Position numbers and translations under genes: made by a program | Sequence record: NC_010105.1 | Length of the DNA stretch: 64,000 nt | Reading direction: 5' to 3' (one strand) | Source: Escherichia phage JS98 | The notes under the pieces: generated by a model | Database searches by the model: none | What the model was told of the DNA's origin: nothing | Seen by the model: the letters and a program-made list of their open reading frames with translations, nothing else | In this document: piece by piece, positions 1-64,000 of the stretch | Position numbering within the stretch: the stretch's first letter is position 1 | How the letters are laid out: each line of letters opens with the position of its first letter

Positions 1-147
1 AGAGACTAGGATAATGTTAGGGATTAGGCCCTTATTAACAATAGCTTGGAGAGTTTCTTTATCATGAGCAGGCAGAATACATTCAGATAAAGTACCTGGA
101 CGATATTTCTGTTCCCACATGAATTCATTATTATTTACTGTAAGCAT
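1..147 (-). CDS. 44: clamp-loader large subunit gp44, N-terminal fragment (gene runs off window start)
   Basis: RC of 1-147 reads MLTVNNNEFMWEQKYRPGTLSECILPAHDKETLQAIVNKGLIPNIILVS, matching T4 gp44 N-terminus; directly downstream of gene 45. Confidence 0.8.
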   Translation of the reverse strand, partial: MLTVNNNEFMWEQKYRPGTLSECILPAHDKETLQAIVNKGLIPNIILVS

Positions 148-208
148 ATTAATTTCCTCAGGTTTGTTTTTACATTATACTCCAAGGGAGGAAATTCCTC
201 CCTATGCT

Positions 209-907
209 TTAGAACGAGTGGCTTGAGCCTGCTTCCATAGCTAATACATAAGAAGCTTGTGTACCTTCAAACTTAGCTGCAAATCGAGCATCCTGACCTT
301 CACCGCGTGCCCATAACAACACATGATAATCGGCTGGCATCATTTTCATATTGGTTTTGTTAATGATGAACTTAAAGTCAGGACCATCATGGTCAGCCAC
401 GACCAGAGAATACAATGGACGAGTTAATTCTTTATCGTCGACTTGTTTATAACCATTGATAACAATTTTACCATCGTCTACAGTGATTGCAAATGTATCA
501 ATACTCAGACCAGAGGACACACGCATCAACTGTTGATAATCTTCGGCTTTCAAATCGAAAATAACTTCAGCCACAGGGAACGGAATAGCTTTACTTGGGA
601 ATGCGATTGTGCTTGGGTCAGCAATAGGCCACTTAATTGTTGAACGTTGGTCTTTAATAATTAATGTGGTTTGGTCTTCACTTACCGAAACTTCAGCACT
701 TTCTGATACCAAAGACAGAATACTTAAGAAGCCATTCAAATCATAGATTGCCGCTTCGATATCGAAGGTATCACTTACAGTGGCTTCACCATAACTTGCA
801 CCGGTAACAGATCGGGTCAGAATGGTGTTACCTGGTTTAAGCATAATGCCTGGGTTAATACCGGAGAAGTTTTTAAGAATGTTCAGGGTTTCTTTAGAGA
901 ATTTCAT
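209..907 (-). CDS. 45: sliding clamp gp45
   Basis: 232 aa, colinear with T4 gp45 (MK.SK.T...LKNF...GIMLK...DLNGFL..LSLV); size and position match. Confidence 0.9.
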   Translation of the reverse strand: MKFSKETLNILKNFSGINPGIMLKPGNTILTRSVTGASYGEATVSDTFDIEAAIYDLNGFLSILSLVSESAEVSVSEDQTTLIIKDQRSTIKWPIADPSTIAFPSKAIPFPVAEVIFDLKAEDYQQLMRVSSGLSIDTFAITVDDGKIVINGYKQVDDKELTRPLYSLVVADHDGPDFKFIINKTNMKMMPADYHVLLWARGEGQDARFAAKFEGTQASYVLAMEAGSSHSF

Positions 908-931
908 AATGTTTCCTTATCAAGTCAAAAA

Positions 932-1393
932 TTAAGCAATAACGATCATTTGTTTACGAATGGATTCAGGCAGAGATTCAATATACTCTGGAATCTGGGA
1001 AGCAACAATAGCACCGGCTTCAAGCAACTGCTCATCAGGGTCGACGCAATAATCATCTTCTAAACGTTCAGAACCGTCGCGGTCGATAACAAGTTTAGCA
1101 CCTGCAGCCAGTGAATCATTATAATGGCGACGCATAATTTCTACCCACTTATCAGATACGTCGTTATCAATAATACCGTAGAGCATGAACTTAGTTTCTT
1201 GTGGAAGAGACTGCAATCGACGTGCGGAGTTGGTATCAATATTCAGTACCCATGATTTACGGATACGGTTCTGATTATGTGGGTTGGAATCAGTACGGAT
1301 GGTTTTAACTTGGATATCTTTAACGGTAACGCCATTAGAAGTAGCAAACATAATATTTTCTCTCATTTGGTTGGTAAATGTATTATAAATCAA
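932..1393 (-). CDS. hypothetical protein at the rpbA position (RNA polymerase-binding protein-like); start may be internal Met
   Basis: 153-aa ORF between 45 and 45.2 as rpbA is in T4; identity positional only. Confidence 0.4.
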   Translation of the reverse strand: MIYNTFTNQMRENIMFATSNGVTVKDIQVKTIRTDSNPHNQNRIRKSWVLNIDTNSARRLQSLPQETKFMLYGIIDNDVSDKWVEIMRRHYNDSLAAGAKLVIDRDGSERLEDDYCVDPDEQLLEAGAIVASQIPEYIESLPESIRKQMIVIA

Positions 1394-1407
1394 TATTTTA
1401 AAGCAAT

Positions 1408-1599
1408 TTAATCAAAGTACTCGTAGACAAACCATGCTGGATTTCTATTTGACATGATTGTAACATATTCTGACTTAAAAGCATTTTGGAGATAATCTTC
1501 AGTAACAAGATGTTCGTCTCCAGAGAAGTTGTTAACTAAAACATATCTCTTTATTTCCGGGGCGGCCAACAAATGCTGGCCTGTTATAAAATCACTCAT
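1408..1599 (-). CDS. small conserved protein at the 45.2 position
   Basis: 63-aa ORF, stop overlaps start region of gene 46 array; positional. Confidence 0.45.
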   Translation of the reverse strand: MSDFITGQHLLAAPEIKRYVLVNNFSGDEHLVTEDYLQNAFKSEYVTIMSNRNPAWFVYEYFD

Positions 1600-3278
1600 T
1601 CCATCACCGTGAATCGTCCAACTTTCTTCATTTGAAGATGTTGGCCATAAGCTTGTGGGTCATGGTCTCGGTGAGAGATAATGAACACGTTCGTATCCTC
1701 AAGGCTATTCAAGATGGTTGCAATGCTCTTAACGCCTTCAGCGTCAGTTGCACTGTCAAATACCTCATCAAGAATCAGTGTGGATATATTAACACCTGAT
1801 ACCCTAGAAGCAATATCACGCCATGTAAAAAGAAGTGCGATATCAATACGTGCTTTCTCACCCTGTGAAAATGAAGCATAACTAAAGTCTTCACGTCCAC
1901 GTGATTTAATCGTCTCATTGAATTCTTCGTCTAGGGTAAAGACGTAGTCCGCTTCCATAATCTTCAAATAAGAATTAATCTGCTTATTAAAGATAGGAAT
2001 GTATTTCTTAATAATGGAACCTTTAATACCGGTATCCTTCAACATTTCTGTCAGAATTCCACGATGATATTTTTCCATTACCAAGGACGATTTGGTAGAG
2101 ACGATTTTATCAAGCTCTGCTTGAAGCGCAGCAATCTCTTCGGCATTACTTACGAACTCAGCTGCTGCCTGGTCAATTAATACCTTAACCTTTTTAGCTT
2201 TCTCTACAGCAGTAATGGCTTGCTGTTTATGAGTAGCTATCTGAGATTTAATAGCCAACGCTTTATTGCGTTGTTCTGCTACTTGGTCTTTAATGAGCTT
2301 GAGCTCTTGGTACTGCTCATTAATCTTATCCAAAGATTTTTGAAGCTCAAAGTTTTTATCCTTAATTTTAGTAAGGATATTACCATGCTCTTCTAACCCT
2401 TGCATACACGTAGGGCAGTGACCACCGGTTTCGTATAACTTAACTACCTTTGTAAAGGTTGCCATATCATTTTTGATTGCAAATCCTTTATTACTCAGGT
2501 CACTCATGGAGTCGCTAGGGTCATCATCTACGATAACATTGAGTAATTCATCAGTCAGGGATTCTATGCTCGCCTTCGCAGTCCTGGCTTCTTTAACGAG
2601 CTCATCATACATTAATTGTAGACGGGCTGCGTTCTCACCAGATAATTTACGTTGACGTTCTTCGTTGTCGTTATAAATTTTAATTTGTTGGGTAATAGAA
2701 TCTTGCTTAACGTCTATTACTTGGATTTGGCTATTAGTCTCACGAATCAAAGATTTATTCAACTTATCCATATCCGCTAATACAGAAACCTCTAAGAGGT
2801 CTTCGACGAGTTTTCTTCTTGCAGGAGTGGATAGGCCCATAAAAGGGGTATATCCAGCTGTGCCGAGTACGACAATTTGTTTGAAGCTTGCATAGGACAT
2901 TCCGATAAGCTGTTCAAATTCCGCTTGGAAGTCTTTACTGCTGGCAGATTCATCAAGACGTTCACCGTCACAAGAGATTTCAAAAACGTTGGGTTTTTGC
3001 CCGCGTTTGATATAGTATTCTTTGCCATCATATTCCATCCACAGTTCGACCAAAAGGTCTTTCTTGTTACTTGAGTTAATCAACTGCCCTTTCTTAACAT
3101 CGCGAAAAGGCTTACCAAACAGAGCAAATGTTACAGCTTCAAGGAATGTTGATTTCCCTGCACCATTTTTACCAGTGACTAAGGTCTTTTGGACCTTGTC
3201 AAGTTGGATTGTAATAGGCTGCTGCCCTACCGACATAATATTTTTATACGTTACTTTCTTAAGCTTAAACGTTTTCAT
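1596..3278 (-). CDS. 46: recombination endonuclease subunit gp46 (Rad50/SbcC-like ATPase)
   Basis: 560 aa; Walker A GKNGAGKST near N-terminus, long coiled-coil middle, C-terminal ATPase signature; same length as T4 gp46. Confidence 0.9.
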   Translation of the reverse strand: MKTFKLKKVTYKNIMSVGQQPITIQLDKVQKTLVTGKNGAGKSTFLEAVTFALFGKPFRDVKKGQLINSSNKKDLLVELWMEYDGKEYYIKRGQKPNVFEISCDGERLDESASSKDFQAEFEQLIGMSYASFKQIVVLGTAGYTPFMGLSTPARRKLVEDLLEVSVLADMDKLNKSLIRETNSQIQVIDVKQDSITQQIKIYNDNEERQRKLSGENAARLQLMYDELVKEARTAKASIESLTDELLNVIVDDDPSDSMSDLSNKGFAIKNDMATFTKVVKLYETGGHCPTCMQGLEEHGNILTKIKDKNFELQKSLDKINEQYQELKLIKDQVAEQRNKALAIKSQIATHKQQAITAVEKAKKVKVLIDQAAAEFVSNAEEIAALQAELDKIVSTKSSLVMEKYHRGILTEMLKDTGIKGSIIKKYIPIFNKQINSYLKIMEADYVFTLDEEFNETIKSRGREDFSYASFSQGEKARIDIALLFTWRDIASRVSGVNISTLILDEVFDSATDAEGVKSIATILNSLEDTNVFIISHRDHDPQAYGQHLQMKKVGRFTVME

Positions 3279-3499
3279 GTATTGTTCTCACGAATTGTTT
3301 GTTCAGCATATTCTAGCATTTCTTCGGAAGAAGCAAACACGTCGTCAAGTTCCATGGCCCATGAAACACCTTCAGAATATTCAGAAGTGACATACATAGT
3401 TCCGGTATACCAAGAACCATCCACGTCCCATTCTACATTACCGAACCAGCCATCGCCAATATGAAAATCATGTTTATACATTTTCATCATTATAAGCAT
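3275..3499 (-). CDS. hypothetical protein (46.1 position)
   Basis: 74-aa ORF packed between 46 and 47. Confidence 0.45.
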   Translation of the reverse strand: MLIMMKMYKHDFHIGDGWFGNVEWDVDGSWYTGTMYVTSEYSEGVSWAMELDDVFASSEEMLEYAEQTIRENNT

Positions 3500-3737
3500 C
3501 CTTGATGCATGATTCAGCCATATGAATTAATGTTTCTGGAGTATCATCTACCATTACATTAAAGCTAAATTCTACAGCCCAATCGGTAGCAACATAAACT
3601 TTAATAAGCTCGCAGGTATCACGAGTGCTCACGGCTTCAAACCAGAACTTAATTGTACTAGGTTGGCCATCATCGTCAATAACTATACAGTCGTGTTCCA
3701 GTTCAAGTCCTGATTTTTTGAATTCATCTAAAGTCAT
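3474..3737 (-). CDS. hypothetical protein (46.2 position)
   Basis: 87-aa ORF packed between 46 and 47. Confidence 0.45.
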   Translation of the reverse strand: MTLDEFKKSGLELEHDCIVIDDDGQPSTIKFWFEAVSTRDTCELIKVYVATDWAVEFSFNVMVDDTPETLIHMAESCIKDAYNDENV

Positions 3738-4756
3738 CGTGTAACCTCATTATAAAGTTGTGCGGTCATAGTCTTAAGGGCTTTAACATCTTCTTCAGTG
3801 TGGCCATCAGGAAGGGCGTCGATATAATCATACATCATATCCAAGAGGGATTTAACTTCATCTTCCTCTTCAGAATCATCGATATCAACACTATTATCTA
3901 CCTTAGACACGATACGTAAAGAGTGAACAACCTTTTCAAGCTCTGATTCGAACTTAGTAAGGCCGTCATCGATTTTATCGACTATAACACGAACTGCGAT
4001 ATTTGTAAAATCTTTGTAATCGATAGTCGCATTAGGATAATGAATCTTACGATGCCAACAGGTTTCATTAATGATGAAATCCATTTTATGAGTTTCGGTA
4101 TCGAAAATCCAGAAACCACGAGGGTCGTTCTCATCACCTGCAGTCAGGGTCCATGGAGTACCAATGTACTTAACGTTTGCTGCATCAGAAATAGTGTGGA
4201 AGTGGCCTGACCAAACTTGCTTATACTTTTTAAGGAAATCAGGTTCTAAACCATGGGATTTCATTCCTTTATAGAAATAGAAACCATTTAATTCCCAATG
4301 ACCAACACAGAAATCTGCTGTAGTATTTTTGATATGGTCCATGATATCAGTCGTGTTTTCTTCACACATCCATGGAATCAAATCAATTTCGGTGCCATCA
4401 AAGTTAACCGTAGTAGGTTTTTCAATAACCTTGATATGGTCATATTTACCCAGAACTTCAGAAGCTGCGTTAGGAGTCAAGGTATTTTTGTAGTGCATAT
4501 CATGATTACCAACAATGGTATACATGGTAATGCCATTAGCTTTAAGCAAATCAGAGATTTCGCGAGCGAATTCCATACACTTATGGGTAATTGCTTTACG
4601 AACGTCAAAGATATCGCCGTATTGAATCCATACGGTAATACCATTTGCTTTAGAATAATCAATAGCGTCTTGGATACCTTGACGTTGGATATTTTGTACC
4701 CACACATCATCGGCCTTCACTCCAAGGTGCCAGTCACCTGTGTTTAATATTTTCAT
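3734..4756 (-). CDS. 47: recombination endonuclease subunit gp47 (Mre11/SbcD-like phosphoesterase)
   Basis: Start taken at MKILNTGDWHLG (ATG at 4754-4756), not the upstream in-frame Met of the ORF track; GDWH and GNHD phosphoesterase motifs; colinear with T4 gp47. Confidence 0.9.
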   Translation of the reverse strand: MKILNTGDWHLGVKADDVWVQNIQRQGIQDAIDYSKANGITVWIQYGDIFDVRKAITHKCMEFAREISDLLKANGITMYTIVGNHDMHYKNTLTPNAASEVLGKYDHIKVIEKPTTVNFDGTEIDLIPWMCEENTTDIMDHIKNTTADFCVGHWELNGFYFYKGMKSHGLEPDFLKKYKQVWSGHFHTISDAANVKYIGTPWTLTAGDENDPRGFWIFDTETHKMDFIINETCWHRKIHYPNATIDYKDFTNIAVRVIVDKIDDGLTKFESELEKVVHSLRIVSKVDNSVDIDDSEEEDEVKSLLDMMYDYIDALPDGHTEEDVKALKTMTAQLYNEVTR

Positions 4757-4896
4757 AAGCCGAGCACCGTTATCGCAATGCAAAATAAAATTATTGAGAT
4801 GAACCCATCAGGAGTAGAAAAGAATCCTATCCAACAGGCTCGTGTGAATGTGTAGAATGCCATGAATAACACGACATATCCTAAAAGTAATTCCAT
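4753..4896 (-). CDS. small hydrophobic protein (47 aa)
   Basis: MELLLGYVVLFMAFYTF... preceded by GAGGAGAA RBS; stop TGA overlaps gp47 ATG (ATGA coupling). Confidence 0.35.
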   Translation of the reverse strand: MELLLGYVVLFMAFYTFTRACWIGFFSTPDGFISIILFCIAITVLGL

Positions 4897-4939
4897 ATGT
4901 TCTCCTCAGTTGGTTCATTTTATCATCCGAATATAAAGC

Positions 4940-4960
4940 AAAAAAGGAGCCTAAGCTCCT
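4940..4960 (-). terminator. rho-independent terminator (palindrome GGAGC-CTAA-GCTCC with flanking A/T runs)
   Basis: Perfect 5-bp stem, 4-nt loop, T-run on the minus strand immediately after the 4951-5124 ORF. Confidence 0.5.
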
Positions 4961-5124
4961 TTACCAATTAATACACCATACAGAGGTTCATGAGAAGACC
5001 TGAACTTGATAGGCTTATAGGTAATAGTACCTTCATTTTCCGCTTTAATACGAGCAGCTTCAAATTTAAGTATCATCTCATTTTTGTCAGATTTAATCTT
5101 ATCAAAATCCATCGAATTCGTCAT
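4951..5124 (-). CDS. hypothetical small protein (57 aa)
   Basis: MTNSMDFDKIKSDKNEMILKFEAARIKAENEGTITYKPIKFRSSHEPLYGVLIGKGA, GAGG RBS upstream; below ORF-track cutoff. Confidence 0.3.
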   Translation of the reverse strand: MTNSMDFDKIKSDKNEMILKFEAARIKAENEGTITYKPIKFRSSHEPLYGVLIGKGA

Positions 5125-5396
5125 TCATAAAACCTCTTAAACTTTTTCGTATTCGTCATTCATAGCTTAAAAATCCGGATGTTCGTCTTTCATTAGCCAC
5201 CTGTCCATGTTATCATCGTTGCCACCACTTCTTAAGTTGATGTGAATCCACCCAAACCTTGGCTACAGGCTCAATCCGAAAAATTTCATCGGAATACTGC
5301 CCAACCATTTTATATTCGGTTTCAGTCTGCTTAATACAAATATTACCGTATGAGCGAAGTCTGAAGGCGGCTCCAATAAGAAGCCGTTTAAAGGGT

Positions 5397-5708
5397 TTAT
5401 TTACTAGCGCCATTGATAATTTCCCAAATCTGTTTACGCGTAGTTTCCCACATAACTCTAACGATTTCGTCAGTAGTTGGTTGACGGTAAATACCACGTA
5501 ATTTAATTATAGCATATTTGTAAGCTTCGAAATTGTTTTCGAGAACAGCGCCCTGAGCATGTGTATTAAGACGCTTAATTTCACGGGCATTCTTTTTAAG
5601 AATTTTGGCAGCTTGAGAAGCGGCTTCTTTAGCATTATTCTCTTCTAAACGCTTCTGGGCTTCTTCAATTTGCTCTTCGGTCAATTGAGAAATGTCGGTG
5701 CTTTGCAT
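5397..5708 (-). CDS. hypothetical protein (103 aa)
   Basis: Coherent ORF with AAGGA RBS before ATG. Confidence 0.5.
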   Translation of the reverse strand: MQSTDISQLTEEQIEEAQKRLEENNAKEAASQAAKILKKNAREIKRLNTHAQGAVLENNFEAYKYAIIKLRGIYRQPTTDEIVRVMWETTRKQIWEIINGASK

Positions 5709-5709
5709 A

Positions 5710-5937
5710 TTAATCCTTGTAATTCAGTTTTATATAAAAATCTTCGTCGGTAACGTGATAGTTATAAGTTAATGTTCCTTTTTCAGCTTTAATTTCTACC
5801 GAATCAGGGTGTTTTGGGTCTATTACAATAGGAAGCTTGGCAATATCCTTAAGATACATTTTAAGAACATAAGGAATTGCCGAATACTCTCCATCTACTT
5901 CTTCTAAAAGGCCTACCAGGTTAATCTTGAGTTCCAT
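5710..5937 (-). CDS. hypothetical protein (about 75 aa)
   Basis: ORF immediately downstream of gene 55; start set at internal Met to avoid long overlap. Confidence 0.4.
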
Positions 5938-6478
5938 ATAAAAAATCCAGCTCACCAACTTTAGATTCAGCGCTCTTATCAGACCCTGGCGCTTTAACTA
6001 AAGAGGTTTCATACTGAGTCATTTTGTCGTAAATATCCTGGATAAAAGTTTCATCTGCGATACCTACCATGTCGTCGTCATTGGCGTCATAAACGTTATG
6101 GACGAAGTAGCTGTATTTCTTTGCCATTTCTTTACGTTCTTTCTTGATACGCTGAACAAAGGCATTAAAACAAGCCATAGTGATATATGCATGTGGGTTG
6201 TCGTATTTTGTTTCGTCGAAGTTATGAAGACCTTTAATAGAGGCTTCGATTCCATCAGCAATCATTTCTTGCTTCCAAGATTGGGTATATCCGGAGAAGT
6301 TGAACCGCTTAGAAAGGCCTTCAGCAATGAGCATAATAGCCAAGCCGATAACGTCGTTCTGACGAACTATTTTATTAGGGTCGGTATTTTCTCGGAGTTC
6401 CGTTTTCCACTGGGTAATGGCTTTCAGAAGCTCCTTATTATTTACATAGTTATTTTTAGTCAGTTTAATTTCGGTCAT
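5921..6478 (-). CDS. 55: late-transcription sigma factor gp55
   Basis: 185 aa; NYVNNKELL...WKTEL...[58 protein letters not shown] matches T4 gp55 nearly residue for residue. Confidence 0.92.
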
Positions 6479-6544
6479 TGTTACCTCAGATAACTCAAAT
6501 CATAGGTCTATTATATCATAGTATTTGGAGACCCGTTTAAAGCA

Positions 6545-6808
6545 TCAACGGAGTAAGCAATAAGCCTGAAATACTGTTTCAAGGATTTGTATGAACTCGG
6601 GATAAGAAATTGTATCAGTACATCCATGTTCGGACATATATCCGCAAAATTCTTTAAAAAGTTCCGGATAATCCCGATGGTTGTATTTGGAAATATGAGA
6701 CTTCCATACTAAAGAAGTCTCACCACAAACAAACTCAACATCCATACAGTTATCTATTAAGAAAAATCCGAGACCTTCATAAGCGAGGGTGGTGGATATG
6801 GGTTTCAT
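6545..6808 (-). CDS. hypothetical protein (87 aa, Cys-containing)
   Basis: Intact ORF in leftward array. Confidence 0.4.
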   Translation of the reverse strand: MKPISTTLAYEGLGFFLIDNCMDVEFVCGETSLVWKSHISKYNHRDYPELFKEFCGYMSEHGCTDTISYPEFIQILETVFQAYCLLR

Positions 6809-7071
6809 TGTAGGAATCGAGCTCCTTCTAATGCATCATCAAGATTATCAAACTCATCGACGTAATCAATACCGCCAACTTCATCTTTAGCGTATAGCCA
6901 GTACCGTTTAAATTCATATTCGATAATAAAGTGGTCACCTTCAATCTGGAGAGCCCCATCACCATTAAATTGGACTGCATAACCTGTAAAGCGGACATCA
7001 TTCAGGAGTTCTTCTTTCATAGCAATCATTTCCAAGTTTTTATCGTAATTAGAGAGTTTTATTTTAATCAT
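6805..7071 (-). CDS. hypothetical acidic protein (88 aa)
   Basis: Intact ORF, stop/start overlap with neighbours. Confidence 0.4.
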   Translation of the reverse strand: MIKIKLSNYDKNLEMIAMKEELLNDVRFTGYAVQFNGDGALQIEGDHFIIEYEFKRYWLYAKDEVGGIDYVDEFDNLDDALEGARFLQ

Positions 7072-7397
7072 TTCGCAGCCTTAACAATTTTCAGGTCAAC
7101 GAATTTTTTCTTACGCTGGTTCTTCATACGACGGATGGTTTTGTCTGTGATTTCACCTGGGTGCCAAGCTTTAGATTCAACACCGAAGGCAGCAACATCA
7201 AACTCATCAAGAATATATTGAACCAGGATTTCACGAATACCGTTCTTACCAATTTTTTGGTCTTTAGAGTGCATGATTGGTAACAGTTCAGCAACCCATT
7301 GGTCAAGAACCTGAGGAGTTACAAAGCCAGTTTTCATCAGTTCATTAACTTTATCGAAAGCGAAAGAGTTCAGTACGTTTTTAATAGCTTGTGACAT
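7068..7397 (-). CDS. hypothetical protein (109 aa), starts MSQAIKN
   Basis: ORF with GAGGAAATT RBS; 5' leader and first codons identical to those of the 14377-15222 gene. Confidence 0.5.
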   Translation of the reverse strand: MSQAIKNVLNSFAFDKVNELMKTGFVTPQVLDQWVAELLPIMHSKDQKIGKNGIREILVQYILDEFDVAAFGVESKAWHPGEITDKTIRRMKNQRKKKFVDLKIVKAAK

Positions 7398-7436
7398 AAT
7401 AATTTCCTCAGTTTAAAATTTATAATCCGTGGGACC

Positions 7437-7466
7437 ATTATACTCTGGTCCCAAGAGTTTGTAAAC
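7437..7466 (-). promoter_or_regulatory. sigma70-type early promoter (GTTTACA -35, 17-bp spacer, TATAAT -10) with inverted repeat GGGACC/GGTCCC flanking the -10
   Basis: Read on minus strand: GTTTACAAACTCTTGGGACCAGAGTATAATGGTCCC upstream of 7068-7397. Confidence 0.55.
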
Positions 7467-7666
7467 TATTTTTGTGCTAGTGCGCCTTTCCAACCTTCAT
7501 ACATCGCGGCGGCTGATATTAATATTGCTCCTGCGCATTTTGAATATTTGTTATTCCAAAACCAGTTTAGAAAAACTTCGTCATCAATACCTTGAGCTAC
7601 CATATTTTCAAAGAACTGACGACGGGCTTCAGCAATTCGTTGTGATAATTTAGATTCAGGATTCAT
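7466..7666 (-). CDS. hypothetical protein (66 aa)
   Basis: Intact ORF. Confidence 0.4.
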   Translation of the reverse strand: MNPESKLSQRIAEARRQFFENMVAQGIDDEVFLNWFWNNKYSKCAGAILISAAAMYEGWKGALAQK

Positions 7667-7805
7667 TTAAATTTTCCAGTTGCCGTTTTCATCAATAAAT
7701 TCAATCCAGTCATTTACTGACCACTTAGTCGTATCGCCTTTTGGAGCAACATTTAAGGTGTATAATCCTTGTTTAAAAAGCATACGTTTGATATTCATAT
7801 TTTCC

Positions 7806-8099
7806 TCAGCTGTAACGATAGCACTCGTTTGATTTACGTTTTGCAACTCGATGAGAAGTATTGTAATCAGGTTCATCGTCGTTGTAAACATCTTTTTTCA
7901 GCTTTCTCACTTCTTTACGAAGTTGGCGATTCATTTCATTCTTAACTTCAGAATCAACGCCACGCATACGTTTCCACTTGTCAGAACGGAAGATATTTTC
8001 TTCAACTCGTTCCTGACTTACGCCGTCTGGTGCTTTACGACGTCCGGAATAATAAAAATCTTTTACAGACAATTCTTTACGACGGATAGTTTTACCCAT
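7806..8099 (-). CDS. hypothetical basic protein (97 aa)
   Basis: Lys/Arg-rich ORF. Confidence 0.4.
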   Translation of the reverse strand: MGKTIRRKELSVKDFYYSGRRKAPDGVSQERVEENIFRSDKWKRMRGVDSEVKNEMNRQLRKEVRKLKKDVYNDDEPDYNTSHRVAKRKSNECYRYS

Positions 8100-8101
8100 A
8101 G

Positions 8102-8356
8102 TTACCTCAACAGTTTGTATCCAATAAGGTTTTTAATGTACTGGATGTCTTTGATATCCAAATCCAACTTAAGGTCTTTCAGACGGTCGGCCAGGGTCAA
8201 AAAGGTTACATGCTTCCAATTCTTCACTGGGCAGCAATAAGTCTTAGGACCATTTGCAATTTCAATATTCTTATCAGTGACGGTGAGAAAAATTAGGCGC
8301 TCATCATCCAGATTAAGGGTGACGACATTTTTCATTGAATGCAATTTCAGGCTCAT
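8102..8356 (-). CDS. hypothetical protein (84 aa)
   Basis: Intact ORF. Confidence 0.4.
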   Translation of the reverse strand: MSLKLHSMKNVVTLNLDDERLIFLTVTDKNIEIANGPKTYCCPVKNWKHVTFLTLADRLKDLKLDLDIKDIQYIKNLIGYKLLR

Positions 8357-8558
8357 AATTTAATTTCCTTAGCTATCGAACAAAACACACCGCGGTCACA
8401 AATCATTTTAATATTAAGGTCAATTATGGTATACCACACGTCCAGGCTAGATATTTCAGTTACTAGAACAGCTTTGCCGTTGATTGAATAATACTGGTTG
8501 ACTTTAATTTCTTTATCTTGGATAGTCATAATGTTCTCCTCATGTGTTGATAGGATAG

Positions 8559-8587
8559 ACTATAACACGTGAGGAGAGGAAGTAAAC
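8559..8587 (-). promoter_or_regulatory. early promoter (GTTTAC -35, 17-bp spacer, TATAGT -10)
   Basis: Minus-strand GTGTTTACTTCCTCTCCTCACGTGTTATAGTCTATCC, followed by GAGGAG RBS and a 53-aa ORF. Confidence 0.4.
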
Positions 8588-8588
8588 A

Positions 8589-8906
8589 CTAATCTTCAAT
8601 TAAATCTCGGTCATAGCCAAGTTCAATCAAAAGGGATTTGAAGGCAGGAATATTTTCTATTTTCTTATTATCAACAAAGATTACAGGATAGCGTATAGCT
8701 AAGCTCTTGAAGCCAGCACGTTTGGCCAATGATACTATAAGAGGCTTATCATATACTGCGCCTGACGGCGTCTGGTTAATTACAGGATAGAAAGTATATT
8801 GGATAGAAAGGGAATTTAGGAGCGATAGAACTGCAATGCACCCTGGACAGCGCATGACCGTCTCAGGGATACCGTAAATCTCAATTTTAGTTAACTTTTG
8901 GTCCAC
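8589..8906 (-). CDS. glutaredoxin/NrdH-like redoxin (CPGC active site)
   Basis: KIEIYG beta-strand then CPGC dithiol and C-terminal glutaredoxin-like region; start placed at GTG 8904-8906, 8 nt after an AAGGAG RBS (start uncertain). Confidence 0.5.
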   Translation of the reverse strand: MDQKLTKIEIYGIPETVMRCPGCIAVLSLLNSLSIQYTFYPVINQTPSGAVYDKPLIVSLAKRAGFKSLAIRYPVIFVDNKKIENIPAFKSLLIELGYDRDLIED

Positions 8907-9183
8907 AGGAAATAACTCCTTGGTAGTCCCAAGTTTTGATAACTTCGTCTTCATTAGTTCCATACGGGATGTAAATCTGGATAAGGAACCCAGTATCATC
9001 AAAAGAGAAGTAGACGGTAGGTTTAATACCGTGAATCTCTGAAAGAGCATAGATGTCCTTGAGGTCATCTTCCTTACCGATAAAGAATTCTGGGTTCAGG
9101 TCACAGTCATGGAAGTACCATTCTTGGCCAAACTTGTCCCAAGCCGCCCAATCAGTAGCTACATACTCTTCAAAACGTTTCAT
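8887..9183 (-). CDS. hypothetical protein (98 aa)
   Basis: Intact ORF; 20-nt overlap with glutaredoxin start. Confidence 0.4.
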   Translation of the reverse strand: MKRFEEYVATDWAAWDKFGQEWYFHDCDLNPEFFIGKEDDLKDIYALSEIHGIKPTVYFSFDDTGFLIQIYIPYGTNEDEVIKTWDYQGVISCGPKVN

Positions 9184-9407
9184 TCTTTCACCTTCATCAT
9201 TTTAGAAATAACACTATGAACAGACTGGATTCGTTTTTCGAACTCAGACTCTTCAAGACCCTTTTCAGTACTCAGCGCACCAATCATCACAAACAGCAAT
9301 CCAAATGGGATAACCAGGATTAAAAGGCACACAATAAACAGGACAAATGTAATATTGGCCAGGATATCAGAAGCAGCATTACGAAATTTATTCATACGAT
9401 AGTCCAT
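9180..9407 (-). CDS. small membrane protein (75 aa, one TM helix)
   Basis: Hydrophobic stretch ITFVLFIVCLLILVIPFGLLFVMIGAL. Confidence 0.4.
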   Translation of the reverse strand: MDYRMNKFRNAASDILANITFVLFIVCLLILVIPFGLLFVMIGALSTEKGLEESEFEKRIQSVHSVISKMMKVKE

Positions 9408-9501
9408 GTATTAGTTACAACAAATAACCATTGAGCAGGATACTCAACACCCATGCGCCGGATAATATCATTCATAGATTCGGTTAAGGCGTAAAAATTA
9501 A

Positions 9502-9975
9502 TCATTTAAGCGATTTCCTCAGTTGTTTTTTAAATGAATCAACCATTTGTTTCTTTGTGTCAGATTCATTATAAGTCATTCCATGTGAAAGCATTTCAGC
9601 AATCATTTCTTCCTTACCTAATCTACTGAACTCTTTGGTTTTATCAGGAACGAAATTAGGATGGATATTGTTTTCAGTGTAATCAGATTTCAGATAGACC
9701 AGCAAATTCTCTAACCATTCGAGGTAGTCAACGTTTTGACCTTTAAGACCAGAACGGTTGAACTTATGCTTCATTTGTCCTTCTGCAGCATTGCACAGGT
9801 TACATAGTAAACCACGAACCTTACCAGCTTTTGGCCCGCTCAATTCATGGTCGTGGTCAAGGTGGTTACTTTGAACATCAGGGTTTAATTCACGTTTACA
9901 AATCAAACACTTACCACATTGTGCATCATAAAGTTTTTGTTTTTCTTCTTTGTATAATTTGCCGGTCAACAACAT
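9502..9975 (-). CDS. 49: endonuclease VII (Holliday-junction resolvase) gp49
   Basis: 157 aa; MLLTGKLYKEEKQK.YDAQ.GKCLIC.RELNPDVQ.NHLDHDHEL.GPKAGKVRGLLCNLCNAAEG is essentially T4 endo VII. Confidence 0.93.
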   Translation of the reverse strand: MLLTGKLYKEEKQKLYDAQCGKCLICKRELNPDVQSNHLDHDHELSGPKAGKVRGLLCNLCNAAEGQMKHKFNRSGLKGQNVDYLEWLENLLVYLKSDYTENNIHPNFVPDKTKEFSRLGKEEMIAEMLSHGMTYNESDTKKQMVDSFKKQLRKSLK

Positions 9976-10010
9976 AATAAACCCTTACCATTATTAGATA
10001 AGGGTATTTA

Positions 10011-10196
10011 TTATTTTTCAAATGTGCTATAGAACGAACGGTGCAACCGTTTAAATTGACGAATCATCTTTTTGGTAGGACGAGTATACAATCCCACACA
10101 GGTGGCCATAAACTGGTCAGTAGGGCTTCCTTTGATAAGAAGTTTCCAGACCTTGTCACCGTTTAACTTTTCGGTATAGACTAATGCAGTTTTCAT
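10011..10196 (-). CDS. hypothetical protein (61 aa)
   Basis: Intact ORF. Confidence 0.35.
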   Translation of the reverse strand: MKTALVYTEKLNGDKVWKLLIKGSPTDQFMATCVGLYTRPTKKMIRQFKRLHRSFYSTFEK

Positions 10197-10495
10197 GCGA
10201 CCTCAAATTCATTATCATCGTTAGTCCAAAAACACCAGAATGAAGCTTTAGTATCTTCAAACATTTCTTTAGTGTATTCGTATACCTTACCATTGAATTC
10301 GATAGCAGTTACGCCAATGATTTCAGGATTGCCCCATGGAGAAATCTCCACCTTCAAGATTTTAACTTCAGCACCTTCACAGAGCTCGCCTGACTCAAAA
10401 CCGCGATTGCCGTTTAATTCAGGCCAGTCAACATAATGGTCGACATCTTCTTCAGTAATACGAACAGTTTTACCTTCAAATTCAAATAAATTCAT
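10193..10495 (-). CDS. hypothetical acidic protein (100 aa)
   Basis: Intact ORF. Confidence 0.4.
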   Translation of the reverse strand: MNLFEFEGKTVRITEEDVDHYVDWPELNGNRGFESGELCEGAEVKILKVEISPWGNPEIIGVTAIEFNGKVYEYTKEMFEDTKASFWCFWTNDDNEFEVA

Positions 10496-10708
10496 CAGAA
10501 GGCCTCATCAGAAAAGCGGAGTTGAGCTTCAAGCCAATGGATATAATCGGCTGCGGCTTTAATTAAATCAGACTCTAGGTCAGGTAAAGAACCCGAATCC
10601 GATAACTCGTAAAGCGAATGTTCAATCAGACGGCCTTTATGACGGCCAATTTCAATTTTGGTACTCATATCCAAACTCCATATCGATTAAATCATTGTTT
10701 GAAGGTTC

Positions 10709-10738
10709 ATTATACTCTATTTCGGAATCGTTGTAAAC
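10709..10738 (-). promoter_or_regulatory. early promoter (GTTTACA -35, 17-bp spacer, TATAAT -10)
   Basis: Minus-strand CGGTTTACAACGATTCCGAAATAGAGTATAATGAACC upstream of a 57-aa ORF (10497-10670). Confidence 0.5.
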
Positions 10739-10784
10739 CGGTTCCTCTGGCTCGGTAGTTTCCCACCGAGCGACATACCATGGC

Positions 10785-11093
10785 TTAATGGTCACGCCAC
10801 CAACTACTTACTTCAAAATCAGGCTCGCCGTCTTCCCAATACCAAGGGCCGATTGGATGCCAATCACCATGCTCATCTTCTTCAAATTCTTCGGATTCGA
10901 GCCCAACGTATTGCCATTGGACTTCATAAGCAATGTCACCGATTACAACGGTGTTCTCGCCATACGGATTAGCCACAACAAAGTCTATACCTTCTGCTTT
11001 AGCCAGCCAAACCATATATTCGTATAGTTTATATTCTAGGTCATCTTCGGTGCCATCACCTAGAAAAATGGTTTGTTCGTTTAATTCAATCAT
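10785..11093 (-). CDS. hypothetical acidic, Trp-rich protein (102 aa)
   Basis: Intact ORF. Confidence 0.4.
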   Translation of the reverse strand: MIELNEQTIFLGDGTEDDLEYKLYEYMVWLAKAEGIDFVVANPYGENTVVIGDIAYEVQWQYVGLESEEFEEDEHGDWHPIGPWYWEDGEPDFEVSSWWRDH

Positions 11094-11347
11094 AATTCCA
11101 CCATAAATTCAAATAGCTGGTCACGTACACAAGTATCAGTCCAACCCCATTCAGTGGCTTCTTCTTTTAACCAATCCGGGAGATTTACCAATACGGTTTC
11201 TTTACTAGGCGCGGGAGTATCAAACTCACTTGCAAACTCTCTTGCGCAGGTTTTATAGGCCATATCAAATTCGGTCATTTGAAGTTCCAGAATGAAGCAC
11301 CAACCAGAAATAAAGGCCAACAAATCATAGACGTCAGCCACCAACAA
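11090..11347 (-). CDS. hypothetical protein (85 aa)
   Basis: Intact ORF. Confidence 0.4.
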   Translation of the reverse strand: MLVADVYDLLAFISGWCFILELQMTEFDMAYKTCAREFASEFDTPAPSKETVLVNLPDWLKEEATEWGWTDTCVRDQLFEFMVEL

Positions 11348-11432
11348 AAGTCACCGGAATCATCTAATTTAGCTAGGGTCTTAGCATAACCAATACCGAT
11401 GATAAGATACAAAACACCCAACGATAATTCAA

Positions 11433-11696
11433 TCATTTGAAATATGCTCGCAGTTGGTCAAAGCCACCAATAGAAGTTCCGTCTGGAGCAAATACCTGAG
11501 GCATGGTCAAACCTACTTGAGATTCACGTCCAAGAGCAGCCAGGAGTTCAGCAATCTTCTCATCATCAAATACGCCTTTTTCCGGCATCACGTTAATGAA
11601 TTCGTAAGGTTGTTTCTTAACATCAAGCAGACGTTTGGCATTATCACAGAAAACACAACGGTGAATATTTGAATCGTAACCATAAACTTTAAACAT
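11433..11696 (-). CDS. nrdC: phage thioredoxin/glutaredoxin NrdC
   Basis: 87 aa; MFKVYGYDSNIH.CV.CDNAKRLL.VKKQP.EFIN.MPEKGVFDDEKIAELL matches T4 NrdC, CVxC active site. Confidence 0.9.
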   Translation of the reverse strand: MFKVYGYDSNIHRCVFCDNAKRLLDVKKQPYEFINVMPEKGVFDDEKIAELLAALGRESQVGLTMPQVFAPDGTSIGGFDQLRAYFK

Positions 11697-11697
11697 T

Positions 11698-11936
11698 TTA
11701 AATTCCTAATACTTGTTTGAATGCTTCAGAACGGTCAAGTTCTGTTCCATATTTTTCTAGGTGTTCGTATTTTAAATCATACACATCAGATAGTATATTA
11801 TTATACGAACGAGTTAAAGCAGATTTCAATACTGAATAACTGTCCGGGAATTTACCATGCTCTTTATAATAAGCCAGAGTAAGTTCGCGGACTGCCTTAT
11901 CGGCAGCCTCTACATATTCTTTACGCTTTGCCATTT
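11698..11936 (-). CDS. hypothetical protein (about 79 aa)
   Basis: ORF; start set at internal Met after upstream stop. Confidence 0.35.
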
Positions 11937-12142
11937 TCATCTCGCTCAAATCGGTGTTTACAATGACGGCATTTATACTGAAGCGGATTATGACGCCATT
12001 GAACCAACTGGACCTGTTCAGTTCCACATTCAGGACAGTTTGGAACATTCTTAGAAGCTTTTTCACGACGTTCGACAATTTTAATAACAGCATTCCAATC
12101 AGGAATAGTTTGGTCAATATCGTCAGCTAATTGGTATTTCAT
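11921..12142 (-). CDS. zinc-ribbon protein (73 aa)
   Basis: CPEC...CRHC four-Cys arrangement. Confidence 0.45.
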
Positions 12143-13146
12143 TTCAACAGCTCCAGGGCTTGTTCCAGTTTATCCAGACGATTGGTAGACTCTTCCCAAA
12201 GTTTCTTGGCAGCAGTATATTGTCCGGTCAGTTTTTTGTTAATAGCCAAGGCATCTTTATACGCTTTTTCTAAGGCAACGATTTCCGGTAACTTGGATTT
12301 AGTAATTGGTGTATGGGCCATGATAGGGCTGTTCAAGTCGTTAATCAAGTCTTCTAATGTAGCAGGCTCTTTATCAGTGTTCACAATTTCCTCACATTTT
12401 TCTTGGTAAATTTCAGCATCGGTTTTTGGAACAGGGCATTTGATTTCGCGAACTGTTACTAAAACTTCATATCCTTTCCAGCCTAAGTGGTGGTTGATTT
12501 CTTGAATCTCATATTTCTCTACTGTATCCATCAAAGCTAAAGCTTGTTCTACAATATTCAGGGTATTGTAGGAAATATCTTGGTATTTCGAAACTTCAAC
12601 TTCTTTAGGTTTCCAACTAGGCGACCAAATAATAGAAATAAGTACCTTCCCTTTATAGTTGTTTGTTTTAATCATGCCATCAGCCATAGGGTGGATAGTA
12701 CGACAATCACCCTTTACAAAGGTTTTGGTTGCTGCTTTTAGAATTAATGCGGAGTTAGCCTTAAATTCACCGGCCCAACGTAAAGGAAATAAGCCCTTAG
12801 GGTCGGTACCTTTCATTTTGATATAGCTTTTTAAAACATCACCAAACCATTGGTAGCTAACAACGTGGCTGGAACCTGGGTGTTTCTCTCTGCCAAACTC
12901 TGAAAGGATATCCTTATTAACCAGCCGCGAAAGCAGTCGAGAACCTTTAAATGTATCTATGATATCAGGGATAAACAAACGCCCTGCAATCTTTTCGATT
13001 TCATCTTTGAAACAACCGGATAAGGCTTTATCAATTTGGTCTACCCATTTATTGATATTGGAAACTATCACCTCATATGGGGTTAATGGAGGGGTATTGT
13101 CAGTGATATACTTAGTAAAGGCATTGATGTATTCAGTACGGGTCAT
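12139..13146 (-). CDS. hypothetical protein (335 aa) with C-terminal coiled coil
   Basis: Start at MTRTEYINAF (ATG 13144-13146) after GAGGAGAATATC RBS; no motif recognised. Confidence 0.5.
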   Translation of the reverse strand: MTRTEYINAFTKYITDNTPPLTPYEVIVSNINKWVDQIDKALSGCFKDEIEKIAGRLFIPDIIDTFKGSRLLSRLVNKDILSEFGREKHPGSSHVVSYQWFGDVLKSYIKMKGTDPKGLFPLRWAGEFKANSALILKAATKTFVKGDCRTIHPMADGMIKTNNYKGKVLISIIWSPSWKPKEVEVSKYQDISYNTLNIVEQALALMDTVEKYEIQEINHHLGWKGYEVLVTVREIKCPVPKTDAEIYQEKCEEIVNTDKEPATLEDLINDLNSPIMAHTPITKSKLPEIVALEKAYKDALAINKKLTGQYTAAKKLWEESTNRLDKLEQALELLK

Positions 13147-13174
13147 GATATTCTCCTCAGTAGTTGATAAAAGG

Positions 13175-13204
13175 ATTATACTCCATCCGTCCTTGGATGT
13201 AAAC
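13175..13204 (-). promoter_or_regulatory. early promoter (GTTTACA -35, 17-bp spacer, TATAAT -10)
   Basis: Minus-strand GTGTTTACATCCAAGGACGGATGGAGTATAATCC upstream of 12139-13146. Confidence 0.55.
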
Positions 13205-13205
13205 A

Positions 13206-14099
13206 CTATTTTAGAGCTAATAGTGCCGCGCTGAGCTTGTCACGCTGGTTTTCCATATTCTTGATGCGAATCAATACGTCTTGAATGCTCTTTTTCTCAT
13301 CTTCAATCTGACCATTTAAACGGTGGATTGATTCCTGAATGCTATCTGCATAATAGGTCTCAATAGGTTTCATCGTAGGGTTAGTAACAACCAAAGAATT
13401 ATCAGGTTTAATTTTCCAATGATATGGTTTGGAATTGAATGGACTAGGCACAGCAGTGGTTTTGAATTTATCATAGGCTGCATACTGGCCTACGCTGTCA
13501 CATGATACTGCAGAGATACGACGTTCCATTTGTGGGTCCTTTTGTTGGGATTGATAAGGGGCATAAGACAAAAGATATTCACGAGTTAGTTTAACATTAA
13601 AATACACTGCATCGGCTCGCCCAGAACAATCAGCGTATTCATCGGTTGTAACTTTATATGATTCTACGGCCTTAATACGAGTCATTGCTTCTCTGAATAA
13701 GGTTTCGAATGCTTCACGAAGGGCCTTATTACCTTTTGAGGTAGGACGGAAACGAACTTGAATACCGTCAGCCAGAATATTAATGACTAGGTTACGAGCC
13801 GTAAAATTAATACTTTTGATATTAACAGGAACCGTAGAAATACGCCCTGCAGTGGCCAAGAGGTCTTTGATATTAGCCCGCAATGTTGCACCAAACAGGT
13901 GGGCTGGGCAACGGCAATAATCGTTCAAAGAACCGATATAAGTTCCTTTACGGCCTACACCATAAGTATAATTACCATTACAAATATGACCAAAGTCAGC
14001 TAGCCGATCGATAGCGATACGACGAGTCGTGTCATGGTCGTATATAGAGTATTCTTTACGTGTTTTAATGTTCATATTAAAGTCCAAATAATTTTTCAT
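13206..14099 (-). CDS. hypothetical protein (297 aa) with C-terminal coiled coil
   Basis: Intact ORF; no motif recognised. Confidence 0.5.
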   Translation of the reverse strand: MKNYLDFNMNIKTRKEYSIYDHDTTRRIAIDRLADFGHICNGNYTYGVGRKGTYIGSLNDYCRCPAHLFGATLRANIKDLLATAGRISTVPVNIKSINFTARNLVINILADGIQVRFRPTSKGNKALREAFETLFREAMTRIKAVESYKVTTDEYADCSGRADAVYFNVKLTREYLLSYAPYQSQQKDPQMERRISAVSCDSVGQYAAYDKFKTTAVPSPFNSKPYHWKIKPDNSLVVTNPTMKPIETYYADSIQESIHRLNGQIEDEKKSIQDVLIRIKNMENQRDKLSAALLALK

Positions 14100-14292
14100 A
14101 GAATTTAGCGAAAGGCCATGCGATACACATTATAATGCCCACTATCCAAAACATAGGCCATACTAGTGTAATGAATACTGCATCATAGCTTGATTCAATT
14201 TCGATTGGATTCCAATCACCTGATTTATGAATGATAAAGGTCGTCATAAATCCTAGCACAAAGTAAAGGAGAATAAAACCTAAGATTTCCAT
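14077..14292 (-). CDS. small membrane protein (71 aa, two TM helices)
   Basis: Hydrophobic segments ILGFILLYFVLGFMTTFII and FITLVWPMFWIVGIIMCIAW. Confidence 0.4.
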   Translation of the reverse strand: MEILGFILLYFVLGFMTTFIIHKSGDWNPIEIESSYDAVFITLVWPMFWIVGIIMCIAWPFAKFYEKLFGL

Positions 14293-14376
14293 ATTAACCT
14301 ATAATGTTTGAGAAAATTAGCCACAGAACACCCGTGGCTACGATTACATATCCAAGAACGGCGAGCCATTCCATAA

Positions 14377-15222
14377 TTAATCCTTAAGAAGATTTAGGAT
14401 ATCGATATATTTCTGGCGTTCAGCCTTAGCTTTGGCATTTAGACCAGAGAGTCGGAAAATCTCATCATCTTGTTGTTGGATTGTAACATTCAAGCAAGTA
14501 AGCAAATTGCTAAAATACTCAATTTGGGCTTGATGTTTCTCATTGCTGCGCACTGGTGCAGGTTCCATTTTAGGAGCTTGTTCTGAATGCTCTTCAGCCA
14601 GGTCTTTAATTTTATAAAGTTTAATACGCTGACCTACTCCAGTTTCAGCATCACCAAAACTAAGAACACCGTGCTGTTCTAATTCAGACAGGGCCAAGCG
14701 CAGATGGAACTTCCAGTTGTCGTATTGACACCCACTGTAATGGGAAATAGTATACTCGTTTTCATTTCTTGGATGATTAACAATATTAAAGATAATCCAA
14801 TCACCTGAACCGTTAGTCTTAAAGGTCATTTGTTTATCTTGACCTTTTGCAAGGCGAGCACCAAGGGCCAGTAGACGACGTTGATTAGTATTAAGGTCTT
14901 TAACAACTTCATCAAATGTCATCGCCGGGATTAAACGACCATAAAGGTCGTAGCCTTTGTTATAATTTTTAAGAATAATTTTGGCATTAGCACGAGACAA
15001 CATACCTGTTTTACGAAGAGTTTTCATGACTCGGTCTTCTAAGGTAAACGAACCTTTAGTCTTGTCAAAGATTTTAATGAAGTCATCTTTAACAGTACAA
15101 ACATTGAACTTGTCCCACATCATATATAGGACCTTTTCAACTACTTCTTTAGAACTAGGAATACGACCAAATTTAACAACTTTTTTAACTTCAGAACGAA
15201 TTTGATTAATTGCTTGTGACAT
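14377..15222 (-). CDS. hypothetical protein (281 aa), starts MSQAINQ, C-terminal coiled coil
   Basis: Intact ORF with GAGGAAATT RBS; 5' end identical to that of 7068-7397. Confidence 0.5.
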   Translation of the reverse strand: MSQAINQIRSEVKKVVKFGRIPSSKEVVEKVLYMMWDKFNVCTVKDDFIKIFDKTKGSFTLEDRVMKTLRKTGMLSRANAKIILKNYNKGYDLYGRLIPAMTFDEVVKDLNTNQRRLLALGARLAKGQDKQMTFKTNGSGDWIIFNIVNHPRNENEYTISHYSGCQYDNWKFHLRLALSELEQHGVLSFGDAETGVGQRIKLYKIKDLAEEHSEQAPKMEPAPVRSNEKHQAQIEYFSNLLTCLNVTIQQQDDEIFRLSGLNAKAKAERQKYIDILNLLKD

Positions 15223-15259
15223 AATAATTTCCTCAGTAAGTAATTAAGAACCTAGAACC

Positions 15260-15288
15260 ATTATACCATCCTTGGTATAAAGCGTTTA
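15260..15288 (-). promoter_or_regulatory. candidate extended -10 promoter (TGGTATAAT) inside palindrome TTATACCA-TCCT-TGGTATAA; weak -35
   Basis: Minus-strand CCAAGGATGGTATAATGG upstream of 14377-15222. Confidence 0.3.
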
Positions 15289-15810
15289 TGCGAGAACCGT
15301 CTTTAAACGCTCTTCAAATTTCTGAAGCAGAGCTTGGCGTTCAGCTCGTTGTGATTTGTACTGCTCGATACGACCTGAAGTGAGGGCGTACTGTTCGTTT
15401 ACTGATTCCCGCATGAATTCAGGAATCTCTTTACAAGCTTTGATTTCGTCAAACTTATCAATAACCGCTTGTTGTTCAGCAATCAAGTTATCAAAATAAG
15501 CGATATCTGATTTAATGTTTGCCAGGTCAGATTCAGTAGGCATTAAACGTTTATTACGCTCAGCTTGATAAGCTTGGTTGGTTTCACGACTCCAGTGAAG
15601 AGTACGTTTTTTGTTAGTGTTTTTATAGAGCTCTACAATACCAACTGAATCGATGATAACAATCCAGTTCCAACGGCTTTTGTAAATCTCTCCTCCAGAT
15701 ATGGTAATCTCATTACCACAAGCAACGTCGTTAAAGAACTTGCTTTGTTTTTCAGATTTGAAATTACCATTGTTAAAATTAATCAGTGAAAAAATATCTT
15801 TAGCGTTCAT
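15286..15810 (-). CDS. hypothetical protein (174 aa) with C-terminal coiled coil
   Basis: Intact ORF. Confidence 0.45.
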   Translation of the reverse strand: MNAKDIFSLINFNNGNFKSEKQSKFFNDVACGNEITISGGEIYKSRWNWIVIIDSVGIVELYKNTNKKRTLHWSRETNQAYQAERNKRLMPTESDLANIKSDIAYFDNLIAEQQAVIDKFDEIKACKEIPEFMRESVNEQYALTSGRIEQYKSQRAERQALLQKFEERLKTVLA

Positions 15811-15824
15811 GATAACCTCCAGTA

Positions 15825-15866
15825 GTTGATAGGTCTATAGTATCATGTCTAATGGAGATGTAAACA
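15825..15866 (-). promoter_or_regulatory. conserved early-promoter cassette (PeSL-like): GTTTACA -35, extended -10 TGaTACTAT, conserved AGACCTATCAA downstream
   Basis: Minus-strand GTTTACATCTCCATTAGACATGATACTATAGACCTATCAACTACTGG; one of at least 11 near-identical copies. Confidence 0.55.
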
Positions 15867-15867
15867 A

Positions 15868-16209
15868 CTAATAGAAACTTTTTTCACCGGCTTGCCCACT
15901 AAACCAGGCGGATTGTGTGTTCTCTTTCCGTTGGTGTTTAATACGAATAAGGTATTCGTTCCTGATGGCGCAGAGTTCATCTCTGAAGTCGCCTGCCAAC
16001 TTAACCTGCTTACGGTCTAGATTTATTAAGGCTTGGGTCTTAGCTGCCAAGAGCAGTCTCCTGTAGTCTCCTTCTTCGCAATCCGTTTTATAAACCTTCT
16101 CAGCGAATTTGTGTTTAGATTCATTATCATAGTCTTCAATAGACTGTTTCATGGCATTAGAGTATTTCAACTCTGCTTTTACAAGGTCATAACTAAATTG
16201 TTCAAACAT
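15868..16209 (-). CDS. hypothetical protein (113 aa)
   Basis: Intact ORF. Confidence 0.4.
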   Translation of the reverse strand: MFEQFSYDLVKAELKYSNAMKQSIEDYDNESKHKFAEKVYKTDCEEGDYRRLLLAAKTQALINLDRKQVKLAGDFRDELCAIRNEYLIRIKHQRKENTQSAWFSGQAGEKSFY

Positions 16210-16219
16210 AATTTCACCT

Positions 16220-17200
16220 TTATTTCAGAAGGGTAACTTCAGCGATTTCGCTCCAGTCATTTTTATCGGTGGCAATGAAGTCCGCCAGATAAAGAGCTGT
16301 ACGTAATGATACGTTACGAAGACGAGATACATTGGCCTTCATCCATGCTAGAGCTTGATAAGTCTCAGCATCAGTCAGACCTCGGTTTTGCATCATATCG
16401 GTGGACAGGATAACGTCTTCAACACGAACCATAATCTCTTCATTCGAGTGAACTCCGAGGTCTAAGTAAACTGAACGAGATACTAAAGCTTGGAGGTGTG
16501 GAGCAAGTTTAGTTCCACGCTCTAATTCACGGTCAATATCAACGTTGGTGATGAACACGATGGTGCCTTCGTATTCGAATTCTTTATCGATATTTTTATC
16601 ATCGAGATAAGAACTTGAAGTGCTCCAGCATACCTTACGTTTCTCACCGGTATCCAATGCCGCTTTCAGAAGGTTCAGGATATCCATGTCAGAGAATACA
16701 TCAACATCATCAATAAGAAGAACACTATTAGGGCCGCGGTTATTCCAAAGTTGCTCGTAAAGACCGATTCCACTAATCTTTCCGTTGATTGATTTATATT
16801 CGATAGTTTCATTTTCGTGGGCATTTTGTAATGCTTTATCCAAAGAGTATGTTTTACCAATACCTGCGGCACCAGAGATGATAAGGGAACGAATTTTACC
16901 ATCGATGATTCCGTTAGTCATCATGTTCATTACTTTAAAACGTTTGTTGATGCGATGTTTCATTTCTTCAGCGGATTCAGTAACCGTTGCAGGTGCTTCA
17001 GCGCCTTCCATTTCAACGTCACATTTGAACACCCATACACCACGTTCAACACCATCAATCTGCACGAATACCTTGCCGTCACCGAGGTGAGCTTCAGATT
17101 CATGAATTTTATTAGGGAACCAGGTTTTACCTGAACTCATGAACGTACCAGAGATTTCATTACCGCGATAGATACCTTTGTTGATTTTGATAGTTAACAT
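16220..17200 (-). CDS. AAA+ family ATPase
   Basis: Walker A GAAGIGKT, Walker B LLIDDVD, sensor-1-like TIVFITN; start at MLTIKINKG (ATG 17198-17200) after GAAGGAG RBS. Confidence 0.6.
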   Translation of the reverse strand: MLTIKINKGIYRGNEISGTFMSSGKTWFPNKIHESEAHLGDGKVFVQIDGVERGVWVFKCDVEMEGAEAPATVTESAEEMKHRINKRFKVMNMMTNGIIDGKIRSLIISGAAGIGKTYSLDKALQNAHENETIEYKSINGKISGIGLYEQLWNNRGPNSVLLIDDVDVFSDMDILNLLKAALDTGEKRKVCWSTSSSYLDDKNIDKEFEYEGTIVFITNVDIDRELERGTKLAPHLQALVSRSVYLDLGVHSNEEIMVRVEDVILSTDMMQNRGLTDAETYQALAWMKANVSRLRNVSLRTALYLADFIATDKNDWSEIAEVTLLK

Positions 17201-17225
17201 TTTATTCTCCTTCACTCAGTAGATT

Positions 17226-17263
17226 TGATAGGTCTATAATAACATGTTTAAAGCAGATGTACA
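17226..17263 (-). promoter_or_regulatory. conserved promoter cassette variant containing TGCTTTA (MotA-box-like) upstream of TATTAT
   Basis: Minus-strand GTGTGTACATCTGCTTTAAACATGTTATTATAGACCTATCAAATC upstream of AAA+ gene. Confidence 0.45.
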
Positions 17264-17266
17264 CAC

Positions 17267-17497
17267 TTATTTTGCAATAATTTCACAGAAGCCATCTTTA
17301 TAGCGGGCCCATGTTTCACCATTTACTGTATAAAGAGCAGCTTTACGGCCATTAGGCATAACAACTTGTTTACCTTTGTTTTTAGTTACAGCTTCAATAA
17401 TTTCGTATTCTTCAGCACGATCAGCTTTAAAGGTATCTTCCAGAGCGATCAAGTTAGTAGTGTAAGAACCGTATTTGTAATTTTTGATAGCGTACAT
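17267..17497 (-). CDS. hypothetical protein (76 aa)
   Basis: Intact ORF. Confidence 0.4.
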   Translation of the reverse strand: MYAIKNYKYGSYTTNLIALEDTFKADRAEEYEIIEAVTKNKGKQVVMPNGRKAALYTVNGETWARYKDGFCEIIAK

Positions 17498-17538
17498 TTT
17501 TATATCTCCGTTTGGTTTAAGTTTTCAGCTCTTTAGCT

Positions 17539-17576
17539 GATAGGTCTATAATAACATGTTTAAAGCAGATGTACAC
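17539..17576 (-). promoter_or_regulatory. conserved promoter cassette variant with TGCTTTA element (near-identical copy of 17226-17263)
   Basis: Minus-strand GTAGTGTACATCTGCTTTAAACATGTTATTATAGACCTATCAGC upstream of 17267-17497. Confidence 0.45.
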
Positions 17577-17591
17577 TACTTTTTTGCACTA

Positions 17592-17618
17592 AACCCAAAA
17601 AAGGCCCGAAGGCCTTTT
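17592..17618 (-). terminator. rho-independent terminator
   Basis: Minus strand: stop codon then AAAAGGCC-TTCG-GGCCTTTT hairpin followed by TTGGGTTT. Confidence 0.6.
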
Positions 17619-17619
17619 A

Positions 17620-18630
17620 TCATTTATAATACGAGTTATGGTTTTCTAGGTAAACCTGCTCAACGAACTTGTCCCAGAACTTCATGTCTACCTTATCAGG
17701 CATACCGTTCTTAGCGGCCCAGATAGCATTAGTTTCGACTTCATCAACGATAGCTTCAAGTTCGGCCTGTACATCTTTAAAAGCATGTAGCCCTTGTTTG
17801 ATTTCAAGGATAAATGGTGCTGTTCGTAAAGGATATTGAAGGTCACCGGTCATATAGATTTCCTTCAACTGATATCCAGCACGATAAGCATGGCTCAGAG
17901 CTTTCCAATCAATGCCTTCATTAGCTTCGGCCTTACGAGCACGTTCACCATATTCAGCATCAAGTTTATTCAGAGATTGCTTGAGCTCGATTAATGACAA
18001 AGTAGTTTGGTATTTACGACCTAGAACAGTATAGAACGTTTGAGGACCTGTTTTCTCGTGGTTATGGAACACCCATTCACAGAACTCGTTTTCAGGGAGT
18101 CGGTGCTTAATATCTTCTACCTTAGTACGACGTTGCTTAGTAGAACCATCTTCTTGATAATCAACCCACTGTTCAGGAATCTGGTTAACAATTGCCAGCA
18201 CACCACGTAAAGCGGCCAGTCGAGAACCCTTAACACCATATTTAGAAGCTTGCTTACGGACGTACCCTAAATAGGCTTTCATGTTAGTTGTATAGAAACG
18301 CGAACGGTTATCTTGGATAAATTTCCATACATCAGGTAAATCAGATTTAACCACCATTTCGGGTGGAGTGTGGAGCATATCTAGAGCAACGGTTTCGCCA
18401 TCAGCAGCCAGTTTAAAGAAATATTTCAGACTGTAAAGCTCATGGTCAACATCATCTTTAGTGTTTTTGGAAGCAGTGTTATTCGTGTTCAGGTTGGTAT
18501 GGTTCATAGCCGTACCTAACAGAATATCACGCGGATGCGGAACAAAGATTTCTTTAAAATCGACATCAGATTCCGGAGTACTTGTTCCATAAAGATGGCT
18601 ACCGAAGTAGCCTTTCATAACTGTTCTCAT
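17620..18630 (-). CDS. nucleotidyltransferase-fold protein (Pol-beta-like GS...DxD motif)
   Basis: N-terminal GSHLYGTSTPESDVDF fits hG[GS]x9-13Dh[DE]h; ATG overlaps upstream stop (ATGA). Confidence 0.5.
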   Translation of the reverse strand: MRTVMKGYFGSHLYGTSTPESDVDFKEIFVPHPRDILLGTAMNHTNLNTNNTASKNTKDDVDHELYSLKYFFKLAADGETVALDMLHTPPEMVVKSDLPDVWKFIQDNRSRFYTTNMKAYLGYVRKQASKYGVKGSRLAALRGVLAIVNQIPEQWVDYQEDGSTKQRRTKVEDIKHRLPENEFCEWVFHNHEKTGPQTFYTVLGRKYQTTLSLIELKQSLNKLDAEYGERARKAEANEGIDWKALSHAYRAGYQLKEIYMTGDLQYPLRTAPFILEIKQGLHAFKDVQAELEAIVDEVETNAIWAAKNGMPDKVDMKFWDKFVEQVYLENHNSYYK

Positions 18631-19079
18631 TCTTTATTCTCGAAGTGAATTACAGGACACATCTTAGATTTACGAGCTTTAATGTATTGGACGACGATAT
18701 TTTCTTTAGTTTCTCGGCCTTCACGCTCAGCTTGAATACGTTGCCATTCCTTTTCTTCTCTACGTGCATCATACCACGCGTGTAAATTCATCGCACCTAA
18801 TGCCAAACCAATGGATAGAGCAATAATAAGAGCTATTGCAATCAACCCTAAAACAAACCCTAGACTCAACAGAACAGGAGTACTTAATACAAAGAAATGC
18901 TCTAATACACCAGCTCCTGCAACAGTTAATCCAAAAAGCGTACTACCTGCAACAACAGCACAAGCAAAACAAGCCCAAACCATTTTCCAGAAATAAGCAC
19001 ACAAAGAGTGTGGTCGAGAATGACGGTCATAAAAACGGTCGTGTAATTTAACGTGCCAAGAGTTTGAATTGATAATCAT
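18627..19079 (-). CDS. membrane protein (150 aa, 3-4 TM helices, charged C-terminal tail)
   Basis: Hydrophobic segments WACFACAVVAGSTLFGLTVAGAGVL and LLSLGFVLGLIAIALIIALSIGLALGAM. Confidence 0.5.
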   Translation of the reverse strand: MIINSNSWHVKLHDRFYDRHSRPHSLCAYFWKMVWACFACAVVAGSTLFGLTVAGAGVLEHFFVLSTPVLLSLGFVLGLIAIALIIALSIGLALGAMNLHAWYDARREEKEWQRIQAEREGRETKENIVVQYIKARKSKMCPVIHFENKE

Positions 19080-19089
19080 AATATTTTCC

Positions 19090-19650
19090 TTAAGGGTTCA
19101 TAGTTGGGATAACAGAGTTCAGATAAGAGACTAAAACTTTTAGCTCGTCTTTAGTAAATACCACTTCATTTTCACCATCGTGTCTTTGGGTCAAGGATAG
19201 CAAATCACGACCCTGGTGTTGATACACGGATAATTCGGTATCATAATCCAGTTCTTCTTCATCACCTTCAAATGTTTCACTAGAACGAATCACCGCATCT
19301 TGGCCTGGAACTTTCCATTCAACTTCTGGCTTGCATTCTTCCTGGAACAGTTTAAAAATACATTTAAAGAAATTACTAGAATTCCTAATGCTTAGACATT
19401 CAGTATCAGTTTCGATATTAAATCCGTCTTCATTTTTATAAATCTGGGCCCATACATCGTCGTTAATATCAAACGATGCTCTATGGCGTCCATCAAGATA
19501 CCCATCTTTATCCAAAACCTTTAAATCATAAAGTGGTTTAATATCTTGGATAGTTAGTACGATTTTATCGTCTTCTTGACAAAGCTCAATTGCATTATTA
19601 ACTACTTCAGCGGTCAGTTCGCCAAACAATTCAGTTGTTTCAATAATCAT
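19090..19650 (-). CDS. hypothetical acidic protein (186 aa)
   Basis: Intact ORF. Confidence 0.45.
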   Translation of the reverse strand: MIIETTELFGELTAEVVNNAIELCQEDDKIVLTIQDIKPLYDLKVLDKDGYLDGRHRASFDINDDVWAQIYKNEDGFNIETDTECLSIRNSSNFFKCIFKLFQEECKPEVEWKVPGQDAVIRSSETFEGDEEELDYDTELSVYQHQGRDLLSLTQRHDGENEVVFTKDELKVLVSYLNSVIPTMNP

Positions 19651-19660
19651 TTTCTGTTCC

Positions 19661-19879
19661 TCAACGGTTGTGTTTTAAAATACTGTACAGTTCTTCGACT
19701 TGGCTCGCATTCAGACAAATCATATCATTTTCTTGCTGGATTGTGATTCCGCCTTTTTCTTCCCAATCTTTAACAAAAATGTCATCGTCAGACTCTTCAA
19801 CATCTGCCAAAAGGACAATAATACCGTCTTCAGAATTACCACTTGGGTCGTATAACATTACAGTTTCCTCGCTAGCCAT
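19661..19879 (-). CDS. hypothetical acidic protein (about 72 aa)
   Basis: ORF; start set at MASEETVMLYD. Confidence 0.35.
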   Translation of the reverse strand: MASEETVMLYDPSGNSEDGIIVLLADVEESDDDIFVKDWEEKGGITIQQENDMICLNASQVEELYSILKHNR

Positions 19880-19949
19880 GAAAAGAATAAACCTATTAAA
19901 ACTGGACCAATAAGCATTGTAAGCCAAGCCCAAGGTTCAAGATAGTAAA

Positions 19950-20207
19950 TCATCTCATGCTCCTGTGCCAACAGTTACGTGGCTCACGTTTAAAAATTTC
20001 ATCATGCATTGACTGACAACCTATACAATATATCACACCTTTGATAGCTTGACGTCGTGCTTCAGGAATCTCTTCATCACAATCAAAACAATATTTAGCC
20101 GATTCACGTTCAACTGCTACTTGCTTACGGGCGTGTACTATAGCGGCCTGAACGACCGCTTCCATTTCGAGCTGTTCGGCTCCGTCCTTAGCAAATCCAA
20201 CAGCCAT
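19950..20207 (-). CDS. DksA/TraR-like C4 zinc-finger protein
   Basis: C-x2-C-x17-C-x2-C (CFDCDEEIPEARRQAIKGVIYCIGC). Confidence 0.5.
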   Translation of the reverse strand: MAVGFAKDGAEQLEMEAVVQAAIVHARKQVAVERESAKYCFDCDEEIPEARRQAIKGVIYCIGCQSMHDEIFKREPRNCWHRSMR

Positions 20208-20389
20208 TATGCTTTCAACTCATTAAGATACTCAGCCAAGGCCGCTTTGGAGTTAGCCAAATCTCGTTTACACTGCTCTATTCCAGAATATGAATAACCT
20301 TCGCAATATTCAACAGCTAGGTCATTGGATGCGTTTTCAATATGCTGGGCGAGTTTAATAATTTTCTCAATCTGTTCGGTAGTTAACAT
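20207..20389 (-). CDS. hypothetical protein (60 aa)
   Basis: Intact ORF. Confidence 0.35.
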   Translation of the reverse strand: MLTTEQIEKIIKLAQHIENASNDLAVEYCEGYSYSGIEQCKRDLANSKAALAEYLNELKA

Positions 20390-20393
20390 AATA

Positions 20394-20630
20394 TCACCAG
20401 TATTTGTTGATAGTAGAAATTAATTCTTGGGCTTGAGTGGTCTTCAGCTTACACCCACAACCCTTTAATGTGTCTTTAAGGAGCCATGGTTCCTTGAGCT
20501 CGTCCTTTTCTAAGCGAATTCTGTACCCTCGGTAGTCGGCAAAGATACTTCGGTCGTCGAATATCTTAATCTCAAGGAGGCGATTATTGATTTCATATTC
20601 TAATGAAACCGTAGTACTTGTAAGTTTCAT
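20394..20630 (-). CDS. hypothetical protein (78 aa)
   Basis: Intact ORF just downstream of promoter cassette. Confidence 0.4.
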   Translation of the reverse strand: MKLTSTTVSLEYEINNRLLEIKIFDDRSIFADYRGYRIRLEKDELKEPWLLKDTLKGCGCKLKTTQAQELISTINKYW

Positions 20631-20649
20631 ACTGTTCTCCTCATTAGTT

Positions 20650-20686
20650 GATAGGTCTATAGTATCACGTTCCTAGAGGATGTAAA
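20650..20686 (-). promoter_or_regulatory. conserved early-promoter cassette (PeSL-like)
   Basis: Minus-strand ATTTACATCCTCTAGGAACGTGATACTATAGACCTATCAACTAATGAGG. Confidence 0.5.
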
Positions 20687-20727
20687 TACTAAAACGAAAA
20701 AAGGTCCCACCGAAGTGAGACCTTTGA

Positions 20728-21114
20728 TTATTCTAACGTTAACAAATACTTAGTCTGGTAAAAGACACCAGTGATGTCGTCCAAAGTCGATTGGATGGCC
20801 TTAGGAAGATTTTTGTAGATTTTATCAGACGCTTTAATAAGTTCATCAAGAAAATCTATGGGGTCTTTAGGCAGTTCTGAAGCAGATGGTAGTGATGCTT
20901 TATATTCTTTGCCACTAAATCCTAAATACTGTTCACTGAACTGGTCTAGTGGTCCTTGAACTTCTGTATAATAGAAGTCATATGCTTTGTGTCTTGCATA
21001 GCTTTTGGTTTCCAAATGGGCTGACTTAAAATAGGCTAAAGAAACCAACAGCCAACCAATATAAGAATCTACTTCAGTCCCTCGACTAAGTACGAAATCA
21101 TTGAATTTCATCAT
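20728..21114 (-). CDS. hypothetical protein (128 aa)
   Basis: Intact ORF. Confidence 0.4.
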   Translation of the reverse strand: MMKFNDFVLSRGTEVDSYIGWLLVSLAYFKSAHLETKSYARHKAYDFYYTEVQGPLDQFSEQYLGFSGKEYKASLPSASELPKDPIDFLDELIKASDKIYKNLPKAIQSTLDDITGVFYQTKYLLTLE

Positions 21115-21391
21115 CTACCTTCATTAGTTTAGCGTATCGTTCTCCGATAGCCCGACCTTCAATCGAGCAAGACTCTATTGTATTGCAATTTGAAATTTTC
21201 CAAGAAGCAGTTACATAAGCCCAGTAGTCTTCGGAGGCCTTTACACTAGGTTTACTCATTTGCGCATAAACTGGCATCGCACTACTAGCAAAGGCGTCCA
21301 TCAATTTAGGGTCGGATTTGTTTGCTAGTGAAGATGTTGGGCTTAAACATCCAATCATAAGGATACAAGCCACTGTACGGAAAATACCCAT
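21098..21391 (-). CDS. small secreted/periplasmic protein (signal peptide)
   Basis: N-terminal FRTVACILMIGCLSPTSSLA signal-like region. Confidence 0.4.
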   Translation of the reverse strand: MGIFRTVACILMIGCLSPTSSLANKSDPKLMDAFASSAMPVYAQMSKPSVKASEDYWAYVTASWKISNCNTIESCSIEGRAIGERYAKLMKVDDEIQ

Positions 21392-21478
21392 ACAAAAGTC
21401 CTTTGTTATTTTATACGAATTTGCCTTTCGGCCTTAACCGATAGCGATTACCAAAAGCTCTACGGTTAGTATTACTAT

Positions 21479-21757
21479 TTATAGCTTTTTAAGCTTACGA
21501 CAATAAGAATAGAACACGTCGTTAAAATTATATTCAACCCAATTCCTCTGTATAGGCGAGGTAATGGAAAGCATATAATGTGCTTTAATTAAATCCATTC
21601 CATTTTTATTAGGGCATTCTTTATTATTAGCATTATACGTCGCTGCTACAACTTCTATCTCTCTTTTGTAAGCCGCATCATCCATGATGGGCGAAAGAAC
21701 AATATAAGAGATGGCCACAGCGAACGCTAGAATTAAAATCTTTGAATTTAGGTCCAT
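21479..21757 (-). CDS. small secreted/periplasmic protein (signal peptide)
   Basis: N-terminal KILILAFAVAISYIVLSPI hydrophobic leader. Confidence 0.4.
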   Translation of the reverse strand: MDLNSKILILAFAVAISYIVLSPIMDDAAYKREIEVVAATYNANNKECPNKNGMDLIKAHYMLSITSPIQRNWVEYNFNDVFYSYCRKLKKL

Positions 21758-21764
21758 AGTACCC

Positions 21765-22337
21765 TCAACTCGTTATTTCTATCCAGTGCTTCCTGCACAA
21801 TGACACGTAAGAATCGTTGCCACCTATAGAAACTTGGGCTCCGTCCTTAATTGCGACACCATCTTGGACCCTAGCAGTCATAGTAGCTTTACGGCCGCAA
21901 TGGCACACACCTTTGTACTCAACGAGTTTATCTGCCGTAGCGAGTAATTCAGCAGAACCAGGAAACAGTTTACCCTGAAAATCAGTTCTTAGCCCGTAAC
22001 ACATAACCGGAACATTATAATTGTCTACTATCTTTGCCAGTTGTTTTATCTGTGCAGGTTCTAAGAACTGTGCTTCATCCACAAACACACAGTGGATATC
22101 TTTTTGAGATTCAGCCCAACGATAGAACTCGTATAGGTCCATATCCGGAGTCACTGCATTAGCCTCTTGACTAATCCCTATACGAGACGAAATGGTATGG
22201 CTTGATTCTCTATTGTCTATCGCAGGCTTTAAAAGGAGCACGCCCATACCATGTTCTTTGTAGTTATGAGCTGCCGTTAGCAATGAAGCGGTCTTACCTG
22301 AGTTCATTGCCGCATAATGAAAATAAAGTTGAGCCAT
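21765..22337 (-). CDS. tk: thymidine kinase
   Basis: 190 aa; P-loop AAMNSGKTASLL, VFVDEAQFL and C-terminal Cys cluster; colinear with T4 Tk. Confidence 0.93.
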   Translation of the reverse strand: MAQLYFHYAAMNSGKTASLLTAAHNYKEHGMGVLLLKPAIDNRESSHTISSRIGISQEANAVTPDMDLYEFYRWAESQKDIHCVFVDEAQFLEPAQIKQLAKIVDNYNVPVMCYGLRTDFQGKLFPGSAELLATADKLVEYKGVCHCGRKATMTARVQDGVAIKDGAQVSIGGNDSYVSLCRKHWIEITS

Positions 22338-22346
22338 ATTACCTTC

Positions 22347-22532
22347 TTAAAGCGTATTCACATAAGCTATTAATTCGTTTTCTTTCTCATCAAACCGATC
22401 AGCAAATTCTTCTTGCTGTTCAGGAGATAGCGGACCATATTCATCGTAAAAAGCGTTTGCTTCGGTATGTTCATCCAAAAGCTCGTGAATAAGCTCAAAC
22501 AATCTACTTTTCTGACTAATACTTAAACTCAT
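22347..22532 (-). CDS. hypothetical acidic protein (61 aa)
   Basis: Intact ORF. Confidence 0.4.
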   Translation of the reverse strand: MSLSISQKSRLFELIHELLDEHTEANAFYDEYGPLSPEQQEEFADRFDEKENELIAYVNTL

Positions 22533-22735
22533 TTAGGTTCACCATATCGCACAAATTTAGGATGTTCGCAATAACCAGAATGAAAACCTTCACCCTTATG
22601 ATTGGAACATCCTTTATTAGAACAGTACCACCAGTAATCAAATTCGCATTCCATTCCATCGTTGCATAAAGCTGCGATTACTGGCCATTCGCATTTTTCA
22701 CATTTAGCCGTTTTAAGAATTCTGGCTTGGCTCAT
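22529..22735 (-). CDS. Cys-rich small protein (about 68 aa)
   Basis: Start at MSQARILK with ATGA overlap to upstream stop; eight Cys. Confidence 0.4.
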   Translation of the reverse strand: MSQARILKTAKCEKCEWPVIAALCNDGMECEFDYWWYCSNKGCSNHKGEGFHSGYCEHPKFVRYGEPK

Positions 22736-22944
22736 AACCATTGCACCTTTAAGCAATATTCTTCTACATGCTGTTTACGTTTATTTTTATCTATAAAAGT
22801 ATATTCAACGTATTCACCAATATACCATTTATCGGTGTTATGCTGACTTTTTATAGGGCATTTAGTTACTCGAGTTTCGGTCCAGCGCCGAATAATTTCC
22901 GCTTTGTTTTTAGGGTCAAACGGATGTGGGTAATGTGCTTTCAT
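22732..22944 (-). CDS. hypothetical protein (70 aa)
   Basis: Intact ORF. Confidence 0.35.
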   Translation of the reverse strand: MKAHYPHPFDPKNKAEIIRRWTETRVTKCPIKSQHNTDKWYIGEYVEYTFIDKNKRKQHVEEYCLKVQWL

Positions 22945-23395
22945 AATCCACCACTATTAAATCAATATCAGGGGTAAACATATCAATTAATTGAGAAACC
23001 TTGTCCCAATCACCACCAGCAATACCACAACCAATGCGAGGAATATAAATTCTTGGTTTAAACAAAAGGTCATTTGCTTGTAGATTTAATTCTATCATAC
23101 AGTTTACTAAAGCACCGTAATCAAGATTAGGGCCTGGTTCGTATTGGGTGTATAAATTATAGCACATTGCAAATCCATTAGGCTTATGTTTAAAAACAAT
23201 AGACATATCACCTAATTTATCACGAGAGCCGTATTCGGTAGTAGTCTTATCAATTTCTAAAATTTTAGGATAAGCTCTTGCTAATTGACCCGCTACACCT
23301 GAACCCATAGTGTGAAAACAATTACACCCATGTGCAATAATATTACCTTGGAGAAACAGGGCGACGATATCGCCCTTAATATAATCAATAATCAT
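22916..23395 (-). CDS. macro-domain protein (ADP-ribose binding/processing fold)
   Basis: N-terminal IIAHGCNCFHTMGSGVAGQL and later IPRIGCGIAGGDW match the two glycine-rich macro-domain motifs. Confidence 0.55.
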   Translation of the reverse strand: MIIDYIKGDIVALFLQGNIIAHGCNCFHTMGSGVAGQLARAYPKILEIDKTTTEYGSRDKLGDMSIVFKHKPNGFAMCYNLYTQYEPGPNLDYGALVNCMIELNLQANDLLFKPRIYIPRIGCGIAGGDWDKVSQLIDMFTPDIDLIVVDYESTLPTSV

Positions 23396-23748
23396 TTAGA
23401 GTTTAGCCCTCGGTTGTAAGAGTCAACGAGTCTGTCTACCATAGACGCGCACATTTCTTTGTACTTTTTATCAGATGGAACACATTCAGTAACGTTTAGA
23501 CGTTGCTCGTATCTTTTAGAAAGAGTTTTCTCTTTCATTCGGCGATGCTCGACGTCGTTCTGCCCATCTTTAAAAGCAGCTGTTATTTTTGAACTGAATT
23601 CAATAACACATTCAGTATTACTCGGATGACAATAATCTTTTGCTGTACGGGTGGCATACTCGACAATTGAATTATTTGTATCATCAACCTGTGATGCTAA
23701 TACTCCCGGAGCAATCAACATAAGCGCTATAGTCATCTGTTTAATCAT
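23392..23748 (-). CDS. hypothetical secreted protein (118 aa)
   Basis: Signal-like MIKQMTIALMLIAPGVLASQ. Confidence 0.4.
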   Translation of the reverse strand: MIKQMTIALMLIAPGVLASQVDDTNNSIVEYATRTAKDYCHPSNTECVIEFSSKITAAFKDGQNDVEHRRMKEKTLSKRYEQRLNVTECVPSDKKYKEMCASMVDRLVDSYNRGLNSK

Positions 23749-24288
23749 TTAATATACCGCCTCAAACATCTTTTTAGATTTTAGGTAATTGGCCTTTTCT
23801 AGAACTTCGGAAGCATATTTACTGCCTGCTTTGACATTCCAGCCCGCATTATAAGAAGCAATCGCTTTTCTCAGGTCACCTTTGTGAACATTAATCCAAT
23901 AAGACAGCTCAATGTAGGCCCAAGAGGCACTGTTCTGTCGTTTTTGGACCATACGAATTATTTCTTTGTCTGACATCTTCCAACCTACCTGTTGAACACG
24001 ACTTCTTAACGTAGGCAAGTAATTTTGGAACATGCCATAAGCATGGTGCTTATCTTTATTTAAACCTTGATTAATTCCAGCAGATGATTCCTGCCATAAT
24101 AATCCGGCCATTATATATCCTAATCCTTTTTGATTAGGGTTTTCTTTGAACTTTCCCGACTTTTGGTATTGTTCACCGAAAGCATACGCATAATGTAAAT
24201 TATCGAGTTGTTCATTACTGAAAGTAGGCTCTACGCTATAGGCAGACATACTAACTGTCAATAGTAAAGTGGCTAATACTTTTTTCAT
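23749..24288 (-). CDS. secreted lytic-transglycosylase-like protein
   Basis: Signal peptide MKKVLATLLLTVSMSAYS; WQESS and AYNAG motifs resemble SLT-domain catalytic and substrate-binding motifs. Confidence 0.45.
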   Translation of the reverse strand: MKKVLATLLLTVSMSAYSVEPTFSNEQLDNLHYAYAFGEQYQKSGKFKENPNQKGLGYIMAGLLWQESSAGINQGLNKDKHHAYGMFQNYLPTLRSRVQQVGWKMSDKEIIRMVQKRQNSASWAYIELSYWINVHKGDLRKAIASYNAGWNVKAGSKYASEVLEKANYLKSKKMFEAVY

Positions 24289-24300
24289 GAGACCTCATTA

Positions 24301-24759
24301 TTAAAGATAGATTACTTTCGTGCTGGTTTTACCTTCTAAACGTTTAGAGTTAACAAATGCCATACGACATTTTAATGAATATCCTTTATCAGGATGTTTA
24401 CGATCTACGGTCATACCCAACCATAAGGTTTTATCGGTAATCTCGAGACGCAGTGGACGATACACTTTACCTGGGACAATTTCAGATTCTACGTCAGGAA
24501 GAGGCTCCTGGATTAAAAATTCATGGATTTCTTTAACATGATTGTGGAGCTTCTTGAACAAAGAGAAAACATATTTTTCGTCAATTTCACGTTGGATAGC
24601 ACGGTCCAACAAGTGATTAGAGTACTTAATAAAGAAAGCTGGGACACCGCTCTTAATGGCGGCTTTTTTGATGGACGCGTTAAGTTCACGAAATTCGGTT
24701 TCGAACTGACGACGTAATTTGTTGCGGCGGATGAATACTTCTGAATTAATTTCTGACAT
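24301..24759 (-). CDS. regB: endoribonuclease RegB
   Basis: Start at MSEINSEVFIRRNKLRR (ATG 24757-24759); colinear with T4 RegB. Confidence 0.88.
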   Translation of the reverse strand: MSEINSEVFIRRNKLRRQFETEFRELNASIKKAAIKSGVPAFFIKYSNHLLDRAIQREIDEKYVFSLFKKLHNHVKEIHEFLIQEPLPDVESEIVPGKVYRPLRLEITDKTLWLGMTVDRKHPDKGYSLKCRMAFVNSKRLEGKTSTKVIYL

Positions 24760-24778
24760 TTTGTAATCTCCTGTAGTT

Positions 24779-24816
24779 GATAGGTCTATAGTACCATGTC
24801 TACAGGAGATGTAAAC
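24779..24816 (-). promoter_or_regulatory. conserved early-promoter cassette (PeSL-like) with inverted repeat TCCTGTAG/CTACAGGA
   Basis: Minus-strand GTTTACATCTCCTGTAGACATGGTACTATAGACCTATCAACTACAGGAG upstream of regB. Confidence 0.55.
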
Positions 24817-24821
24817 TGCTT

Positions 24822-25100
24822 TTAGTATTTTTCTTCGGGTTGGAAAACAGAACGACAGGCCCACATGGAGGCTTCTTTCAAGCGTTCTATTGCCGTACGA
24901 ATCTGGGCGAGACGTTCATGAGTGAGGTCGAATTCTTCATCACTCATTTTATCAACACCTGAGCATGTAAAGGCTTCAACGTATTCTTCTTCTAATGCTT
25001 TAAAGATTAAGCCTAATCGAACTTCAGCATCTTTAATGGCATTCACTTTACTGATTTTATCGTCGGTATGTGGCTTGTAACCCTTGATATCTTCAATCAT
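24822..25100 (-). CDS. hypothetical small protein (92 aa)
   Basis: Intact ORF between denV and regB. Confidence 0.4.
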   Translation of the reverse strand: MIEDIKGYKPHTDDKISKVNAIKDAEVRLGLIFKALEEEYVEAFTCSGVDKMSDEEFDLTHERLAQIRTAIERLKEASMWACRSVFQPEEKY

Positions 25101-25315
25101 TTCACTTCCTCATCAGATGCAATATCATATTCTACAAAACGAAGGCCATCGTATCCACCACTAACAGAGATATACGTAGTCGGGTAAACAATTTCTTTAC
25201 CATTCCATTGGCCACCGTCCCAACATTCCATAAAGCCTTGTTCGCCCTGTTCGTGGAACCAGTCAACAAACATCTTCAGGGCTTCATCAGAGCCTTCAAT
25301 TGTCAATTTAGACAT
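25097..25315 (-). CDS. hypothetical protein (72 aa)
   Basis: Intact ORF. Confidence 0.35.
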   Translation of the reverse strand: MSKLTIEGSDEALKMFVDWFHEQGEQGFMECWDGGQWNGKEIVYPTTYISVSGGYDGLRFVEYDIASDEEVK

Positions 25316-25604
25316 ATTTTTTCCAGTCAGAAATCATATGAATCTCTTGGTCATACGTCAAGAGACTGCGAGTTATAATACCCTTACAAGGCCCAGAGAT
25401 GAACTCGAGGGTGAAGTAAGGAACCTGTTTCATTAATCGGATACTAGGAGCGTGGCATCTAAAACGAGAGCCCTTAAAGGGCCCTGACATGAATACGTAT
25501 TCTAATGGATAGAAATAAGCATATTCGAAATTTGCAGTAAGGTCCTCTCTTCGAACCTTACGTGAGAAATAACAGAACTCAAAAAGTTCTTCATCGGTCA
25601 TCAT
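25308..25604 (-). CDS. hypothetical protein (98 aa)
   Basis: Intact ORF. Confidence 0.35.
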   Translation of the reverse strand: MMTDEELFEFCYFSRKVRREDLTANFEYAYFYPLEYVFMSGPFKGSRFRCHAPSIRLMKQVPYFTLEFISGPCKGIITRSLLTYDQEIHMISDWKKYV

Positions 25605-26197
25605 TGCATTCCTATCACAAAGAACAGAGGGCGAGTAGTTTGATTGCTTTCTTCACATGATGCACGACAGCAATGTTGCACCACCTTTATATGGGCATCA
25701 TAAATCTTATCCATATCAGGTGTTTTAACAGGCTCATCAATTATATACAGAACCCGTGAAAGTGATAATCCACGGAATTTGCATGCAGTGTTACCAATAA
25801 AACTACGAACAGAATCAGTGTACAAACGGTACTTAATACTTTCTGTATGGTTATTAAAATATTCCTTTCGGATTGCAGCAGCCGAAACATTAGCATACGC
25901 GGCGCAATTAGACAAAATAATTACAGTCCCGCCACCTGCGAGCCAATCAGACGCAAAAATGGATACTGCCCTTGTTTTACCAGATTGGCGTCCACCATCA
26001 AGTTTTAGGGTGCAGCATTCTTTAAACAGGGTTTGTGAATCAGGTACATAAAACCCACTATTACAAATGTGTTCTACTCTAGCATCAGAATGGTTTGCAA
26101 AAGCATTCATCAGGGATAGATAACTACCGGTTAAAAACGTTTTCATAATTGTCTCTTTTTTAAGTTGGGGCCATTCCTTGGCACATAATTCATCCAT
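25601..26197 (-). CDS. P-loop NTPase-like protein
   Basis: Walker A-like GGRQSGKT and Walker B-like VLYIIDE. Confidence 0.45.
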   Translation of the reverse strand: MDELCAKEWPQLKKETIMKTFLTGSYLSLMNAFANHSDARVEHICNSGFYVPDSQTLFKECCTLKLDGGRQSGKTRAVSIFASDWLAGGGTVIILSNCAAYANVSAAAIRKEYFNNHTESIKYRLYTDSVRSFIGNTACKFRGLSLSRVLYIIDEPVKTPDMDKIYDAHIKVVQHCCRASCEESNQTTRPLFFVIGMQ

Positions 26198-26309
26198 GTA
26201 TCCGTATGTAAACCCTTTACCGCACTTGGGCTCGACCTTATTACAGGTAGGGAAAGGTCCATCACTCAGAGGACGCGACGTTCATGAGGAGAGGGCCGGC
26301 TTGCCTTTA

Positions 26310-26609
26310 TTAGAAAGAACCAGAACCTTTAATTGTGTTCTGGCGACCTTTATTTTCCAATTCGGAGTGGTCGATTTCGTATGCTTGGGCTACACCAAAG
26401 GCTTTTTTAACTTTAGCTAAAGAGCCTTTAGATGTAACAATATTAAAAGTATTACCTTTAGTAAAATCAACCAAATCCACTTGTACGCCCTGTTTACCGA
26501 GGCTTGCTACAATAGCATCAACATATTCTTGGTCTAAGGTGCCTTGGACACCTATTTGGAATGCTTTAGGAGCTTTGGCTTCTGTAATAAATTCTTGATA
26601 AGTTTTCAT
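26310..26609 (-). CDS. internal-protein-like (capsid-targeted) protein
   Basis: N-terminal MKTYQEFITEA matches the T4 internal-protein capsid-targeting leader. Confidence 0.5.
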   Translation of the reverse strand: MKTYQEFITEAKAPKAFQIGVQGTLDQEYVDAIVASLGKQGVQVDLVDFTKGNTFNIVTSKGSLAKVKKAFGVAQAYEIDHSELENKGRQNTIKGSGSF

Positions 26610-26651
26610 ATTATTCCTTAAGTTGATAGAAGTATTCTATCACGGATTTAA

Positions 26652-27068
26652 TTAAGCGTAAATAGCCTTGCCGTAGTGTTTGTACCAGGTAGGACGTTGT
26701 GCAATTTTTTCGTCCAAACGAGCTTGTGAAATAGCGATAGAAGCTTCGTGAGGAACATAATCACCACGGAATTCCTGAGGAATATCACTAATGTCCTGGA
26801 CCGTAGTATCCTTGATATTAAAGCCACGTTTTAAACATTCGGCTATAAGCTCGATTTGACGCTTACGTAAAAATTCAAGCTTATCATAAAAGAATGTAAC
26901 GTGGCCTGTACCAAGGATAAAAGTAGGGCTGATTTTAAAATCACGAACACGTTTACCGTTAGCAACATGCTTACGAACTGCACCGAAAACACGTGGTAAT
27001 TCACGATATTCAGCCATTAAGTGTTGGTCAGCCAATTCAGATACTAAGGTAAGGTTGATACGAGTCAT
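26652..27068 (-). CDS. denV: endonuclease V (pyrimidine-dimer DNA glycosylase) DenV
   Basis: 138 aa, [41 protein letters not shown]..., near-identical to T4 DenV. Confidence 0.95.
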
Positions 27069-27086
27069 TTTTAATCTCCTGTAGTT

Positions 27087-27124
27087 GATAGGTCTATAGT
27101 ATCATGCCTACAGGAGAAGTAAAC
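27087..27124 (-). promoter_or_regulatory. conserved early-promoter cassette (PeSL-like); inverted repeat CTCCTGTAG/CTACAGGAG pairs the spacer with the denV RBS
   Basis: Minus-strand AAGTTTACTTCTCCTGTAGGCATGATACTATAGACCTATCAACTACAGGAGATTAAAAATG. Confidence 0.55.
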
Positions 27125-27523
27125 TTATTTGTAAGTTTTCATCCAATTCTTGAACAGAGCTGCAACGTCTTTCTCTTTAACGTTCAATTTAACGTCCAGC
27201 ATTTTGCCACCGGCGGCACGTGTCTGACGAATCTTGGCCGTACCGGTTTCGCCATTCCACTCAACATAATACTGCCCGGTGTTCATAGCGATACCATCGC
27301 CATAGTCTTCGTTCTTAGAAGTAGTGAATGCCAACTTCATGGTCTTAGAGACACGGGCCTGCATGCCTGTCTGCAGAGCGTTACGAACGCGAATAACCTG
27401 AGGAGTGGCCTGGGTTAGGTTCTCGTTCAGTTCTTCGGTGAACTCTTCTGATTCAAACATTGCCAAAAGTTCAGCGGGCGCCGGGATTACAGCTTCGGCG
27501 ATAAATTCATTATAAGTTTTCAT
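27125..27523 (-). CDS. ipII: internal protein II-like
   Basis: MKTYNEFIAEA leader; position between denV and ipIII as in T4. Confidence 0.6.
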   Translation of the reverse strand: MKTYNEFIAEAVIPAPAELLAMFESEEFTEELNENLTQATPQVIRVRNALQTGMQARVSKTMKLAFTTSKNEDYGDGIAMNTGQYYVEWNGETGTAKIRQTRAAGGKMLDVKLNVKEKDVAALFKNWMKTYK

Positions 27524-27563
27524 ATAGGTCCTTTAAAGGTAAATGTGTTTAAGTATAGGCTTA

Positions 27564-28160
27564 TTAATTACCACGGGCTGCATTAGCAACGGCGTAAGCG
27601 TACTGAATATTAGCGTCTTTAAACGTACCTTTAGAGGTATCTAGTTCTGCCTTAAAGCCGGCCTTAGTCATAACATCGGCAAATTCTTTACGGAAAGCCA
27701 TTGTATCAAGACCTTTCCATGCTGATTTATGCTTGGCAAATTCAAGACCAGCGAAGTTGACTGCTTTAGCCAATTTATTATCAATAGTCCATTTACCTGC
27801 TTTAGGTACAAATACCGGACCTTTCTGTTTAGAGAACAGTTTTAAATTCCAGCGACGAAGGTCGCCGTCGGCTTTAACAAAAGCTGCGTCCAAGTTACTA
27901 GCAACAACATCTTGAATATGGCCAAATTTAAGCCCATCAGCTTCAATATTTAGGTCGTTACGCCAGCGAAGTCCTTCCCAGGCGAAAGCTTTAAAGTCGG
28001 AAGCTTTTGTAGCTAAATACCGTTCAATAGGAGCTGTTTTAGCGTCAAAGCCGTTTCCTGGGTTGTCAACGCCGTTTCCTCGGTAGGTCCACTCATCTTT
28101 ATTAATGCCTTTGACCTTTCCTGCAGTAGCTTCGGCGATAAATTCTTTATACGTTTTCAT
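27564..28160 (-). CDS. ipIII: internal protein III-like
   Basis: MKTYKEFIAEA leader, 198 aa basic protein, position next to e as in T4. Confidence 0.6.
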   Translation of the reverse strand: MKTYKEFIAEATAGKVKGINKDEWTYRGNGVDNPGNGFDAKTAPIERYLATKASDFKAFAWEGLRWRNDLNIEADGLKFGHIQDVVASNLDAAFVKADGDLRRWNLKLFSKQKGPVFVPKAGKWTIDNKLAKAVNFAGLEFAKHKSAWKGLDTMAFRKEFADVMTKAGFKAELDTSKGTFKDANIQYAYAVANAARGN

Positions 28161-28209
28161 ACGGGTCCTTCAAATGTAAATATTTAATTAGTCTGTTCAA
28201 GTAACTGTA

Positions 28210-28241
28210 GATATACTATCACAATTCTAGGAGATGTAAAC
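28210..28241 (-). promoter_or_regulatory. early promoter (GTTTACA -35, TGataGTATAT -10) of the conserved family
   Basis: Minus-strand AGTTTACATCTCCTAGAATTGTGATAGTATATC upstream of ipIII. Confidence 0.45.
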
Positions 28242-28246
28242 TGCTT

Positions 28247-28735
28247 TTATCTATAAGCAGCCCAAGTACCTGTTTTAAAGGTGGCAATAACACGCTTGGC
28301 ACGATTCGGGGTTTGCTTGTACCAACGAGACTGCGCCAGGTTAACTGCGGCATCATCCCAACGTTTCTGTTGGAGCATACGCAGAGAGTTGGTAAATCCT
28401 GCTACACCAGCTTCGCCCATTTGGAAGACCATATTAATCAATGCGCAACGACGAACTTCGTCCAACACATCATAAACCGGTTTCAATTTAGGATTGCGCA
28501 TTATAGCTCTACGAGCATTTTCCACTGAACGATTAAAGAGCTGTTCAGCTTCAGCCATAGTAATACGACCATTACAAACTCGACCCATAAGCTTATCAAG
28601 TTCAGCGCGAGCAACATCTTTAGATGGGTTCTTGGTAACTAACTGGCCTATACCAATAGTCCAATAACCTTCAGTGTCTTTATAAAGATTTAAATCAAGA
28701 CCTTCGTCTTGACGTAACATATCAAAAATATCCAT
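28247..28735 (-). CDS. e: lysozyme (endolysin) gpe
   Basis: 162 aa; [32 protein letters not shown]...; catalytic Glu11/Asp20 context conserved; colinear with T4 lysozyme. Confidence 0.95.
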
Positions 28736-28758
28736 AATTACCTCCTGATTATAGGAGG

Positions 28759-28766
28759 TATTTATA
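28759..28766 (-). promoter_or_regulatory. late promoter TATAAATA for gene e, inside an RBS-sequestering inverted repeat
   Basis: Minus-strand GATATAAATACCTCCTATAATCAGGAGGTAATTATG; CCTCC...AGGAGG hairpin encloses the RBS. Confidence 0.6.
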
Positions 28767-29216
28767 TCAAAAGAGCGAATCTAAAACCTTAAACATCGAC
28801 GGGCCCATGACATATTCCCATTGCGGACGTTTAATCAAAGCGAAAGCGTCGAATTCCGGAATCGTACGACCATCAGGGAACGTATGGTAAGCTGTACATT
28901 TGCAATTCTTGAACTGCTCGTGTTCGACAGGCACAGTATATAAGAACAGGTGTAGATTCTTATTGCTTGAATATTTGAACTCACCTAGGTCTTTCAGGAA
29001 CGCAGGGTCGTATGCCGTGAATCCAATCTCTTCTTCGGTTTCACGCATTGCTGCTTGAATAGGCTCTTCACCTGGTTCGACATGACCTTTAGGAATGTCC
29101 CATTTATGACGCATGTTCTCTGGATTACGAGAGCCTGTTACACGACCCATAACCAATTCTTTATCGGCGGTCATGAACAAAATACCAGCAGATAGTTCTT
29201 TCACTTTCTTACTCAT
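28767..29216 (-). CDS. nudE: Nudix hydrolase NudE
   Basis: Start at MSKKVKELS (ATG 29214-29216); Nudix box [22 protein letters not shown]. Confidence 0.75.
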
Positions 29217-29445
29217 CGTCTCGTTCCCATGATTGTTTAAAGATATCTCGTATAATAATTTCAACACATGTTTCTGTTGACGGACTTTCACTATCAGATA
29301 TTTGGACCATATAATCAGAAATAGGTCGGAACAAATCCAAGTCACTTTCTAAATCTTCTTTGATTTTCTCTTCTGATGTCCCGGTGTCATAGGAATACAG
29401 ATAAGAATCGCATGACTCGGATTTAATATAAATCGCAATACTCAT
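29209..29445 (-). CDS. hypothetical acidic protein (78 aa)
   Basis: Intact ORF. Confidence 0.4.
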   Translation of the reverse strand: MSIAIYIKSESCDSYLYSYDTGTSEEKIKEDLESDLDLFRPISDYMVQISDSESPSTETCVEIIIRDIFKQSWERDDE

Positions 29446-30029
29446 TTACGGCATTCCTCAATAAAAGAGTTTAATGTATTTTTCTTAGTGATATCGTCAT
29501 ATACCTTTTTAACTTTAGAAATACGAAAAGGTACTTCAATAACTGCAGTCCATAAAAATGATGCGATAAGTCCTAAGATAGCCGCAGACATCGCTGAAGC
29601 AAATAGCGTAATAGGCAGGTCATTATCCGTTGTCAGGAAAAACCCTAGGAGTGGGAAAAATAATATCCCCATCCAAACATAGAACCTAGAACTCACTAAT
29701 TTGTCGTATTCATCACTCCATGTACGAAAGCCGTATTTTTTGCTATAACAAATCAATGGGTCTGGTGTCTGTTCTTTATGGGGTTCCGGTTGCCAACCAT
29801 TTACGATATAGCCCATTTTATATTCCTCAATTAAAAGTTGTTTCATTTCAGCAGTACAACCCGACCAATCTATTGTACTGGCTGAAATTCCTTCATCGCC
29901 ATCATCAATATTTCGCCATGACTTTTTAATAATCATATTCTCACCACTTGGGATAATGATTCCGGCATTTTCGGGCCGACGGATGAAGTTTACATCAACA
30001 CCCATACAACCCGGTTCATAAAGGGCCAT
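29442..30029 (-). CDS. membrane protein (195 aa; soluble N-domain, C-terminal TM helices)
   Basis: Hydrophobic segments FYVWMGILFFPLLGFFL and LFASAMSAAILGLIASFLWTAVI. Confidence 0.45.
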   Translation of the reverse strand: MALYEPGCMGVDVNFIRRPENAGIIIPSGENMIIKKSWRNIDDGDEGISASTIDWSGCTAEMKQLLIEEYKMGYIVNGWQPEPHKEQTPDPLICYSKKYGFRTWSDEYDKLVSSRFYVWMGILFFPLLGFFLTTDNDLPITLFASAMSAAILGLIASFLWTAVIEVPFRISKVKKVYDDITKKNTLNSFIEECRK

Positions 30030-30715
30030 TACCAGCCCTCCATAGGGAATTCCAGATATACTTGGGCATTAACGCGGATTTCATTTGTAATCTTTTTAAC
30101 ACGGTCTGTATTACGAGACACACGACCAAACCAGCGCCAGCCATTACTTACTGCACGAGAACCTGTATGCCATGTCTGCCAATCAAACTGGAGCAATGTG
30201 CGGTCAGGAGCATCCCACTTGGTTAATTCATTAGACTCAATTTTTTCCAGAACTTCTTTATGCCACTGGCGATAGATAAGTTCGCCTTCAGGAATCTGGC
30301 TAAATTGTACAGTTCCGGTTGCAAAATAAGTAGGACACACATCAGCGTTAACAAGACCAAGAATATGTTCAGAATGGTATCGAGGATTATCATAATCAGG
30401 TTGCCCTGCAGTAATAAAGTGTTGACCAACTGGAATATCCGGACGCGGTACATCATCATGGTGATAACCTGGGATAGCAGGATACCAACCAGGCATAAGC
30501 ATATGAACTCGAGAATCAAATACAACCTGGTCGGTGTTCCAATCGTCCGGCAGGTTCATGATGAAGCTGCGAGTAATAGGACCACCGTTATCAAAAGCGA
30601 AGGCCAACGAACTGTTGAAGAACATAGTTTCGTTTTTGATTTTATCGTTAGAAATTTTACCGGCAAAACTACCTACTGCACGAGCTTGAGAATTAAAAGT
30701 TTTCGGGCTGTTCAT
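30029..30715 (-). CDS. hypothetical protein (228 aa); possible Fe(II)/2-oxoglutarate oxygenase-like (HxD...H...R)
   Basis: GYHHDD then about 100 aa later WHTGSRAVS...R; motif-level guess only. Confidence 0.45.
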   Translation of the reverse strand: MNSPKTFNSQARAVGSFAGKISNDKIKNETMFFNSSLAFAFDNGGPITRSFIMNLPDDWNTDQVVFDSRVHMLMPGWYPAIPGYHHDDVPRPDIPVGQHFITAGQPDYDNPRYHSEHILGLVNADVCPTYFATGTVQFSQIPEGELIYRQWHKEVLEKIESNELTKWDAPDRTLLQFDWQTWHTGSRAVSNGWRWFGRVSRNTDRVKKITNEIRVNAQVYLEFPMEGW

Positions 30716-30729
30716 AATATTTTCCTCAA

Positions 30730-30942
30730 TTACTTTTTGTTGAAAAAGTACATTTTACCTTTAGGGGATAAGGATACACGAAGTGCGTTACCGATACCAA
30801 CTGAACATTTAACCAGGTCAGCAGATTTCAATTCACCAAATGCTTGACGAAGGTCACCGTCACGAGTGTTAACCATCAGGCATTTAGCACCAGCTGCACG
30901 AACTTCGTTTAACATGTTGATTGCTTGGTTAGAAAGTTTCAT
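30730..30942 (-). CDS. hypothetical protein (70 aa)
   Basis: Start at MKLSNQAIN (ATG 30940-30942) after GGAGAA RBS; ORF-track N-extension runs through the promoter. Confidence 0.4.
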   Translation of the reverse strand: MKLSNQAINMLNEVRAAGAKCLMVNTRDGDLRQAFGELKSADLVKCSVGIGNALRVSLSPKGKMYFFNKK

Positions 30943-30970
30943 TTTATTCTCCATTTCACTCTGTTGTTTT

Positions 30971-31008
30971 GATAGGTCTATAGTATCACACCTATAGACC
31001 TTGTATAC
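30971..31008 (-). promoter_or_regulatory. conserved early-promoter cassette (PeSL-like)
   Basis: Minus-strand GTATACAAGGTCTATAGGTGTGATACTATAGACCTATCAAAACAACAG. Confidence 0.5.
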
Positions 31009-31020
31009 TGTTTTATGCAA

Positions 31021-31980
31021 TTATTTTGTGAAAGGACGAATTAAATGTTGGTTATCTTGGAACCGCTTGATGTAGTCATTTTCACCTAGCGTCTTATACA
31101 TATTCACTACAGCTTGGTAGTTTTCCCAGGCATACTCGCGGAACCAGCCTGAAGTGATTGAGGTACACACTTTCTCAAGAGCCATATAGAAACTTAACGA
31201 TGGTGAAATATTGAAGTCATTAGGAACCTGTGAACGTTCTAGGGCCAACACACAAGTTTCTTCATATACGCCAGCCAGTTTAATAGCTTCAGGCAAAGCT
31301 TCAAACTTCTCGCGTGAGGTCATGACTTCAGAACCGTCTTTCATATAAAAGGTATACGCTGGGCGTCCAGCCAATGCCACAGCTTCATGGATAGAGTCAT
31401 GGTCTAATGTATAAATGGTATCATTAAAGAACGATGATTTGTTTACATCCAATTTAGGATGAGAATAGCTCAACGTTTCTTTCTGGCGTTGCAGCATGAT
31501 TTCTTGGAGCTCTTCATTCAAGGTTACACCTTTATTACGAAGATATTTGATGTGGGACATCGTCTTCAAAAAGAACGGGTTGTTCTTCAAATAACGATGG
31601 CTCATTTTGATGGCCAGACAGATATCAGGTGTGGCCCAATAGAAACCCGTAAGACGGTCCTTTTTAATATGATTTTCGGCATATTTCAGGAGACGATAAC
31701 TTGAGGTGAAATCTTCGTCCTGAAGCTCGCCGGTGATTTCTCGTACGTTAGTCAGGGCACGGACGATATAAGCTTCAAAATAGGTTTCTTTACCATTGTA
31801 CATACATTTAAAGGCCTGGACATCAGGATTATCCACAGGAACATGGGCACCGAACATCCGAGCTTTAAAGTGATTCCACGAGCCTTGGTCGGCAATAAAA
31901 TCCCAATCAGAATTTTCGATATACTTACTTTCAATCAGACCAGCGTGGTGCAGTGCACGAGAACCAATAACTAGCATCAT
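31021..31980 (-). CDS. hypothetical protein (319 aa) with N-terminal GS...DxD nucleotidyltransferase-like motif
   Basis: GSRALHHAGLIESKYIENSDWDF near N-terminus; GAGGAAAAT RBS. Confidence 0.45.
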   Translation of the reverse strand: MMLVIGSRALHHAGLIESKYIENSDWDFIADQGSWNHFKARMFGAHVPVDNPDVQAFKCMYNGKETYFEAYIVRALTNVREITGELQDEDFTSSYRLLKYAENHIKKDRLTGFYWATPDICLAIKMSHRYLKNNPFFLKTMSHIKYLRNKGVTLNEELQEIMLQRQKETLSYSHPKLDVNKSSFFNDTIYTLDHDSIHEAVALAGRPAYTFYMKDGSEVMTSREKFEALPEAIKLAGVYEETCVLALERSQVPNDFNISPSLSFYMALEKVCTSITSGWFREYAWENYQAVVNMYKTLGENDYIKRFQDNQHLIRPFTK

Positions 31981-31992
31981 AATATTTTCCTC

Positions 31993-32162
31993 ATTAATAA
32001 AGACGAGTTACTTCATATTTACCCAGTTCAGATTTTTTTGCTTCAATACGCGTTGCGGCTAGATTAGCAGCCTCTAGTGAAGAAAATTGGACCACTTGGG
32101 AAGTATTCTGCCTTACACCACCTTGTGGGTGAGTAACAAAAACAATAAGAACATTATACATA
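31993..32162 (-). CDS. hypothetical small protein (56 aa)
   Basis: MYNVLIVFVTHPQGGVRQ... with GAGGAAAATATT RBS; below ORF-track cutoff. Confidence 0.3.
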
Positions 32163-32182
32163 ATATTTTCCTCAGAGTAAAC

Positions 32183-32422
32183 TTAAATTTCAGCAACGTA
32201 ATCGTTATGCAATTCCCACATATCATCAGAATTATTCTTAATGATAGGAATTATCTCATTAGAGATTTCTTCTGCATAAGGGTCATTGATACAGTGGGCA
32301 TCTTCAAAACGAACACCGTAATCAGACTTCTTATAGGCAAAGCCATAAATCTTTTTAAACTTAGCACGACTAATTCGTACCGGCTCATCAGACTTATCAG
32401 ACAGCGGAGAGTAATACCACAT
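32183..32422 (-). CDS. hypothetical protein (79 aa)
   Basis: Intact ORF. Confidence 0.4.
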   Translation of the reverse strand: MWYYSPLSDKSDEPVRISRAKFKKIYGFAYKKSDYGVRFEDAHCINDPYAEEISNEIIPIIKNNSDDMWELHNDYVAEI

Positions 32423-32466
32423 AGTGTTCTCCTCATGTTGGTGTACGGTAATAGTATCACGGTTTT

Positions 32467-32811
32467 CTAGAGTTGTACATCACTTCTACAATATTCTAAA
32501 AATAATTTATCGTTGTCTACTGTATCCCAACGTCGCCAAGATGGATTCCAGACCAAAGCGTTGTCACCACAATCATTGAGCTTAAAATGGTCATAGTACA
32601 TAGCTATGTGTCTAGTCTCGTCACCAGAGAACCCTAGTATAGGCTCGCCGTGGGTATGATACATATGATGGTGCATTGAGAGGTCGCATTTATAAAACAT
32701 CTCACGTTTACCACGGACGAACAAGAAAGCTTGCCCATTCATATAGAATTCTTTATCCGTTTTCAAAAGGTATTTGAATACTGAATCTTTATGCATAAGT
32801 CCTCCTACCAC
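32467..32811 (-). CDS. hypothetical His-rich protein (114 aa)
   Basis: HHHMYHTH cluster. Confidence 0.4.
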   Translation of the reverse strand: MVGGLMHKDSVFKYLLKTDKEFYMNGQAFLFVRGKREMFYKCDLSMHHHMYHTHGEPILGFSGDETRHIAMYYDHFKLNDCGDNALVWNPSWRRWDTVDNDKLFLEYCRSDVQL

Positions 32812-32826
32812 ATCCTTGTGGTTAAA

Positions 32827-33054
32827 TTATTTTCCTAACGAAATACGAGTAGGTTTTTTGCCAAAATATTCTTCATAAGAACCATCTAAACGACCTGCTT
32901 TAGACCGACAATACGAATCGTACTTTTTGTAATAAGTCATCTCAGTATTATAACGCGGGTGTCTATCGGCCATAATAATACTTAACGGCCAACCTTTGGC
33001 ATAATCACGAAGACCGTTTATTTTACGAATGTATCTTTTCTTTAATTTTAGCAT
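32827..33054 (-). CDS. hypothetical basic protein (75 aa)
   Basis: Intact ORF. Confidence 0.4.
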   Translation of the reverse strand: MLKLKKRYIRKINGLRDYAKGWPLSIIMADRHPRYNTEMTYYKKYDSYCRSKAGRLDGSYEEYFGKKPTRISLGK

Positions 33055-33272
33055 GAGCTCGGGTACCAGATTTTACCATCGGGACGAGCAACGAAGGTGC
33101 GACCAGCTTCTTCGCCGTAACAAGAGCTATTCAGCCAATCTTCAAGACGAACTTCACCATCGTAATCGTCTAACTCAACACCAAAACTTTGAGCAGAAGC
33201 CATATCTTTTACTTTCTTATACAGGGCAGCCAGTTCAAGAGCAGCTTTTTCTAATTCATCAATATCAGTCAT
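33048..33272 (-). CDS. WSSS-C tail family paralog 1 (74 aa), ends WYPSSC
   Basis: Acidic helical protein; internal WLNSSC and terminal WYPSSC. Confidence 0.5.
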   Translation of the reverse strand: MTDIDELEKAALELAALYKKVKDMASAQSFGVELDDYDGEVRLEDWLNSSCYGEEAGRTFVARPDGKIWYPSSC

Positions 33273-33282
33273 TTTTTATTCC

Positions 33283-33492
33283 TTAGCAAGACATAGAGGA
33301 GCTAAACCAGAAACCTTCACCTTCTGGGATACCGTAGTCATCACGGACCCATTCGTAATCATCATATTCCGGACTAGAAGCCGGAATATATTCTTCGCCA
33401 CCAGCGTGGAAGTGCTGACCTGTTTCGTCAGCCACGGACTGGCCTTTACGTACTAATTCACGGATTTGTTTTTCGATTTCATCAATAGTCAT
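33283..33492 (-). CDS. WSSS-C tail family paralog 2 (69 aa), ends WFSSSMSC
   Basis: Shared C-terminal motif. Confidence 0.5.
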   Translation of the reverse strand: MTIDEIEKQIRELVRKGQSVADETGQHFHAGGEEYIPASSPEYDDYEWVRDDYGIPEGEGFWFSSSMSC

Positions 33493-33501
33493 TTTATTAC
33501 C

Positions 33502-33699
33502 TTAGCATTCGTAAGAGGATGATACCCAAGAGGTACCACTAATAGTAATACAACCGTTATAAAGCGTGATATGTCGTTCTAAGTCACGAACACCATCGAT
33601 ATAGATATCAGCTTCTTCGCGTTCTTCTTTACAAATCTGGATAACGTTTTCAATAGCTGCGGCGGCAGTACGGATTGCACAATCTAATTCACGAGACAT
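33502..33699 (-). CDS. WSSS-C tail family paralog 3 (65 aa), ends WVSSSYEC
   Basis: Shared C-terminal motif. Confidence 0.5.
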   Translation of the reverse strand: MSRELDCAIRTAAAAIENVIQICKEEREEADIYIDGVRDLERHITLYNGCITISGTSWVSSSYEC

Positions 33700-33708
33700 A
33701 ATATTTCC

Positions 33709-33990
33709 TTAACATTCAGAAGAAGAGGACACCCAACCACCATTTTCCAGGTCAGTTGTATAGTCATGAGTATTAACAATAGCCCATTCAGGATGACCAT
33801 CTTCTTCCCAATGGGCAAGGTCAGCTTTCAAGGCACCAGGAGAATAATAGTCACCGCCCATACCGCGAGCAGGGTATATATTAAAATGAGTCTCATATTT
33901 GTCTGCAATTTCCTCGGCACGACGAATAGCTTCATGAATTTCTTTTACTGCGGCCAGAAGCTCTGGGTTGTTATGATTATCATTCATCAT
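33709..33990 (-). CDS. WSSS-C tail family paralog 4 (93 aa), ends GGWVSSSSEC
   Basis: Shared C-terminal motif. Confidence 0.5.
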   Translation of the reverse strand: MMNDNHNNPELLAAVKEIHEAIRRAEEIADKYETHFNIYPARGMGGDYYSPGALKADLAHWEEDGHPEWAIVNTHDYTTDLENGGWVSSSSEC

Positions 33991-33999
33991 AGCTTTTCC

Positions 34000-34290
34000 T
34001 TAGCACATTGCTGAAGAGGAGACCCAGGCACCAACTGTAACGACACCGTTTTCAACTTCACCGCCATTGTTTTCAATTTCATCTTTAAACCACTGGGAGC
34101 ATTCATAACCAACAGGGTAGTATGTACGTCCTGAGCCATAATCACCTGTTCCGAATTGAATACCATACTTATCGGCAATAGCTTCACATTTGTGTTCGAT
34201 GATATCCACTTTATTCAGAAGAGCATAGATAGCCTTTTCTGCAGATTTCTCGTCGTTGTATTCAGGGATTTCAATTTCAATTTTATTCAT
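34000..34290 (-). CDS. WSSS-C tail family paralog 5 (96 aa), ends GAWVSSSAMC
   Basis: Shared C-terminal motif plus internal YECSQWF. Confidence 0.5.
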   Translation of the reverse strand: MNKIEIEIPEYNDEKSAEKAIYALLNKVDIIEHKCEAIADKYGIQFGTGDYGSGRTYYPVGYECSQWFKDEIENNGGEVENGVVTVGAWVSSSAMC

Positions 34291-34640
34291 GATTTACATT
34301 CCTTAATAAAGGTTTCAAGGTCATTACGGTTGGTTTGTTTTACATACTCATTATAATTAGCCATCTCTAAAGCATATCTCTTACGGATGGGAGCATTCAA
34401 AGCATTTGTATGGCAAATATCATACACGAGAGGGATAAAATAAGCCACGACGGCCGGAGCGATTATCATATAGAAACCCATCTCAATAGGCATGACTCCT
34501 TCGATTGCAGCCATAACTGTGGTCATTACCAGACCAACCAGACCGCCGAGCATACCTGTGACAATTCCCGTGAATAAGGAAATAGCAATATCATATTCAG
34601 CCAATTGATAAACATGCGATGAAAGACTAGGCCGTTCCAT
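34287..34640 (-). CDS. membrane protein (about 117 aa, 2-3 TM helices)
   Basis: Hydrophobic segments GIVTGMLGGLVGLVMTTVMAAI and FYMIIAPAVVAYFIPLV. Confidence 0.45.
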   Translation of the reverse strand: MERPSLSSHVYQLAEYDIAISLFTGIVTGMLGGLVGLVMTTVMAAIEGVMPIEMGFYMIIAPAVVAYFIPLVYDICHTNALNAPIRKRYALEMANYNEYVKQTNRNDLETFIKECKS

Positions 34641-35169
34641 TTTGAACCTCTTTAGCGTATTCACGGCATTCAGCAATAAAACGATTAAGCTTCCGTTGTT
34701 GTTTACGACTTTCTAATGTGTACTCAGCAGTTAAGATACCAAGCTCGGCTTTATCATAATTTTTAATATCGGTGTAAGATGGCCGACGGTCGACCATTCC
34801 AAATACATCACCATTTTCTAAAGCCACATAGCATACTAAATGGTAATCATCGTCTGCCATATTAAGAAGCACACAATCATTGCTCTCATTTAAAGAATAT
34901 ACTGAATAACGTAGTCCAGCGAATTCCACTCGTTGAATAGCCAGATTTACGTCAATAATTTCCAAAGCATCTTCAAAAGAAAGGTCTTCAGCTAAAGCAA
35001 AAATAAAAGGTAATTTGGTAGTATCGCCACGGCTAGATGTTCTGCTTAAGAAATCGTTTGAATAGCCTAGGTCTTGGCGAATTCTATAAAGAACTGAATT
35101 GGTTTCATGGGAAAGACCACTATTTTTAAACCAATCAATATTTGATATAAGGTTATCATATAAACTCAT
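34627..35169 (-). CDS. hypothetical protein (180 aa)
   Basis: Intact ORF; first gene after terminator hairpin. Confidence 0.45.
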   Translation of the reverse strand: MSLYDNLISNIDWFKNSGLSHETNSVLYRIRQDLGYSNDFLSRTSSRGDTTKLPFIFALAEDLSFEDALEIIDVNLAIQRVEFAGLRYSVYSLNESNDCVLLNMADDDYHLVCYVALENGDVFGMVDRRPSYTDIKNYDKAELGILTAEYTLESRKQQRKLNRFIAECREYAKEVQNGTA

Positions 35170-35193
35170 AATATTCTCCTCTCCTCCAAATAG

Positions 35194-35210
35194 GGAGACC
35201 GAAGTCTCCC
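35194..35210 (-). terminator. terminator-like hairpin GGGAGAC-TTCG-GTCTCCC (weak U-run)
   Basis: Perfect 7-bp stem directly after the stop of 35218-35811. Confidence 0.4.
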
Positions 35211-35217
35211 GGTAACA

Positions 35218-35811
35218 TTACTTAAGTGAATTAATGTAGTCTTCGATATCGGCTGAAGTCGTGTCCATTCCAACTTGTGGGCCTTTAAACGTTTCTACAC
35301 GCAGCAGAGTATCTTCAATATCAATCTTAGTCAGTGCAGCTATTTCAACCACATCATCGGCAGTAGCAATACCAAGGGCGGCCATATTACGAGTTTCACG
35401 GATGTACTCGAGCTTAACAGCCAGTTCCTGACGAGAGTCATCAAGTTCCTTGACCTTCAGTTTAATTTCATTACGCATTTCGATATAATCGTCAGCTTTC
35501 TTACGAAGTTGAGTGGCTGTACGACGATAAAGGAGGCCGAGTTTAGCATGTACCTGAACATCGGCGCCTTCGGCAATCAGTTTACGAATTTCGCGTTCTT
35601 TAGAAGCAGCCAGTTGGTCTTTTTCATTTGCCAATGCACGAATGCGTTTTTCTTCATTCACAGACTTAACATGAGCAGTCTGGAGTTCGGTAATTTTATC
35701 AATCAGGGTAGAAGCAGCTTTAGTATACTGGTCTTCGATTGACAGGTTCTGAGTCATTGCGGTACCCAGTTTAGAACGGATGAACTCAACAATTTTCTTT
35801 AAAGTATTCAT
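35218..35811 (-). CDS. coiled-coil protein (about 197 aa); possible PspA/IM30-like
   Basis: Start at [14 protein letters not shown] (ATG 35809-35811); long heptad-like helices; PspA likeness is impressionistic. Confidence 0.45.
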
Positions 35812-35854
35812 AGTATTTCCTTCAGTCGGTTGGTATTTTGTAATCCATGAGGAC

Positions 35855-35884
35855 ATTATACCCTGTCCTCTGAGGGTTGTAAAC
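35855..35884 (-). promoter_or_regulatory. early promoter (GTTTACA -35, 17-bp spacer, TATAAT -10) with inverted repeat GAGGAC/GTCCTC around the -10
   Basis: Minus-strand TGTTTACAACCCTCAGAGGACAGGGTATAATGTCCTCATGG. Confidence 0.55.
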
Positions 35885-35887
35885 ATT

Positions 35888-36286
35888 TTATTTCATTTTA
35901 GCGAGGCAGATTTCATTGGCTTCCCATTGAGCTTGCTTAATAATAGCTTTGGATACAGGAACCTTTTGACCATAAGTTTTTGACGTTGAGAGAACAATAT
36001 ATTTGTTTGCCTCATTATGCCAACCTAGTGATTTTTCGCCATGACTACCTTTAACCACAGCTGACACCTCAACAGAGCAACCACCATCAGAAATCTTGGT
36101 TTCTACAATCCATTCATTTCTCTCGGCAGCTTCAATTTCCGATCTCCTTTTTTCTTCATACATGGTGGCCCAATCGGTTTTTGCCAAGTTGAAAGCAAGA
36201 GCTTTCTCTAATTCTTTGGCAGCTTTTTGTTGTTCAGGTGTTAATGAATTATATAACTCTTGCATTTCTTTATCTTCGATATTCAT
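35888..36286 (-). CDS. hypothetical protein (132 aa)
   Basis: Intact ORF. Confidence 0.4.
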
Positions 36287-36343
36287 TATGTTCTCCTCAA
36301 ATTACGGGCTCATAATATCTCAATCATGGGCCCATGTAAACAA

Positions 36344-36607
36344 TTATTTCATATTATTGAAATAATCTTCTGCATTAAAATCGTTATCATGGTAAACTTT
36401 GGTAGACGTTTTGGCGTAGCCTTCAGCTGAGAACATATTAATCACAACTTTAATTGTATACCACTGTCCATCTTCGTTACCCATTACTGCATAGGTTTCA
36501 TACACTGGGTGTTCAGGACCGATAACCTTAATATCGTTAACAGTAGCACCAAATTCTTCAGGAACGCATTTCATAAAGAAATTAAACAATTCACCATAAT
36601 TATCCAT
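36344..36607 (-). CDS. hypothetical protein (about 87 aa)
   Basis: Start at MDNYGELF (ATG 36605-36607) after GAAGGAGAG RBS. Confidence 0.4.
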   Translation of the reverse strand: MDNYGELFNFFMKCVPEEFGATVNDIKVIGPEHPVYETYAVMGNEDGQWYTIKVVINMFSAEGYAKTSTKVYHDNDFNAEDYFNNMK

Positions 36608-36633
36608 TTTACTCTCCTTCACACTGTTGTTTT

Positions 36634-36671
36634 GATAGGTCTATAGTATCATGTTTAAAGGAGGTGTAAAC
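36634..36671 (-). promoter_or_regulatory. conserved early-promoter cassette (PeSL-like)
   Basis: Minus-strand GTTTACACCTCCTTTAAACATGATACTATAGACCTATCAAAACAACAG. Confidence 0.5.
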
Positions 36672-36706
36672 AACTTTGTGAAATTATTTTTAGTTTAAAC
36701 CCCCTA

Positions 36707-36728
36707 AAAGGAGACCAAAGTCTCCTTT
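36707..36728 (-). terminator. rho-independent terminator (AAAGGAGAC-CAAA-GTCTCCTTT palindrome)
   Basis: Hairpin immediately after stop of 36731-37348, followed by TTTAGGGGG on minus strand. Confidence 0.5.
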
Positions 36729-36730
36729 CA

Positions 36731-37348
36731 TTATTTACGGGTCTTTTCGAACTGTGCTGCGTCACCTGCAAGGCGGCGGGCTTGACGAAGTTTGTTATCA
36801 ATTTCTTCGTGCATAGGCTGGGTATACTTAAGGCCTTCAACCGTCAGGTAAAGACGATAGAGGTCCGGGGTATCTAGGTTGTTAATGTGCTGCCCATTAC
36901 GAAGGGCGTTGAATTCTCGAACGAGTTGTTTAGTTTCGGATTCGATTTCAGAAACCAAAGAAGCCAGCTGGTTATATTTTTTAACAATAGTGCTGGTGTC
37001 GAACTTGATTTTAGGTTTAGGAGCTTCTTTTACAGGCTCTGCTTTAGGTGTAGGTTTCGGCGCTGCAACTTTGGTCTGAGCCGCGGGTTTAGAAACAGGA
37101 GCTTTAGCTGGTTTAGCAGGCTTAGTAGAGCCACCGGCTACGATATCTTTAAAAGCTTTGGAAGCTTTGTAATATTCTTTCTGGCTACTAGTATCAAAAC
37201 CATACATATCATAAACGTTTTTAAAGAACTCGGTAGTGGTTTTAGTCCCGGAAATTTTATCATAAGCAGCTTGCCACATATCTTTAGTCATGCGCACGCC
37301 GGCTTCATTCAGAACGCTTTCGTTCAAAAATTCATTGTAAGTTTTCAT
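36731..37348 (-). CDS. internal-protein-like protein (205 aa) with Ala/Pro/Lys-rich linker
   Basis: MKTYNEFLNES capsid-targeting leader; KPAKPAKAPVSKPAAQTK low-complexity segment. Confidence 0.55.
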   Translation of the reverse strand: MKTYNEFLNESVLNEAGVRMTKDMWQAAYDKISGTKTTTEFFKNVYDMYGFDTSSQKEYYKASKAFKDIVAGGSTKPAKPAKAPVSKPAAQTKVAAPKPTPKAEPVKEAPKPKIKFDTSTIVKKYNQLASLVSEIESETKQLVREFNALRNGQHINNLDTPDLYRLYLTVEGLKYTQPMHEEIDNKLRQARRLAGDAAQFEKTRK

Positions 37349-37376
37349 TATTGTTTCCTGTGTTAATTAACTTATC

Positions 37377-37384
37377 TATTTATA
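37377..37384 (-). promoter_or_regulatory. late promoter TATAAATA
   Basis: Minus-strand TATAAATAG about 30 nt upstream of the 36731-37348 ATG. Confidence 0.55.
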
Positions 37385-37385
37385 C

Positions 37386-37412
37386 AAAAAGGCCCAACCT
37401 TTCGGAAGGGCC
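37386..37412 (-). terminator. rho-independent terminator (GGCCC...GGGCC stem followed by T-run)
   Basis: Minus-strand GGCCCTTCCGAAAGGTTGGGCCTTTTTGTATA right after stop of 37418-37972. Confidence 0.6.
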
Positions 37413-37417
37413 GTAAA

Positions 37418-37972
37418 TCAGTTCTTGTAGAACCGGAACGGGTTCACGTGGAAGGCCAACATAGCTTTAGGGATTTTACGAGACAAAAGACTCTTAAGCT
37501 TCCAGCCACAGTACACGCGAAGGTAAAATGTGATTCCGCCGACCTTAAGATAAGGAACTGAAGCAAATACACCCCAGGCGTCATCATTCCACATCCACAA
37601 CCAACCATGGTGAGCTTTATCAGGAGAACCTGATTCTACGTCAGGATTACCACGATAATGGAATTCCGAGCTACAATCACGGCCTAGTTTATGATAAGCA
37701 AAGTTATAAGCTTTATTTCGCCATAGCCAAGCTACTCTCTGGAGATAAACACCACCAGGCATTTTCCTGATTTTAGCCCAACGTTTAATATGACCTTTAT
37801 CGCCGTCAATTGGATTATCGTATGTCATCATCCAATCAAAACCGTATGGCAATTTACCAGTCTTTTTATTATGAAAAGGAACCACAAAAGGCGCAAGGAT
37901 AACGGCTAGAACCATAGAGATAAAATCTAGTGGGACCAACAGAATCCAACTCAAATATTTTAAAAGTTTCAT
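37418..37972 (-). CDS. membrane-anchored Trp-rich protein (184 aa; N-terminal TM helix)
   Basis: N-terminal LKYLSWILLVPLDFISMVLAVILAPFVV; bracketed by two copies of the same promoter/terminator repeat. Confidence 0.5.
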   Translation of the reverse strand: MKLLKYLSWILLVPLDFISMVLAVILAPFVVPFHNKKTGKLPYGFDWMMTYDNPIDGDKGHIKRWAKIRKMPGGVYLQRVAWLWRNKAYNFAYHKLGRDCSSEFHYRGNPDVESGSPDKAHHGWLWMWNDDAWGVFASVPYLKVGGITFYLRVYCGWKLKSLLSRKIPKAMLAFHVNPFRFYKN

Positions 37973-37998
37973 ATTATTTCCTAAGTTAGTTTACTGTA

Positions 37999-38006
37999 TA
38001 TTTATA
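37999..38006 (-). promoter_or_regulatory. late promoter TATAAATA
   Basis: Minus-strand TATAAATATACAGTAAACTAACTTAGGAAATAATATG upstream of 37418-37972. Confidence 0.55.
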
Positions 38007-38035
38007 CAAAAAAGGCCCAACCTTTCGGAAGGGCC
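38007..38035 (-). terminator. rho-independent terminator closing the tRNA/small-RNA transcription unit
   Basis: Same GGCCCTTCCGAAAGGTTGGGCC hairpin plus T-run as at 37386-37412. Confidence 0.6.
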
Positions 38036-38040
38036 TTTAA

Positions 38041-38205
38041 CCTAGGGTAACCTTGTCGGGGTTCCACCTGCTAGGCAAGTGTTCTGTGCGCCGTTTCAGC
38101 TGTGAGATAAGGGACTTTAAGAGGAACTCATGTACTCCTTAAAGTCGGGTCTTATTCAGGGAACTTCAGTCCGACGACTTACCGGTAGCGACCCGGTTTC
38201 TTGTT
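38041..38205 (-). ncRNA. candidate structured small RNA downstream of the tRNA cluster
   Basis: Non-coding interval between tRNA-Arg and the terminator with a 9-bp inverted repeat (GACTTTAAG...CTTAAAGTC); no cloverleaf found. Confidence 0.25.
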
Positions 38206-38281
38206 TGGTCGAGACAGTAGGGATCGAACCTACGACCTACGGTTTAGAAGACCGTTGCTCTTCCTTCTGAGCTATGCCTCG
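38206..38281 (-). tRNA. tRNA-Arg (anticodon UCU)
   Basis: Hand-folded cloverleaf: acceptor CGAGGCA/TGTCTCG, D-arm GCTC..GAGC, anticodon loop CTTCTAA, T-arm GTAGG-TTCGATC-CCTAC, encoded CCA. Confidence 0.7.
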
Positions 38282-38285
38282 TATT

Positions 38286-38360
38286 TGGCGGACATGCATG
38301 GATTCGAACCATGGACCAATTGATTAACAGTCAACTGCTCTACCGCTGAGCTACACATCC
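38286..38360 (-). tRNA. tRNA-Asn (anticodon GUU)
   Basis: Hand-folded: acceptor GGATGTG/CATGTCC (two G-U pairs), D-arm GCTC..GAGC, anticodon loop CTGTTAA, T-arm CATGG-TTCGAAT-CCATG, encoded CCA. Confidence 0.65.
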
Positions 38361-38364
38361 AAAT

Positions 38365-38438
38365 TGGTGGCCCTGGGTGGAATCGAACCACCATCCAGCG
38401 ATTATGAGTCGCTCGCTTGACCGTCCAGCTACAGGGCC
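38365..38438 (-). tRNA. tRNA with CAU anticodon (Ile-lysidine type or Met)
   Basis: Hand-folded: acceptor GGCCCTG/CAGGGCC, anticodon stem AGCGA/TCGCT with loop CTCATAA, T-arm GGTGG-TTCGATT-CCACC, encoded CCA; short D-stem. Confidence 0.6.
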
Positions 38439-38443
38439 TTAAT

Positions 38444-38716
38444 TTAAATTACAAATCCAGCAGGAGCATTATCGTCTTTAGCCATGTGCTGAATTGTATG
38501 ATAAGTCATTTCTTCAGGAGCAACCAGATAAGCCGCAGCATTAACTAGTGGAATTATTTTTGGTTTAGCGAATGTGCTATCGGCAATTGCCATAAAGGGC
38601 TCGCCGTCGGTCTCAACTTCGCCAAATTGGCATTCATATGAAATAGAACAACGTTTAGTAGTTGTTGTCTTGGTTTCTGGGTCATAAAAAGCTAATTTTA
38701 ATACTAACATAAACAC
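38444..38716 (-). CDS. hypothetical protein (90 aa)
   Basis: Intact ORF just upstream of tRNAs. Confidence 0.4.
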   Translation of the reverse strand: MFMLVLKLAFYDPETKTTTTKRCSISYECQFGEVETDGEPFMAIADSTFAKPKIIPLVNAAAYLVAPEEMTYHTIQHMAKDDNAPAGFVI

Positions 38717-38839
38717 CTCAAATAAAATTAAGTAAAGTAAGTTTGATTAATAGACCTTGTCTATTATGAAAGGCTCTTTGAGGGAAGAACCTTTGGTAAT
38801 AGAGGGTATTAATGATAGAGTAATAATATCACATAATTC

Positions 38840-39325
38840 TTAAAGCATATCAAGTGCTTTCACATCAGGGATTTTAATTTCTTCTTCAATAATATACAGC
38901 TTAACGTAAGAAATTACACGGATGAAATCACCATCATATTCACAAGCCATACCAAGGAGCTCAGTAAGGGCTTCATTCAAGTAGTATTCTTCTTCGTCAT
39001 CGTTCAGCAAGGCTTCTAAGTCTTGGATACCGAGGACTTTATCTAAAAATTCAGGAGTCAATTGGCCTGATTTTACACCAGATTCAATGTGGGCAATAAC
39101 CAGATGCTTAACTACGTCCCATTCCGAATTACCACATTTATCCGGGTTGTTGCAATGAGAACCATGGAAAAGTTCTAGGATATATTTGTACTGTTGGATT
39201 TCATGTTCTTCTACGCCAAATACAGTCTGGGTTTTATAGTTATCGCCATCATTTTCCCAGGTTTCAATTTCAATTGCATAACCTTTAGGGATAATTTGTC
39301 CGAATTTAATATTCATTGTGGCCAC
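38840..39325 (-). CDS. hypothetical acidic protein (161 aa)
   Basis: Intact ORF. Confidence 0.45.
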   Translation of the reverse strand: MATMNIKFGQIIPKGYAIEIETWENDGDNYKTQTVFGVEEHEIQQYKYILELFHGSHCNNPDKCGNSEWDVVKHLVIAHIESGVKSGQLTPEFLDKVLGIQDLEALLNDDEEEYYLNEALTELLGMACEYDGDFIRVISYVKLYIIEEEIKIPDVKALDML

Positions 39326-39603
39326 ATATTAATGTAATCAAGTTTAATAGAAGCAATTTTCAAAGGATTTTTAAAGATGTCATATTCGACCAACCCATTT
39401 TCATTTGCCGTATAAAAAGTAAAGTTAACAGAATTATAGCGTTGGCTGTTAACTTTGAGTTTAACATCGCTTGAACTACGGCCAATATTAACCTGTTGAA
39501 CATCAAGCACAGCATCTTTGCCGTAATTTCGAATCAACAACTCAGCTGCAACCTGATCGGATTTATAGCCATTCTCTGGATTAGTAACCTTAACGTATAA
39601 CAT
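39313..39603 (-). CDS. hypothetical protein (96 aa)
   Basis: Intact ORF. Confidence 0.4.
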   Translation of the reverse strand: MLYVKVTNPENGYKSDQVAAELLIRNYGKDAVLDVQQVNIGRSSSDVKLKVNSQRYNSVNFTFYTANENGLVEYDIFKNPLKIASIKLDYINMWPQ

Positions 39604-40005
39604 TTAACCCTCGTCTACAATAGTGTGGGTATTGGCATTAACAATCTGCCACCAGCCAAAACGATTAGAACCGTAAAGAGGCTTATTCTCGTTTTCTTTA
39701 ATGATATCGCGCAGTTCATCTTCAGAGAAGGCTTTAGCGATTAAATCAGTATACCCACCGCGTGGATAATAATTATCACCCGCAAACAAAAGGAAATTTA
39801 CCTTTCCGGAAGGAACATATGCTTCCTTAGGATACTTGTTTCCTGCGTGGTCGACAACTTCAATATAACGGTAAGGAATATCAGTACTTTCAACCCATTG
39901 CCATGCTGCTGCAGGGGATTCAAAAGCATCAACACCTAAACGATTATCTTCATCTTTAGACGGATTATTTTCGTAATCCGCATATACATAATATTCAACG
40001 TTCAT
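39604..40005 (-). CDS. hypothetical protein (133 aa)
   Basis: Intact ORF. Confidence 0.45.
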   Translation of the reverse strand: MNVEYYVYADYENNPSKDEDNRLGVDAFESPAAAWQWVESTDIPYRYIEVVDHAGNKYPKEAYVPSGKVNFLLFAGDNYYPRGGYTDLIAKAFSEDELRDIIKENENKPLYGSNRFGWWQIVNANTHTIVDEG

Positions 40006-40202
40006 TATTCACCTTTAGAGATTTTATCCATAACGAAAGAGATTGAACCAATTAAGAATGCCACTACTAAAGAGATTGTATTCTCGGAAGTTGTAAGCAA
40101 ATCCAACATGAATCCTGCAAACATACTAAAGCCAAAAGCAGTAACGGCGGTCAGTGCAGTAACATTTCTAATTAATTCACAACGTTTCATTTTATTCTCC
40201 AA
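40005..40202 (-). CDS. small membrane protein (65 aa)
   Basis: TM-like VTALTAVTAFGFSMFAGFML and LVVAFLIGSISFV. Confidence 0.4.
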   Translation of the reverse strand: MENKMKRCELIRNVTALTAVTAFGFSMFAGFMLDLLTTSENTISLVVAFLIGSISFVMDKISKGE

Positions 40203-40217
40203 TCACTCATTTGTTTT

Positions 40218-40257
40218 GATAGGGCTATAGTATCATCAACTAAAGCCCGTTGTAAAC
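40218..40257 (-). promoter_or_regulatory. conserved early-promoter cassette (PeSL-like, GGGCT variant)
   Basis: Minus-strand TTGTTTACAACGGGCTTTAGTTGATGATACTATAGCCCTATCAAAACAAATG. Confidence 0.5.
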
Positions 40258-40259
40258 AA

Positions 40260-40553
40260 TTATTTTGTAATTTCTTTGATTTTAGAAACTACTTTATCTT
40301 TGGTAAGACCGGAAAAAGTCTTATATTTTGTAAAGTGGATATCATCACCAAGATTAATATAATATTTCTTTTTAACCGTATTGAATGCTATACTAACAGG
40401 TTTACCATTTACTGTAATAGTAATTTGCTGAGCCTTATCAACATCACCTGAGCCAAAGGCTCTTTTAATATCGCTACTAATATCGGCCATAGCCGCTTTG
40501 TTAATGGAATACAAATCTGTCGATTCTTTGATAAATTCTTGATAAGTTTTCAT
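40260..40553 (-). CDS. ipI: internal protein I-like
   Basis: MKTYQEFIKES capsid-targeting leader, 97 aa, located next to 57B as ipI is in T4. Confidence 0.55.
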   Translation of the reverse strand: MKTYQEFIKESTDLYSINKAAMADISSDIKRAFGSGDVDKAQQITITVNGKPVSIAFNTVKKKYYINLGDDIHFTKYKTFSGLTKDKVVSKIKEITK

Positions 40554-40583
40554 TTTTTGTTTCCGTTAGGTTGGGTTTGTTTT

Positions 40584-40621
40584 GATAGGGCTATAGTATC
40601 ATGCCTATAGACCTTGTAAAC
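40584..40621 (-). promoter_or_regulatory. conserved early-promoter cassette (PeSL-like)
   Basis: Minus-strand GTTTACAAGGTCTATAGGCATGATACTATAGCCCTATCAAAACAAACCC. Confidence 0.5.
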
Positions 40622-40632
40622 ATCTTTTTAAA

Positions 40633-41516
<884 letters not shown>

Positions 41517-41524
<8 letters not shown>

Positions 41525-42278
41525 TTTTATTTCCTAATAATTTATCAATAGTAGTGTATAGTTCAGAAAGAGTGCCGTTATTTTCAACAACAACGTCACC
41601 AGGTAAAATTGGTAGACCCGCTTCAGTGATGTGCGAGTCTTGTACTTGACCGGTTTCAGCGCGAACTACATGAATAATCGTAGCACCCATCGCTCTGAGC
41701 GAATCAATTTCATGTGTTTGACGAACATCAGGTACGACATAGTATTTCGCATCAGAGTATATTTTATCAAAATAGTCTAAAGCGAACAACTTAACCCAAT
41801 ACATCTTATCAAATTGGTTAACAATAATATCAGTCCCAAGGGTCTGCATGAGACGACGTACTGACCAATTGTTATTTTTATTTATTACTTCAAATAGCTG
41901 GTCTTTTGTTTCTTCAGACAGATACTGGACCGGGGTAAGACCATAATGATATGCGGTAAGAACATCAATTCCTGGAATAGGAAGGATATTATTCAGTTTA
42001 ACAATAGCATGTTCAAAAATATCAACCACATCATATGGTTTTAAAGGAAGGATTTCTTCACGGTCGTAACCGATACCTTCAAAACAGTTAAAATCAAGTT
42101 TAGGCATATAACTACGGTCGAATACAGGGTCATCAGATATGTATTCATAAGCTTCAGCCAGATACTTTTTAATAGGACCAGCGAGTTGGAATTTTACGGA
42201 ATCCATATTCTCAATTACATAGTTAGCAACGGTATCCTTACCGCTACGTTTGATTCCTACAATTGATATTAGTTTCAT
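41517..42278 (-). CDS. 1: deoxynucleoside monophosphate kinase gp1
   Basis: P-loop GIKRSGKDT, WSVRRLMQ.LGTD, MYWVKLFALDY, RAMGAT.IHVVR colinear with T4 gp1. Confidence 0.9.
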
Positions 42279-42868
42279 TATTTTCTCATAGATGGATGCA
42301 TAGACATACGAGCCACACGTTGTTCGGCATACGAATCAATTTGTGGACGACCTGTAACTATTGTACCATCTATTTCTACAGCAAACGATTTGAAGTTGAA
42401 TGTTGCTGTAGCGATTATCGCAGGGTCGGAATCTTCTTTATAAGAGTACTGAATCTCGGAAAGGTCGGATGGCCAACCGCCGTAGTAATGAATGCTCATT
42501 ACGATTTTCTGTTTGTTGTTATCAAGAATGTGGAGGGTGATAGCCTCAGGCTGGCCTTTAGGATGCCAGGCTTCTGAATCATGGGTTACATAGTTGTTTA
42601 ATGACAGCATCCACTTATAAACGTCAAGCCATGATTTCAATTCACGGTCTACAAGAAAGTTCACAATCAACGGGTCGAATTCTACTGTAGAACCTGGCAT
42701 CTTAGCACGGTGTATGCCCTGGGTCGATCCTGGGACGTCTGAGACCGGAATATGGATACCAGGTAGTGTTACATCTTGCACGTTTAATTTGAATGCCTGC
42801 GTCATTCCTGCGTCACTAACCTCTAAGATAAAGTTGGTAGTGTTAGTTTGGTTAAATAAACCGTTCAT
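42278..42868 (-). CDS. 3: tail completion / sheath stabiliser gp3
   Basis: Position between genes 1 and 2; start set at MNGLFNQT (ATG 42866-42868). Confidence 0.65.
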   Translation of the reverse strand: MNGLFNQTNTTNFILEVSDAGMTQAFKLNVQDVTLPGIHIPVSDVPGSTQGIHRAKMPGSTVEFDPLIVNFLVDRELKSWLDVYKWMLSLNNYVTHDSEAWHPKGQPEAITLHILDNNKQKIVMSIHYYGGWPSDLSEIQYSYKEDSDPAIIATATFNFKSFAVEIDGTIVTGRPQIDSYAEQRVARMSMHPSMRK

Positions 42869-42953
42869 ATGATTCCTATATTGCTTAAGTCCTAGCCAGT
42901 GTATAATGGTCCTAGGTCTGTTCCATTCAATAACTGGCTGGGATAATAGATTA

Positions 42954-43781
42954 TTATGCGTTCTTCCATACTTTCTGAGCTGAGTAACGCTTACCTTTAG
43001 ATACAAATTGCTGAAGCGGAAGCATGACTACATTAGCCCAATCAGAAGGTTTTATCTCTACTAAAGGACCCTTGATATTTCCAGGGATATAAGCCTTAAT
43101 CATCACGTCAGCGCCAGCGAATCCTTTTACCTTACTCCAATCGATTTTTAATTTAGTCGAGTTCGTAATGGTAGGCGTACTCGCGTATTGCTTCAGCAAT
43201 TCTTCTAGAAATTGCTGGCGTGCTTTAGGCGGAATATAGTGTAAGTTCAACCCGTACATCAGATTATGCTTACCAAGCCCAAGATAAATGATTAAAGGAT
43301 ATTTGTCCCAGTAGGGTAATGTGTCCTTGTGTTTAGCATCATAGATATAAGCATAAAGCTTACCAGGAGATGGTTTAGATACCTGGTGTCCACGAATTCC
43401 TTTCTTTAATGTTTCTGTAAACCATTTAGCTGATTTATTGTTTACAGCAGCGCCTTCGTTAGCAATCTTATCACGAATACTCTTTCTAAAACTATTCACC
43501 AAAATTAATTGACGCTCAGCTTTGGTTAATTTATTGCCAGGTTTCTTCTGGAGTTTTTCGACCTGTACAGCAGTTTTAATTCGACTCGAGTATCGAGACA
43601 TCGCAGATGTAAAGCTAGAATACTTAATGCCTTTATCTTCAGCGAATTTCTTAGCCGAGACGCCTTTGGCCTTAGCTTTGGCATATTCAACACCTAAAGC
43701 TATCCATTGTTGCTCTGAACGAGTAGGCTTAGAACCTTTTGTGGTTTCAGTGGCCTCATTGATGTAGGAAAATATACTCAT
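42954..43781 (-). CDS. 2: DNA end protector gp2
   Basis: About 275 aa basic protein at the gene 2 position; ATGA overlap with gene 4 stop. Confidence 0.65.
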
Positions 43782-44227
43782 CCTTTCCATCCTAATTTTT
43801 TCAGTGAGTTTTCAGTTATCAATCTAAAATTGATTCCCATTTTATCTGCTGTAGCTTTAGCAGCTTTCCATTTATCTTTATTTACACTCCATGTATAATG
43901 TTCGTTGATATATCTCTTTTTAGCGGCTGTAGTCATTTTAGCAGGAGCCGCTGGAGGATGGGTTTCTTTAAAAGGTTTGACTTCAAAAAAGAATTGTTGG
44001 CCGTTATCAAACTTAACCCAGAAGTCCATAAAATATCGACGTTTCTTTCCATCAGCATTACTAAAATACGGAATAACTACCTCTTCAGAGTTCCATTGGA
44101 CTACGTTAGGATGATTGTCAAGCCAACGCATGAGCCATGCTTCCCATGAGGAACGATATTGGATTTTCTTCCAGTCACCTTTATATTTTTGTAAGTTGGT
44201 AGGTTTAAATTTCCCTGAGTAAGCCAT
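43778..44227 (-). CDS. 4: head completion protein gp4
   Basis: 149 aa at the gene 4 position, divergent from gene 53. Confidence 0.65.
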
Positions 44228-44238
44228 AGTTGCCTCCT

Positions 44239-44246
44239 TATAAATA
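44239..44246 (+). promoter_or_regulatory. late promoter TATAAATA for gene 53
   Basis: TATAAATA about 28 nt upstream of gene 53 ATG. Confidence 0.6.
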
Positions 44247-44253
44247 TTAATAT

Positions 44254-44261
44254 TATTTATA
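44254..44261 (-). promoter_or_regulatory. late promoter TATAAATA for gene 4 (divergent)
   Basis: Minus-strand TATAAATA about 27 nt upstream of gene 4 ATG. Confidence 0.55.
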
Positions 44262-44273
44262 CTCGGAGGCCCT

Positions 44274-44876
44274 ATGCTCTTCTCATTTTTCGATCCTATC
44301 GATTACGAATCAAAAACAGTCAAGCCAGATTCCGGCTCATTAACAAATGCCGATGTATTGAGCGTGCCGATGACTGATATATTTAGAAATTATAAAGAAT
44401 ACTTTGATAGAGTGGCTAAAAATTATACACTAAAAACTTATTATATCAATGGAGCCCCGCGTCCGGAAGAATTAGCCCATCTTCTTTATGGCAATGTCCA
44501 ATTATATTGGGTTCTACTGATGTGTAATAATATATACGACCCGTATTATGGATGGATTACCGGCCAAGAAGCCGCCTACCAAGCAGCCATCCAAAGATAT
44601 TCTACTGCTGGTGGAAACCAGGTCCTTTACCATGTAAACGAAAAAGGCGAGAAATTCTGGAATCTTGTCAACACACCGGAAAATCCGTATACTTGGTATG
44701 ATAAAGGCGATACAGAAAAACGCTATCCTCAATACGAAGGCCCATTGGCCGCAGTAGATATTTACGAGGATGCTATTCGCAAAAATGAATATAAGCGCGA
44801 AATAAAAATTATAGACCCTAATGATATTGAGTCTTTTATTTCTGCTCTTATTCGTGAAATGGAGAAAGCCCTCTAA
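44274..44876 (+). CDS. 53: baseplate wedge protein gp53
   Basis: 200 aa, first late gene, immediately followed by gene 5. Confidence 0.8.
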   Translation: MLFSFFDPIDYESKTVKPDSGSLTNADVLSVPMTDIFRNYKEYFDRVAKNYTLKTYYINGAPRPEELAHLLYGNVQLYWVLLMCNNIYDPYYGWITGQEAAYQAAIQRYSTAGGNQVLYHVNEKGEKFWNLVNTPENPYTWYDKGDTEKRYPQYEGPLAAVDIYEDAIRKNEYKREIKIIDPNDIESFISALIREMEKAL

Positions 44877-46618
44877 TGATTAACATGTCTGATAATTTAA
44901 GTTGGTTCGTCGGTGTAGTTGAAGACCGAATGGACCCACTCAAACAGGGCCGAGTACGCGTACGCGTCTGGGGTATGCATCCATATGAAAAAGTACAAGG
45001 TCCTGTAAAAGGCCTTCGTACAGAAGATTTACCATGGATGTCGGTATTAATGCCTACATCTTCTGCCTCTGTTTCAGGTATCCAAACCGCTATGACTGGT
45101 ATGGTCCCAGGTACACAAGTTTATGGCCATTTTCTTGATAAGTGGAAATTAAACGGGCTTGTCCTCGGCACATATGGTTCAGCTTCAAAACAAAAGGCAA
45201 ATCCAAACGAAGGTTTTAGTGACCCAACAGGACAGTATCCGCTTTATTTAGGTAATGATGCCGCTGCACTAAACCGAGGCGGTGAAGTTGGATATGATGC
45301 CACTTCTAACGTAATACAAGATGCAAACACTGATGTAGGTATTAATCCTGACGGTTTGGATTTAAGCCAAGTTAAGCCTGATGATAATCCTAATTTCACA
45401 ATAGAAAACATGCTTCATCGTGATGAGGGTCTTCGTCTGAAGGTATATTGGGATACCGAAGGATATCCTACCATAGGTATAGGTCACCTTATTACTCCAC
45501 AACCTATTAGAGATATGAATCAGATAAACAAAATATTATCTAATCAAATAGGTCGAGAAGTTAAAGGTAACCCTGGTGCAATATCAATGGACGAGGCTTC
45601 TAAGTTATTCCAAGAAGACCTTAAAAAAGTTCAAAACGATATAGGCCGGCATAGTGTTGTAGGTCCTGTTTACAATAAAGAAAACCGTTCAAGACAAATG
45701 GCTCTTGAAAACATGGCTTTCCAAATGGGTTTAGGTGGACTTGCTAAATTTAAAACGATGCTCGGTGCAATGTTAGTCGGAGATTATAAGAAAGCATTTG
45801 ATGCCGCTCGTGATTCTGTATGGTTTAACCAAACTAAAGGCCGTGCCTCAAGGGTATCAATGATTATCCTTACAGGTAATATGGAATCATACGGTATTAT
45901 GGCCCCTAAAGAAAGAGAATTTAATGGCCGTTCTTATAGGATGATTCAAACCTTTGCAGCCCCTACAAATTCTGACCCTGCCGACCCGTGGACTCCGGAA
46001 GATACAAGGATTCTTTTTAAAGAACCTGATTCTAGTTATAAAGGCGAATACCCATATGTCCAAACCATGCAAACTGAAGGCGGGCATATCCAAGAATTCG
46101 ATAACACCCCAGGGCAAGAACGTTACCGATTAATCCACCCTACAGGTAGTTATGAAGAAGTCGCTCCTGACGGACGTAAAACTTCTAAGACGGTAGCCGA
46201 CGGGTATTATATGACCCAAGGCGATTCTAATACTTATGTTGGTGGTAATAATAAAGTCAATATAGGTGGCGATGAAACCTATTATAATATGGCAAACGTT
46301 CGACGTCAAACTGACGGTTCTGAAAGCATCCATATTCGTGGTAATGAAACCAAAACGGTAGAAGGCGACGGGACCCTTATTGTTAAAGGAAATGTTACGG
46401 TTATTGTTGAAGGCAATGCTGATATAACTGTTAAAGGTGATGCAAAAACCTTAGTCGAAGGCAACCATGATTATACAGTAAATGGAAATGTTAAGTGGTC
46501 GGTAAACGGAAACGTCGATATGACTGTTGCCGGTAATTGGTCTGAAACTATGTCGACTATGAGTTCTATTGCGTCCGGTCAATATACTATTGATGGTTCG
46601 AGGATTGACATTGGCTAA
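44876..46618 (+). CDS. 5: baseplate hub / tail lysozyme gp5
   Basis: 580 aa; central lysozyme domain (MLHRDEGLRLKVYWDTEGYPTIGIGHLI) and C-terminal beta-helix repeats (VEGDGTLIVKGNVTVIVEGNADITVKGD). Confidence 0.92.
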   Translation: MINMSDNLSWFVGVVEDRMDPLKQGRVRVRVWGMHPYEKVQGPVKGLRTEDLPWMSVLMPTSSASVSGIQTAMTGMVPGTQVYGHFLDKWKLNGLVLGTYGSASKQKANPNEGFSDPTGQYPLYLGNDAAALNRGGEVGYDATSNVIQDANTDVGINPDGLDLSQVKPDDNPNFTIENMLHRDEGLRLKVYWDTEGYPTIGIGHLITPQPIRDMNQINKILSNQIGREVKGNPGAISMDEASKLFQEDLKKVQNDIGRHSVVGPVYNKENRSRQMALENMAFQMGLGGLAKFKTMLGAMLVGDYKKAFDAARDSVWFNQTKGRASRVSMIILTGNMESYGIMAPKEREFNGRSYRMIQTFAAPTNSDPADPWTPEDTRILFKEPDSSYKGEYPYVQTMQTEGGHIQEFDNTPGQERYRLIHPTGSYEEVAPDGRKTSKTVADGYYMTQGDSNTYVGGNNKVNIGGDETYYNMANVRRQTDGSESIHIRGNETKTVEGDGTLIVKGNVTVIVEGNADITVKGDAKTLVEGNHDYTVNGNVKWSVNGNVDMTVAGNWSETMSTMSSIASGQYTIDGSRIDIG

Positions 46619-46628
46619 TATTTTACCT

Positions 46629-47150
46629 ATGAGCACAGATTTAGGAGACTCCATGGAAGGAGCCTCAATCGATGTTACGTTTACCGCTCAATTAGAAACA
46701 AACGAAACATTAGTTGAAATAAATATAACAGAATATGAGCCAACAGAAGGCATTATTGTCGATGGGGCTCGTTTATACGGAACCTATGAATCGGTATTCG
46801 GATTTTCTGAAGATGCGTTAAAATATCGATTAGGCGATGAATTTAAAACAGCAGGTTCATGGAAAGATTTACCAGAGGACAAGAGCACTCAATTATACCT
46901 CTGGAAAGCCCCTGGTAATCTTCAGAAGACTTTTTCCTATACCGTCACATTAATCTATGACTTTCAGGAAGAGTCATCAGGAGGTGATACAGGGAGCTCA
47001 GGAGGAAGTAATTCTAGAGCCGGTAACGAAACAGACCCTCCTCCAGCACCAGTAAGAAAAACTCTTACTAAGGTTTATACCAAGGTTATAGTGGGTAATT
47101 GGAGCAAATGGGCTAATCAACTCAGAGAATATGTATATGCGAGGCCATAA
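46629..47150 (+). CDS. hypothetical baseplate-region protein (5.1 position)
   Basis: Start at MSTDLGDS; Gly/Ser-rich C-terminal segment. Confidence 0.45.
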
Positions 47151-47443
47151 TGTCGGGCTTAAGTTATAACCAATGCGTAACAGCAGGTCATGAAGCATGG
47201 CCTCCTACAGTAATAAATGCCACCCAGGGTAAAGTATTTACAGGCGGTATTCCTGTATTAGTCGATGGGGACCCAATAACTCCTCATACAGAAATTAAAA
47301 AACCATATGAAACCCACGGTGGGGTAACCCAACCTAGAACATCAAAGGTATATGTTACAGGCAAAAAGGCTGTCCAAATGGCAGACCCTATTTCGTGCGG
47401 AGATACAGTCGCACAAGCCTCATCTAAAGTATTCATAAAATAG
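47150..47443 (+). CDS. 5.4: PAAR-like spike tip protein gp5.4
   Basis: 97 aa, same length and position as T4 gp5.4. Confidence 0.7.
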
Positions 47444-47451
47444 GAATTAAA

Positions 47452-49410
47452 ATGGCTACTCCTACGAATTACCAATTAACAAGAACCGTTAACGCTATCC
47501 CAAAAGTATTTGTGGGAGCTACGTTTGAAGAAATTAAAAAGAATATTATCGATTGGCTTTCCAGCCAGGAAGAATTTAAGGATTACGATTTCGTTGGTTC
47601 TCGAATGAATATCCTTATTGATATGCTTGCTTATAATACTCTTTATATACAGCAATTTGCTAACACAGCTTTATACGAGTCTTTTATAGGAACGGCAAAC
47701 CTTCGTTCTTCGGTTGTCCAAGCTGCACAAGATAACGGATATCTTCCTAGTTCTAAATCAGCGGCAAAAACAAGTATTATGTTGACCTGTACTCAGGCCC
47801 TGAATGAAAAGAATATTCGTATCCCACGTGGTACTAAATTCTTGGCCTATGCTCGTGATACTTCAGCAGACCCGTATGCTTTTGTTACCACGGAAAACGT
47901 TATTGCCGTACGTGATGTTAATAACCAATATCTCCCTATTGTATCTTTAGCACAAGGTCGTATTATTCGTACCGAACTTAAGTATGACCCTAAAACTCCT
48001 ATTCTTATTCGTGACCCGGATATTGATAGACAAGAAGTTAAACTTTATGTCGATGGTGCAGAATGGACTAACTGGACTAATAAATCCATGGTTCATGCTG
48101 GTAGTACATCAACCATTTACTATATGCGTGAAACCGTAGATGGTAATACTGAATTCTTCTTTGGTGAAGGCGTTGCCGAAAAATCAGTTGCGGGTGGTGT
48201 ATTAGAAGCTAACTATATTGGTGGTTTAAAACCTGTTAAAGATGCTACCATTGTTATAGAATATCTTCGTACCGACGGTGAAGTTGCTAACGGAGCAGTG
48301 GACTTTAGTTATGCGGATTCTTTGGCATATATTACGGTTGAAAAAATTACAGAAAACTATGATGGGAACCCGGATTATGTAGGTGCTGATGGTGGTGGTG
48401 ACCCTGAAGATATCGAACGTATTCGTGAACTGGCTGTAGTTAAACGCGAAGCCCAGATGCGTGCCGTAACTGGTACGGATTATGATACATTCGTTTCAGA
48501 ACGATTTGGTTCTATTGTACAAGCAGTACAAACATTTACAGACCCAAATAAACCAGGTTACGCCTTTGTTACTATTAAACCTAAATCAGGATTGTATTTG
48601 ACTGCGGTTCAACGTGAAGATATCCAAAATTATCTTTCAGAATTTAACTTGGCGCCTATTACTCCTTCGGTTATTTCTCCAGACTACTTGTTCTTAAAGC
48701 ATAAAATTAAGGTTTCATATGCACTGAACAAATTACAGGAATCCGAACAATGGCTAACGGCTCAAATCCTTTCCCAAATAGACCGTTATTATATTAACGA
48801 AGTTGAAATATTCAACCATGGATTTGCCAAGTCTAAAATGCTGACTTATATTGATAATGCAGACCACAGTATCCTTGGCTCTTCGGCTACGGTAACAATG
48901 GTTCGCGAGGTATTAAACTTCTTCAAAACACCTGAAGCGGGTATTAAATACTATAATCAATACACCAACCGTTCTGTAACTTCTAGTGAATTTGAGTTCG
49001 TCCCAACAAACGTATCGGATGATATTAAATCTTATAACGTACGTATTGTTGCCACAGATAAAGACGAACGAGGCGATGGTAAAATGGTTATAGGTCCTTT
49101 CCGTCCAGGTGATGTAATTGAAAACCAATACATCCAACCTTATACCGGAGATGACTTCGATAAAATGGCAGCTCCTGCAGACCAATCGGTCTACTATGTT
49201 ATTGGCGAAATTGATTATTACTCAGACTTTATTTTCTGGGATATCGCCGCAATAGGCCTTACTTCCGACCGTTTTGAAGTCCAGTCTATTGAACTTTATG
49301 CAGGACCAGACCAAGACAACATCTTTACCAAAGACGGTTCTTTAATCGTATTTGAAGATGACCTTCGTCCTCAGTACACAACTATAGAGTTGGAACCAAT
49401 TACAATATAA
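47452..49410 (+). CDS. 6: baseplate wedge protein gp6
   Basis: 652 aa, order and size as T4 gp6. Confidence 0.85.
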   Translation: MATPTNYQLTRTVNAIPKVFVGATFEEIKKNIIDWLSSQEEFKDYDFVGSRMNILIDMLAYNTLYIQQFANTALYESFIGTANLRSSVVQAAQDNGYLPSSKSAAKTSIMLTCTQALNEKNIRIPRGTKFLAYARDTSADPYAFVTTENVIAVRDVNNQYLPIVSLAQGRIIRTELKYDPKTPILIRDPDIDRQEVKLYVDGAEWTNWTNKSMVHAGSTSTIYYMRETVDGNTEFFFGEGVAEKSVAGGVLEANYIGGLKPVKDATIVIEYLRTDGEVANGAVDFSYADSLAYITVEKITENYDGNPDYVGADGGGDPEDIERIRELAVVKREAQMRAVTGTDYDTFVSERFGSIVQAVQTFTDPNKPGYAFVTIKPKSGLYLTAVQREDIQNYLSEFNLAPITPSVISPDYLFLKHKIKVSYALNKLQESEQWLTAQILSQIDRYYINEVEIFNHGFAKSKMLTYIDNADHSILGSSATVTMVREVLNFFKTPEAGIKYYNQYTNRSVTSSEFEFVPTNVSDDIKSYNVRIVATDKDERGDGKMVIGPFRPGDVIENQYIQPYTGDDFDKMAAPADQSVYYVIGEIDYYSDFIFWDIAAIGLTSDRFEVQSIELYAGPDQDNIFTKDGSLIVFEDDLRPQYTTIELEPITI

Positions 49411-49437
49411 GCCTCTTCGGAGGTTTAAGGAGATTTA

Positions 49438-52400
49438 ATGTCTGTACAAGCGCCTTATGTTACTAGTCTGAGAATTGATAAGCTCTCGGCTAACCATGTG
49501 AGCATTCTTTGGGATGACGTAGGCGCCAACTTCTATTATTTCGTAGAACTGGCCCAAACGAAGGATGCGGGTGTAGAAATTCCCGACGATAGATTATTTT
49601 GGAGAAATTTAGGTTACACCCCTAATAACGAATGGTTTGAAGAGGCATTCATTTCTCCTAATTCATTTTATAAAATGCGAGTTGCGGTAGCTGCTCAGGG
49701 GTTTGAGCAGTCTGAGTGGGTTTACACTGAAGAATTTGAAACTTTCTCTACCAACGCATATACATTTGAGCATATGCGCGAATTCACGTTGTCTAATAAA
49801 TTTATTGAAGAAAAATTCACAAAAAATAATCAGAATTATGTGAACTTTAATACTGATGCCATTATGGCTTCCTTAATGACGGAAGATTTTAACTTTACGC
49901 CGGCGTATTCGCATTTGTCATCTATATCAAATTATGTTTTAAAAGCCGACCGATTCCATGAAATCCAAGGAAGCATTCAAGCAGTTTGTAAAGACCCTAG
50001 ACGTTCTATTTTAATGGAACTTGGTGGAGTTCTGTATCTTTTAGAAAGATTCCAAAGCACAGCTAAAGTTTCTAATGATAAAGGACAAAACTGGCACTAT
50101 ATTAGATTGTTTAACGATAGAGTGGGTAATCCAGTATCTAGAACGGCTCATTACCAAACAGAAACTACTACATACGTACTAGGTTATGACCAAATATTTT
50201 ACGGGCGTAAATCAAGTGATATTAGATGGTCTGCTGATGACGTTCGCTTTAGTTCTCAGGACGTAACATTTGCTAAAATCGGTAGTGATATAGACCTTCC
50301 GTTTGAAATAGAAATATTTGGGTCATACGCAAAACTCCCATTGCCTATTTCCACTATTGCCGAAGCTATGTGTGCTTCTGACGATTTCATTTATGTTGCG
50401 GGTAGAGACAGAGTTTATAAAGCAAAAACATCAGAGGCCCCTATAGACACTGACCCTAGCTCACCAACTTACGGCGAGAAGATATTTGAAAGCGGATATT
50501 CAACTATAACAGGGAACCCTAAAGCTGTTTGCTATAAATTAGATTCTATCCAAGGGCATACGTTTGCTTTAATTACAGGTGAAGTTAAAGAAGAAAAAAT
50601 GGACCCTACAGTAGAGGCTAATGTAATTGATTCTGAATCTAAAGGTGTCTATTGGTTGGATGTAGAAACAGATACTTGGACTCGCGTATTCGGAAATACT
50701 GAAGAAGAACGTCGTCGTATAGAGCATGGTTATACTAGCATGTCTACAGATGGCGAAGAGTTATTTTTCAGTTCAAGCAACTTTAGATATGAAGTAGAGG
50801 TTGATTCTGAACTTCCTTGGAAATATCCTGAAATTGTTACTTCGGCTGTTAAATACGTTAAAGACGAACAGTGGATTCATAATAAGCATTATTTGATGAT
50901 GAGCTTTAGGTCTAACTCTAAATCAGATTTTAAAGAATTTAAACCAGGTCGTATGGCTTATTATGCTGAACCATTCTTCAGTTGGTCACGTCGTGATGGA
51001 ACCCGTTCTTGGATTACTACAGGTGACCATGCGATGGTTGTTTATAACGATGCTTTGTATCAGAAAATAATCGACCTTAATAGTGGTTCATCGCCGGAAC
51101 GTATTGTTCACGAGATTTGGAATAAAGGATTTTGCAAAGTTACATCCCCTAATATCGAATTTAATGGCTTTAAAAAATATTCCTCTGGTATGATGATTCA
51201 CAAATCTACAGGTGAATTAGTTGGTTATTTTGAATTCGACTATCGTGTGCGTGATGAAGTCCGTGTTATTTGGAAGCCTAAAGAAATTATGTTTACGGCA
51301 GAGCTCCAAAACCAAGAGCATGAAATTCCATGGGCCCCTAAAGAAGAGACCGGCGAACAAGACCCTGATTTGAAACCGTTATTGGTCAAAATGGTTCCGG
51401 ATAGTTATTTACTCCAAGATTCCAATTTTGAAAAATTCTGCGAATATTATCTACAGTTTATTAGTGATGGTTCTGGCACTCATTATAATAATTTGTTAAA
51501 CCTTATTCGTAATCAGTATCCTCGTGAAGAAGACTCATGGGAATACCTATGGTCTGAAATTTATAAACGTAATATCTATTTGTCAAAAGAAAAACGCGAC
51601 GAAGTTGTTAGATTTTTCCAAGCTCGTCAGTCTGATTTTTGGTCAACTAAAGGTACTGAGGCTTCATATAAATTCCTGTTTAAATTGCTTTATAATGAAG
51701 ATGTCGAAATTGATATCGAGTCCAAGAACTCTATCGAATATGATATCATCGTAGAATCCGACAATATCAGTGAAGATATCGTAGGCCAAACAATTTATAC
51801 TCCTACAGGAAGAAGTAATGTTACTTATATAGAACGAAATTACAAAGATGGTAAATTGCAATGGCGTTTAACCATTCATAATCTTTTAGGTCGTTTTATA
51901 GTCGGTCAGGAAATCAAATCTGAACGTACTTCATTTAAGGGTATGATTGTTCAAGGCGTTCGTGGTAAAGAGCTTTTGAGTAACAATATCGATTATATCA
52001 ACCGTAACCGTTCTTACTATGTGATGACTATCAAGTCTAATCTCCCGACCTCTCGTTATCGCAATGACGTTTTGAGATTTGTTCATCCGGTAGGTTTCGG
52101 CTTTATAGGTATAACTTTGCTTTCTATGTTTGTTAACGTTGGTTTAACACTAAAACATACAGAAACCATTATTAATATCCTTAAGAACTATAAATGGGAC
52201 TCAGGTTTGCCATCTGAATGGTACGATAGAGTTGCTGTAATAGGTTTTGATGGTAATATAGAACGAGACCCTCGTACAGGTGCTCCGATGTACAACGTTG
52301 GACCTAAAGCAGGTGAACCGTTTGATATTCCTGCCGATTATGATGCAGAAAATGATTTCTCTGTATTCCAAGGTCAATTACCACACGAACGTATTAAAAA

Positions 52401-52533
52401 GCATAGTCCATTGTTTGACCAAAGTGCTGTGACTTTTGCCAATTGGCGTGCACTGGTTGATAAGCGTCTTAAAGACGATATTGGAAATCCTAGAGACCCT
52501 AAAGTTCCAACTCAGGTAAAAATTAATGATTAA
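49438..52533 (+). CDS. 7: baseplate wedge protein gp7
   Basis: 1031 aa, order and size as T4 gp7. Confidence 0.85.
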   Translation: MSVQAPYVTSLRIDKLSANHVSILWDDVGANFYYFVELAQTKDAGVEIPDDRLFWRNLGYTPNNEWFEEAFISPNSFYKMRVAVAAQGFEQSEWVYTEEFETFSTNAYTFEHMREFTLSNKFIEEKFTKNNQNYVNFNTDAIMASLMTEDFNFTPAYSHLSSISNYVLKADRFHEIQGSIQAVCKDPRRSILMELGGVLYLLERFQSTAKVSNDKGQNWHYIRLFNDRVGNPVSRTAHYQTETTTYVLGYDQIFYGRKSSDIRWSADDVRFSSQDVTFAKIGSDIDLPFEIEIFGSYAKLPLPISTIAEAMCASDDFIYVAGRDRVYKAKTSEAPIDTDPSSPTYGEKIFESGYSTITGNPKAVCYKLDSIQGHTFALITGEVKEEKMDPTVEANVIDSESKGVYWLDVETDTWTRVFGNTEEERRRIEHGYTSMSTDGEELFFSSSNFRYEVEVDSELPWKYPEIVTSAVKYVKDEQWIHNKHYLMMSFRSNSKSDFKEFKPGRMAYYAEPFFSWSRRDGTRSWITTGDHAMVVYNDALYQKIIDLNSGSSPERIVHEIWNKGFCKVTSPNIEFNGFKKYSSGMMIHKSTGELVGYFEFDYRVRDEVRVIWKPKEIMFTAELQNQEHEIPWAPKEETGEQDPDLKPLLVKMVPDSYLLQDSNFEKFCEYYLQFISDGSGTHYNNLLNLIRNQYPREEDSWEYLWSEIYKRNIYLSKEKRDEVVRFFQARQSDFWSTKGTEASYKFLFKLLYNEDVEIDIESKNSIEYDIIVESDNISEDIVGQTIYTPTGRSNVTYIERNYKDGKLQWRLTIHNLLGRFIVGQEIKSERTSFKGMIVQGVRGKELLSNNIDYINRNRSYYVMTIKSNLPTSRYRNDVLRFVHPVGFGFIGITLLSMFVNVGLTLKHTETIINILKNYKWDSGLPSEWYDRVAVIGFDGNIERDPRTGAPMYNVGPKAGEPFDIPADYDAENDFSVFQGQLPHERIKKHSPLFDQSAVTFANWRALVDKRLKDDIGNPRDPKVPTQVKIND

Positions 52534-53530
52534 TTCTACAGTAGTTTATCGTTCTATTGTTACTTCAAAATTTAGAACGGAAAAAATGTACAACTTTTAC
52601 AGAACAATAGGTGATGGCGAAGACCAGAACACTATGTATGTATCTTTCGGAAGGGCCCGACCATGGGCCGATAACGAAAATGACCCTGGTTTTGCACCAC
52701 CCTATCCTGTAGATGATTCTGAAGGCGTAGAAGACGTCTGGACCAACATGATGGGTTGTGTTAAGGTTTATAAGAGTATGCTGGATTGTGTTGTCCCACG
52801 CAAAGACTGGGGTGACACAACTTATCCTAACCCATTTACTTTCCAGATCGGCGAAATTGTGGTAGCGAATAGCCAGCCACAAAACCGTACTGATGTAGGT
52901 GCCGGGTGGATGGTTTATCGTTGTGTAGATATTCCTGAATCAGGTACATGTTCTATTTTGTCCCTTGATAATAAAACCGAGTGTATTAAACTTGGTGGCA
53001 AATGGACTTCAAATGTGCAATCAGTTAAAGCCCCAGCAGGACAGGGTGATACGGAAGGTATGGTGGATACTGGTGATGGATATCTCTGGGAATATTTGTA
53101 TGAGATTCCACCTGATGTAAGTATTAACCGATGCACTAATGAATATATTGTAGTTCCATGGCCAGAAGAAATTGCTGAGGACCCAGAACGTTGGGGATAT
53201 GAGAATAACCTCACTTGGCAACAAGACGATTATGGATTAATTTACCGTATTAAAGCCAATACTATTCGCTTTAAAGCATTCTTAGATTCGGTTTATTTCC
53301 CTGAATTTAGTTTGCCAGGCAACAAAGGTTTTAGACAGCTTTCGATAATTTCTAACCCGTTAGAAGCTAAAGCTCACCCATCCGATCCGATCATTAAAGC
53401 CGAAAAAGAGTATTATGATGTTATAGACCTCTCCCGCCACTCCGGTGAAATGATTTATATGGAAAACCGTCCTCCGGTTATTCGTTCCATGGACCAAACA
53501 GAAGAAATTAACATTGTCTTCGAATTCTAA
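52526..53530 (+). CDS. 8: baseplate wedge protein gp8
   Basis: 334 aa, order and size as T4 gp8. Confidence 0.85.
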   Translation: MINSTVVYRSIVTSKFRTEKMYNFYRTIGDGEDQNTMYVSFGRARPWADNENDPGFAPPYPVDDSEGVEDVWTNMMGCVKVYKSMLDCVVPRKDWGDTTYPNPFTFQIGEIVVANSQPQNRTDVGAGWMVYRCVDIPESGTCSILSLDNKTECIKLGGKWTSNVQSVKAPAGQGDTEGMVDTGDGYLWEYLYEIPPDVSINRCTNEYIVVPWPEEIAEDPERWGYENNLTWQQDDYGLIYRIKANTIRFKAFLDSVYFPEFSLPGNKGFRQLSIISNPLEAKAHPSDPIIKAEKEYYDVIDLSRHSGEMIYMENRPPVIRSMDQTEEINIVFEF

Positions 53531-53533
53531 TAA

Positions 53534-53556
53534 GGGCCGCAAGGCCCTTTCGGGTT
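53534..53556 (+). terminator. terminator-like hairpin GGGCC-GCAA-GGCCC followed by TTTCGGGTTT
   Basis: Between gene 8 stop and gene 9 start. Confidence 0.45.
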
Positions 53557-53591
53557 TAATAAATACAGTATATCAATAATGAGGCATACCT

Positions 53592-54452
53592 ATGATTAAG
53601 CAAACTGGTAAAGAACTAATTGACGTCGGTGAAATTGGTAATGCCAGCACCGGCGACATTCTTTATGACGGCGGTGTTAAACTGAACACTGACTTAAACA
53701 ACATCTATAATACTTTCGGCGACCAACGTAAAACAGCTTTAACCGGCGAATTGACCGGCCAGAAATTACACGCTACAGGGTATTATCAAAAATTTGGTGA
53801 TATGGACCAAGCAAGCTCGGTTGATTTAGGCTCTTTGGTGGATATCGATGCTTCTAGCGGTTCTATCGTATTAACCACTGTAAAGGGTGCAGTTGGTGAA
53901 GGAATTGAGATTATCAACTCTAACGGAAGTATTTCATCTACTAACTATCTTGAAATCCGTATATTAGATACTTTTGCAAGTCATCCTACTTCAACCCTGC
54001 GTATTGTAACCCCTTATACCCGAGTTCTTTTATGGTGCGTATCGGATACAAACGGTGTTGCGGTATGGGATTATTCAATTGAAAGCATGTTTGGTGATAA
54101 ACGAGTTCCATTAAATAAGACATATAATATATCTTCTGTCGCTCGTGATATCCCGGTGGTTTATTCAGGTCAGTATTCATTGGTCAAACTTTTAGTTACT
54201 GCAGTGAATGCCAACGAAACCATTTACAAAGCTTCAGAATATCTTGTGTTTATCGACAACCAAGCTAAAAAGATTTATTCCACTGAATACGCAGTTATTA
54301 AACGTGGACAAACTTCAGATGATGACGAAATTTATTCTCTAGATTTTAAATTCGATACATCAAACTATATTATCGCGACCGCTTCTTCTGTCAATCCTAT
54401 GAGGCTTGCAATTAAGGTCGTAGAAACCCAAACTATTGGAGTTCCAGTATAA
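53592..54452 (+). CDS. 9: baseplate protein gp9 (long tail fibre socket)
   Basis: 286 aa, order and size as T4 gp9. Confidence 0.85.
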   Translation: MIKQTGKELIDVGEIGNASTGDILYDGGVKLNTDLNNIYNTFGDQRKTALTGELTGQKLHATGYYQKFGDMDQASSVDLGSLVDIDASSGSIVLTTVKGAVGEGIEIINSNGSISSTNYLEIRILDTFASHPTSTLRIVTPYTRVLLWCVSDTNGVAVWDYSIESMFGDKRVPLNKTYNISSVARDIPVVYSGQYSLVKLLVTAVNANETIYKASEYLVFIDNQAKKIYSTEYAVIKRGQTSDDDEIYSLDFKFDTSNYIIATASSVNPMRLAIKVVETQTIGVPV

Positions 54453-56263
54453 TGAAACAAGACTTAAAAGTAGGTTCCGCTGTTGATGACGGGTCCGGTG
54501 ATTACCTGCGTGCAGGTGGTCTTAAAATTAATAACAACTTCAATGAGCTTTATTACCAATTAGGCGACGGCAATAACCCACATGCCGCAGGCGCTTGGAA
54601 ACAACATTCTACTGAAGACGGTGCTTTGTTGAATGCCGTAATGGGCCATAGCTATACCCTTAATACCCAGGGTGGGCGTATTAACGTCCAGCTTCCTAAA
54701 GGCTCTCCTGAAGAATATAACTTTGTTATCCGTGTACGTGACGTGTATTCTTCATGGCAAGCTAACCCAGTAACCTTAATCCCTGCCACAGGTGATACCA
54801 TTAAGGGTTCAGCTACTCAAGTTGAAATTGCTCGCAACTTCTCTGACCTTGAATTGGTTTATTGTGCGCCTGGTCGTTGGGAATATGTTGAAAATAAGCA
54901 AGTAAACCGTATTCCAAATAACGACCTTGCTACCGTAGCAACTAAACAGTTTATTGCAACTGAAGGTCAAACAGATTTTCTAGATGTTTTCCCTGGCCTT
55001 TCTTACAACGTAGCAAGTTTAAGCGTTTCACAACGTGGTAACAATTTGTTCTATGGTGTTGATGATATTTTTGATGCTGCTACCGCAGAGTTTGGTTCTC
55101 CAGGTGCTCAACCAGGCGAATTGGTTGCCTTGAATGGTAAGGACATTCGTTTAAAATATCCATGCGAAGCAGGTGATACTGTTATTATCAAATCGTATAA
55201 TGACGGACTTGCCCAATGGCGCAGTTCTTATAACCGCCGTGATATAACAATCAAAAGTTCAGAATTGACTAAAGACGTTTCTGTTCCTGGCTCTTCTTTC
55301 GTGGGTGATTTGAGTACTTCACATGTTATATCAGCAGCTGATTTGAATATTTCCGTTAACAGTCCTATCAACCCAAATGCTTGCCAAGTCATGCTTAATA
55401 GCACATTACTTCATCAAGCTGGTACTGCTGGCCTTCCTTCGTTTTATTGTGAAGGTGCCGACGGACGTACTGCTACCGAGTGTTTTAATGCAGGTGGGCA
55501 ATGGACCCAATCTAAATCAGACTATATTTTTAATTTGACCCCTGAAGATAAGATTGAATCCATCGAATTTGGACGTGACTTTGAACATGGTGATATTCTT
55601 ACGGTAATTTGGTATAATAACGATATCGGCACCACCATGGAAATTGATGAGATTTTGGATTATACCAATAACATCTATATTTCTAAAGGCCCTTCTATTG
55701 ATATATCAGGCCAGGTTCGTATCACTGATGTAGATAATCCTTTTGCACCTAACGTTGAACCTGTCGCCCCATCTAATATTACAATAGATACAGCATCGAC
55801 ATTTTTTGATTTAATTTACCCTGTAGGAACCATCTATGAGAACACGGTGAACCCTAATAACCCTAAAACTTATATGGGCTTTGGTTCATGGAAGCGTTTA
55901 TCTGATGTGTTCTTGGTAGGTTGGTCTCCTGACGCTGGTTCTTTGTTTAATGCAAATAATAACGACCTGGATTCAGCGGGTGTTCCACAATCAACTGCAG
56001 GCGGGACTGGTGGTGCTCATGTGGCTAATTTGAAATATGAGAATATCCCAGAACTTAATACAGATGATAAAGTCCTTATTGCTGATAACGATGGCCCTAT
56101 TTTTGTAGGTGGATGTTTAGTTGACCCTGATTCACAAGGACCGGCTTATACAAAATATCGTGAAGATAAAGCCAGTATTAATAAGGCTCAAGGGACCACT
56201 CCTATCCCGGTTAATACTCTACCACCATACTTAACTGTTCATCGCTGGATGAGGATTGCATAA
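54452..56263 (+). CDS. 10: baseplate wedge protein gp10
   Basis: 603 aa, order and size as T4 gp10. Confidence 0.85.
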   Translation: MKQDLKVGSAVDDGSGDYLRAGGLKINNNFNELYYQLGDGNNPHAAGAWKQHSTEDGALLNAVMGHSYTLNTQGGRINVQLPKGSPEEYNFVIRVRDVYSSWQANPVTLIPATGDTIKGSATQVEIARNFSDLELVYCAPGRWEYVENKQVNRIPNNDLATVATKQFIATEGQTDFLDVFPGLSYNVASLSVSQRGNNLFYGVDDIFDAATAEFGSPGAQPGELVALNGKDIRLKYPCEAGDTVIIKSYNDGLAQWRSSYNRRDITIKSSELTKDVSVPGSSFVGDLSTSHVISAADLNISVNSPINPNACQVMLNSTLLHQAGTAGLPSFYCEGADGRTATECFNAGGQWTQSKSDYIFNLTPEDKIESIEFGRDFEHGDILTVIWYNNDIGTTMEIDEILDYTNNIYISKGPSIDISGQVRITDVDNPFAPNVEPVAPSNITIDTASTFFDLIYPVGTIYENTVNPNNPKTYMGFGSWKRLSDVFLVGWSPDAGSLFNANNNDLDSAGVPQSTAGGTGGAHVANLKYENIPELNTDDKVLIADNDGPIFVGGCLVDPDSQGPAYTKYREDKASINKAQGTTPIPVNTLPPYLTVHRWMRIA

Positions 56264-56928
56264 TGACTTTAACTGAAATGAAAAGCGGGTTAAAATCCCG
56301 CTTAGCTGACTATTTGGAATTATCTTACACCAGTGACAAGCCTACTGCTGTTGCTGACCAACGACCTATCGGTGGGCCTTCTGCAAACCAAACCCAGAAG
56401 GGTGTTTATTTTCCTACAGTCCAAAGTGCAATAGATGATATTGCATTTAGAACAGAGCTTCCTGTGAACTCTGTTATTATTACCACAGAAAACAGAGCAC
56501 CTGGATTTATCCAACAATCTGATAAAATTACATTCACCGGTTCTATTTCTTCAGGCGGCGAACTTGGAGACCCGGTTATTATTAAAGTGTTTGGACTTCC
56601 TGTAGAGGTCTTAGTTGGTGATTCATCTGTATTGGTTGCATCTAAAGTAAATGATGTATTTTTAGACGCCATTGCTAATAGCTATATTTTAGCCGAAACA
56701 GCTATTGACGCCTTAGACCAATCTACCTTGAATATTAAATACAATGACTATCAGAATCATATTTTTTCACCATATAAACAATCGGGTTGTACAATTTCCC
56801 ATACTATAGTCCAGCAGCCAAGGGCCGGATATGGTAAGTGGGAATACTTAGGTAACTCTACCCAATCGTTAGCAGGTGGTACAGTTAACGGCACGATTCC
56901 TTTATATTACTATAAGAGATTATATTAA
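56263..56928 (+). CDS. 11: baseplate wedge protein gp11
   Basis: 221 aa, order and size as T4 gp11. Confidence 0.85.
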   Translation: MTLTEMKSGLKSRLADYLELSYTSDKPTAVADQRPIGGPSANQTQKGVYFPTVQSAIDDIAFRTELPVNSVIITTENRAPGFIQQSDKITFTGSISSGGELGDPVIIKVFGLPVEVLVGDSSVLVASKVNDVFLDAIANSYILAETAIDALDQSTLNIKYNDYQNHIFSPYKQSGCTISHTIVQQPRAGYGKWEYLGNSTQSLAGGTVNGTIPLYYYKRLY

Positions 56929-58454
56929 TGTCAACAAACACACTAAAACACATTAGTGATAAATCGGAATTCAAATCATTCGACCCTACTGGGTCGAATT
57001 TCCCGCCTGATATTACTAATGTTCAAGAAGCATTGGCGGCTATTTCATTAATCGGTGTCACGGGTAATGTTCCTTCAGCCACAGAAACATCCCAAGGTAT
57101 TATTCGTCTTGCCACAACACAAGAAGTAATGGATGGGTTGGATGCTTATAGTGCAGTGACTCCAGCAACTTTAAAAGCACGTTTAGATATTCCTACTCAG
57201 GCAACAGAAACTTATGTAGGTATTACCCGTTATGCTACTAATGCTGAAGCTATAGCAGGCACAGAGCCCCAGGCTGCAATCGTAGCAACCTCTTTGAAAG
57301 CGGTAATGGATTATACATTTGAGAACCGTTTATCAACAGAGAACACTACAGGCGTTATCAAGATTTCAACTACACCTGCTGCATTAGCTGGTACCGATGA
57401 TACCACAGCAATGACCCCGCTTAAAGTATCTCAAGCAATTGGTGCGGCCACAGCAGCGTTACCGGTTTATTCTACGGCAACGACCACAAATGAAGGTTTG
57501 GTTCGTTTAGCTACTAATGCTGAAGTTGGCAATGGAAGTCTTTCGGTAGGTATTGCTATTTCTCCAGCCGGATTAGCCACATTAACTTCCACCGAAGCCA
57601 GAAGTGGTATTATTAAACTCGCAGGTTGGGATATGGTATCTAATGGTACTGACCATACTGCCGCTGTTACTCCGGCATCTTTGCTAGCTCGTACAGGTAA
57701 TACAGGACGAATTGGCTTGGTGCGTTTAACTACTACAGTAGGACAAGGCGATGGTAATACGGCCCTGGCTTATAATGCTAACGTTATTTCTACTTCAGGT
57801 GGTGAAATATGGGGTACTTTAAACGTTAATGGCGCATTACGTCGTAATGGTGTTGATGTTGTTACCCATGACCAATTATCAGATAGCGTTCCAGTAGGTA
57901 CTATTTGTATGTGGGGTGGACATGAAGGTAATATCCCAGGCAAATGGCGAGCTTGTGTAGGTGGGACTTATACTGGTGGTGCATATTTAAATGCTGTTGG
58001 TGGACGTTGGGGATGGTGGGGTGCTATTCCAGATTTCCGTGGATTGTATCCTCGCGGCGCTAACATGGTTGGTGGATATTCTGAAGGTGAAGTTAACCCA
58101 CATATTGCCGGTAACCGAGGAGAAGACGGTAAAGGTAAAGCCCGTTTAGGTAACGGTGTAGGTTCGTTCCCACAATCTTCTGTTCAAGCCCAAGCATTAC
58201 GTTATCATAAACACGCCGGTGGTTTTGGTGAACATGATAACTATGGTGCTTTTGGTAACACCGCTAACTCTGGGTATGTTGGTACTCGTAAAGGACTTGA
58301 CTGGGATAACCGTAGTTATTATACTAACGAAGGGTTTGAGACCACTGAACCTTGGAACCGTGATGGCCATACCACACTGAATAGTGAAGGACTTATTGCA
58401 AATGAAACACGTCCTTGGACAATGTCCGTTCTTTTTATTATTAAAGTAGAATAA
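56928..58454 (+). CDS. 12: short tail fibre gp12
   Basis: 508 aa with repeated VTPA(T/S)L-type fibre repeats, order as T4 gp12. Confidence 0.85.
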   Translation: MSTNTLKHISDKSEFKSFDPTGSNFPPDITNVQEALAAISLIGVTGNVPSATETSQGIIRLATTQEVMDGLDAYSAVTPATLKARLDIPTQATETYVGITRYATNAEAIAGTEPQAAIVATSLKAVMDYTFENRLSTENTTGVIKISTTPAALAGTDDTTAMTPLKVSQAIGAATAALPVYSTATTTNEGLVRLATNAEVGNGSLSVGIAISPAGLATLTSTEARSGIIKLAGWDMVSNGTDHTAAVTPASLLARTGNTGRIGLVRLTTTVGQGDGNTALAYNANVISTSGGEIWGTLNVNGALRRNGVDVVTHDQLSDSVPVGTICMWGGHEGNIPGKWRACVGGTYTGGAYLNAVGGRWGWWGAIPDFRGLYPRGANMVGGYSEGEVNPHIAGNRGEDGKGKARLGNGVGSFPQSSVQAQALRYHKHAGGFGEHDNYGAFGNTANSGYVGTRKGLDWDNRSYYTNEGFETTEPWNRDGHTTLNSEGLIANETRPWTMSVLFIIKVE

Positions 58455-58463
58455 GGGTAAAAA

Positions 58464-60719
58464 ATGATTAACAAATTGGAACTTAGTGAGTTACCATTTG
58501 TTGACGGCGTACCTGATGCTCCTCAAAAGCGTATCCAATGGATACGCGAGGGTGATTGTATGTCTGCAGCAAAAACAAAATACGGCAATGAAGGTAATTT
58601 GAACGCTGCTGCTTTAGGAGTTCAGAAAAACGTAGAAGCTCTTGATGCCAACGATTTAAAAACTGCTGATAAAGTTAATGAGCTTATAGAAAACGTTAAT
58701 AATATCAATGACGCTTTAGAAATGTCAACAGATATTTCTATCATTCAACAAATAGAGAAAAACCGTGTTGATATTGTAGACCTTAAAAAAGTCACCGAAG
58801 ATACAACAGAAAAATTAGACACCTTAACAACCAATTTTGATTTCTTGCGTGAAGATGTTGGATACCATGACCCTTTACAAGACGGCCCATATTTAACTGT
58901 ACGTGAAAATATTGTTCTTCTTAAAAATGAAATTGGTCACTATGAGGACCAGGATATAAACGGTAATCCTTTACCTCCGGGTGAAACTAGTGAAGCCACT
59001 GGTATAAAACGCCGCATCATGGATAATACCACTGAATTGGTGGACCACCGTCTTCGTATTGATACCCTTGAAAGAAACTATGAAGATTCTGATGTTGGGC
59101 AATTAGGTATTAAACTAAATGAAATTCGTGCCGAATTAGGACCACATTCTGATACGGTAGGTAAACAACCCGCTTACACCCGAATTTCAGTATTAGAAAC
59201 GGCTGCAGTTAATTTTAATACGGCTATTGACGAAATTAAGGATAATATTGATTTCTCTGGTATGCCTATAAAGGACCGAGTAACTACTTTAGAAAGCAAA
59301 ACCTTTACCTTAGAAAATTCAGTTAACGTTGATTTAAAACCTAGAGTAACTTCTATAGAAACTCAAATCGGTTCTGAGTCTGCACCAGCATCTATTAATG
59401 GACGTTTAAGTGGGCTTCGTACTGATGTAAATGATTTAAAAACCGTTGTTGGTAATAGTTCTAGTGAAGGGCTTCGTTTCCAGGTTTCCGATATTAATCG
59501 ACGCCTTGGTAGTGAAGTGTCTCCTGCAGCTGGCACTATTAATAAGCGTTTGAATGATGTTATTATTCAAGCAAACCAATCTACCTCATCCATCCAGGAT
59601 ATTCAGGTAGAAATTGGTAACAACCAATCCGGTATAAAAGGTACTTTGCTTAAGCTCACAAATAAGGTTGACGGAACGAACCCTAACGGAGCTACCGTAG
59701 AAGAACGTGGTCTTATTAATGCGGTTACTTCTTTAGAAACCCAGATGCAAGGTAAATTAGGTGACGCGCCTTCTGATGGTAAACTCTATGCACGTCGAAA
59801 TGCGGCATGGGCTGAAGTTGTTAATAATTCCACAGAAATAGAAACTGTTAAAGCCGATTTGGTTGTTACTAATGGTAAAGTGACCGCTTTAACTTCTAGA
59901 GTAGATGATAACGATACTTCTATTTCATCTCTTAATACTCGCACCACTGCTCTAAATACTTCGGTTGGTGAGATTAAAGCCGATATAGTTACTATAAAGG
60001 CCAAAGATGTTGAACAGGACGGTCGTTTAACTTCTTTGGAAGAGGCTGATGTTACTATTAACGGTAAAATTGCTGCTCTTGAAACTAAGACAGATACCAC
60101 TGATGATGATGTCACAGCACTGGCTTTAGACGTTTCTTCTTTAGAGAACCAATTGACTCCTATAAAAGCCGATATTACCAAAAACAAAGGTGATATTGTT
60201 GCCTTAACTGGTCGAGTGGCTTCTACTGAAGGTGAAATTACCGCAATTAAAGTTGATACAGCCAAAATTGCTCCTTTAACAACTAGAGTTACTACGGCAG
60301 AAGGTAAAATCACTACTTTAGAAACAGGGCTTGCCGCTGTTAAAGTCGAATCCGATAAAGTAGCAGGAATCAATACCCGCCTTGGCACTGCAGAAGGTGA
60401 CATCGGAACACTTAAAACAGGGTTGGCTGAAGTTAAGGGTGAATCCGATAAAGTAGCAGCTATAGATACCCGTTTGGGTGTTGTTGAAGGCGAAGTTGGT
60501 ACTCTTGAAACAGGTTTGGCTGCTGTTAAAGTTGAATCTGATAAAGTTGCTGACTTAGGAACCCGTTTAACCGCTGCCGAAGGTAAAATTACAGCCTTAG
60601 AAACAGAATTATCTAAACGTCCACCGGTGGCTCCTGCCGCAGACGGACTTCCGTATGTTCTGGTTGATAACGCATGGGTATTATTGTCTGATTTTGTGAC
60701 TTTAAACTCAGCACCATAA
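58464..60719 (+). CDS. wac: fibritin (neck whiskers) wac, extended form
   Basis: 751 aa; N-terminal LSELPFVDGVPDA as in T4 fibritin, long heptad coiled coil, C-terminal foldon-like PYVLVDNAWVLLSDF. Confidence 0.8.
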   Translation: MINKLELSELPFVDGVPDAPQKRIQWIREGDCMSAAKTKYGNEGNLNAAALGVQKNVEALDANDLKTADKVNELIENVNNINDALEMSTDISIIQQIEKNRVDIVDLKKVTEDTTEKLDTLTTNFDFLREDVGYHDPLQDGPYLTVRENIVLLKNEIGHYEDQDINGNPLPPGETSEATGIKRRIMDNTTELVDHRLRIDTLERNYEDSDVGQLGIKLNEIRAELGPHSDTVGKQPAYTRISVLETAAVNFNTAIDEIKDNIDFSGMPIKDRVTTLESKTFTLENSVNVDLKPRVTSIETQIGSESAPASINGRLSGLRTDVNDLKTVVGNSSSEGLRFQVSDINRRLGSEVSPAAGTINKRLNDVIIQANQSTSSIQDIQVEIGNNQSGIKGTLLKLTNKVDGTNPNGATVEERGLINAVTSLETQMQGKLGDAPSDGKLYARRNAAWAEVVNNSTEIETVKADLVVTNGKVTALTSRVDDNDTSISSLNTRTTALNTSVGEIKADIVTIKAKDVEQDGRLTSLEEADVTINGKIAALETKTDTTDDDVTALALDVSSLENQLTPIKADITKNKGDIVALTGRVASTEGEITAIKVDTAKIAPLTTRVTTAEGKITTLETGLAAVKVESDKVAGINTRLGTAEGDIGTLKTGLAEVKGESDKVAAIDTRLGVVEGEVGTLETGLAAVKVESDKVADLGTRLTAAEGKITALETELSKRPPVAPAADGLPYVLVDNAWVLLSDFVTLNSAP
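60322..60600 (+). repeat. three tandem 93-bp (31-aa) repeats inside wac coiled-coil region
   Basis: AAACAG repeat landmarks at 60322, 60415, 60508, 60601; units TGLAAVKVESDKVAGINTRLGTAEGDIGTLK / TGLAEVKGESDKVAAIDTRLGVVEGEVGTLE / TGLAAVKVESDKVADLGTRLTAAEGKITALE. Confidence 0.7.
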
Positions 60720-60720
60720 T

Positions 60721-60742
60721 AAAAGGGCTTCGGCCCTTTTTT
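60721..60742 (+). terminator. rho-independent terminator after wac
   Basis: AAAAGGGC-TTCG-GCCCTTTT hairpin plus T-run. Confidence 0.65.
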
Positions 60743-60744
60743 GC

Positions 60745-60752
60745 TATAAATA
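60745..60752 (+). promoter_or_regulatory. late promoter TATAAATA for gene 13
   Basis: TATAAATA about 22 nt upstream of gene 13 ATG. Confidence 0.6.
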
Positions 60753-60773
60753 CGGTTATTAGAGGAATAAAAC

Positions 60774-61709
60774 ATGGCAAGTGAATCATATAACCCTAAG
60801 CAACTCAAGGACGCTATTCTGCGCCGCCTGGGTGCACCGATTACAAATATTGAAGTAACTACTGACCAAGTATATGATTGCATCCAGAGGGCTCTAGAGC
60901 TCTACGGCGAATACCATTATAACGGGTATAACAAAGGTTATCAGGCTTTTTATATCGGCCATGACGATGAAGAAAAATTCCGTAATGGCGTATTCGACCT
61001 TAAAGGACGTAATATATTTGCAGTAACACAAATTTTGAGAACTAATGTAGGTTCTTTAACATCTATGGACGGGCAAGCAACTTATCCATGGTTTACAGAT
61101 TTTGTACTAGGTTTGGCAGGTATTAATGGTGGTCTTGGGTCTTCATGTAACAGCTTTGGACCTAATGCCTTCGGCGCTGACCTTGGTTATTTTACACAAT
61201 TAATGCAATATCGTTCTATGATGCAGGACCTTTTGGTTCCACTGCCTGATTATTGGTATAATGATGCCACTGAACAATTGAAGGTAATGGGCAACTTTGT
61301 TAAAGGCGACTTTATTGTAATTGAAGTTTATACCCGTTCATTTAATGGCGTTGATTCCATGGTCGGGAATACAGCAGGATATGGATACGCTTCCGGTGGC
61401 TGTGACGAAAATGAATGGAGTCCTGGGGCTATTTGGGACAATCCTGCACGTCGAATTTCAGGAATGAGAGCTGGTGAGGACCTTGGACTACAAGATGGTG
61501 CGTATAATAACCGTTGGGTCAAAGATTACGCTACGGCATTAGTTAAAGAGGTCAATGGTAATATTTTAGCCAAACACCAAGGTATGCAATTAGCTGGCGG
61601 AACCACTGTAGATGGCATTCGATTGATTGAAGAAGCTCGTTTAGAAAAAGAACGTCTTCGCGAAGAATTAGATTTGCTCGACCCACCAACACCTATTTTA
61701 ATTGGATAA
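60774..61709 (+). CDS. 13: neck protein gp13
   Basis: 311 aa, order and size as T4 gp13. Confidence 0.85.
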
Positions 61710-61711
61710 TT

Positions 61712-62485
61712 ATGGCTACTTTCGATTCGAGTTTATTTGCTAAGCTGGAAAATAACACCGGCTATGCTAACACGAACGAAACTGAAATAATGAACCCTTT
61801 CGTCAACTTTTATCGCCATGAGAACACTCAAACATTGGCTGATGCTTTAGTTGCTGAGTCTATTCAAATGCGTGGTATCGAGCTTTATTATATACCACGC
61901 GAATACGTTAATCCTGACCAGCTATTTGGCGAAGACCTTCAGAACAAATTTACTAAAGCCTGGAAGTTTGCGGGTTATTTGGATTCCTTTGAAGGTTATT
62001 CCGGTGACAATACTTATTTCAGTAAGTTCGGTATGATGGTTAATGATGAAGTAACAATCACAATTAACCCTAACCTTTTTAAACATCAATGCAACGGTAC
62101 TGAACCTGTTTCAGGTGATTTGATTTATTTCCCAATGGATAACAGCCTATTTGAAATTAACTGGGTTCAGCCTTATGACCCATTCTATCAAGTCGGTACA
62201 AACGTCCAGCGTCGCATTACTGCTACCAAGTTCATTTATAATGGTGAAGAACTTCGTCCTGAATTACAGAGAAATGAAGGCATTAATATTCCTGAATTCA
62301 GTGAGCTTGATTTAATGCCTGTTAAGAATATTGATGGGTTGGCTGATATCTCTGATATCCAATATGAAGAGGTTAATGAGATTAATGCTGAAGCGGCGGA
62401 ATTCGTACACCCTTATGTAGTGATTAACGGTAGAGGAGAAGATGCTCCTCCTACAGCATTTGATGATGCTTTTTTAGATGATTAA
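61712..62485 (+). CDS. 14: neck protein gp14
   Basis: 257 aa, order and size as T4 gp14. Confidence 0.85.
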
Positions 62486-62493
62486 ATAATACA

Positions 62494-62514
62494 TGGCGCA
62501 TCCCGCGCCATTTT
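62494..62514 (+). terminator. terminator-like hairpin TGGCGC-ATCCC-GCGCCA followed by TTTT
   Basis: Between gene 14 stop and gene 15 RBS. Confidence 0.5.
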
Positions 62515-62521
62515 AGGAGGT

Positions 62522-63391
62522 TTGATGTTTGGACATTGGTATAATAGTTCGCTACGTCGCTATATTGTTTTGATGGGTGATTTATTTTCCCATGTTCAAG
62601 TAGCACGTCAAAGAGAAGATACAGGGCTTAAATTTATTAAGGTTCCTATTACGTATGCTTCTAAAGAAAGATTTATGGCTAACTTAGGTAAATGGACGGC
62701 AGTACAGAATATCCCAAATCCTAATATGACGCCAAAAGAAAGGGCTGAACAAAAAGCTAAGGTGGAAACTGTTCTTCCACGTATGAACCTCCAAATGGTT
62801 GACATGCTTTATAACTCACAATACAAAACAGCTCTTCAAAATAGAACACAAATTCAATTTGAGAATGGGGACCCTCGTAAACGAGTCAGCCAATATTCTC
62901 CTACTCCAGTAAAAATGATTTTTGAACTGGGTATTTACACTAGAACTCAAGATGATATGTTCCAGATTGTGGAACAAATTATGCCGTATTTCCAACCTCA
63001 CTTTAATACAACAATTACCGAACTCTATACAAACGAAATTAAATTTGACCGTGATATTCGTATTGTGTTCCAATCTATAGCAATGGACGAACAATTAGAA
63101 GGCGATACCACTTCACGTCGTCGCTTAGAATGGTCTATGATGTTTGAGGTTAACGGATGGCTATATCCTCCTGTTAAAGAAATGGAAGGCGAAATCAAAA
63201 CCATTTATCTTGATTTCTTTGCCAACTCTAAAGAACTCGCTCCTGAAGGTAATTTTGAATCGGTTGATAGCGAAGTAGTTCCTAGAGGTGTAGAAGAAAA
63301 AGAATGGGACGGTAAGTCCATTCAAACGTATTCACAAGATATTCCGGTGCCTGTTGAACCAGAACCTCCAGCACCAAGGAGAAACCCATGA
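62522..63391 (+). CDS. 15: tail sheath stabiliser / tail terminator gp15
   Basis: 289 aa, order as T4 gp15. Confidence 0.85.
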
Positions 63392-63879
63392 GCGATTTAG
63401 ATATCAATAAATTAATGGATATTACCGACCTCCCTGGCTTGACCGGGGAGGAAGTTACAGCCTACGAACCAATAGTATTAAAAGAAGTGGAAAGTAATCC
63501 ACAGAACCGTACTCCTGATTTAGAAGACGACTATTCTGTGGTTCGTAGAAACCTCCATTTTCAACAGCAAATGTTAATGGATGCAGGTAAAATATTTTTA
63601 GAAGTTGCTAAGAACGCTGAATCGCCGCGTCATATGGAAGTATTTGCCACATTAATGGGGCAGATGACTACCACCAACAAAGAGCTTTTAAAACTTCATA
63701 AAGAAATGAAAGATATTACCGCTGAACAAATCGGTACTAAAGGTGGAGAGCCTAACCAAACTAATATCCAAAATGCTACTATTTTTATGGGTTCACCAAC
63801 CGATTTAATGGATGAAGTGGGCGATGCTTATGAAGCCCAGGAAGAACGTGAGAAGGTAATTAATGGAACAACCAGTTAA
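63388..63879 (+). CDS. 16: terminase small subunit gp16
   Basis: 163 aa, order and size as T4 gp16; ATGA overlap with gene 15. Confidence 0.85.
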
Positions 63880-64000
63880 CGTATTAAGCGATGACCATCC
63901 ACTAAACGAAGGCAAGACTATAGTCATTAAGCCACCGGGTTCGCTTGAACGTAAAACAGAAGAAGGTATCAATTGGATTAAATCCCAATGGGACGACAAA
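63863..64000 (+). CDS. 17: terminase large subunit gp17, N-terminal fragment (continues beyond window end)
   Basis: [46 protein letters not shown] matches T4 gp17 N-terminus. Confidence 0.85.

What the first reader, a model, noticed from the sequence alone, without database searches (positions are those of the whole stretch)
35218..35811. PspA/IM30-like coiled-coil protein with its own promoter and terminator
A roughly 197-aa protein made almost entirely of long amphipathic helices is transcribed as a monocistronic unit: promoter with GAGGAC/GTCCTC palindrome at 35849-35884, terminator hairpin at 35194-35210. The composition resembles membrane-remodelling PspA/Vipp1-type proteins, which a phage could use to stabilise the host envelope before lysis; the assignment is by eye only.
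Basis: inference. Interest (0 to 1): 0.4.

Follow-up and report, generated by a model that had tools for sequence, protein, structure and literature searches.

The report
Phage T4 e.6-type PspA homolog
This early gene of a T4-like coliphage is the counterpart of T4's uncharacterised gene e.6 and encodes a very diverged relative of the bacterial membrane-repair protein PspA/Vipp1 (ESCRT-III superfamily), so the phage probably brings its own inner-membrane stabiliser; this has been predicted once in the literature and never tested.

Summary
The ORF is real: window 35811..35218 on the minus strand, 197 aa, about 81% helical in the model. The window is a Dhakavirus, a T4-like coliphage, and the gene is the ortholog of T4 e.6, a member of phrog_1203.

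- Profile-profile comparison with PspA/Vipp1 gives 95.6% probability (E 1e-8) and is collinear end to end. Reversed and shuffled controls score P >= 0.01.
- A family HMM searched against all PDB sequences ranks Vipp1 first (E 8e-5).
- The eight best Foldseek hits in the PDB are all Vipp1.
- Two distant family members pass Pfam's own PspA_IM30 threshold. The window protein itself does not.

The promoter is a T4-type early promoter. Its palindrome is conserved through covariation and matches a known PeSL (promoter-early stem-loop) cassette.

The hairpin after the gene is present in all 44 related loci examined. Its U-tail is weak, and the next gene has no promoter of its own, so "monocistronic" is not supported.

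Function is inferred only: binding to the inner membrane and maintenance of proton-motive force (PMF) while host stress responses are shut off.

Gendre et al. 2022 already proposed PspA homology for phrog_1203. I rate this a new member of a known kind, of moderate interest.

The parts
35218..35811 (-). Coding sequence of 197 aa plus stop. It is the Dhakavirus ortholog of T4 gene e.6 (phrog_1203), a diverged PspA/IM30/ESCRT-III superfamily protein.
   Evidence: - ORF and sequence.
- IME08 annotates the same gene as e.6.
- 73.6% identity to the T2/T4-type proteins; T4 e.6 = NP_049742.1.
- phrog_1203, E 2e-83.
- PspA homology.
35767..35805 (-). Residues 3-15: N-terminal amphipathic helix (alpha0). 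It aligns with the membrane-binding helix AHa of PspA/Vipp1.
   Evidence: - Helix in the AF2 model, but with low pLDDT.
- Hydrophobic moment of residues 2-19 is 0.46, against 0.42 for PspA and 0.57 for Vipp1; 6% of shuffles reach it.
- K5, F10, I11 and K14 are invariant or nearly so.
- hhalign aligns M1 to M1.
- AHa (residues 2-19) is required for PspA membrane binding (PMC4556811).
35572..35739 (-). Residues 25-80: helix alpha1, the first arm of the ESCRT-III-type helical hairpin.
   Evidence: - AF2 model, pLDDT 83-97.
- Aligned in register with PspA/Vipp1 alpha1.
35377..35556 (-). Residues 86-145: helix alpha2/3, the second arm of the hairpin. It starts with the conserved motif [10 protein letters not shown], which aligns with PspA/Vipp1 LAR(A/E)AL..K.
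   Evidence: - AF2 model.
- Motif conservation within the family.
- PspA A87, R88, A90, L91 and K94 align with e.6 A89, K90, A/G92, L93 and R96.
35296..35361 (-). Residues 151-172: helices alpha4, ending at the conserved V-E-T-F motif, which aligns with PspA F-E-(S/R)-(F/M).
   Evidence: - AF2 model, lower confidence.
- Alignment of the motifs.
35224..35256 (-). Residues 186-196: C-terminal helix alpha5. Its motif D(V/I)E(D/E)Y(L/I)xSLK aligns with the PspA/Vipp1 motif V(E/D)DELAxLKA.
   Evidence: - AF2 model.
- PspA L210, A211, L213 and K214 align with e.6 L193, A194, L196 and K197.
35818..35823 (-). Shine-Dalgarno GAAGGA, 6 nt before the ATG. It contains no GGAG.
   Evidence: - Sequence.
- (A/G)AAGGAAAT is conserved upstream of e.6 in relatives.
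35849..35884 (-). PeSL (promoter-early stem-loop) cassette. It contains a T4-type early promoter, G-TTTACA (35883-35878), 17 nt, TATAAT (35860-35855). A 7-bp inverted repeat, GAGGACA (35870-35864) and TGTCCTC (35855-35849), encloses the -10 hexamer.
   Evidence: - Promoter scan, 11 of 12.
- RNA fold -12.1 kcal/mol, z = -2.0.
- The inverted repeat is rare in shuffles, and at least 7 covarying versions exist in relatives.
- 2 of 8 strong early promoters in the window have such a repeat.
- Matches the published PeSL description (PMC2839356, PMC4122927).
35193..35210 (-). Intercistronic hairpin GGGAGAC-UUCG-GUCUCCC, 7 nt after the stop codon, followed by UAUUUGG. It is an attenuator or 3'-end stabiliser rather than a clear intrinsic terminator.
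   Evidence: - Fold -13.4 kcal/mol, z = -2.37.
- Present in 44 of 44 related loci with many different stems.
- Not called by the terminator scan.
35169..35189 (-). SD region and start codon of the next gene (GGAGGAGAGGAGAATATTATG). It holds three GGAG motifs, and GGAGAATATTA resembles the RegB cleavage consensus GGAGRAYARAA (T4 endoribonuclease RegB). This region belongs to the transcription unit, not to the protein.
   Evidence: - Sequence.
- RegB consensus from PMC3014915.
- Cleavage here is inferred, not shown.

Best explanation
The ORF is the Dhakavirus ortholog of T4 gene e.6. It encodes a compact (197 aa), highly diverged, phage-specific branch of the PspA/IM30(Vipp1)/ESCRT-III superfamily.

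Expression: it is transcribed immediately after infection by host sigma-70 RNA polymerase from a T4-type early promoter embedded in a PeSL cassette. A conserved tetraloop hairpin after the stop codon attenuates transcription or protects the 3' end of the message.

Proposed mechanism (inferred):
- The protein docks on the cytoplasmic face of the inner membrane through its N-terminal amphipathic helix, as PspA and Vipp1 do.
- It self-assembles through the alpha1-alpha2/3 hairpin and the alpha5 contact into ESCRT-III-type carpets, rings or rods.
- These seal or stabilise damaged membrane, preserving proton-motive force after DNA injection, during superinfection and until the holin fires.

Why the phage would carry its own copy: T4-type phages shut off host transcription, so the infected cell cannot induce its own sigma-54/PspF-dependent psp operon.

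Shown: homology, predicted fold, the promoter and hairpin, and early expression and protein detection of the T4 ortholog.

Inferred: membrane binding, polymerisation, PMF protection and the benefit to the phage.

My confidence is about 0.9 that it is a PspA/IM30 superfamily homolog and about 0.45 that membrane and PMF maintenance is its role.
For: **Identity**
- Dhakavirus context at 92-96% nucleotide identity.
- The gene is annotated e.6 in IME08, and T4 e.6 is 73.6% identical.

**Homology to PspA/Vipp1**
- hhalign of A2 (59 e.6-family sequences) against A3 (36 PspA/Vipp1 sequences): 95.6% probability, E 1.1e-8, 195 columns from M1 to the C-terminal LK.
- Controls: reversed PspA scores 20.3, reversed e.6 scores 21.5, and the heptad-block shuffles reach at most 23.8, against 61.8 for the real pair.
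- hmmsearch of A2 against all PDB sequences: four of the top seven hits, which are Vipp1 apart from one chain deposited as PspA, have E 8e-5 to 5e-4, with residues 1-146 aligned to 1-147.
- The eight best Foldseek PDB hits are all Vipp1 (E 7e-3 to 2.5e-2, probability 0.94-1.0), followed by CdvB2 ESCRT-III among the next hits.
- In the viral structure library (BFVD), after the family's own members come a Snf7-family protein and an annotated phage PspA/IM30 protein.
- Family members P0193 (39.0 bits) and P0189 (35.1 bits) exceed the Pfam PF04012 gathering score of 33.9. P0189 lies on a 156-kb phage contig.
- At PspA columns conserved in at least 80% of sequences, 49% of e.6-family residues are of the same class, against 19 +/- 4% for random column pairing.

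**Predicted architecture**
- The model has alpha0, an alpha1/alpha2-3 hairpin, alpha4 and alpha5.
- alpha0 is as amphipathic as the PspA membrane-binding helix AHa, which is required for PspA membrane binding (PMC4556811).

**Expression**
- Early promoter.
- T4 e.6 is classed as 'early RNA, middle protein' (PMC9697503 supplement).

**Independent prior prediction**
- phrog_1203 was assigned to PspA by HHpred (PMC9409062).
Against: **Weak points in the homology evidence**
- The window protein itself has no Pfam PspA_IM30 hit, even at E 10. NCBIfam gives nothing either.
- Pairwise identity to PspA is only about 11%, and BLASTP finds nothing.
- No Foldseek hit reaches E 1e-3. Hit RMSDs are large (19-48 A) and TM-scores are 0.26-0.49.
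- Model confidence is below 50 for alpha0 and for residues 165-184.
- The A-E-D-P junction motif, including the conserved P25 helix breaker, and W71, A75 and A78 of PspA are not conserved.

**Weak points in the proposed function**
- No conserved partner gene, such as a PspB/C or LiaI analog, accompanies it.
- No experiment on e.6 was found.
- From memory, the T4 region between e and the tRNA genes is dispensable in the laboratory.
Confidence: 0.6

Rival explanations
1. Dedicated anti-abortive-infection factor. The phage PspA homolog exists specifically to neutralise host or prophage defence effectors that kill the infected cell by permeabilising the inner membrane (Rex-type, AbiZ-type or transmembrane effectors). 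General membrane housekeeping during infection would not be its purpose.
For: - This is the hypothesis published for phrog_1203 (PMC9409062).
- Early expression fits a counter-defence gene.
- The gene sits in a hyperplastic region of accessory genes flanked by PeSL cassettes.
- It shares all the homology evidence of the main explanation.
Against: - No experimental support exists.
- The gene is conserved in over 1100 phage genomes across many host genera. That is broader than expected for a counter to one particular defence system.
- It is not separable from the main explanation with sequence data.
Confidence: 0.2
2. Mimic or antagonist of the host Psp system. The protein would copy PspA's regulatory side, binding PspF or PspB/C or co-polymerising with host PspA, in order to silence or hijack the host envelope-stress response. 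It would not itself act on the membrane.
For: - PspA has a second, regulatory function carried by its helix AHb, residues 25-42 (PMC4556811).
- e.6 aligns over this segment, and hydrophobic positions 36 and 40 are conserved.
Against: - Identity to E. coli PspA is about 11%, and the P25/AEDP junction next to AHb is lost.
- The family occurs in phages of hosts as different as Aeromonas, Klebsiella, Erwinia and Salmonella.
- From established knowledge, T4-type phages shut off host transcription, which makes repression of a host operon redundant.
- Conservation is highest in alpha0, the hairpin tip and alpha5, the effector and polymerisation parts.
Confidence: 0.07
3. Unrelated coiled-coil protein. 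The resemblance to PspA would be a composition and heptad artefact, and the protein would be a scaffold, chaperone or structural component. Some database records call it 'host specificity protein' or 'tail completion protein'.
For: - Coiled coils are prone to false profile matches.
- The single-sequence Pfam search gives only scattered coiled-coil noise.
- Some records carry structural labels.
Against: - Reversed and heptad-block-shuffled controls, which keep composition and periodicity, lose the signal: score at most 23.8 against 61.8.
- The PDB contains thousands of coiled coils, yet Vipp1 ranks first in the hmmsearch, aligned in register from residue 1.
- Two family members pass the curated Pfam threshold.
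- The motif matches at the hairpin tip and the C-terminus are specific.
- An early promoter and the early timing of the T4 ortholog are unlike virion genes.
- No tail or host-range family matched in Pfam or PHROGs.
Confidence: 0.07

Closest known systems
T4 gene e.6 product (NP_049742.1 / P39224) and phrog_1203, including Kuttervirus SeF3a Gp_125
   Same: - Orthologous: 73.6% identity, the same 197-aa length, and the same position between the tRNA cluster and gene e.
- Matches the phrog_1203 profile over its full length.
- The family was proposed to be PspA-like by HHpred in PMC9409062.
   Different: - Nothing essential differs.
- The flanking genes differ between genera.
- T4 itself lacks the inverted repeat around the -10 hexamer.
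E. coli PspA (phage shock protein A; Pfam PF04012)
   Same: - Collinear helix order alpha0 to alpha5.
- Amphipathic N-terminal helix.
- Hairpin-tip motif A-(R/K)-x-(A/G)-L-x-x-(K/R).
- C-terminal L-A-x-L-K motif.
   Different: - About 11% identity, 25 residues shorter, and no Pfam hit for the window protein.
- The A-E-D-P junction, W71, A75 and A78 are not conserved.
- There is no pspF, pspBC or sigma-54 context. It is driven by a constitutive phage early promoter instead of stress induction.
Vipp1/IM30 of cyanobacteria (Synechocystis sll0617; PDB 7O3W, 6ZVR, 8QFV)
   Same: - Best sequence-profile hit in the PDB, with residues 1-146 aligned to 1-147.
- Best Foldseek hits.
   Different: - Lacks the Vipp1-specific C-terminal extension (alpha6).
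- TM-score only 0.26-0.49, with large RMSD.
- No thylakoid context.
ESCRT-III proper (Snf7/CHMP, archaeal CdvB)
   Same: - CdvB2, CHMP1 and Asgard ESCRT-IIIB appear among the structural hits.
- A giant-virus Snf7 protein appears in the viral library.
- PspA and Vipp1 belong to this superfamily (PMC8281802, listed).
   Different: - Similarity is at fold level only. No sequence-level match was obtained.
- No Vps4-type ATPase or MIM motif (Vps4-binding motif) was looked for or seen.
PeSL (promoter-early stem-loop) cassettes of T4-type phages (Arbiol et al. 2010; Comeau et al. 2014)
   Same: - Upstream stop codon, then TTTACW-N17-TAYWAT promoter with a stem-loop overlapping the -10 hexamer, then SD and start codon.
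- Located in a hyperplastic region.
- Recurs elsewhere in the window.
   Different: - The stems here are not the GGGG...CCCC type described for RB49/phi1.
- Terminator activity of this copy was not measured.

Membership tests
PspA/IM30 family (Pfam PF04012) within the ESCRT-III superfamily | The protein scores at or above the curated Pfam gathering threshold (33.9 bits) for PspA_IM30. | tested here: not met
   - The window protein has no PF04012 hit even at E 10.
- Five of 59 family members hit PF04012.
- Two of them pass the threshold: P0193 at 39.0 bits and P0189 at 35.1 bits.
- Membership of the window protein therefore rests on transitive and profile evidence.
PspA/IM30 family (Pfam PF04012) within the ESCRT-III superfamily | Significant full-length, collinear profile-level homology to bona fide PspA/Vipp1. 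| tested here: met
   - hhalign gives 95.6% probability, E 1.1e-8, 195 columns.
- Controls reach at most P 0.01.
- hmmsearch against PDB sequences ranks Vipp1 first at E 8.3e-5.
PspA/IM30 family (Pfam PF04012) within the ESCRT-III superfamily | ESCRT-III fold: a long alpha1/alpha2-3 hairpin followed by alpha4 and alpha5. | tested here: met
   - AF2 helices at 25-80, 86-145, 151-172 and 186-196.
- The Foldseek top hits are Vipp1, followed by CdvB2 among the next hits.
PspA/IM30 family (Pfam PF04012) within the ESCRT-III superfamily | N-terminal amphipathic helix alpha0 (AHa, residues 2-19) that binds membrane. | tested here: inconclusive
   - A helix is predicted at 3-15, but with pLDDT below 50.
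- Its hydrophobic moment is 0.46, comparable to PspA (0.42) and Vipp1 (0.57), yet 6% of shuffles reach it.
- The segment is strongly conserved.
- Membrane binding itself cannot be tested here.
PspA/IM30 family (Pfam PF04012) within the ESCRT-III superfamily | Conserved A-E-D-P junction, with the P25 helix breaker, between alpha0 and alpha1. | tested here: not met
   - The aligned e.6 positions 22-25 are N-x-S-V/I. The proline class is present in 12% of the family.
- A coil is still predicted at residues 16-24.
PspA/IM30 family (Pfam PF04012) within the ESCRT-III superfamily | Homo-oligomerisation into rings, rods or carpets, with membrane remodelling or PMF protection. | not testable with these tools
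   This needs purified protein, electron microscopy, liposome assays and infection physiology.
PspA/IM30 family (Pfam PF04012) within the ESCRT-III superfamily | Genomic association with Psp or Lia partners (pspF, pspBC, liaI and similar). This is typical of the family but not universal. | tested here: not met
   - Neighbours are phage genes of unknown function and are not conserved between genera.
- The gene stands alone.
T4 e.6 / phrog_1203 | Full-length match to the family profile, and orthologous position between the tRNA cluster and gene e in T4-type genomes. | tested here: met
   - phrog_1203 at E 2.2e-83, residues 1-197 against profile positions 1-199 of 200.
- The IME08 and T4 annotations agree.
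- tRNA genes lie 2.4 kb upstream.
PeSL regulatory cassette | [quoted passage not shown] It sits between the upstream stop codon and the downstream SD and start codon. | tested here: met
   - Sequence and promoter scan.
- The 7-bp inverted repeat encloses the -10 hexamer and has covarying versions in relatives.
- The definition comes from PMC2839356 and PMC4122927.
- Promoter and terminator activity of this copy were not measured.
Rho-independent (intrinsic) terminator | A GC-rich hairpin immediately followed by a U-tract. | tested here: inconclusive
   - The hairpin criterion is met: -13.4 kcal/mol, conserved in 44 of 44 loci.
- The U-tract is only UAUUU here and is absent in many relatives.
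- The scan did not call it.
- The downstream gene depends on read-through.

The most novel reading that the evidence does not exclude
The T4-type PspA homolog is an active ESCRT-III-like remodelling polymer that the phage deploys for a phage-specific task, rather than a passive copy of the host stress protein. One candidate task is resealing the inner-membrane lesion left by genome injection, including injections by superinfecting phages during lysis inhibition. Another is shaping membrane sites used for phage assembly. If so, it would be the first functional viral ESCRT-III/PspA system in bacteria, and it would explain how infected cells keep their membrane potential after host gene expression is shut off.
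Probability: 0.2. Interest if true: 0.7.

Novelty: new member of a known kind. Interest (0 to 1): 0.5.

Why it matters
T4 is the reference lytic phage, and roughly half of its genes still have no known function. Assigning e.6, which is conserved in more than a thousand sequenced T4-type and Ackermannviridae-type genomes, to the PspA/Vipp1/ESCRT-III membrane-repair superfamily gives a concrete hypothesis that can be tested cheaply.

The hypothesis bears on old questions:
- How an infected cell whose own gene expression is shut off keeps its inner membrane tight and energised after being punctured.
- How it avoids premature triggering of the holin.
- How it survives long lysis inhibition.

It may also bear on membrane-targeting abortive-infection defences.

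The promoter and hairpin architecture illustrates how PeSL-type cassettes make accessory genes semi-autonomous expression modules.

The idea is not entirely new. A 2022 genome-mining paper proposed PspA homology for the same PHROG family. The value of this analysis is independent confirmation with controls, and the explicit link to T4 e.6.

Tried and rejected
**Searches that could not see the relationship**
- Single-sequence searches failed: Pfam, phmmer against PDB sequences, BLASTP against E. coli PspA and NCBIfam.
- The 36-sequence profile A1 also missed PspA in the PDB. Only the more diverse 59-sequence profile A2 reached it.
- An exhaustive HMM search of 1.84 billion representative proteins found only 46 clusters, all e.6-like and about 200 aa long. 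It gave no direct bridge to cellular PspA at E <= 1e-3.

**Structure searches**
- The afdb50 library was not available.

**Building a PspA profile**
- The first PspA search returned only hits at least 86% identical.
- The plasmid tblastn search was swamped by one conserved plasmid-borne pspA.
- I solved this by adding Vipp1 relatives and four divergent PspA sequences.

**Other failed steps**
A1 worked.
- Literature searches for 'e.6' gave noise or nothing. The T4 genome review (PMC150520) is not held.

**Ideas considered and rejected**
- The labels 'host specificity protein' and 'tail completion protein' appear on some records. I rejected them because no supporting family match exists and the gene is expressed early.
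- A conserved partner gene next to e.6 was considered. The neighbours are not conserved.
- The palindrome could have been a protein operator. I rejected this in favour of an RNA or PeSL stem-loop, because the stem sequence varies while the pairing is kept.
Full report
**What the window is.** The 3.5 kb around the finding matches Dhakavirus genomes (T4-like coliphages MN04, CLB_P2, IME08 and others) at 92-96% nucleotide identity. One IMG/VR genome of 170,523 bp encodes an identical protein (L013). In IME08 the same gene is annotated e.6. It lies in the variable block between the tRNA cluster and gene e. T4 has the ortholog at 69312-69905, NP_049742.1, annotated 'e.6 conserved hypothetical protein'. 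The window's tRNA-Arg, tRNA-Asn and tRNA-Met genes sit 2.4 kb upstream.

**Checking the observation: the ORF.**
- The ORF runs from ATG 35811 to TAA 35220-35218 on the minus strand and encodes 197 aa.
- The mechanical ORF list extends it to 222 aa from ATG 35886, but that codon lies inside the promoter.
- All 36 aligned homologs begin at the MNTLKK methionine, which has a GAAGGA Shine-Dalgarno sequence 6 nt upstream.
- tblastn finds the protein in 1109 phage records: T4-type phages of Escherichia, Klebsiella, Shigella, Aeromonas, Enterobacter, Yersinia, Serratia and Erwinia.
- It matches phrog_1203 ('unknown function') at E 2e-83.
- An AlphaFold2 model built on the family alignment (mean pLDDT 75.6) is 81% helical, with helices at 3-15, 25-80, 86-145, 151-162, 166-172 and 186-196.
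- The description 'about 197 aa, almost all long helices' is therefore correct.

**Is it PspA/IM30-like?** Single-sequence methods see nothing: Pfam gives only scattered coiled-coil noise, phmmer against PDB sequences gives nothing, and BLASTP against E. coli PspA gives nothing. Six independent lines that can reach remote homologs agree with each other.

1. *Profile-profile comparison.*
   - I built a 59-sequence e.6-family alignment that includes the distant members found by an exhaustive HMM search.
   - I built a 36-sequence PspA/Vipp1 alignment from enterobacterial PspA, Proteus, Niallia, two gut-contig PspA proteins and cyanobacterial Vipp1.
   - hhalign gives 95.6% probability, E = P = 1.1e-8, score 62, and 195 aligned columns running collinearly from M1/M1 to the C-terminal L-x-x-L-K.
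   - Coiled coils are notorious for false positives, so I ran controls that keep composition and heptad periodicity. Reversing either alignment drops the score to 20-21 (P 0.03-0.04). The heptad-block column shuffles reach at most 23.8 (P 0.01). Reversing both alignments restores the score to 59.9.
2. *Sequence profile against solved structures.* The 59-sequence profile, searched against all 177,635 distinct PDB sequences, ranks Synechocystis Vipp1 first (E 8.3e-5). Four Vipp1 entries fall below 5e-4, and all align residues 1-146 with 1-147.
3. *Structure search.* Foldseek of the model against the PDB returns Vipp1 for the eight best hits (E 7e-3 to 2.5e-2, probability 0.94-1.0). Archaeal CdvB2 ESCRT-III filaments are prominent among the next hits.
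4. *Viral structures.* In the viral structure library, the family's own members are followed by a giant-virus Snf7 protein and an Acinetobacter phage protein annotated PspA/IM30.
5. *Transitive link through Pfam.* Five of the 59 family members hit Pfam PspA_IM30 on their own. Two exceed the curated threshold of 33.9 bits: P0193 at 39.0 bits and P0189 at 35.1 bits. P0189 matched the e.6 profile at E 5e-21. It lies on a 156-kb phage contig with UvsX-type, DnaB-type and ligase genes.
6. *Conserved positions.*
   - At the 52 PspA/Vipp1 columns conserved in at least 80% of sequences, 49% of e.6-family residues are of the same chemical class. Random column pairing gives 19 +/- 4%, with a maximum of 32% in 2000 trials.
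   - The agreements cluster in recognisable motifs. At the hairpin tip, A87-R88-x-A90-L91-x-x-K94 aligns with A89-K90-x-(A/G)92-L93-x-x-R96. L125-E126 aligns with L123-D124. F168-E169 aligns with V172-E173. At the C-terminus, L-A-x-L-K aligns in both families.

**What does not fit.**
- The window protein itself fails the Pfam threshold.
- No Foldseek hit reaches E 1e-3, and TM-scores are 0.26-0.49.
- The A-E-D-P junction, with the conserved P25 helix breaker, and W71, A75 and A78 of PspA are not kept.
- alpha0 and residues 165-184 are modelled with low confidence.

I therefore file it as a very diverged, phage-restricted branch of the PspA/IM30/ESCRT-III superfamily, not as a typical PspA. The whole family is small, with 46 clusters at 50% identity among 1.84 billion representatives, all about 200 aa long.

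**Prior art.**
- Gendre et al. 2022 (PMC9409062) compared Gp_125 of Salmonella Kuttervirus SeF3a, a phrog_1203 member, with pdb70.
- They concluded it is homologous to PspA, proposed re-annotating phrog_1203 as 'phage_shock_protein_A', and hypothesised an anti-abortive-infection role through protection of PMF.
- I found no paper that connects this to T4 e.6 and no experimental work on the protein.
- T4 omics data class e.6 as 'early RNA, middle protein', so it is transcribed early and the protein is detected (PMC9697503 supplement).

**Promoter and palindrome.**
- TTTACA (35883-35878), 17 nt, TATAAT (35860-35855), preceded by G, is the T4 early-promoter form and the best match in the 4-kb scan at 11 of 12 positions.
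- The region as a whole has no excess of promoter-like sites, so position and conservation carry the argument.
- The same GTTTACA-N17-TAnnnT element lies directly after the upstream stop codon in Dhaka-, Tequatro-, Mosig-like and several Klebsiella-phage types. Karamvirus-like and other types carry a MotA-box (TGCTT) at -52 to -54 instead.
- Only 0.2-0.6% of shuffles do as well. Relatives carry at least seven different stem sequences at the same place, among them GGGAACAT/ATGTTCCC, GAGAGCA/TGCTCTC, GTGTAGGAG/CTCCTACAC, GATGGAAGCA/TGCTTCCATC and AGGCTCAT/ATGAGCCT. This is covariation. T4 itself lacks the repeat.
- In the window, 2 of 8 strong early promoters have such a repeat. The other is near 7465.
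- This matches the published PeSL (promoter-early stem-loop) cassette of T4-type phages: upstream stop codon, TTTACW-N17-TAYWAT promoter, and a stem-loop most often between the boxes or overlapping the -10 hexamer. It serves as a terminator or attenuator for upstream transcription and as a recombination site for modular shuffling (PMC2839356, PMC4122927).
- The 3' arm ends about where transcription should start. The stem-loop can therefore form only in read-through RNA coming from upstream.

**Hairpin after the gene.**
- GGGAGAC-UUCG-GUCUCCC (35210-35193) folds at -13.4 kcal/mol with z = -2.4.
- In all 44 related loci (34 distinct sequences), a GC-rich hairpin of 6-11 bp lies 0-12 nt after the e.6 stop codon. 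It usually has a UUCG or GAAA tetraloop, and the stems vary widely. It is clearly selected.
- It is a poor intrinsic terminator by the usual rule. The tail here is UAUUU and was not called by the scan. In many relatives the tail is not U-rich at all and runs straight into the next gene's SD.
- The next gene (35169-34627, phrog_8788) starts 24 nt after the hairpin. No early, middle or late promoter lies between the e.6 start codon and that gene, apart from a weak MotA-like match inside e.6.
- Read-through must therefore occur, and 'monocistronic' is not supported.
- The downstream SD contains GGAG three times, and GGAGAATATTA resembles the RegB consensus GGAGRAYARAA (PMC3014915). The SD of e.6 has no GGAG.
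- An inference worth testing follows. RegB cleavage downstream of the hairpin would leave an e.6 message capped by a stable 3' hairpin, prolonging e.6 expression relative to its neighbour.

**Context.** Apart from e.6 and e.8, the neighbours are not conserved between genera, and all are PHROGs of unknown function. There is no PspB/C-like or LiaI-like partner.

**Most likely mechanism.**
- Shown: superfamily homology, predicted architecture, early promoter, and expression of the T4 ortholog.
- Inferred from what is established for PspA and Vipp1: the N-terminal amphipathic helix binds the cytoplasmic face of the inner membrane. AHa residues 2-19 are required for this in PspA (PMC4556811). The e.6 helix has a comparable hydrophobic moment and is highly conserved.
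- Also inferred: the hairpin and alpha5 mediate ESCRT-III-type polymerisation into membrane-covering assemblies that limit proton leakage.
- From established knowledge, T4-type phages shut off host transcription, so the cell cannot induce its sigma-54/PspF-dependent psp operon. An early-expressed phage copy would fill that gap.
- The periods covered would be the perforation caused by injection, superinfection and lysis inhibition, and the time before the holin fires.
- Rivals: a dedicated anti-abortive-infection role (published hypothesis; overlaps the main explanation), a mimic or antagonist of the host Psp regulators, and an unrelated coiled coil. The evidence for and against each is given in the rival entries.

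**Verdict.** The family assignment is supported with controls. The transcription-unit claim needs correcting, to a PeSL promoter plus a conserved attenuator or stabiliser hairpin rather than a closed monocistronic unit. The function remains untested. I rate it a new member of a known kind, because a family-level prediction already exists in the literature. Interest is moderate at 0.5, because it concerns a conserved gene of the best-studied lytic phage and can be tested directly.

Noticed in passing
window 33048-34290 (-): Five tandem small ORFs of 65-96 aa are paralogs of one another: 33048-33272, 33283-33492, 33502-33699, 33709-33990 and 34000-34290. They share a C-terminal motif W-(V/F)-S-S-S-x-x-C immediately before the stop codon. 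In the first ORF the motif is internal, and the protein ends ...PSSC. Four hit phrog_899 and one hits phrog_4882, all of unknown function. A conserved terminal cysteine after a serine run in a tandem array is unusual and unexplained.
   Followed up: partly
window about 7430-7470 (-): A second strong early promoter (TTTACA-17-TATAAT, -35 box at 7465) carries an 8-bp inverted repeat around its -10 hexamer: TGGGACCA gagtataa TGGTCCCA. It is another PeSL-type cassette. Six other strong early promoters in the window have repeats of at most 4 bp.
   Followed up: partly
window 37377-37384 (-), upstream of ORF 36731-37348: The only T4 late-promoter consensus (TATAAATA) found in the scanned interval 33000-38000 lies 36 nt before the 205-aa ORF (phrog_2280). 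That ORF has a proline/lysine/alanine-rich linker (PAKPAKAPVSKPAAQTKVAAPKPTPKAEPVKEAPKPK). A late gene thus sits inside an otherwise early block, and its transcripts could read into e.8 and e.6.
   Followed up: no
window 38206-38438 (-): Three tRNA genes in a row: Arg(tct), Asn(gtt) and Met(cat). This matches the tRNA set annotated in IME08 and is much smaller than the T4 cluster.
   Followed up: yes
window 37418-37972 (-): A 184-aa ORF with a hydrophobic N-terminal segment (phrog_2143, unknown function) lies between the 205-aa ORF and the tRNA genes. IME08 annotates no gene at the corresponding place.
   Followed up: no
window 34287-34676 (-): A 129-aa ORF with a long hydrophobic stretch, a predicted membrane protein, overlaps the end of the gene downstream of e.6. 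It shows weak similarity to T4 e.3 (20.7% identity, E 6e-8). It is not conserved next to e.6 in other genera.
   Followed up: partly
L022/L023, L024/L026 and T4 (L007): region upstream of e.6: Closely related Tequatrovirus-type loci differ in whether the inverted repeat around the -10 hexamer is intact. ATTAGA/TCTAAT is present in L026. It is disrupted in L024 and, by a short insertion, in T4. This suggests the stem-loop part of the cassette is gained and lost quickly.
   Followed up: partly
public annotations of e.6 homologs: Several GenBank and UniRef records name this protein 'host specificity protein', and one names it 'tail completion protein'. Nothing in the analyses here supports those names. 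They look like propagated mis-annotations.
   Followed up: partly

Follow-up and report, generated by a model that had tools for sequence, protein, structure and literature searches.

The window, as we call the whole 64,000-nucleotide stretch of DNA that was analysed, belongs to a Dhakavirus and is about 99% identical to phage UP19. On its minus strand, a tRNA cluster with an rnaD homolog is followed by two protein-coding genes and an early-type promoter, and the first of these genes is the sole substantial ORF between the two copies of a short direct repeat, as the sequence-only reading had described. The features of this region, all on the minus strand, are given in the order of transcription.

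38206..38281, minus strand: tRNA-Arg(tct), last of a Met-Asn-Arg cluster, in the upstream transcription unit (ARAGORN; Rfam tRNA, 69 bits)
38040..38205, minus strand: homolog of rnaD (T4 species 2 RNA) with a conserved 3' trailer (alignment to T4)
38014..38035, minus strand: hairpin of copy 2, putative intrinsic terminator of the tRNA-rnaD unit (fold; T4 counterpart)
38007..38013, minus strand: U-run of copy 2, UUUUUUG (sequence reading)
37999..38006, minus strand: TATAAATA, putative T4-type late promoter of the DUF7338 gene, 26 nt to the ATG
37418..37972, minus strand: accessory gene, 184 aa, Pfam DUF7338 (PF24027), phrog_2143 (Pfam, PHROG)
37391..37412, minus strand: hairpin of copy 1, identical to that of copy 2; putative terminator of the DUF7338 unit and putative second recombination arm
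37385..37390, minus strand: U-run of copy 1, UUUUUG (sequence reading)
37377..37384, minus strand: TATAAATA, putative late promoter of the internal-protein-like gene (position, conservation)
36731..37348, minus strand: gene of 205 aa, phrog_2280, product starting MKTYNEFLNE (comparison with T4 IPII and IPIII)
36707..36728, minus strand: hairpin AAAGGAGAC-UUUG-GUCUCCUUU at the end of the 205-aa gene unit (-15.2 kcal/mol, z -4.2)
36643..36670, minus strand: sigma-70/T4-early-type promoter, TTTACA-16-TACTAT with TG (promoter scan)

The repeated module, TATTTATACAAAAA(A)GGCCCAACCTTTCGGAAGGGCC, occurs exactly twice in the window, at 37377-37412 (copy 1, TATTTATACAAAAAGGCCCAACCTTTCGGAAGGGCC by direct reading of the sequence) and at 37999-38035 (copy 2, TATTTATACAAAAAAGGCCCAACCTTTCGGAAGGGCC, with one A more), each copy being 36-37 bases long, and a repeat search gave the pair with a spacing of 623 bp. 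The 22-nt hairpin core was also found exactly 2 times in the 64 kb, and still 2 times with 3 mismatches allowed; since 100 dinucleotide shuffles gave 0 matches to it, a repeat by chance was rejected. In the minus-strand RNA, both copies fold as GGCCC-UU-CC-GAAA-GG-UU-GGGCC (copy 1, -15.3 kcal/mol, z -2.5; copy 2, -19.9 kcal/mol, z -4.0), and U5-6, a G and then UAUAAAUA follow 3' of each stem without a gap. The direct repeat was thus borne out, and so was the order that had been claimed for each copy on the transcribed strand, namely a hairpin, a U-run and then TATAAATA. A simple terminator scan flagged neither of the two repeat hairpins, which is because their 2x2 U.U internal loop violates its stem rule. 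This UU/UU loop is kept in nearly all copies in related genomes, the stems of T4 and of the Mosigvirus 3' copy being perfect, and its conservation could reflect leaky termination or some other function. Stem position 2 and its partner covary among related loci (GGCCC/GGGCC versus GCCCC/GGGGC), AnYang copy 1 has lost the outer pair on both sides, and a U-run follows every hairpin copy; by fold and U-run, the hairpins are predicted to terminate transcription. A third hairpin copy was observed elsewhere in related genomes, at a convergent terminator that a seg-like ORF adjoins.

The count of TATAAATA in the window is at the level expected by chance (7 sites versus 7.4), and position and conservation were therefore used as evidence instead. 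The placement of the sites is not random, because 6 of the 7 lie 15-30 nt 5' of a same-strand ATG; among those before start codons are the site of an e-lysozyme-like gene and two divergent sites that flank a pair of genes of opposite orientation. Both copies of the module have the order hairpin, U-run, TATAAATA, a leader of 26-28 nt with a Shine-Dalgarno sequence (SD), and ATG. The consensus of T4 late promoters occupies -13 to -6 (PMC1524935), and TATAAATA was found at about these positions, shortly upstream of the gene and on the same strand. In Dhakavirus and Mosigvirus, it is conserved 5' of the DUF7338 gene together with the leader motif GTAAACTAA, and its spacing to the ATG is constant; Gelderlandvirus has A-TAAATA, and a like architecture stands 5' of a plus-strand gene at 60745, in a block of long ORFs. 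Over the module, the promoter scan gave no sigma-70-like match better than a weak TATACA-16-AATAAT (9/12). From position and conservation, we infer that TATAAATA fires late. A late promoter in each copy, as first proposed, can be retained for both, with the correction that the promoter in copy 1 would serve the next gene, whose product resembles an internal head protein.

Alternatively, the hairpin might mainly be an element of RNA processing or stability (a 3' stabiliser, or a site for a nuclease or protein), with the DUF7338 gene read through from the strong tRNA promoters and not transcribed from TATAAATA; the near-universal loop despite the perfect stems of T4 and the Mosigvirus 3' copy, the failure of the terminator scan to call the hairpins, and the hairpin of RB43 and Miro, which precedes the DUF7338 gene without TATAAATA, would all suit such an element. 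However, it would account poorly for the U-run after every copy, for the constant distance between TATAAATA and the ATG in Dhakavirus and Mosigvirus with its A-TAAATA counterpart in Gelderlandvirus, and for the like architecture before the gene at 60745, and we regard it as very unlikely.

The two copies differ in their ancestry. The trailer 3' of the rnaD homolog is the counterpart of the trailer after T4 rnaC, and rnaC itself is absent here; an Rfam scan of 36000-40000 returned tRNAs only, with no match for rnaD or the hairpin. At the position equivalent to copy 2, T4 has GCCCCGACCGAAAGGTTGGGGC followed by T5, and all related loci examined have a copy 2-type hairpin 3' of the trailer. In T4 as well as here, a G/C-clamped CCGAAAGG hairpin with a T-run comes after the conserved trailer, which contains GGTGGAACCCCGACAAGG, so that copy 2 is a homolog of the T4 tRNA/rnaD/rnaC terminator in position as well as in sequence. 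The T4 terminator differs in its continuous stem (GA/TT) and in what follows it, about 200 nt and the early promoter for e.8, the e.8 region coming directly after the terminator behind rnaC, whereas the element in the window has the U.U/U.U loop, is present twice, and abuts a putative late promoter in each copy. By homology, copy 2 is the putative ancestral terminator at the end of the tRNA-rnaD unit of T-even phages. The module is thus present in two copies, but the "duplicated" module of the sequence-only reading is not a simple duplication, one of the copies being an ancestral terminator that T4 also has.

Downstream of copy 1, the 205-aa protein has the N-terminus MKTYNEFLNESVLNE, which matches 7 of the 10 positions of the capsid-targeting sequence (CTS; for the concept, see PMC3012670) and LNE, which conforms to the L-x-E cleavage motif, occurs twice. 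Its start MKTYNEFLNE is close to the MKTYQEFIAE with which T4 IPII and IPIII begin, and in the gene variants of other phages, leader and CTS are conserved, while the bodies are only 26-31% identical. PADLOC and NCBIfam gave only a weak, sub-threshold TonB match for this protein. It is probably a polymorphic internal (ejected) protein, and a capsid-targeting sequence on it fits the predicted late promoter of copy 1. It is like T4 IPI/IPII/IPIII in its N-terminus, its predicted late promoter and a body that is hypervariable in close relatives (PMC3012670), and unlike them in that the gene adjoins the tRNA/rnaD region, apart from the other four CTS-bearing ORFs of the window, and that the PHROG class of phrog_2280 is unknown function. 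The inverted repeat of the hairpin behind this gene (36707..36728) was flagged on the plus strand by the terminator scan. The promoter at 36643..36670 is predicted to restart early transcription into an e.8-like gene, as an equivalent promoter precedes e.8 in T4.

The 184-aa product of the gene between the copies matches Pfam DUF7338 over residues 1-183 of 184 (E=4.6e-63; 212.6 bits against a gathering cut-off of 27) and phrog_2143 with E=1e-79. All 32 of 32 aligned homologs match DUF7338 as well, and the family comprises 852 clusters; D52, H61, R85, N86, R152 and K158 are invariant. In the AlphaFold2 model (pLDDT 95.9, pTM 0.84), an alpha/beta domain comes after a hydrophobic N-terminal helix. 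The protein had been described as Trp-rich with an N-terminal transmembrane anchor: it contains 10 Trp (5.4%), and a very hydrophobic segment at residues 9-33 makes the anchor plausible, but in the model the N-terminal helix packs onto the beta-sheet. The charges flanking the helix across the family (+88/-2 on the N side, +51/-41 on the C side) favour an N-in, C-out orientation, and the protein is predicted to be anchored in or associated with the membrane through this helix, with a periplasmic domain. Among PDB structures, Foldseek matched no known fold, its top hits being FabZ hot-dog folds at E=0.19 with a meaningless TM of 0.12-0.17; a sequence-profile search of the PDB reached only E=0.99, PADLOC and NCBIfam gave no match, and BFVD returned family members only. 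No likeness in sequence or fold to Imm, Sp, holin T or another known protein appeared in Pfam, NCBIfam, PADLOC or the PDB, and a literature search found the name "DUF7338" in no paper.

For the suggested action of the protein in superinfection exclusion or in the timing of lysis, the analysis gave no support. In T4, imm and sp, which serve exclusion, are early genes, and a purely late promoter is therefore a poor fit to superinfection exclusion. The T4 holin T has, in outline, a single hydrophobic N-terminal helix and a domain, as the DUF7338 protein has. A lysis protein of the holin or antiholin type, with the cassette as a lysis-timing module, would also agree with the size of the domain behind the single helix (about 150 aa), with the position of the gene beside rI in Mosigvirus and, in a Paludibacterium prophage, immediately 5' of a holin-lysozyme-Rz cassette, and with the label "holin", which is found in 3 phage records, a few Felixounavirus records being annotated in this way. 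This label was traced and proved to be without experimental basis in the literature examined: the genome paper on Felix O1 proposes other candidates for the holin, and the DUF7338 protein is the subject of none of its experiments. Moreover, the protein matches no Pfam holin family and no PDB fold, the holin position of the Paludibacterium prophage is held by a separate small transmembrane protein with two terminator-like hairpins between it and the DUF7338 gene, and the gene is dispensable in close relatives, so that a lysis function appears highly doubtful. An accessory, envelope-directed role late in infection is the most likely one, and is weakly supported.

Comparison with relatives, which had been proposed as a check, gave the predicted result and showed that presence and absence of the gene break exactly at the repeats, both in Dhakavirus and at an unrelated Mosigvirus locus. 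The DUF7338 gene is absent from the locus in CLB_P2, C6, IME08, dhaeg and dhabil. CLB_P2 and C6, of which the sequences were read, have one hybrid copy, whose left side is the flank of copy 1 and whose right side is that of copy 2; for IME08, dhaeg, dhabil, SHP1 and ESCO10, junction BLAST indicated the empty state. This search gave about 8 empty against about 19 filled phages, the alleles being split by identity bands and not by coverage, because the two leaders share about 91% identity across 130 nt. In the empty phages, TATAAATA and the leader of the downstream gene come directly after the tRNA-rnaD terminator, and vB_EcoM_005 has the empty junction here while keeping the gene at a second position. 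The same unit of promoter, leader, gene and hairpin occurs after rI in Mosigvirus, where L008 and L011 are filled and L012 is empty, the flanks of L008 and L012 being 93-99% identical over 300 nt on each side; L019 and L020 form a third filled/empty pair, with only about 13 nt shared at the junction. Altogether, nine different gene arrangements were found at the tRNA-rnaD locus among relatives. In JS10, IME540, QL01 and MX01, homology ends exactly at hairpin copy 1 (query position 687), and as an early promoter follows the hairpin in JS10-type genomes, the element there is a PeSL proper. From these junctions, we infer that recombination, and not selection alone, made the polymorphism.

Not every rearrangement follows the hairpin, since a deletion end-point of L017 lies inside the 205-aa gene, L031 has retained a 3' remnant of the DUF7338 gene, and the L019/L020 junction, with its short shared stretch, is a further case. 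Such end-points could also arise if the repeats were mere reused terminators and breaks by SegB-type homing endonucleases near tRNA genes drove the shuffling, with co-conversion tracts ending in conserved sequence. AnYang, IME540 and T4 (segB) do carry a homing endonuclease gene in the tRNA region, a seg-like ORF lies beside the third hairpin copy, and homing endonucleases are listed as a parallel source of plasticity in Comeau et al. 2014 (PMC4122927). However, the tRNA cluster of the window contains no endonuclease gene, and exact single-hybrid junctions occur at two unlinked loci, of which the one at rI is far from tRNA genes. We thus consider endonuclease breaks an unlikely main cause, bearing in mind that the two mechanisms are not mutually exclusive.

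The explanation that we find rather probable is that repeats made of a terminator hairpin, a U-run and a late promoter flank an accessory late gene, which recombination at the repeats inserts or deletes, in analogy to PeSL/PmSL elements and with the anatomy of a moron. The repeat would be a composite element in which an intrinsic terminator hairpin and its U-run abut the T4-type late promoter TATAAATA, and copy 1 would be a second copy of the tRNA-rnaD terminator at the 3' end of the inserted gene. With copy 2 as the resident one, the order of the region becomes [tRNAs-rnaD]-T-[P_late-leader-DUF7338 ORF]-T-[P_late-internal-protein-like ORF]-T-[P_early-e.8...], in which two insulated, monocistronic late units would be wedged between prereplicative units. 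Homologous recombination between the direct repeats would delete the cassette and leave a single hybrid copy, and the cassette would be inserted by way of a circle or when two phages cross. Since the hairpin serves as a terminator at other sites, the cassette could also land elsewhere, for example after rI in Mosigvirus.

The sequence-only reading had held that relatives with this gene and without the flanking repeats would speak against an exchangeable cassette. Many such phages exist, as RB43, Miro, Felixounavirus and prophages carry the DUF7338 gene without these repeats, and L019 has a different hairpin 3' of it, but in Dhakavirus and Mosigvirus the repeats still bound the alleles. The repeat appears to be a lineage-specific vehicle and is not a part of the gene family. 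In prophages, family members occupy accessory positions after tail-fibre genes; the Paludibacterium prophage has two terminator-like hairpins 3' of the gene, and in three other prophages examined the gene stands at the accessory end of the tail module. For distant family members, the surrounding metagenomic sequence was in most cases too short to be of use. A bolder proposal is that the cassette is a self-mobilising late-promoter stem-loop that hops among the copies of one dispersed terminator hairpin, inside a T-even genus and from one genus to another, with the tRNA-rnaD locus of Dhakavirus and the rI locus of Mosigvirus as landing sites, and that its product, of a new fold and facing the envelope, shields the infected cell or the progeny late in infection, perhaps by keeping out phages that superinfect late or by hiding a receptor. 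Such a role would explain why the family sits after prophage tail-fibre genes, but we hold the proposal as a whole to be speculative and rather improbable.

The locus offers a compact and testable case of an accessory gene with a predicted late promoter that is shuffled at terminator repeats, which would extend the PeSL mechanism to the late class, and it suggests that an ordinary operon terminator can act as a landing pad. DUF7338 is also a large, confidently modelled and structurally unmatched family that recurs at accessory positions in lytic phages and prophages, and it invites functional study. In practice, the gain is modest: improved annotation of candidates for phage therapy from Dhakavirus and Mosigvirus, and a natural insertion site with putative late expression for engineering.

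Among known systems, the closest are the PeSL/PmSL elements of T4-like phages, promoter-early and promoter-middle stem-loops (Arbiol et al. 2010, PMC2839356; Comeau et al. 2014, PMC4122927), which are likewise short, conserved, intergenic combinations of a stem-loop and a promoter in a hyperplastic region, with the stem-loop just 5' of the promoter as in the PeSLs of PST and T4. Both copies here are composite stem-loop and promoter elements that end in the SD and start codon; they flank an accessory ORF in a hyperplastic region, and relatives differ by this ORF, with a single hybrid at the empty site (CLB_P2 and C6 versus the window, L012 versus L008). A sigma-70-like early promoter (-35/-10 with AT-rich upstream sequence) was not found in the module, where only TATAAATA is present, and the element is therefore classed as a variant of PeSL and not as a member. 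It differs in having a putative gp55-type late promoter, TATAAATA, instead of a sigma-70-like early or a MotA middle promoter, in its length of about 37 nt against about 100, and in an upstream copy that doubles as the terminator of an RNA-gene operon; for PeSLs, moreover, mini-circles and the activity of promoter and terminator have been shown, which for the present element are predictions. For T4-like phages, Nolan 2006 (PMC1524935) reported that accessory ORFs are co-expressed with early genes and that none but conserved late genes have a late promoter before them. The term "late promoter" has 0 occurrences in the PeSL paper of Arbiol 2010 (PMC2839356), the passages of Comeau 2014 (PMC4122927) examined contain no late-promoter version, and the sole paper with both "PeSL" and "late promoter" merely cites the PeSL work; within these sources, promoter/stem-loop shuffling elements are so far described only with early or middle promoters.

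The second comparison is with the morons of lambdoid phages (PMC2839356, PMC1524935), which are also single genes with their own promoter and terminator between genes that are adjacent in relatives. Such a promoter-gene-terminator unit between neighbours was found here, hairpins are also present 3' of the gene in L019 and the Paludibacterium prophage, and the family shares accessory positions in prophages with the morons. The moron-like, exchangeable cassette of the sequence-only reading therefore holds for the unit and for the allele junctions at the repeats, but not for base composition: the G+C of the cassette is 0.37-0.44 against 0.34-0.45 in the neighbouring genes, and a foreign origin by composition was rejected. 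Further differences from lambdoid morons are that the putative late promoter is of a lytic-cycle type and not one that works from a prophage, and that conserved flanking sequence is here the apparent vehicle of mobility. Flanked by terminators and found as filled and empty alleles, the DUF7338 gene would thus be a self-contained late unit that can be inserted or deleted at a terminator repeat.

The direct repeat proposed in the sequence-only reading was confirmed when the sequence was read: copy 1 (37377-37412) and copy 2 (37999-38035, with one extra A) are spaced 623 bp apart, and their 22-nt core, GGCCCAACCTTTCGGAAGGGCC, has exactly two matches in the 64-kb window with up to 3 mismatches permitted and none in 100 dinucleotide-preserving shuffles. 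On the minus strand, which carries all genes in this region, each copy reads GGCCC-UU-CC-GAAA-GG-UU-GGGCC, followed by five to six U, a G and UAUAAAUA. The RNA folds of the two copies reach -15.3 and -19.9 kcal/mol (z of -2.5 and -4.0 versus shuffles). Neither copy was called by a consensus terminator scan, because the 2x2 U.U internal loop violates the stem rule of that scan. Among related loci, stem position 2 and its partner covary (GGCCC/GGGCC versus GCCCC/GGGGC), and both hairpin arms of copy 1 in AnYang are shortened together. An identical third hairpin copy was also seen outside the window in related Dhakavirus (L028, 4734-4755; also L014, L018, L022, L025 and L030), on the uvsW.1 side, where it separates convergent genes; beside it are a uvsW.1-like and a helicase-like gene on one strand and a 232-aa ORF on the opposite one. 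This ORF stops about 225 nt short of the hairpin, on its upstream side, and by eye resembles seg-type homing endonucleases.

Escherichia phage UP19 (Dhakavirus, Tevenvirinae) matches the region at 99.1% identity, and the T4 counterpart of the region is the interval from the tRNA cluster to genes e.8 to e.1. The 166 nt from tRNA-Arg to copy 2 (38040-38205, minus strand) align at both ends to T4 rnaD, so that an rnaD homolog, conserved at its 5' and 3' ends and variable in between, stands directly after tRNA-Arg, followed by the trailer which in T4 comes after rnaC. Alignment to T4 found rnaC absent at this locus, and Rfam has no family for rnaD or rnaC. In T4, the post-rnaC trailer leads into GCCCCGACCGAAAGGTTGGGGC and TTTTT, and since this hairpin matches that of the window in design and position, copy 2 is the tRNA/stable-RNA unit's ancestral terminator and no novelty of this phage.

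Comparison of the cassette across related T-even genomes, which the sequence-only reading had proposed, revealed alleles with and without it (filled and empty) at two loci. At the Dhakavirus locus, the DUF7338 gene is missing from CLB_P2 and C6, each of which has a single module made of the left flank of copy 1 and the right flank of copy 2, the hybrid that recombination between the repeats would be expected to leave. Coverage and junction BLAST place IME08, dhaeg, dhabil, SHP1 and ESCO10 in the same empty arrangement, and the junction tally over distinct phages is about 19 filled versus about 8 empty, the latter including vB_EcoM_005, which retains the gene at a second position. Homology to the window stops exactly at copy 1 in JS10, IME540, QL01 and MX01, and JS10 has an early promoter after the hairpin where the window has a late one. 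A scripted map across the compared loci distinguished nine arrangements of what follows the tRNA-rnaD terminator, and in vB_EcoM_005 (L026) the two genes are in reversed order. L019 and L020 are a further filled/empty pair, whose 3' hairpin is of different sequence and whose junction shares only GGGCTTTTTTATA. It is plausible that homing endonucleases contribute to this shuffling, and some rearrangements at the locus clearly bypassed the hairpin: in IME341 (L031), all that is left of the DUF7338 gene is its final ~50 nt and the 3' hairpin, which lie about 600-700 nt past the rnaD trailer, after a 154-aa internal-protein variant, and this remnant is the scar of an earlier deletion made without the repeats.

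The second locus lies in Mosigvirus, where ECO111 5-P and LF82-5 carry a DUF7338 gene (74-75% identical) directly after the lysis-inhibition gene rI, with GCCCCTTCCGAAAGGTTGGGGC-TTTTTG-TATAAATA on its 5' side and GCCCCAACCGAAAGGTTGGGGC-TTTTTT on its 3' side. In the IMG/VR genome L012, the rI site is empty and has one hairpin, and the 300 nt on each side are 93-99% identical. The structural part of the earlier interpretation holds, and the natural filled and empty alleles at both loci strengthen it; its wording of a duplicated module needs revision, copy 2 being the ancestral terminator.

The late-promoter motif TATAAATA occurs 7 times in the window versus 7.4 expected by chance, and six of the seven sites lie 15-30 nt upstream of a same-strand ATG with a Shine-Dalgarno sequence; among the six are one preceding an e-lysozyme-like gene, one at 60745, and a divergent pair (44239 and 44254) that flanks two genes of opposite orientation. 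Upstream of the DUF7338 gene, both Dhakavirus and Mosigvirus keep TATAAATA and the leader part GTAAACTAA, and a Gelderlandvirus has AATAAATA at the position of TATAAATA (PMC1524935 is the source for the T4 late consensus and for its variability at -13). A promoter scan of the 58-nt spacer detected no sigma-70 or Mot-box promoter inside. Motif position, cross-genus conservation and the lack of another promoter in the spacer make late expression of the DUF7338 gene a well-supported prediction.

Details of three sites of the motif follow. At 60720-60752 (plus strand), the hairpin GGGCTTCGGCCC and then TTTTTTGC, with its T-run, directly precede TATAAATA (site 60745), which is 21 nt from the ATG of ORF 60774-61709 (plus strand) in the plus-strand block of long ORFs at the window's end; this is a second, unrelated example of the hairpin, T-run and TATAAATA architecture. 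At 28735-28766 (minus strand), the TATAAATA that precedes the e-lysozyme-like gene (28247-28735) has CCTCC-TATAATC-AGGAGG after it, a hairpin that would sequester the RBS in transcripts starting further upstream, as in T4 gene e. The site at 21476-21483 (minus strand) is the only one in the window without a start codon within ~50 nt downstream, and the next minus-strand ORF of at least 100 aa (20728-21114) begins over 350 nt further on.

Downstream of copy 1, ORF 36731-37348 (minus strand) encodes a 205-aa protein of phrog_2280 with the N-terminus MKTYNEFLNESVLNE. The MKTY(Q/N/K)EF(I/L) start, the capsid-targeting sequence of T4 internal proteins, begins five ORFs of the window, all on the minus strand; this one adjoins the tRNA/rnaD region, apart from the other four. 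The proteins of other phages at this position keep the leader and targeting sequence over a body just 26-31% identical, a pattern typical of internal proteins. Given the targeting sequence and this variability, the copy 1 promoter probably serves a late, packaged protein. The other targeting-sequence ORFs and the signals downstream of the 205-aa gene are as follows.

40260-40553, minus strand: ORF with capsid-targeting N-terminus
27564-28160, minus strand: ORF with capsid-targeting N-terminus
27125-27523, minus strand: ORF with capsid-targeting N-terminus
26310-26609, minus strand: ORF with capsid-targeting N-terminus
36707-36728, minus strand: hairpin ending the unit of the 205-aa gene (RNA fold)
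36643-36670, minus strand: predicted T4-early-type promoter restarting transcription into the e.8-like gene (promoter scan)

The locus reads as a chain of units predicted to be insulated from each other: tRNAs-rnaD, terminator, late promoter-DUF7338, terminator, late promoter-internal-protein-like gene, terminator, and early promoter-e.8 onward.

As the sequence-only reading had it, the copies enclose a single Trp-rich gene: ORF 37418-37972 is the sole real ORF between them (184 aa, 10 Trp). Its product matches Pfam DUF7338 over its full length (E=4.6e-63) and belongs to phrog_2143; neither family has an assigned function, and the protein has no structural match within PDB. Homologs occur in 591 phage records, from Dhaka-, Mosig- and Gelderlandvirus, RB43-like phages, Slopekvirus and Felixounavirus to Pseudomonas, Aeromonas and jumbo phages, and an exhaustive profile search gave 852 clusters, nearly all stand-alone proteins of 165-200 aa; DUF7338 is a large, uncharacterised family. 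The (near-)invariant motifs T-x-D-N-P-x-x-G-D-x-G-H-x-x-R-W, W-L-W-R-N-x-x-Y and R-x-Y-x-G-W-K suggest a binding or catalytic site. The N-terminal TM anchor claimed earlier is only partly upheld: residues 9-33 are strongly hydrophobic, and the charges flanking this helix in 32 homologs (+88/-2 on the N side, +51/-41 on the C side) favour an N-in, C-out topology, but a high-pTM model packs the helix against a sheet, so that it could conceivably be a buried core helix.

Elsewhere, the gene follows a tail fibre and one further gene in the Chitinivorax and Aquitalea prophages (the intervening gene is a tail-fibre assembly chaperone by Pfam in Chitinivorax only), standing at the prophage end in the former and beside a Dam methylase in the latter. 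A Ruegeria prophage has a GPD-type tail gene upstream and a Dam methylase just after, and in a Paludibacterium prophage the gene is flanked by tail-fibre genes and a holin-like/lysozyme/Rz cassette, with two terminator-like hairpins before the latter. Of the four prophages (L035, L043, L044 and L047), all but Paludibacterium carry the gene at the distal end of the tail module, and a D12-class Dam methyltransferase adjoins the gene in two. The gene is embedded amid tRNA sub-clusters in Felixounavirus (L010, L048), comes right after tRNA-Arg in Dhaka- and Gelderlandvirus (L007), and lies ~1 kb from tRNA-Met in RB43 (L006) and Miro (L009). This association with tRNA genes in unrelated phage groups may reflect tRNA-region plasticity only, or transfer mediated by tRNA homology. 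The "holin" label on 3 Felixounavirus records had no experimental backing in the literature searched. An accessory function that is dispensable and directed at the envelope would suit these contexts; a role in superinfection exclusion or lysis timing is speculation.

The DUF7338 unit shares its anatomy with morons, and its polymorphism carries the signature of promoter-early stem-loops (PeSLs), which Arbiol 2010 (PMC2839356) and Comeau 2014 (PMC4122927) present as composite stem-loop/promoter elements flanking ORFans in hyperplastic regions and leaving one hybrid element on excision. The promoter class differs, being late in the cassette, early in PeSLs and middle in promoter-middle stem-loops (PmSLs), and no late-promoter version is described in the searched text of these two papers or of the other papers in the searched literature that mention PeSLs. 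Nolan et al. (PMC1524935) reported late promoters solely before conserved late genes, to which the cassette is an exception, and called novel ORFs "not moronic", with which it agrees in one respect, its ordinary G+C content. The cassette represents a known kind of shuffling element in a late-promoter form, built on an ordinary operon terminator, and is as such a tidy extension of known elements that will not surprise a specialist.

Follow-up and report, generated by a model that had tools for sequence, protein, structure and literature searches.

The 165 nt downstream of the last of three tRNA genes in the window (by which we mean the whole 64,000-base stretch of DNA that was analyzed) consist of an unannotated ortholog of rnaD, the gene for the "species 2 RNA" of phage T4, together with a trailer, and the partner gene rnaC is missing. 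The region as a whole is the tRNA operon of a T4-like coliphage of the JS98/JS10 type (Dhakavirus), arranged in the order ORF, CAU tRNA, tRNA-Asn, tRNA-Arg, rnaD, trailer, and terminator (Table 1), and we consider it probable that the array is processed to tRNAs and a stable rnaD RNA. Comparison of homologs supports a fold of rnaD that is kept by compensatory change. The annotation of the window is thereby fixed, including that of a "tRNA-Met" that is probably an AUA-reading tRNA-Ile2, in a locus that is otherwise largely ordinary and would not surprise a T4 specialist.

Table 1. Features of the tRNA-rnaD region, in the direction of transcription (positions are those of the window)
Feature	Position	Strand	Basis or description
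Upstream ORF, 90 aa, phrog_14864, function unassigned	38444-38716	-	Ends 5 nt before first tRNA
tRNA, CAU anticodon	38365-38438	-	ARAGORN; Rfam tRNA, 62.6 bits
tRNA-Asn (GUU)	38286-38360	-	ARAGORN; Rfam tRNA, 71 bits, E 1.7e-13
tRNA-Arg (UCU), reads AGA	38206-38281	-	ARAGORN; Rfam tRNA, 69.2 bits
rnaD ("species 2 RNA") ortholog, 121 nt	38084-38204	-	Alignment to RB7/T4 rnaD; covariance model R1
P1 hairpin	38181-38197	-	5-bp stem ACCGG/CCGGU, 7-nt loop GUCGCUA
P2 5' strand, GUCGUCG	38172-38178	-	Pairs with 38086-38093
UCCCUG motif	38157-38162	-	Conservation in 38-sequence alignment
Apical hairpin P6	38113-38146	-	Stem is the 9-bp inverted repeat
P2 3' strand, CGGCGCAC, one bulged C	38086-38093	-	Pairs with 38172-38178
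Conserved 43-nt trailer	38041-38083	-	Homologous to T4/RB7 segment between rnaC and terminator
Intrinsic terminator	38005-38040	-	Stem 38038-38011, GAAA loop, two U-U mismatches, U6 run

The tRNA array and its phage context

Exactly three tRNA genes, all on the minus strand, are detected in the 64,000-base window by ARAGORN, and Rfam searches of the whole window (at gathering scores) and of the region (E values up to 10) return the same three and none more, in agreement with the first-pass annotation, which had counted only three and recommended a software scan for others. The three cloverleaves score above the gathering score of the Rfam tRNA family RF00005 (62.6 to 71 bits versus 29; E values of 3e-11 to 2e-13), each gene encodes its CCA, and the two spacers (38361-38364 and 38282-38285) have the length of 4 nt originally described. 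Other Rfam matches, such as those to Plastid-ycf2 and YrlA, lie on the plus strand or overlap the tRNAs, are all far under their gathering scores, and amount to noise.

Escherichia phage UP19 shares 99.4% identity with the window, IME281 shares 99.0%, and JS10 shares 98.3%. JS10 is a Dhakavirus whose annotated Met(CAU), Asn, and Arg tRNAs match those of the window in type, order, and context, with no substantive difference, and the window represents a further isolate of the group. JS98 and JS10 have been listed with three tRNA genes each (PMC2993671, Table 2), and the three-tRNA set of JS98/JS10-type phages is already published. The earlier description of this set as reduced relative to the eight tRNAs of T4 is right in its number and misleading in its frame, because the three are not all found among T4's eight: T4 lacks tRNA-Asn, as had been pointed out, because its segB region replaces that segment. 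The order of the window is instead that of the distal end of the cluster in T2L/RB1/RB3/RB7-type phages, which reads Met(CAU)-Tyr-Asn-Arg-rnaD-rnaC (PMC2330249); the window's tRNA-Asn aligns with that of RB7 and has an equal position in the array, and its tRNA-Arg is near-identical to that of RB7. Unlike that cluster, the window has no proximal Gln, Leu, Gly, Pro, Ser, and Thr tRNAs and also lacks Tyr and rnaC.

The ORF upstream of the array, where JS10 annotates a hypothetical protein, is probably cotranscribed with the tRNAs. A weak sigma-70-like site lies at 38853-38825, although a match of this kind says nothing about function. From the T4 precedent and the layout, the array would be transcribed as one precursor, which host RNase P, RNase E, and exonucleases would cut into three tRNAs and a stable rnaD RNA of ~120 nt, with the trailer and terminator trimmed away.

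Although ARAGORN labels the CAU tRNA as Met, several of its sequence features make an AUA-reading tRNA of the tRNA-Ile2 type the most likely identity. Its nearest E. coli genes (80.5% overall identity) are tRNA-Ile genes according to their PGAP annotation, and its anticodon arm, GCGACTCATAATCGC, is identical in an E. coli PGAP tRNA-Ile gene. The acceptor stem, GGCCCUG/CAGGGCC, contains the GGCCCT/AGGGCC common to E. coli tRNA-Ile genes, including the C4-G69 and C5-G68 pairs that are determinants for TilS. Moreover, as read from the sequence, a G1-C72 pair is present and the three consecutive anticodon-stem G-C pairs that mark initiators are absent. The tRNA is thus predicted to act, like E. 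coli tRNA-Ile2 of the ileX/ileY type (CAU converted to lysidine), with a lysidine-modified C34; it resembles that tRNA in anticodon, anticodon arm, and acceptor stem and differs from it in that it is encoded by a phage and its D-loop region is shorter. Its identity to the CAU tRNA of RB7 is 92%, and identities of 92 to 93% are seen over the CAU tRNAs of RB7 and rV5-like phages.

With the CAU tRNA read in this way, two of the three tRNAs would supply decoding of codons that are rare in E. coli and commoner in a phage of 39% GC: AGA, read by tRNA-Arg(UCU), occurs at 6.1 and AUA at 8.9 per 1,000 codons in 76 ORFs of the window, and their frequencies in E. coli K-12 are ~2 and ~4 per 1,000. This enrichment speaks against an alternative that we hold to be possible but doubtful, namely, that the trio is kept mainly to replace host tRNAs that anticodon nucleases or similar defenses deplete or cleave in the course of infection rather than to match codons. 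What favors replacement is tRNA-Asn, which is poorly explained by codon supplementation because its codons are common in E. coli and which is among the tRNAs most consistently kept beside rnaD across T4-like genera. Yet the anticodon loop of the window's tRNA-Asn, CUGUUAA, shows no obvious escape change, since it is presumably the same in E. coli tRNA-Asn.

The rnaD ortholog and the absence of rnaC

The 121-nt segment that begins 1 nt past the CCA of tRNA-Arg, the same start as in RB7 and on the same strand, is a full-length match to a covariance model (R1) of rnaD homologs (116.8 bits; E = 3e-26), the sole such match in the window. This segment aligns over its whole length with rnaD as annotated in RB7 (RB7 locus, 1507-1627) and with the homologous stretch of T4 (T4 locus, 2506-2624), and its blastn matches fall on features annotated as rnaD in RB68, RB7, RB6, and T2L. 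Identity to T4 rnaD (as annotated in these four phages) is ~78 to 82% over the full length, and the two share strand, place directly after tRNA-Arg(UCU), helices P1 to P5, and the invariant motifs. They differ in the class of the apical hairpin (GACUUUAAGG...CCUCUUAAAGUC in the window versus GCGUUAAUAA...UUAUUGAUGC in T4), in the encoded 3' end (CAG versus CCA), and in what follows, in that rnaD of the window runs directly into the trailer, whereas T4 rnaD runs into a spacer and rnaC.

In the older T4 literature, rnaD is an abundant RNA species that accumulates stably. The tRNA region of T4 is the source of the small RNAs RNAC and RNAD (PMC3014915), which appear in infected cells as late RNAs (PMC9697503); rnaD there is a discrete stable RNA of ~120 nt whose function is unassigned (PMC3014915, PMC9697503). 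By analogy with T4, positions 38204-38084 would likewise give rise to a stable product of ~120 nt. The tail had been described as a small stable RNA of 165 nt cotranscribed with the tRNAs; the stable RNA is borne out by rnaD orthology, but the tail is not one unit and divides into the 121-nt RNA gene (38204-38084) and the 43-nt trailer (38083-38041). That 38041-38205 contains no ORF is correct for minus-strand ORFs of at least 25 aa; on the plus strand there are two, of 29 and 46 aa.

In Dhakavirus GenBank records, rnaD is unannotated, and JS10 has no annotation at the site. Several GenBank records lay "hypothetical protein" coding sequences (CDSs) over rnaD. An Rfam search of the tail, also recommended at first pass, matched no family at E values up to 10; against the 4,227 Rfam covariance models, neither rnaD of the window nor its KM16 homolog had a match at that limit, and T4 rnaD and rnaC gave nothing beyond noise at E values up to 1. 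Hence, rnaD has no Rfam family. A blastn search of rnaD against 5,426 complete E. coli genomes returned no match at E values up to 1, and there is, therefore, no sequence-level evidence of its copying an E. coli RNA. Within the window, there is no second copy of rnaD or rnaC, and the terminator is the sole repeat of the tail. A tRNA-like nature of rnaD (an acceptor-like stem with 3' CCA) was considered and rejected: there is no T-arm, ARAGORN and Rfam are silent, and CCA is encoded in T4 and RB7 only, its place elsewhere being taken by CAG, CCG, CCU, or CCC.

Between rnaD and the trailer, rnaC ("species 1") has been cleanly lost: the alignment of the window passes straight from GCGCAC into the trailer that follows rnaC in other phages, and T4 rnaC (139 nt) is unmatched in the 64-kb window (best E value, 0.28). 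In T4, RB7, and T2L, rnaC is the partner of rnaD in one operon; here, it is gone from the syntenic site, and its downstream trailer and terminator are kept. The gene occurs in 748 phage records, usually at identities of at least 95%, and is retained by L008, which is closely related and has an apical hairpin of the same class. In T4, rnaD is presumably paired with rnaC in a dimeric precursor. No such pairing is found in the window, where rnaC is absent, but other phages, too, carry rnaD without an adjacent rnaC, and pairing is, therefore, not treated as defining for the rnaD family. Because rnaC and its A/U-rich spacer are gone, rnaD may not have the 3' end that it has in T4, and the RNA might retain the trailer and terminator, for a length of ~200 nt.

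The terminator noted after the tail at first pass is present, with a stem formed by 38011-38018 and 38031-38038 and a minus-strand U run at 38010-38005. It has the form GGCCCUUCC-GAAA-GGUUGGGCC followed by U6 and is homologous to the terminator of T4 and RB7; the fold of the trailer plus terminator has a z-score of -2.3. A consensus terminator scan with a stated loop limit of 3 to 8 nt did not list it, presumably because strict pairing leaves a 12-nt loop.

The fold of rnaD

The secondary structure of rnaD derived here comprises a 5' hairpin (P1) and then a long irregular rod (P2 to P6). RNAalifold predicts P1 to P5 from 30 close homologs, and the minimum-free-energy fold of the window's 121 nt alone is the consensus structure. 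In a model-based alignment of 38 sequences, which is biased toward the model's own structure, 93.9% of cells are paired (versus 33 to 50% when partners are slid), both partners change in 17 of the 34 pairs, and none of 500 shuffles reaches the observed value on any of five measures. An alignment of 17 diverse members made with MAFFT only independently recovers P2 to P5, with half of the pairs (8/16) compensated. The thermodynamic stability of rnaD is unremarkable (folding z-scores of -1.25 for rnaD alone [121 nt] and -0.51 for the whole tail [165 nt], with a range of -0.5 to -1.8 across the folds tried), and the case for structure, therefore, rests on covariation.

Variation is distributed unevenly over the molecule. 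In P1, compensatory double changes occur at all five pairs, and 99.5% of cells are paired among the 38 homologs; the P1 loop is not conserved in the Moonvirus and Karamvirus homologs. The core of P2 (CGUCG/CGGCG) is almost invariant and, as it never varies, is beyond the reach of a covariation test; its closing pair changes from G-C to C-G in two distant homologs, and 4 of the 38, all from distant groups, lack pairing or have gaps at the two outer P2 pairs. The basal part as a whole is near-invariant (AAG-CGUCGG, UCCCUG, UCACA, and ACGGCGCA), and UCCCUG is identical in every homolog of the 38-sequence alignment, its CCC forming an unpaired bulge between P3 and P4. Inspection of the UCCCUG/UCACA internal loop revealed no fit to a K-turn or other named motif. 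The apical hairpin, by contrast with this basal part, is freely replaceable, in that homologs fall into at least four unrelated sequence classes, each of them self-complementary. It was here that the first-pass annotation had recognized a 9-bp inverted repeat, which is indeed perfect (38113-38121 with 38138-38146) and forms the P6 stem. On its own, such a repeat is mildly unusual, being present in 95 of 5,000 shuffles of the tail, and its importance lies in belonging to a conserved fold.

Distribution and possible functions of rnaD

A blastn search detected homologs of rnaD in 733 phage records, and the rnaD-type model had matches in rV5-like phages and six further T4-like genera, beside tRNAs except in Mosigvirus, where an ORF lies between. 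Overall, the T4-like genera with rnaD number at least eight, and the gene is also present in rV5-like and Certrevirus phages. GenBank phage records are far richer in it than IMG/VR and the JGI metagenomes, where scans for exact motifs yielded only 9 to 12 loci each, all from T4-like phages. The setting of the gene varies. In T-even and Dhaka phages, it follows tRNA-Arg at the array's 3' end; in Moonvirus, Karamvirus, and Jiaodavirus, it follows tRNA-Asn; in rV5-like phages, it lies immediately next to tRNA-CAU; in KM16, it fills a slot between two tRNAs with 2-nt spacers; and in Mosigvirus, the inserted ORF that precedes it separates it from any tRNA. Homolog lengths are 114, 116, 117, 119, 121, and 123 nt, with differences that are not multiples of three. 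We conclude that rnaD is an autonomous, selected module, and that it is common to T4-like phages and an unrelated group of myoviruses, along with a 93%-identical tRNA(CAU).

Our tentative preference is for rnaD as a trans-acting stable RNA, which would bind a conserved enterobacterial factor via its invariant basal internal loops. Across two phage groups, the unpaired UCCCUG and UCACA do not change, whereas the helices and apical hairpin vary freely, and such invariant unpaired motifs amid changing helices suggest sequence-specific recognition rather than a mere structural block. Any function must be conditional, since deletions of the tRNA region in T4 are viable on laboratory hosts and the region is nonessential (PMC2330249). 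A hint of a host-dependent role comes from a T4-like phage adapting to a semipermissive E. coli strain, in which the only convergent mutation, a point mutation whose coordinates are given ambiguously, arose in rnaD (PMC12685909). A more far-reaching proposal, which we regard as speculative and rather unlikely, is that rnaD is a widespread, horizontally exchanged RNA family that would act in trans on a conserved enterobacterial component; it might, for instance, serve as a decoy for, or an inhibitor of, a host RNA-binding enzyme or a tRNA- or translation-linked antiphage system. The range of phages that carry rnaD, its embedding in tRNA arrays, and its invariant core with a replaceable tip are compatible with this proposal, as are the retention of rnaD where rnaC and other tRNAs of the RB7-type cluster are missing and the reported convergent mutation.

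The invariance of the unpaired motifs also speaks against the view that rnaD is only a cis element, a structured spacer that directs or protects the processing of neighboring tRNAs (for example, as a barrier to 3' exonucleases or a guide that places RNase E or P) and whose released piece is inert. The T4 product is presumably abundant and stable, which does not suit this view. Nor does the identity of the neighboring tRNA, which changes by lineage (Arg, Asn, CAU, or Lys), or the Mosigvirus arrangement. We therefore think a purely cis role doubtful, although it would account for the position of rnaD beside tRNAs, sometimes with 2-nt spacers, and, in T-even and Dhaka phages, at the array's 3' end, and it accords with the viability of T4 tRNA-region deletions (PMC2330249) and with the fact that no partner or target has been reported for rnaD (PMC3014915).

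We consider it improbable that rnaD acts as a base-pairing small RNA on host or phage mRNAs through its 5' AAGAA, the P1 loop GUCGCUA, and the UCCCUG bulge. Single-stranded segments are conserved, and the 5' A-rich leader has what we take to be a resemblance to the Hfq-type A-R-N motif, but the conserved unpaired stretches are just 5 to 7 nt long, and the P1 loop varies in Moonvirus and Karamvirus.

Two further readings deny that the tail is a functional RNA gene of this kind. The loss of rnaC, the replacement of T4's encoded 3' CCA by CAG, and the weak folding z-score might be taken to mean that the tail is a decaying, nonfunctional remnant of the rnaC deletion, a mere 3' untranslated spacer before the terminator; this is very improbable, however, given a full-length model match with every helix intact, the presence of all invariant motifs, a perfectly paired apical hairpin, and the occurrence of CAG, CCG, or CCU endings in phages that retain rnaC. 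Hardly credible is a hidden degenerate fourth tRNA, tRNA-like gene, or small protein, as might be suggested by the T-arm-like GGGTTCGAATCCCGG of T4 rnaC (labeled tRNA-Lys or tRNA-OTHER in some records) and the CDSs drawn over rnaD in GenBank, since 38041-38205 has no tRNA-like match (ARAGORN; Rfam, E values up to 10) and no minus-strand ORF of at least 25 aa, and homologs have non-multiple-of-three length differences with compensatory helix changes.

The species 2 RNA of T4 has been without an assigned function since its discovery and without an Rfam family, and it is often overwritten by "hypothetical protein" CDSs. For rnaD, there is now a secondary structure supported by covariation, along with a working covariance model and a list of the nucleotides that never vary, which makes it a better-defined target for deletion, pull-down, and structural work. 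Moreover, rnaD is shown to occur without rnaC, and a phage that naturally carries the one and lacks the other offers a convenient background for experiments on rnaD. If the proposal of a widespread, horizontally exchanged RNA family acting in trans were true, rnaD would be no mere curiosity of T4.

tRNA genes of the window and their decoding

The first-pass annotation listed only three tRNA genes spaced 4 nt apart, followed by an ORF-free tail with an inverted repeat and then by a terminator, and all of these features are present where it had placed them. The ARAGORN count for the 64-kb window is three tRNA genes and no more, each of them on the minus strand, and the Rfam tRNA model recovers the same three at 62.6 to 71 bits (cutoff of 29), with no fourth tRNA or other Rfam match at the gathering threshold in the window; neighboring genes are separated by 4 nt, and CCA is encoded in all three genes. 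This set was already known, since a published table credits JS98 and JS10 with three tRNA genes apiece, T4 with eight, and RB69 with two and shows RB49 to have none (PMC2993671, Table 2), and the JS98/JS10 set is identical to that of the window. In JS10, these three tRNAs are annotated too, and the tail carries no annotation. Identity over this region is 99.4% to Escherichia phage UP19, 99.0% to IME281, and 98.3% to JS10, all three of them T4-like Dhakavirus phages of the JS98 type.

ARAGORN goes by the anticodon and labels the CAU tRNA “Met.” In E. coli, the closest sequences to it are PGAP-annotated tRNA-Ile genes, with which it has in common an identical anticodon arm (GCGACTCATAATCGC) and the acceptor stem GGCCCU/AGGGCC, including C4-G69 and C5-G68. 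Because of this tRNA-Ile-like arm and stem, together with the absence of initiator features, we consider it probably a tRNA-Ile2-type, lysidine-dependent reader of AUA. Among 76 window ORFs (39% GC), AGA and AUA occur 6.1 and 8.9 times per 1,000 codons, compared with about 2 and 4 in E. coli K-12, figures in line with the classical idea of phage tRNAs as a supplement for decoding rare codons.

Rare-codon supplementation does not account for tRNA-Asn. That this tRNA lies outside the T4 set is true, but the peculiarity belongs to T4 and not to the window phage. A conserved distal module, Met(CAU)-Tyr-Asn-Arg-rnaD-rnaC, includes tRNA-Asn in T2L, RB1, RB3, and RB7 (PMC2330249), and the segment is missing in T4 because the segB homing-endonuclease region sits there. 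In phages lacking segB, the tRNA-Asn gene is the favored cut site of the T4 SegB homing endonuclease, which has a 27-bp recognition sequence (PMC2330249). The window phage has the tRNA-Asn gene and no segB nearby; if T4 coinfected the same cell, this tRNA region would likely be cleaved and then replaced.

Features of the tRNA-rnaD operon and rnaD homologs in other loci
Feature	Coordinates	Strand	Remarks
90-aa ORF	38716-38444		upstream of the tRNAs
tRNA(CAU)	38438-38365	minus	ARAGORN and Rfam tRNA model
tRNA-Asn(GUU)	38360-38286	minus	ARAGORN and Rfam tRNA model
tRNA-Arg(UCU)	38281-38206	minus	ARAGORN and Rfam tRNA model
rnaD	38204-38084	minus	single copy in window
Operon terminator	38040-38005	minus	hairpin GGCCCUUCC-GAAA-GGUUGGGCC, then U6; ends tRNA-rnaD operon
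Repeated terminator segment	37990-38040; 37377-37412	minus	37 nt, 97% identity
TATAAATA	37999-38006; 37377-37384		T4 late-promoter consensus, transcribed strand
184-aa ORF	37972-37418		next gene
rnaD homologs, Vequintavirinae	L049 (UPEC06) 1106-1281; L050 (W70) 1106-1281; L051 (CR9) 1159-1259
Divergent rnaD copies (Moonvirus, Karamvirus, Kanagawavirus)	L044 549-651; L045 461-562; L047 2417-2518; L053 601-700; L043 1163-1262		short apical hairpin

An rnaD homolog without rnaC

As first described, the 165-nt stretch from tRNA-Arg to the terminator contains no ORF (none of at least 25 aa on the minus strand) and harbors a 9-bp inverted repeat without mismatches (38113-38121 paired with 38138-38146), which is only suggestive by itself because about 2% of tail shuffles contain a comparable one. 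Alignment to RB7 and T4, as annotated across their tRNA regions, matches the first ~121 nt past tRNA-Arg to rnaD (“species II RNA”), skips a ~5-nt spacer and the entire 139-nt rnaC (“species 1 RNA”), and resumes in the ~45-nt segment between rnaC and the terminator. The tail is thus arranged as rnaD, trailer, and terminator, with rnaC precisely missing: whereas rnaC follows rnaD in T4 and RB7, the trailer follows directly in the window. By sequence, position, and structure, this locus belongs to the T4 rnaD family; the proposal that the tail constitutes a small stable RNA gains support from orthology over ~121 nt but does not extend to the remainder, which is trailer. JS98 (L004) and vB_EcoM_005 (L011) show the same junction lacking rnaC, a relative (L008) has the apical hairpin class of the window with rnaC still present, and T4 rnaC has no significant match in the 64-kb window (best E = 0.28).

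T4 rnaC (2630-2768 of locus L002) occurs in 748 phage records, most at ≥95% identity, making it far more uniform than rnaD, and reaches phages of Enterobacter, Salmonella, and Klebsiella. It has no family in Rfam and is annotated in some records as tRNA-Lys or tRNA-OTHER on account of a T-arm-like GGGTTCGAATCCCGG. rnaC and rnaD occur independently of one another.

The operon terminator is duplicated ~630 bp downstream, past the next gene. TATAAATA lies within a few bases past each copy or overlaps its last bases, in what looks like a repeated terminator-plus-late-promoter cassette; the motif is not overrepresented in the window overall (7 seen versus 7.4 expected).

Comparative structure of rnaD

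RNAalifold, applied to close homologs drawn from IMG/VR, metagenomes, and GenBank phages (30 distinct sequences), predicts P1, a hairpin at the 5′ end; a long rod composed of P2, P3, P4, and P5; and an apical hairpin (P6). In P2, GUCGUCG pairs with CGGCGCAC, leaving one bulged C. P6 falls into at least four unrelated sequence classes (T4 type, RB7 type, the Dhaka type of the window, and T2/Gaprivervirus type), every one of them self-complementary, and the 9-bp inverted repeat is the P6 stem of the window rnaD. Paired cells amount to 92.6% in this alignment versus 32 to 54% with partners slid, and R1, the covariance model built from it, finds the window copy at 116.8 bits (E = 3e-26).

In a model-based alignment of 38 sequences, to which more distant members were added, 93.9% of cells are paired (33 to 50% in slid controls), both sides change in 17 of 34 pairs, and 0 of 500 shuffles match the observed value on any of five measures. 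This alignment is fitted to R1; as an independent check, 17 diverse members were aligned by MAFFT alone and folded with RNAalifold, which recovers P2 to P5 and shows compensation in 8 of 16 pairs. One P3 pair (window 38165/38098; columns 40/111 of the 30-sequence alignment) is U-A in T4 and most others, A-U in the window and six others of different apical hairpin classes, U-U in 2 of 30 sequences, and A-A in none, a clean compensatory pair with otherwise invariant flanks. Folded alone, the 121 nt of the window give a minimum-free-energy structure equal to the consensus but with a z-score of only −1.25, so the evidence for structure is comparative and not thermodynamic.

Invariant or nearly so in all 38 sequences are 5′ gAA, AAG, CGUCgg, UCCCUG, UcAcA, and acGGCGCa. 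The 3 nt past GCGCA are CCA in T4 and RB7, CAG in the window, and otherwise CCG, CCU, or CCC; since the ending varies in this manner, an encoded CCA is not a feature of the family. The apical loop AGUUCCCUCAAYGAUAAC is conserved in the KM16 (Moonvirus) and Karamvirus copies and recurs in those of the rV5-like phages and CR9; its pyrimidine motif echoes the invariant UUCCCUG bulge, and a similar AGUUCCUCCCAC is found in the Gaprivervirus/T2-type tip. A plus-strand terminator-like site from a consensus scan (38181-38197) is probably a false positive: it reproduces the reverse complement of P1, flanked by the T-rich stretch complementary to the 5′ leader.

Distribution and possible function of rnaD

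By blastn, rnaD occurs in 733 GenBank phage records of Tequatrovirus, Mosigvirus, Dhakavirus, and Gaprivervirus and has no match among 5,426 complete E. coli genomes; the Rfam/Infernal search suggested for the tail matched no family, and rnaD has none in Rfam, even at E values up to 10. R1 detects divergent copies in Moonvirus (KM16, E = 1e-8; Merlin, E = 2e-8) and Karamvirus (KaAlpha and CC31), a copy in Kanagawavirus (IME523, E = 0.003), and, weakly, one in Jiaodavirus (KpV477, E = 0.018). Outside T4-like phages, it finds three Vequintavirinae copies spanning E values of 2e-20 to 2e-12: those of the rV5-like coliphages UPEC06 and W70 (E of ~1e-19), whose basal core is nearly the same as that of T4, and that of Cronobacter phage CR9 (E = 2e-12).

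In each case, rnaD lies within a tRNA array and adjoins a tRNA, the identity of which varies: Arg in T-even and Dhaka phages, Asn in Moonvirus, Karamvirus, and Jiaodavirus, and CAU in rV5-like phages. The KM16 copy occupies a slot between tRNA-Asn and tRNA-Asp with 2-nt spacers, that of CR9 lies 63 nt past tRNA-Lys and 6 nt ahead of tRNA-Asn, and in Mosigvirus, a 114-aa ORF parts tRNA-Arg from rnaD. Because the rV5-like tRNA(CAU) is 93% identical to that of the window and directly abuts rnaD in UPEC06 and W70, sequence comparison indicates that two unrelated myovirus groups have exchanged a tRNA(CAU)-rnaD module horizontally.

The ~114-aa ORF (L028 to L033, locus positions 61-405; Mosigvirus and some Tequatrovirus) is conserved and has its stop in the rnaD 5′ leader (…TAAGAA…). 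Short “hypothetical protein” coding sequences placed directly over rnaD in many GenBank records are probably misannotations. The rnaD of “Pseudomonas phage vB_PSGBLB0006” (PV654520; L037) is identical to that of a metagenome locus (L018) and 1 base from that of T4, and its flanking tRNA-Arg and rnaC are also T4 type, so the host label looks doubtful.

With gene order, orthology, fold, and terminator established, expression of the operon can be sketched from T4. A single precursor, suggested also by the tight packing, would probably start upstream of the 90-aa ORF; host tRNA-processing enzymes would cut it into three tRNAs and a stable rnaD, and the trailer and terminator would be trimmed off. 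T4 RNAC and RNAD are reported to be small RNAs of the tRNA region with unknown roles (PMC3014915), and both are found as late RNAs during infection (PMC9697503).

We tentatively favor the possibility that rnaD is a trans-acting RNA binding a conserved host factor, because two phage groups share its unpaired core motifs without variation, whereas its helices covary and its tip is replaceable, because it keeps its identity in changing genomic contexts, and because the window phage retains it despite having neither rnaC nor the remaining tRNAs of the RB7-type cluster. The main rival, a purely cis-acting element of processing or stability, would sit naturally beside a tRNA in an array, and we hold it to be somewhat less likely; a base-pairing small RNA seems less likely still. 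Three further readings of the tail are each unlikely: a decayed remnant (its helices are intact), a pseudo-tRNA (no fourth tRNA is found), and a small protein gene (the minus strand has no ORF of 25 aa or more).

The window rnaD is an unannotated locus of a known family. Apparently absent from Rfam and the accessible literature are its covariation-supported structure, its separability from rnaC, and its rV5-like occurrence with a near-identical tRNA(CAU), three by-products that may merit separate follow-up. In a T4-like phage adapting to semipermissive E. coli, the only convergent mutation fell in rnaD (PMC12685909), at coordinates too ambiguous to place on the fold, a hint in support of a host-linked role.
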